DNA from: Thermoplasmata archaeon
GTDB lineage: Archaea > Thermoplasmatota > Thermoplasmata > GCA-020350865
Direction of reading: 5' to 3'
Assembly: GCA_020348445.1 (NCBI GenBank)
Contig: CP070751.1
Location: forward strand, 1,380,919 to 1,391,050
Length of the DNA stretch: 10,132 nt
Part shown: positions 1-10,132 of the stretch, piece after piece
How the letters are laid out: each line of letters opens with the position of its first letter
Position numbering within the stretch: the first letter of the stretch is position 1
Position numbers and translations under genes: made by a program
Notes under the pieces: generated by a model
The model's input: only the letters and a program-made list of their open reading frames with translations
Databases searched by the model: none
Told to the model about the DNA's origin: nothing

Positions 1-1593
1 TATTTCGTCTCCGACGTTGAGATCATATTGTTCGGCAGTATGGTTTGCTATAACGATTTTCCCGTCCCCAATTTCCATGACTCCTGCCTTTAATTCGTAG
101 GGGGCCAATTCTCCAAAGAAATCGATGTTCCTTTGGGATTCTAAAAAACTGTAGGTCTCGATCCAGATATCTTCATGGATAATTGGATAATCATCTGCCT
201 TTGCATCGATTGTTATGGTATAATCTCCGGCTGTAATACGGATATCATAATAGCCATATTGATTTGTCTTACCAAGTCTATATGTGTCCAAAACTTCAAT
301 GTGGGCACCCTCCAATGGGGCTCCATCTGCAGTATATACATACCCTTTTATTGAAGAGTTCATATGTTTTAAAAAGAAGTTCAATTGCCTGGTCTCCCCA
401 GCCAAAACAGATAATTTCATTTCTTCCTCCATATATCCAGATTCGTAGACATATATCGATACATTCCCATGGGATATGTTCAAATTAAAATAACCAAGAT
501 CATTTGTCCATTCATCGTACCAATAATCGAAATCGAGACTTTGAACGATAACCCATGCATGATAGATGGGTGCACTGCTCATTTGATCATACACATACCC
601 TTCCAAAAGCACATCCTCTACAGGGTCAATTACCACTGTAAGGTTTAGCCATACAATGGAATTGCTTGCAACCGCAACTTGAGAGTGATTTGTAAAAGGC
701 CCCCTCCACGAGCCCGACAATCCTTTAACTGAGATATTACCAGGGACCGTGTTTATGTGGTAGTAGCCTTTTTCGATTGAAGTAAAATTGCTATGCGGTA
801 TAGTATGATTCCATATTTCAATATACAAACTTCCGGTGTACGGATCGCCTGTCCTTGGATCCTTAACGTAACCCTCAATAGATGAACTTTCTATATCGTA
901 TATATGAAAGTCAAGATGTTTTTCCGGCTCCGAGGATGTGATGTTCACCCTCTCTATATGGTATGTTGAATCTCCAAGTTCCACCCTGATCTCATGCTCA
1001 GATGCAGGCAGGAAAAGTTCGTAATAACCTGATTCGGTGGTGTTGATGTAGGTTGAATAACCCTCGTACCAGGTTACGCTTTGCATCTCATAGGCTTTTA
1101 CTGTTATCTTTTCTACAGGTTTGCCATTATGAAGCGAGTACACGTTTCCATAGAGCTTATAGGTCTTGTGGGGGATCTGCTCCAAAGATGTGTTCAACCA
1201 TAAAGTGCCGTTTTGTGGGACCTGAATGTCTACCCTCTTTTCATTGTAGCCATATGTCGGTGTGATGATGGTAGAGCTGTTGTGAATTTCAAACCTGGTG
1301 GCCAAATGGGTCATAGCAAGAGATTCTTTTACACCGAATTTAGATTCCAATTGATCTTCCATGGTTCGGACATCCTCGGTGGACAGAATATCCTCTGATG
1401 CACCTAGTAGATCATATTTAAAATCTTTAAGCTCTTCTGCGAGAACATCCCTTGCAGTTGTATCCAAGGCTATGTTCTCCCCGGCGATCAGACTTACTGC
1501 AAGAACAACTCCAATTATTGAGGATAATGTCCTTCCCTTGTTTCGAAAAATGTCTTTTATAACGAACCTAGAAAATGCCAAAGTCCCTGCCAA
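1..1593 (-). CDS. MacB/FtsX-like ABC transporter permease, N-terminal 531 aa only (continues past window start), with four carboxypeptidase-regulatory-like repeats in the extracellular domain
   Basis: Manual translation of the minus strand gives a stop-free frame from a TTG at 1593 to base 1 (in-frame TAA at 1653-1651 upstream; alternative TTG at 1581). The N-terminus MAGTLAFSRFVIKDIFRNKGRTLSSIIGVVLAVSLIAG matches the MacB/FtsX N-terminal helix plus first TM pattern. The last residues KIVIANHTAEQYDLNVGDEI match the MacB periplasmic-core 'A..l.l.vGD.i' motif. Absent from the ORF track, presumably because no stop lies inside the window. Start codon is inferred. Confidence 0.85.
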   Translation of the reverse strand, partial: MAGTLAFSRFVIKDIFRNKGRTLSSIIGVVLAVSLIAGENIALDTTARDVLAEELKDFKYDLLGASEDILSTEDVRTMEDQLESKFGVKESLAMTHLATRFEIHNSSTIITPTYGYNEKRVDIQVPQNGTLWLNTSLEQIPHKTYKLYGNVYSLHNGKPVEKITVKAYEMQSVTWYEGYSTYINTTESGYYELFLPASEHEIRVELGDSTYHIERVNITSSEPEKHLDFHIYDIESSSIEGYVKDPRTGDPYTGSLYIEIWNHTIPHSNFTSIEKGYYHINTVPGNISVKGLSGSWRGPFTNHSQVAVASNSIVWLNLTVVIDPVEDVLLEGYVYDQMSSAPIYHAWVIVQSLDFDYWYDEWTNDLGYFNLNISHGNVSIYVYESGYMEEEMKLSVLAGETRQLNFFLKHMNSSIKGYVYTADGAPLEGAHIEVLDTYRLGKTNQYGYYDIRITAGDYTITIDAKADDYPIIHEDIWIETYSFLESQRNIDFFGELAPYELKAGVMEIGDGKIVIANHTAEQYDLNVGDEI

Positions 1594-1629
1594 GATAGCC
1601 CTTCTTTTGTTTTTGAATAAGATATTTGT

Positions 1630-1650
1630 CCAACCATATATATATGTTGG
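1630..1650. promoter_or_regulatory. Near-perfect palindrome around an (AT)5 core; candidate TATA element or operator for the divergent permease gene
   Basis: CCAAC-C-ATATATATAT-GTTGG, about 40-55 nt upstream of the minus-strand TTG start. The palindrome is seen directly; the function is inferred. Confidence 0.35.
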
Positions 1651-1688
1651 TTATATCCATATTTTCTAGCCAAAATCCTGTTTGTTAT

Positions 1689-1703
1689 CAAAAGATATAA
1701 ATA
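1689..1703 (+). promoter_or_regulatory. Archaeal BRE/TATA promoter upstream of the 33-aa ORF
   Basis: Purine-rich CAAAAGA (1689-1695) directly followed by TATAAATA (1696-1703). A start site about 25 nt downstream would fall just before the GAGGG RBS-like motif at 1729-1733. Confidence 0.55.
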
Positions 1704-1739
1704 TCGGCATGACCATAGTATCTTTAGCGAGGGCATAAA

Positions 1740-1841
1740 ATGAAAGAGATCAATTTCCGATGGCTAGAAAAAATCGACACAACTGCCCCAACACCAGTTA
1801 AGTCGATGATTGCGGATCCATTCCCAAATCTTCCGATTTAG
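1740..1841 (+). CDS. 33-aa small ORF MKEINFRWLEKIDTTAPTPVKSMIADPFPNLPI; candidate RiPP precursor peptide
   Basis: ATG at 1740, TAG at 1839-1841, GAGGG 6 nt upstream, TATA box at 1696-1703. Co-oriented with and 110 nt upstream of the rSAM-RRE-protease gene. Shorter than any ORF in the supplied track. Confidence 0.6.
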   Translation: MKEINFRWLEKIDTTAPTPVKSMIADPFPNLPI

Positions 1842-1950
1842 ATAAAAGGATATCTACTTCTCAGGGAACCCAACCTTACTATTATTAAATGTTATTCTTT
1901 TAGATTTTAACACCAAATAAGATTTAATAGCTATTTGCATTGGTGTATAG

Positions 1951-4518
1951 ATGAGTCTTCCCAGTGACAAATTTATTGACAGAAAGGCATACTTCGAGGA
2001 GCATGTAAAAAACGCAGAAAAGTTCATGAAGAATCCGAGGCTTAGATTGATTATCTGGGAGGCCACAAAAAACTGTGACTTTAACTGCCAGCATTGTTGC
2101 AATCCAAAGGAGGATTGGATACCCAAAGAGGAATTGAAAACCTCGGAGGTAAAACGTTTTTTTTGGGAAATTTCCCAGGATTTTGATGCAAAGGAGATAG
2201 GAGTTGGAATCACTGGTGGCGAGCCCACATTAAGAGACGATCTGGTGGAAGTAATACAACATATATCCAAGTTGGGATTTAGAGTTGGTCTATCCACTCA
2301 TGGGTATGGTCTTGGAAGGGATACAGATAAGATAGATAGATTGGTGAAGGCCGGGGTTGTGAGCTTTGCAATTTCCCTCGACGGAATGAAATCAACACAC
2401 AACGGAATAAGGGGCGCAAAATGTTTTGATGAGGTTGTCAGGGCCATCAGGTATCTGAGAGAAAACTATCCCGATGTAAAGTGTGAAGTTGCAACTGTGG
2501 TTACAAAGCACAACTTTAAAGAATTGGACCAGATGCACAGATTTCTTGAACATATCGGAGTACAGGACTGGAAGATCGCAGTTGCGGTCCCAATCAAAAG
2601 AGCAAAAGACGATCCTCGGATGATCCTGTCTGATTTTGACTTTCAAAAACTCATGGATTGGCTTTCTGAAAAAAATAAGCAATTTGATGCGGGTAGAACT
2701 GAACTTCACCCCCAGTTCGTAGACGAGGGTTGGTGCGGGAGGGATTACGAAGGAAAGGTGGCCCAAAGTCTGTTTTTCTGCCATGCGGGCCTTACAATTG
2801 CCAGCATCATGTATGATGGAAAGGTCGGGGTATGCCTTGAGGTCCCAAAAAATCTTAGTGTCCAGGGCGATTTAAAGAAACGCAGATTTTCTGAGATATG
2901 GAAGAATGAATTTGGGATTTTCAGAGGTAAAGATTGGCTTTATAAGGACAAATGCGCGGCCTGTTCAGAATGGGTATTTTGCAAGGGAGGGGCCATGCAT
3001 AATCGCACCTCAAATGGAAAGCTGATGCAGTGCCCTTTTTTAAGACTTCAGAAGATCGAGAAGAAGGGAGAGAAGAGGGAGATTCTGATAGACGAAATAG
3101 AGGAGATTAGAACGGCAGAACTGTTCCCTTTAGTTATGACCCAGCAAGATGACGGTTATATTGTGGGAAGGGAAGAAATCGGATCCTATGCCCTTTTTCC
3201 TGAAGAAGGTGTTGAGACAATACGCTTACTACAGTATACCTCTTCGATATCCAAGGTCCAAAACCAATTAAAAAATAAATACCATGAAGAAATCGATGTC
3301 CAGGGATTTGTTAGGGAGCTGGCTAAAGGAGGTCTTGTAAAGAGTATAAATGAGCAGGTCATCGAAACCCCAGCCGAAGAAAAGGTAAGAAGCGTTTTCA
3401 ACAATATAAGCCAAAAAAGGGTGAAATGGCTTTTCTCCATACCAGCGGCCGTCTTTTTTTTATTTATCATTGCCATTGGTTTATGGATAATACTTCTTAA
3501 TCCGATTTATTATCCAAGTTATACAGACTTTTTTATCAGCCAGAGATATACGATCATCGGATTGACAACAATAATTGTGAGCTTTGTTCTTATGATTAAA
3601 CATGAACTTGCCCATCTATTTGCAGCTAGGGCTTACGGAGCCAAAAGCCGAATAAGAATCTCTAACAGGCTGATATACATAGTAATGGAAACCGATCTTT
3701 CCAATCTATGGCTTCTTCCTAAGCGTAAGAGGATGGTTGCATATTTAGCAGGCATGATGAGCGACTTGCTTTTGATTTCCATTTTATTAATTCTTCTTTA
3801 CCTTCATGATGGTGGGGGATATGAGTACATTGCCGAAAGCACCGGAGTCTCTATTTTCCTTGGATTCGACGCCCTTATCGGCAGTGTGTATTTCTATAAA
3901 ATCGCGAAACTGATTATCTTTCTCTCTTTTATTATGATAGCCTTTCAGTTCATGTTTTACATGAGAACAGACGTCTATTATATTGTGGCTCACAGTTTAG
4001 ACTGCAAGAATCTTTATAACGATGCAAGAACCCTGATAAAAAACACGACAAGAAGATTGGTTCGAAAACCCATCACTCCTTTGGAAGAGGGGATACCAGA
4101 TCGGGAGATGAAAGTCATTAGGGGCTACGCAGTGCTTCATTTTGTGGGCGTGGCTTTAGTGATTTTACTGATGATATATATCATGCTTCCTCTTCTCTGG
4201 GTATTGTACACAGGTGCCTTCAATAATATGTATCTTGGCCTTGAGTCAGGTGAAATCGCTACTTGGTATTTTTTAGATGCGTTTACCTTTGTAATTGTTC
4301 ATGCGATCTTCTTTACCTTCCTTGGATATTTGGCAATAAAGAAACGCAAAAGACATGTTTTTAGGTATGTCACAGATAAAGAATCTAAGGTTCCAGATAT
4401 AGTGATGTCCACTGTAAGATGCCCAAATTGTAAGGGACTATTTGGTGTAGAGATGTTTTCCTCAGAAACCCAGTGCCCCCACTGTGGTGTTAAGGGGACG
4501 CTGAGCTATGGTAGCTAG
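1951..4518 (+). CDS. Multidomain fusion: radical SAM/SPASM enzyme + PqqD-like RiPP recognition element + M50-like intramembrane zinc metalloprotease + C-terminal zinc ribbon (855 aa)
   Basis: CDFNCQHC (CxxxCxxC) at 2074-2097 and ITGGEPTLR. SPASM cysteines at 2779, 2833, 2953, 2962, 2980, 3031. RRE-like segment ~3121-3360 (GYIVGREEIGSYALFPEEGVETIRLL...DVQGFVRELAKGGLV). HELAH at 3601-3615, LAGMMSD ending at 3765, RTDVYY with Asp at 3970, and about 6-7 hydrophobic helices. CPNC...CPHC at 4420-4485. One uninterrupted frame. Confidence 0.9.
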   Translation: MSLPSDKFIDRKAYFEEHVKNAEKFMKNPRLRLIIWEATKNCDFNCQHCCNPKEDWIPKEELKTSEVKRFFWEISQDFDAKEIGVGITGGEPTLRDDLVEVIQHISKLGFRVGLSTHGYGLGRDTDKIDRLVKAGVVSFAISLDGMKSTHNGIRGAKCFDEVVRAIRYLRENYPDVKCEVATVVTKHNFKELDQMHRFLEHIGVQDWKIAVAVPIKRAKDDPRMILSDFDFQKLMDWLSEKNKQFDAGRTELHPQFVDEGWCGRDYEGKVAQSLFFCHAGLTIASIMYDGKVGVCLEVPKNLSVQGDLKKRRFSEIWKNEFGIFRGKDWLYKDKCAACSEWVFCKGGAMHNRTSNGKLMQCPFLRLQKIEKKGEKREILIDEIEEIRTAELFPLVMTQQDDGYIVGREEIGSYALFPEEGVETIRLLQYTSSISKVQNQLKNKYHEEIDVQGFVRELAKGGLVKSINEQVIETPAEEKVRSVFNNISQKRVKWLFSIPAAVFFLFIIAIGLWIILLNPIYYPSYTDFFISQRYTIIGLTTIIVSFVLMIKHELAHLFAARAYGAKSRIRISNRLIYIVMETDLSNLWLLPKRKRMVAYLAGMMSDLLLISILLILLYLHDGGGYEYIAESTGVSIFLGFDALIGSVYFYKIAKLIIFLSFIMIAFQFMFYMRTDVYYIVAHSLDCKNLYNDARTLIKNTTRRLVRKPITPLEEGIPDREMKVIRGYAVLHFVGVALVILLMIYIMLPLLWVLYTGAFNNMYLGLESGEIATWYFLDAFTFVIVHAIFFTFLGYLAIKKRKRHVFRYVTDKESKVPDIVMSTVRCPNCKGLFGVEMFSSETQCPHCGVKGTLSYGS

Positions 4519-4536
4519 GCTCGATAACGTTCTATA

Positions 4537-4543
4537 TTTTTTT
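4537..4543 (+). terminator. Oligo(dT) archaeal-type terminator candidate after the rSAM fusion gene
   Basis: T7 tract 19 nt after the TAG stop, followed by further pyrimidine-rich sequence. Confidence 0.45.
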
Positions 4544-4566
4544 GTTCCCTTCCCAAAAACCCTCTC

Positions 4567-4706
4567 CACCCTTACCTCTTCTCTGTGGTCTACTCCATCC
4601 CCTCCATCGTGGCCTATATCATCCCCACCACCCGTTCCCCCTCTGTCGTGACCTATTCAAATCCCTCCGTACTTACCCCCACCGTCGTGGCCTATTCCAT
4701 TTCCTT
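4567..4706. repeat. Degenerate ~39-bp tandem repeat, about 3.6 copies, pyrimidine-rich on + and G-rich on -
   Basis: Core GTG(G/A)(C/T)CTA starts at 4585, 4609, 4648 and 4687 (spacings 24, 39, 39). Minus-strand consensus is approximately GAGGGGATGGAATAGGCCACGACAGAGGGGGTAAGGGTG. Confidence 0.75.
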
Positions 4707-4856
4707 TATGATTGATTCATAGTCCACTTTGCTCTTCGGTTATACTATAAATAAATTATATCTTAAACCTCAGGACACCCACCCAATAATTCATGAAATA
4801 AAGAAGAATAAAAGCGATATGAGGGCATTTCCTCCGCAACATTTATATTGTAGCCA

Positions 4857-4883
4857 CTATATAACCACAAAGTATCTATATAA
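4857..4883 (+). promoter_or_regulatory. Tandem CTATATAA boxes; probable TATA promoter of the DUF2080-GNAT-bzd operon
   Basis: CTATATAA at 4857-4864 and 4876-4883. The second ends about 26 nt before the ATG at 4909, which lacks a strong RBS, consistent with a leaderless or short-leader archaeal transcript. Confidence 0.5.
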
Positions 4884-4908
4884 TGACTGTATTGTGACAG
4901 TGATTGCA

Positions 4909-5058
4909 ATGCCTCCTGAGAATTCAACAAAATCCAAATTCGAGGTTTACGGGGAGGAGATGATCGAAAAAGAAGTCAAGCCCTCGGGAAACAGCGGTAG
5001 GGTTTACCTTCCACCTGACTGGGTGGGCAAACATGTGAAGATCATAAGAATCGACTGA
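4909..5058 (+). CDS. DUF2080-family small protein (AbrB/SpoVT-like beta-hairpin pattern), 49 aa
   Basis: MPPENSTKSKFEVYGEEMIEKEVKPSGNSGRVYLPPDWVGKHVKIIRID carries the characteristic 'K.VKP.GNSGRVYLP..W.G..VKII' pattern. The track's 4729 start adds AT-rich promoter sequence, so I place the start at ATG 4909 in the same frame. Confidence 0.8.
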   Translation: MPPENSTKSKFEVYGEEMIEKEVKPSGNSGRVYLPPDWVGKHVKIIRID

Positions 5059-5069
5059 GGTGAATTACA

Positions 5070-5507
5070 ATGGATGTGAATGTCAGGCCCTTAACTGAGA
5101 ATGACTTTGATGCTGTCTCGGAAATTCAAGAGGCAATTACAAAGAAAAAACCAGGGGAGGGACTAAAAAGAAGGATGCATGATTACATCAACAAAGATCC
5201 CGAGGCCAACCTGGTTGCCGAGGCCGAGGGGAAGGTCGTGGGTTTTGTAATAGGTGGAATAAAGGACTGGGAATTCGGGGTGGAGAAAAGCGGCTGGCTG
5301 GAGATAATCGGTATACATCCAAAGTACATGGGCCAGGGTATAGGAAGGATGCTGGGCAAAAAACTGCTTGAGCACTTCAAAAAGAAGAACATCAAAAACA
5401 TCTATACTGTGGCAAGATGGGACTCTGGTGATCTTTTGGCATTTTTCAAGTCAATTGGTTTTGACAGAAGTGATTTTATTAATTTGGAAAGACGACTGGA
5501 AGATTAA
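5070..5507 (+). CDS. GNAT-family N-acetyltransferase
   Basis: Acetyl-CoA-binding motif A (IGIHPKYMGQGIGRML), N-terminal VRPLTENDFDAV strand-helix and C-terminal LAFFKSIGF. RBS GAGGTGA overlaps the upstream stop codon. Confidence 0.9.
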   Translation: MDVNVRPLTENDFDAVSEIQEAITKKKPGEGLKRRMHDYINKDPEANLVAEAEGKVVGFVIGGIKDWEFGVEKSGWLEIIGIHPKYMGQGIGRMLGKKLLEHFKKKNIKNIYTVARWDSGDLLAFFKSIGFDRSDFINLERRLED

Positions 5508-5530
5508 AATAGAAATTGTGGAGGGATAAA

Positions 5531-6655
5531 TTGATAGAAATGTTCAAGGAGTGGTATGAAAACAAACACGAATACGCAAAGCACTGGAAAGAAAAGACTG
5601 GCGGAAAGGTGATGGGCTATTTCTGCACGTACGTTCCCGAGGAGATTCTCATTGCGGCTAACATCCTACCAGTTCGGATTCTTGGAAGCCACGAGCCCCA
5701 GGACGTGACAGAGCCCCATATCTTTGCAATGTACTGTCCGTTCTGCAGGGACTGTCTGGCCCAGGGACTAAAGGGCAGATACGATTATCTGGACGGCACC
5801 ATGATATCCCAATCATGTTTGCATGTAAGGCAGGCCTTCACGAGCTGGCAGCTGCATATTCCAACAGAATACAGTTACTATCTACCCATGCCCAATCATG
5901 TCCAGAGTCCAAGGGCAGTGGAATTTCTAAAAGGGGAGCTTGAGAGGTTCAAGAAATCCATTGAGGATTGGACAGGAAAAGAGATTACTGATGAAGATCT
6001 GGCTCGCGGGATAGAGATCGTTAACAAGAACAGGAGACTCATGAAACAGGTTTACGAGCTGAGAAAAAAAGAAAAGCCACCTCTAACTGGTCTTGAAGCC
6101 ATGTACATGGTGGTATCCAGCCAGATGGTTGATAAAGAGGAGCACAACAGGATCTTGGAGGACACGCTAAAGGAACTAGAAAACAGAGATATTGGAAAAG
6201 AAGTTGGACAGAGATTGATGATCATAGGAAGCGAGGACGACGATACAGAGTTCATCAGCATGGTTGAATCCCTAGGTGCTACATTTGTTGTGGACGACCA
6301 CTGCACAGGGACGAGGTACTTCTGGAACGAGGTGGAACCTCAAGAGGACAAGCTAAAAGCCATCGCAGAAAGATATGTCAATAGACCAGCTTGCCCAAGT
6401 AAAGACTGGCCCGAGCGCACGAGGCTGCCGCACATTCTGAATCTAGCAAAGGATTACAATGTAAGCGGTGCTATTTTGATTCAGCAGAAGTTCTGCGACC
6501 CCCATGAGTTGGACATCCCCGCTATCAACAAGTACCTCAAGGAGAACGGTATCCCCAGCCTGTTTTTGGAATTTGATGTGACTGTTCCAATAGGCCAGTT
6601 CAAGATTCGAACAGAGGCATTTTTGGAAATGCTGAGTGAGGAGGACCTGTTTTAG
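5531..6655 (+). CDS. bzdN: Benzoyl-CoA reductase, bzd-type, subunit N (BcrC/BadD homologue; 2-hydroxyacyl-CoA dehydratase fold)
   Basis: FKEWYENKHEYAKHWKEKTGGKVMGYFCTYVPEE, YCPFCRDCLAQGLKGRYDYLDG, DDHCTGTRYFW and QQKFCDPHELDIP match BzdN as I recall it. First of the N-O-P-Q-ferredoxin order. Start moved to TTG 5531 because GGAGG lies at 5520-5524. Confidence 0.88.
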   Translation: MIEMFKEWYENKHEYAKHWKEKTGGKVMGYFCTYVPEEILIAANILPVRILGSHEPQDVTEPHIFAMYCPFCRDCLAQGLKGRYDYLDGTMISQSCLHVRQAFTSWQLHIPTEYSYYLPMPNHVQSPRAVEFLKGELERFKKSIEDWTGKEITDEDLARGIEIVNKNRRLMKQVYELRKKEKPPLTGLEAMYMVVSSQMVDKEEHNRILEDTLKELENRDIGKEVGQRLMIIGSEDDDTEFISMVESLGATFVVDDHCTGTRYFWNEVEPQEDKLKAIAERYVNRPACPSKDWPERTRLPHILNLAKDYNVSGAILIQQKFCDPHELDIPAINKYLKENGIPSLFLEFDVTVPIGQFKIRTEAFLEMLSEEDLF

Positions 6656-6667
6656 GAGGTGAGATGC

Positions 6668-8017
6668 ATGGCTGAAGTAAAGTACAAAACCGAGAAATTG
6701 AAATGCTGGGACGAGGTAAAGAATATCAGAATGGATTACTACAAGAATTACACCGAAGCCCACGATACGGGTGGATTGAGATGGGCAGGTGGAGCCTGGA
6801 CCCTGGATGCGGTTCCTGCAGGTCTTGGTGAGGATGTTTATCCCATCACAAGCGAACCCTACGGTGCATCAATTGCCTTTGATAAGCAGCTTTCTTTAGA
6901 ATGTCTGGAGGCCACTGAAAAGGCGGGCTATGCACGGGATCTGTGTGCCTACATGCGCAATTACTGGGGCTCCATAATCCTGGATAAATTTGCATTCAAT
7001 TACAAGGACGGGGAATTTGGACCAAGGTTCAGGGGTGGCGAGGCCATAAGCTTTCCAAAACCGGATTTTTTATGGCAGGATCATATCTGCTGCTCGCATG
7101 CAAAGTGGTATCAGATAGTATCAGAGCTTGAGAAGGGAATACCCATGTTCTGCGTAGATGTGGGTGTGGGCCCATATACTGAGATTACAGACAACAGGGT
7201 AAATTACGTTGTTAACCAGCTAAAGGACGGCATTGAATGGATGGAGAAGACAACAGGCAGAGATTACGATGACGAGCTTCTCATAAAGGCCGTGTACAAC
7301 CACTGTCGGGCCACTTCGAAATGGGCCGAGGTATGCGCCCTCAACAAGAACATCCCAGCTCCGCTGGATGAGAAGACCATGTACTCCCTGTATGTCCTTG
7401 GAACACTGCATAAGGCAAGCCAGAGAGTAGCTGACTTCTATGAAAAGATACTCCTTCCTGAGGTAAAAGACAGGGTAAAGAGAGAAATTGCAGCAGTGCC
7501 CAATGAGCAGTGTAGGGTCATGTCAGATACTCAACCTCCCTGGGGTTTTCTCAAGGTCTTTCGTTATCTTGAGCAGTACGGCTGTGTGTCCATAGGTTCC
7601 TTGTATACCTTCGGATTAATTGGTATTTGGGAGGAGAAGGAGGACGGAACCTGGGGTCCCAAACCCACTCCACAGGAAGCTGGTATAGAACTCACCAACA
7701 GGGATGATGCATTGGATTACTATGTCAGATGGGAGCTAAACAAACCTGAGTGGCAGCACTTCTACTCCCCTCATCTAAAGAGCGAGATGATGATAAGAAT
7801 TGCAAAGGAATGGAAGTTAGACGGAGTGATGCTACATTACAATAGAGGATGCGAAGGCTTATCCTTGGGCATAGCCGAGAATCGATTGGCTCTGCTTAAG
7901 GCCGGTTTTCCCGTGATGACCTTCGAGGGGAACATGGGAGATGAAAGGGAATTTGATGAGGCCCGGACCACGGCCAGAATGGATGCTTTCATGGAGACAT
8001 TAGGAATCAAAAAATAG
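6668..8017 (+). CDS. bzdO: Benzoyl-CoA reductase, bzd-type, subunit O (BcrB/BadE homologue)
   Basis: [50 protein letters not shown] and [24 protein letters not shown] at 6655-6662 places the start at ATG 6668. Confidence 0.88.
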
Positions 8018-8039
8018 AGGTTCAAAAGGAGGTAACAAG

Positions 8040-8819
8040 ATGATAACAGCAGGTGTTGATTGCGGTGCAAAGAACACGAAGGTAGTGATATTAAAGGACG
8101 GTAACATCTTAAGCAAAAGCACAGTGCTTTCAGGTTTCGATCAAAAAGGTGCTGCAAAGCAGGCATTTGAGGAGGCACTGAAACAGGCCAACTTGGCAGC
8201 CGGGGATGTCGCCCATATCACGGCCACAGGAGCAGGAAAAAAGGAAGTTGATTTTGCCAACAATACAGTAACAGAGGTTGGAGCCGATGCAAAGGGTGTG
8301 AACAACCTATTCCCCTCGGTAAAAACCATCATAGATGTTGGAGCAGAAGAGGGCCGGGCAATAAAAAGCGATGGAAACGGCAAGGTCATCGACTTTGCAA
8401 TAAACGAGAAATGCGCAGCAGGTGCAGGGTCATTCACAGAATCCATGGCCAGGGCCTTGGAGGTTCCGGTGGAGGATCTGGGAGATCTGTCCCTCAAGTC
8501 CACAAGGAGTATCCAGATGAACGCCCAGTGTGCAGTGTTCGCAGAGTCCGAGGTCGTTACACTGGTTCATGCAAAGACTCCAAAGGAGGACATGGCAAAG
8601 GCGGTTCACGACGCCATTGCCAGCAGAATCACATCCATGGTAAGAAAAATCGGTGTGGAAAATGATGTGGCCCTGATAGGCGGTGTTGCTAAGAACAAGG
8701 GTTTTGTCAAGTCACTTAAGGATGACTTGGAAGTGGATTTGAAATTGCCGGAAGACCCTGAGTATGTAACTGCTTTGGGTGCGGCGATTGCTGCTTCCGA
8801 GCGAGCAGGAGGTGCATGA
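8040..8819 (+). CDS. bzdP: Benzoyl-CoA reductase, bzd-type, ATPase/activase subunit P (BcrD/BadG homologue)
   Basis: ASKHA ATPase motifs AGVDCGAKNTK, IDVGAEEGRAI and LIGGVAKN; cluster cysteines in NEKCAAGAG and AQCAVFAESE. RBS GGAGGT at 8028-8033. Confidence 0.85.
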   Translation: MITAGVDCGAKNTKVVILKDGNILSKSTVLSGFDQKGAAKQAFEEALKQANLAAGDVAHITATGAGKKEVDFANNTVTEVGADAKGVNNLFPSVKTIIDVGAEEGRAIKSDGNGKVIDFAINEKCAAGAGSFTESMARALEVPVEDLGDLSLKSTRSIQMNAQCAVFAESEVVTLVHAKTPKEDMAKAVHDAIASRITSMVRKIGVENDVALIGGVAKNKGFVKSLKDDLEVDLKLPEDPEYVTALGAAIAASERAGGA

Positions 8820-8820
8820 G

Positions 8821-9690
8821 ATGGCAGAGGAATATTGGAGATGGACAGAATCAAGGTGGACGGCACCTGATTTGGACTGGAAAAATGCGGATATTATCTC
8901 GGCTGGAGTGGATGTGGGTTCGGTCTCTTCCCAGGCTGTTGTCATGGCAGATGGAAAACTCTACGCATACAGCAATATGCGTACAGGATCAAGCAGTCCC
9001 GACAGTGCCAACAAGGCAATAAACTGGGCCATGGAGGATACTGGATTGAAATTGGAGGACCTTCAATATACTGTTGGAACAGGTTACGGCAGGGTCAATG
9101 TCCCTTTTGCCAATAGAGCCATAACAGAGATTGCCTGTCATGCAAGGGGTGCGAATTTCATGTACGGTCCTACAATTAGAACTGTTCTGGATATGGGCGG
9201 CCAGGACTGCAAGGCCATTCACTGCGATGAAAAAGGTAAGGTCACGGCATTTCTTATGAACGACAAATGTGCTGCAGGAACAGGCAGGGGAATGGAGGTC
9301 TTCGCTGATTTGCTATCTGTATCCATAAACGAGGTTGGAGAGCTTTCATTGAAGGTGGAAGAAGAGCCGGAGCCTGTTTCAAGTACCTGTGTCGTGTTCG
9401 CCAAATCAGAGGCTGCAGGTCTTCTTCGGGAAGGCTGGCCCAAGGAAAAGGTGCTTGCCGCATACTGCTCTGCCATGGCTCACAGGGTGGTTACTCTGCT
9501 TGAGCGAATCGGGATGGAAAAGGAGTTCGCCATTACAGGCGGCATTGCAAAGAACGTAGGTGTCGTAAACAGGCTTGAGAAAGAACTAGGTGTAAAAGCC
9601 CTTACTCCAAAATACGACACGCAGATTGCAGGTGCAATAGGTGGAGCACTTTTCGGCAAAGCCTTGGTAGAAAAAAGCAGGAAGAAATAA
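8821..9690 (+). CDS. bzdQ: Benzoyl-CoA reductase, bzd-type, ATPase/activase subunit Q (short BcrA/BadF homologue)
   Basis: MAEEYWRW N-terminus, AGVDVGSVSSQAV, GTGYGRVNVPFA, LDMGGQDCKAI, NDKCAAGTG and STCVVFAKSE. RBS GGAGGTG at 8808-8814 places the start at ATG 8821 rather than 8779. Confidence 0.88.
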   Translation: MAEEYWRWTESRWTAPDLDWKNADIISAGVDVGSVSSQAVVMADGKLYAYSNMRTGSSSPDSANKAINWAMEDTGLKLEDLQYTVGTGYGRVNVPFANRAITEIACHARGANFMYGPTIRTVLDMGGQDCKAIHCDEKGKVTAFLMNDKCAAGTGRGMEVFADLLSVSINEVGELSLKVEEEPEPVSSTCVVFAKSEAAGLLREGWPKEKVLAAYCSAMAHRVVTLLERIGMEKEFAITGGIAKNVGVVNRLEKELGVKALTPKYDTQIAGAIGGALFGKALVEKSRKK

Positions 9691-9729
9691 TCGTAAATCT
9701 CCTTCTTAATAATTTCAAGGAGGCAGGAT

Positions 9730-10017
9730 ATGATAGCAAATTATGGATATAAGGATGGCTCAGGCGAGTTCTTCATAAGCATTGATACTGATTGCTGCGA
9801 TGGCTGCGGAAAGTGCGTGGAGGCCTGTACATGGGGTGTCATGGCTGTTGGGGAGGACCAAAACGATCCCCTTCGTGAGGAGCCCGTGGCCAGGGTCTCT
9901 GAAGAGCACAGGAAGAAGATCAAGTACTCCTGCGCCCAATGCAAACCTGCATCAGGTGCCACAACACCACCGTGTATATTGTCCTGTGAACCTCAGGCTA
10001 TAAATCATTCGTGGTGA
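9730..10017 (+). CDS. bzdM: 2[4Fe-4S] ferredoxin of the BzdM type (probable electron donor to benzoyl-CoA reductase)
   Basis: ANYGYKDGSGEFFISIDTD N-terminus, CDGCGKCVEAC, CAQC-x10-CILSC and terminal HSW. Directly follows bzdQ; RBS GGAGG at 9719-9723. Confidence 0.8.
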   Translation: MIANYGYKDGSGEFFISIDTDCCDGCGKCVEACTWGVMAVGEDQNDPLREEPVARVSEEHRKKIKYSCAQCKPASGATTPPCILSCEPQAINHSW

Positions 10018-10025
10018 GGCAATCT

Positions 10026-10132
10026 ATGGAAGCCGGAAGCTCCGTATCTTCTGAGCAGATCAAAGCAATGATCGAAAAAAGAGGAAGAGATGTTGAATCG
10101 TTGATTATCATTCTTCAGGATATCCAGAAAGA
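10026..10132 (+). CDS. NuoE/BamG/HydC-like ([2Fe-2S] thioredoxin-like) subunit, N-terminal fragment running off the window end
   Basis: ATG at 10026 with GGTGAGG at 10013-10019. MEAGSSVSSEQIKAMIEKRGRDVESLIIILQDIQK matches the NuoE N-terminal 'I..Y......LI.ILQDIQ' pattern. Only 35 codons are visible, so the cysteine ligands are not seen. Confidence 0.65.
   Translation, partial: MEAGSSVSSEQIKAMIEKRGRDVESLIIILQDIQK

What the first reader, a model, noticed from the sequence alone, without database searches (positions are those of the whole stretch)
1951..4518. Radical SAM/SPASM enzyme fused to an RRE and an intramembrane metalloprotease in one polypeptide
Seen: all diagnostic motifs in one 855-aa frame (CxxxCxxC; SPASM cysteines; RRE-like segment; HELAH plus distal RTDVYY Asp; 6-7 TM segments). 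Established: rSAM-RRE and RRE-protease fusions are each known separately. Inference: the triple fusion tethers an oxygen-sensitive rSAM to the membrane and could pass the RRE-bound peptide from modification to leader cleavage, with one RRE serving both catalytic domains. I do not recognise this architecture from any characterised pathway.
Basis: partly seen in the sequence, partly recalled or inferred. Interest (0 to 1): 0.8.

Follow-up and report, generated by a model that had tools for sequence, protein, structure and literature searches.

The report
One-protein archaeal peptide maturase and protease
A single 855-residue archaeal membrane protein joins a radical-SAM peptide-modifying enzyme, a leader-peptide docking domain and a membrane-embedded zinc protease, and it sits next to its own 33-residue substrate gene. 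Together they look like a complete two-gene factory for a modified peptide of unknown chemistry, an arrangement I found in no paper or curated family.

Summary
ORF 1951-4518 (+) encodes one 855-aa protein with four parts:
- a radical SAM/SPASM domain (Pfam E 1e-22 and 3e-7; Cys42/46/49);
- an RRE fold at residues 387-470 (Z 9.6 to the lasso-peptide RRE TbiB1);
- a six-helix site-2-protease-like domain (Z 9.8 to RseP). Its HExxH (551-555) and Asp674 are invariant in 80 relatives;
- a zinc-ribbon tail.

It is not an assembly artefact. About a dozen independent homologues of 829-857 aa, at 35-69% identity, keep the frame open. They come from Thermoplasmatota and Zixibacteria MAGs.

New here: all four fusion loci whose upstream DNA I could read carry a ~30-aa ORF just upstream. 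These ORFs share a leader (invariant I, W-L-E-K) and have variable, Pro/aromatic-rich tails. Split relatives also exist (rSAM | ATP-grasp | RRE-protease as separate genes), and there the only RRE is on the protease.

The RRE-protease module alone is a very large family (at least 1,276 clusters at 50% identity). It is distantly related to the daptide peptidase MpaP and also pairs or fuses with ThiF enzymes. This scan met that module before on other DNA, but not the radical-SAM fusion.

Verdict: a real, rare, undescribed fusion variant of known RiPP parts. The chemistry and the product are unknown.

The parts
1690..1733 (+). Putative archaeal promoter (A-rich BRE-like stretch plus an ATATAAAT-type box at about 1690-1704) and a GAGGG ribosome-binding site (1729-1733) ahead of the precursor gene
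   Evidence: Read directly from the sequence. Inference only; no transcript data.
1740..1841 (+). 33-aa precursor peptide gene. The leader is roughly residues 1-15 and holds the conserved I..WLEK motif. The core is a 17-18-residue tail with five Pro and one Phe, and no Cys, Trp or Tyr.
   Evidence: Small ORF. Equivalent ORFs lie directly upstream of the fusion gene in L011, L016 and L017, with I4, W8, L9, E10 and K11 invariant. The leader motif occurs once in the 5.16-Mb genome.
1890..1908 (+). T-rich tract between the precursor and the maturase gene; possibly a partial terminator that would set the peptide-to-enzyme ratio
   Evidence: Sequence reading only; inference.
1951..4518 (+). The whole 855-aa fusion gene: radical SAM/SPASM, then RRE, then a site-2-protease-like membrane domain, then a zinc ribbon
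   Evidence: Full-length AlphaFold model with pLDDT 87.9 and pTM 0.66.
2002..3048 (+). Radical SAM/SPASM catalytic domain (residues 18-366). CxxxCxxC lies at nt 2074-2097 and the SPASM cysteines at nt 2779-3033.
   Evidence: Pfam Radical_SAM E 1.3e-22 and SPASM E 2.6e-7. The best NCBIfam model is TIGR04133 at 253 bits, below its cut-off of 425. Foldseek matches SkfB, BlsE, SuiB, CteB, PqqE and anSME at E about 1e-11 to 1e-10.
3049..3108 (+). Flexible linker between SPASM and RRE (residues 367-386), with the low-confidence stretch at 373-377
   Evidence: pLDDT falls below 50 at residues 373-377 in the full-length model. The frame stays open here in all homologues.
3109..3360 (+). RRE (PqqD-like winged-helix leader-peptide recognition domain), residues 387-470
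   Evidence: VIA-align gives TbiB1 Z 9.6, lasso B1 Z 9.5, TigE 8.7, PqqD 7.9 and CteB 7.0. Foldseek probability is 1.00. Relatives P0052 and P0063 give weak Pfam PqqD hits.
3439..4359 (+). Six-helix site-2-protease-like (M50-clan) zinc metalloprotease domain, residues 497-803. HELAH is at nt 3601-3615 and Asp674 at nt 3970-3972.
   Evidence: H551, E552, H555 and D674 are invariant in 80 relatives. VIA-align gives RseP Z 9.8 and 9.0, SpoIVFB 8.6 and MjS2P 7.5. Pfam Peptidase_M50 scores 16.4 bits, below its cut-off of 27.2. NF041824 daptide_HExxH gives E 8e-5. Positive-inside topology is N-in/C-in.
4414..4491 (+). C-terminal CxxC...CxxC zinc ribbon (residues 822-847), predicted to be cytoplasmic. 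It is present only in the closest relatives P0001-P0003.
   Evidence: Alignment; weak zinc-ribbon Pfam and NCBIfam hits. The same ribbon recurs in many other proteins of this genus.
4535..4546 (+). Oligo-T run 17 nt after the stop codon; a likely archaeal terminator that closes the two-gene unit
   Evidence: Sequence reading; inference.

Best explanation
Window 1740-4518 is a self-contained two-gene RiPP (ribosomal peptide natural product) cassette of a Thermoplasmatota archaeon.

Proposed mechanism:
1. The 33-aa precursor docks, through its short N-terminal leader (I..WLEK), onto the single RRE domain of the 855-aa enzyme (residues 387-470).
2. The N-terminal radical SAM/SPASM domain is joined to the RRE by a flexible linker and held at the cytoplasmic face of the membrane. 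It modifies the Pro/aromatic-rich core by radical chemistry.
3. The same RRE-bound peptide is then cut by the C-terminal site-2-protease-type zinc centre (His551, Glu552, His555, Asp674). This centre lies at the cytoplasmic end of a six-helix membrane domain. Cutting removes the leader.

Shown: the domain identities, their order, conservation of the catalytic residues, conservation of the fusion, the conserved upstream precursor, and the existence of split versions.

Inferred: the order of the reactions, the sharing of the RRE, the cleavage site, and the chemistry. My best guess for the chemistry, at about 25%, is a cross-link at the conserved aromatic-Pro site; Calpha epimerisation as in epipeptides is the next option. 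What happens to the product afterwards (release or export) is unknown.
For: Domains and folds:
- Pfam and NCBIfam hits.
- High-confidence models.
- RRE and S2P fold matches and radical SAM maturase fold matches.
- HExxH and Asp are invariant in 80 relatives; the radical SAM and SPASM cysteines are invariant in 16.

The fusion is conserved:
- P0002 (69%), P0003 (63%), P0005-8 (36-38%), P0045 (Zixibacteria), and P0201-203.
- 4 of 401 genomes of the phylum, in four families.

The precursor:
- 4 of 4 readable loci have an upstream ~30-aa ORF with invariant I, W, L, E, K and variable tails. This holds across genomes of 40% and 68-70% GC.
- Each is preceded by a Shine-Dalgarno-like site.
- The leader motif is unique in the genome.

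Split forms:
- L019 encodes a 377-aa radical SAM/SPASM protein, 37% identical over 362 residues (E 6e-101). It is followed by an ATP-grasp gene and then a separate RRE-HExxH membrane protein.
- L012, L018 and L020 have a radical SAM-ATP-grasp fusion plus a separate RRE-protease.

The same RRE-protease module partners with ThiF enzymes, both split (G308, twice) and fused (P0058, P0204).

Topology puts the radical SAM domain, the RRE, the metal site and the zinc ribbon all on the cytoplasmic side.

Precedents:
- The RRE-dependent intramembrane leader peptidase MpaP of daptides (PMC10036551).
- The radical SAM plus M50 pair of the epipeptide pathway (PMC10885120).
Against: - There are no biochemical data for any member.
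- Pfam Peptidase_M50 and PqqD do not reach their thresholds on this protein. The third metal ligand sits in an RTD motif, not the canonical LDG.
- The SPASM domain lacks one of the seven canonical cysteines, and Cys262 is not conserved, so the state of its auxiliary clusters is unclear.
- The inter-domain arrangement is not confidently predicted (pTM 0.66).
- No exporter is conserved beside the cassette. Only L016 has an ABC-2 transporter.
- The precursor set has only four members, three of them closely related.
- The gene was not found in the four other genomes of the same genus, so it is accessory.
Confidence: 0.75

Rival explanations
1. This is the same two-gene peptide system, but the membrane domain is not the leader peptidase. 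It would serve mainly as a membrane anchor, or as an export or escort device for the modified peptide, and cleavage would be done by another protease.
For: - EpeP, the M50 protein of the epipeptide pathway, is thought to take part in both cleavage and export, and deleting it did not abolish production (PMC10885120).
- No dedicated exporter is conserved beside the cassette.
- Pfam M50 is below threshold.
Against: - HExxH and the distal Asp are invariant across 80 diverged relatives, which argues for retained catalysis.
- The RRE-fused S2P of daptides is assigned as the leader peptidase.
- The metal site lies at the cytoplasmic face, where the RRE-bound peptide would be.
Confidence: 0.1
2. This is not a RiPP system. 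The protein would be a regulated-intramembrane-proteolysis or signalling device, or a cofactor or lipid radical SAM enzyme anchored in the membrane, and the upstream small ORF would be incidental.
For: - After TIGR04133, the best-scoring NCBIfam models for the radical SAM domain are haem and cofactor enzymes such as AhbD and NirJ.
- Classical S2Ps cut membrane-anchored regulators.
- Tetraether lipid synthases are archaeal radical SAM enzymes.
Against: - The small ORF with the same leader motif is kept upstream in all four readable loci despite very different GC content.
- The middle domain matches leader-binding RREs of RiPP enzymes best.
- Split relatives sit next to repetitive precursor-like genes.
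- No regulator or anti-sigma-like partner is present.
Confidence: 0.07
3. The long frame is an artefact: an assembly chimera or a frameshifted read-through of two genes. Alternatively it is a decaying pseudogene.
For: The genome is a MAG-like single contig with 82% marker completeness, and a stretch just upstream of the window is masked.
Against: - Independent assemblies from NCBI, JGI, ENA and Logan give the same 829-857-aa frame at 35-69% identity. The junction residues align without gaps or stops.
- All catalytic residues are intact.
Confidence: 0.02

Closest known systems
Daptide leader peptidase MpaP/DapP: an RRE fused N-terminally to an intramembrane site-2 protease (Ren et al. 2023, Nat Commun 14:1624, PMC10036551)
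   Same: The order RRE then HExxH membrane protease is the same as in residues 387-803. There is distant sequence similarity (NF041824, E 8e-5 here and 5e-9 for family member P0060). The assigned role is the same: RRE-dependent leader removal.
   Different: The score is far below the NF041824 cut-off (22 against 300 bits). No daptide enzymes are present (no MpaB/C/D/M-type oxidative decarboxylase, aminotransferase or methyltransferase). The precursor lacks the ELExMEAP leader and the C-terminal Thr. Here a radical SAM/SPASM enzyme is fused in front of the module.
Epipeptide pathway of Bacillus subtilis (epeXEPAB / yydFGHIJ): radical SAM epimerase EpeE/YydG plus membrane M50 protease EpeP/YydH (reviewed in PMC10885120)
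   Same: It is a radical SAM peptide-modifying enzyme working with an intramembrane M50-type protease on a short precursor. The EpeE structure is among the fold matches (E about 6e-8).
   Different: In the epipeptide pathway the two enzymes are separate proteins and a dedicated ABC transporter is present. EpeE ranks below SkfB, SuiB, PqqE and anSME as a structural match. I did not compare EpeP itself with this protein, including whether it carries an RRE.
RRE-bearing radical SAM/SPASM RiPP maturases (SuiB, CteB, SkfB, TigE; PqqE with PqqD in trans)
   Same: Radical SAM core plus SPASM-type auxiliary-cluster domain plus a PqqD-like RRE.
   Different: In SuiB, CteB, SkfB and TigE the RRE is N-terminal to the barrel. 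Here it follows the SPASM domain and is shared with a fused protease. One canonical SPASM cysteine is missing. None of those enzymes is membrane-anchored.
NCBIfam TIGR04133 (rSAM_w_lipo), an uncharacterised radical SAM/SPASM family
   Same: It is the best-scoring curated model for residues 18-366 (253 bits, E 3e-75).
   Different: The score is below the family cut-off of 425 bits. The family has no known function, so it gives no clue to the chemistry.

Membership tests
Radical SAM superfamily (PF04055) | CxxxCxxC motif binding the SAM-cleaving [4Fe-4S] cluster, and a Pfam score above the gathering threshold | tested here: met
   C42/C46/C49 are invariant in 16 relatives. The score is 81.2 bits against a cut-off of 29.5.
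SPASM domain (PF13186) | Pfam score above threshold, and the seven-cysteine motif CX9-15GX4C ... CX2CX5CX3C ... C | tested here: inconclusive
   The score of 31.3 bits is above the cut-off of 21.5, but only six of the seven cysteines are present. Position CX3C is Ala348 in this protein and lacks Cys in all aligned relatives. The number of auxiliary clusters cannot be told from sequence.
NCBIfam TIGR04133 radical SAM/SPASM family | Whole-protein score of at least 425 bits | tested here: not met
   253.4 bits.
RiPP recognition element (PqqD-like RRE) | Three-stranded sheet plus three-helix winged-helix fold like PqqD and lasso B1 | tested here: met
   Model residues 13-96 (protein residues 387-470) align to TbiB1 at Z 9.6, rmsd 2.6 A, over 82 of 88 residues. 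Lasso B1 gives Z 9.5 and PqqD Z 7.9. Foldseek probability is 1.00.
RiPP recognition element (PqqD-like RRE) | Sequence match to Pfam PqqD (PF05402) | tested here: not met
   No hit at E up to 1 on this protein. Family members P0052 (21.4 bits) and P0063 give sub-threshold hits.
RiPP recognition element (PqqD-like RRE) | Binds the leader of a cognate precursor peptide | not testable with these tools
   A conserved leader (I..WLEK) lies in the upstream ORF in four loci, but binding needs an experiment or a complex prediction.
Site-2 protease / Peptidase M50 (PF02163) | HExxH inside a transmembrane helix, plus a distal Asp ligand in a later helix | tested here: met
   HELAH 551-555 lies in transmembrane segment 535-559. 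H, E, H and D674 are invariant in 80 relatives. The Asp sits in an RTD context, not the canonical LDG.
Site-2 protease / Peptidase M50 (PF02163) | Pfam score above the gathering threshold | tested here: not met
   16.4 bits against 27.2. Relatives score 13-25 bits.
Site-2 protease / Peptidase M50 (PF02163) | S2P core fold | tested here: met
   RseP 9j82 gives Z 9.8 (162 residues aligned), 7w6x Z 9.0, SpoIVFB Z 8.6 and MjS2P Z 7.5 with 21% identity. These are the only membrane proteins above Z 7. The Z values are middling for a helical domain.
Daptide biosynthesis intramembrane metalloprotease (NF041824) / daptide cluster | Score of at least 300 bits; a neighbouring oxidative decarboxylase, aminotransferase and methyltransferase; a precursor ending in Thr | tested here: not met
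   22 bits. The neighbours are unrelated genes. The precursor ends in Ile.

The most novel reading that the evidence does not exclude
The cassette defines a new RiPP class of uncultivated archaea, and of a few bacteria. A single membrane-anchored polypeptide would carry out recognition, a so far undescribed radical modification of a Pro/aromatic-rich ~15-residue core, and leader removal, and perhaps release at the membrane. That would make it the smallest complete radical SAM RiPP pathway known: two genes and 2.8 kb.
Probability: 0.35. Interest if true: 0.8.

Novelty: new variant of a known kind. Interest (0 to 1): 0.62.

Why it matters
Few ribosomal peptide natural products are known from archaea, and radical SAM pathways normally need several proteins. 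Here recognition, modification and leader removal sit in one chain beside a 33-residue substrate gene, which has three practical consequences.
- It gives a very compact system for heterologous expression and engineering.
- It is a natural 'Rosetta stone' showing that RRE-fused site-2 proteases work together with the modifying enzyme. This helps to interpret a family of more than a thousand uncharacterised RRE-protease clusters.
- It offers a direct test of whether one RRE can feed two active sites in turn.

Tried and rejected
The loci of P0002, P0003, P0045 and P0201-203 could not be fetched, so the precursor set stayed at four.
- The search for homologous proteins does not accept the 33-aa precursor alignment because the minimum is 40 aa.
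- Literature searches for a radical SAM-RRE-M50 fusion returned only the daptide paper and a protease review. The TMcin papers concern a different, membrane-embedded bacteriocin.
- Another first-stage note calls the divergent upstream gene (window 1-1593, minus strand) a MacB-type transporter. I could not verify this. Pfam finds only carboxypeptidase-regulatory-like repeats, with no FtsX or MacB domains. The gene runs into a masked N stretch, and no ABC ATPase lies nearby.
- No neighbour is conserved across the fusion loci apart from the precursor.
- Rfam finds nothing in the window.
- L021 is a stand-alone radical SAM relative with no RRE-protease next to it, so it was uninformative.
- The nearest curated and structural radical SAM matches are diverse (TIGR04133, AhbD/NirJ, MftC, SkfB, SuiB, PqqE, anSME, EpeE). 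Sequence therefore does not reveal the chemistry.
- The downstream genes (DUF2080, GNAT, benzoyl-CoA-reductase-like operon) lie beyond an oligo-T run and a 340-nt spacer. I treated them as unrelated.
Full report
**1. The observation**

The window has one long open frame at 1951-4518 on the + strand, 855 aa. An in-frame stop lies directly before the ATG.
- Pfam finds Radical_SAM at residues 38-199 (E 1.3e-22) and SPASM at 277-338 (31.3 bits, cut-off 21.5).
- Pfam also gives a sub-threshold Peptidase_M50 match around the HExxH, at 540-656 (16.4 bits, cut-off 27.2).
- The best NCBIfam model for residues 18-366 is TIGR04133, an uncharacterised radical SAM/SPASM family. It scores 253 bits, below its 425-bit cut-off. 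AhbD/NirJ-type, MftC and other peptide maturase models follow.
- The radical SAM cysteines are C42, C46 and C49.
- The SPASM motif has C277-x12-G-x4-C295, C335xxC338x5C344 and C361. The CX3C position is Ala348, so six of the seven canonical cysteines are present. The same holds in all aligned relatives.

**2. The middle and C-terminal parts**

I folded residues 375-855 with an 80-sequence alignment. The model has pLDDT 89.5 and pTM 0.83.
- Residues 387-470 form a small sheet followed by three helices.
  - They align to the leader-binding domains TbiB1 (Z 9.6, rmsd 2.6 A, 82 of 88 residues) and lasso B1 (Z 9.5).
  - Further matches are TigE (8.7), PqqD (7.9) and CteB (7.0).
- Residues about 531-751 align to the site-2 proteases RseP (Z 9.8 and 9.0), SpoIVFB (8.6) and MjS2P (7.5, 21% identity).
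- Nothing unrelated scores above these two groups.
- In the 80-sequence alignment the only invariant positions are P522, H551, E552, H555, G601 and D674. These include the HExxH and a distal Asp, as expected for a His-His-Asp zinc site.
- Hydropathy gives six membrane segments. The counts of Lys plus Arg in the successive loops are 1, 9, 1, 11, 0 and 11.
- This places the N-terminal domains, the metal site and the C-terminal zinc ribbon (822-847) all in the cytoplasm.
- A full-length model (pLDDT 87.9, pTM 0.66) shows a short low-confidence linker at 373-377 and no second RRE before the radical SAM barrel.
- Its N-terminal half matches the radical SAM peptide maturases SkfB, SuiB, CteB, PqqE and anSME at E about 1e-11 to 1e-10.

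**3. Not an artefact, and rare**
- Full-length homologues of 829-857 aa come from independent sources.
  - P0002 is 69% identical (Thermoplasmata MAG, 4.2-Mb contig) and P0003 is 63% identical.
  - P0005-P0008 are 36-38% identical.
  - P0045 comes from a Zixibacteria MAG.
  - P0201-P0203 are further fused forms.
- All keep one frame across the junction.
- In a sample of 401 genomes of the phylum, four carry the fusion, in four different families.
- The four other genomes of the same genus do not carry it.
- Sources name these proteins only 'radical SAM protein'.
- A second group of relatives (P0009-P0020) are tandem double radical SAM/SPASM proteins without a membrane part.

**4. The substrate gene**
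- A 33-codon ORF lies at 1740-1841. It has an A/T-rich box and a GAGGG site in front of it and a T-rich tract behind it.
- An equivalent ORF of 29-31 codons lies directly upstream of the fusion gene in every other locus whose upstream DNA I could read (L011, L016, L017). These genomes have 68-70% GC, against about 40% here.
- Each of these ORFs is preceded by a GGAGGTGA site.
- The four peptides share invariant I4, W8, L9, E10 and K11. They then diverge into short tails that contain Pro next to an aromatic residue, and a Met.
- The leader motif occurs only once in the 5.16-Mb genome.
- This is the pattern expected of a RiPP precursor: a conserved leader and a variable core.

**5. Split and alternative versions**
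- In L019 a 377-aa radical SAM/SPASM protein is 37% identical over 362 residues (E 6e-101). It is followed by a separate ATP-grasp gene and then a separate RRE-HExxH membrane protein (E 1e-8 around the metal site).
- The radical SAM protein in L019 has no room for an RRE of its own.
- L012, L018 and L020 have a radical SAM-ATP-grasp fusion plus a separate RRE-protease.
- The RRE-protease module alone is a very large family. It has 1,276 clusters at 50% identity with E up to 1e-3, and 285 below 1e-30. Most members are about 400-430 aa.
- The module is distantly related to the daptide peptidase model NF041824.
- In a genome of the same class it follows a ThiF-family gene at two separate loci. 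It also occurs fused to ThiF (P0058, P0204).
- The module therefore teams up with different modifying enzymes, and each pairing exists both split and fused. The window holds the fused radical SAM version.

**6. Comparison with what is known**
- An RRE fused to an intramembrane site-2 protease was described for daptides, where MpaP is assigned as the RRE-dependent leader peptidase (PMC10036551).
- Radical SAM plus M50 as separate proteins is known from epipeptides (EpeE and EpeP). M50 enzymes also act in pearlin pathways (PMC10885120).
- I found no paper describing a radical SAM-RRE-protease fusion.
- Earlier notes of this scan describe the RRE-protease family on other DNA, but not this fusion.

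**7. Mechanism and limits**

The most likely course has three steps:
- The leader docks on the RRE.
- The tethered radical SAM domain modifies the core.
- The zinc site at the inner membrane face then removes the leader.

The domain identities, the conservation and the precursor are shown. The order of steps, the sharing of the RRE, the cleavage site and the chemistry are inferred. The conserved aromatic-Pro site suggests a cross-link, and epimerisation of the hydrophobic residues is an alternative. Neither can be decided from sequence. No exporter is conserved, and only L016 has an ABC-2 transporter next to the cassette.

**8. Verdict**

This is a rare, undescribed fusion variant built from known RiPP parts, with a newly supported cognate precursor. 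Interest is moderate to high.

Noticed in passing
L012:4955-5884 (+), L019:3239-3892 (+), L018:4-219 (+): Upstream of the split radical SAM / ATP-grasp / RRE-protease genes lie long, repetitive, Pro-rich precursor-like proteins of 217-309 aa. The loci come from Patescibacteria-type and other metagenome contigs. The proteins hold many tandem short units and recurring T-T...G-E-E-G boundary motifs. Their N-terminal leader resembles the window's leader (hydrophobic-x-hydrophobic-x-x-L-E ... T-x-P). They may be multi-core RiPP precursors carrying both ATP-grasp and radical SAM modifications.
   Followed up: partly
P0009-P0020 (alignment A1): A family of 739-873-aa proteins made of two radical SAM/SPASM domains in tandem. 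The second domain is 37-40% identical to the window's radical SAM domain. There is no membrane part, and one member is from an Eremiobacterota MAG. I found no description of it.
   Followed up: no
L103:270-2700 and L108:300-2718 (genome G308, same class); P0058, P0204: Stand-alone RRE-site-2-protease genes sit directly behind ThiF-family genes at two loci in one genome. ThiF-RRE-protease fusions of 763-767 aa also exist. Other phylum members have APH-type kinase or aminotransferase genes next to the module (L106, L107, L101).
   Followed up: partly
window 4585-4708: Three to four direct repeats with a 39-nt period (core ...TCGTGGCCTAT...) lie in a C-rich 340-nt spacer between the maturase terminator and the DUF2080-GNAT-benzoyl-CoA-reductase-like operon. 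They may be regulator binding sites.
   Followed up: partly
window 5070-10017: A GNAT gene is followed by two HGD-D-type subunits, two BcrAD/BadFG-type ATPase subunits and a ferredoxin. This is a class I benzoyl-CoA-reductase-like or 2-hydroxyacyl-CoA-dehydratase-like operon in an archaeon.
   Followed up: no
window 1-1593 (-) and L096:6791-8512: The divergent upstream gene encodes an N-terminal membrane helix followed by several carboxypeptidase-regulatory-like beta-sandwich repeats. It runs into a masked N stretch just outside the window. No FtsX or MacB domain was detected, so the transporter reading in another first-stage note is unverified.
   Followed up: partly
window 4414-4491; G000 and same-genus genomes: The C-terminal CxxC...CxxC zinc ribbon of the fusion protein recurs at the C-terminus of many otherwise unrelated large proteins (about 900-3,900 aa) in this genus. 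Its role is unknown.
   Followed up: no
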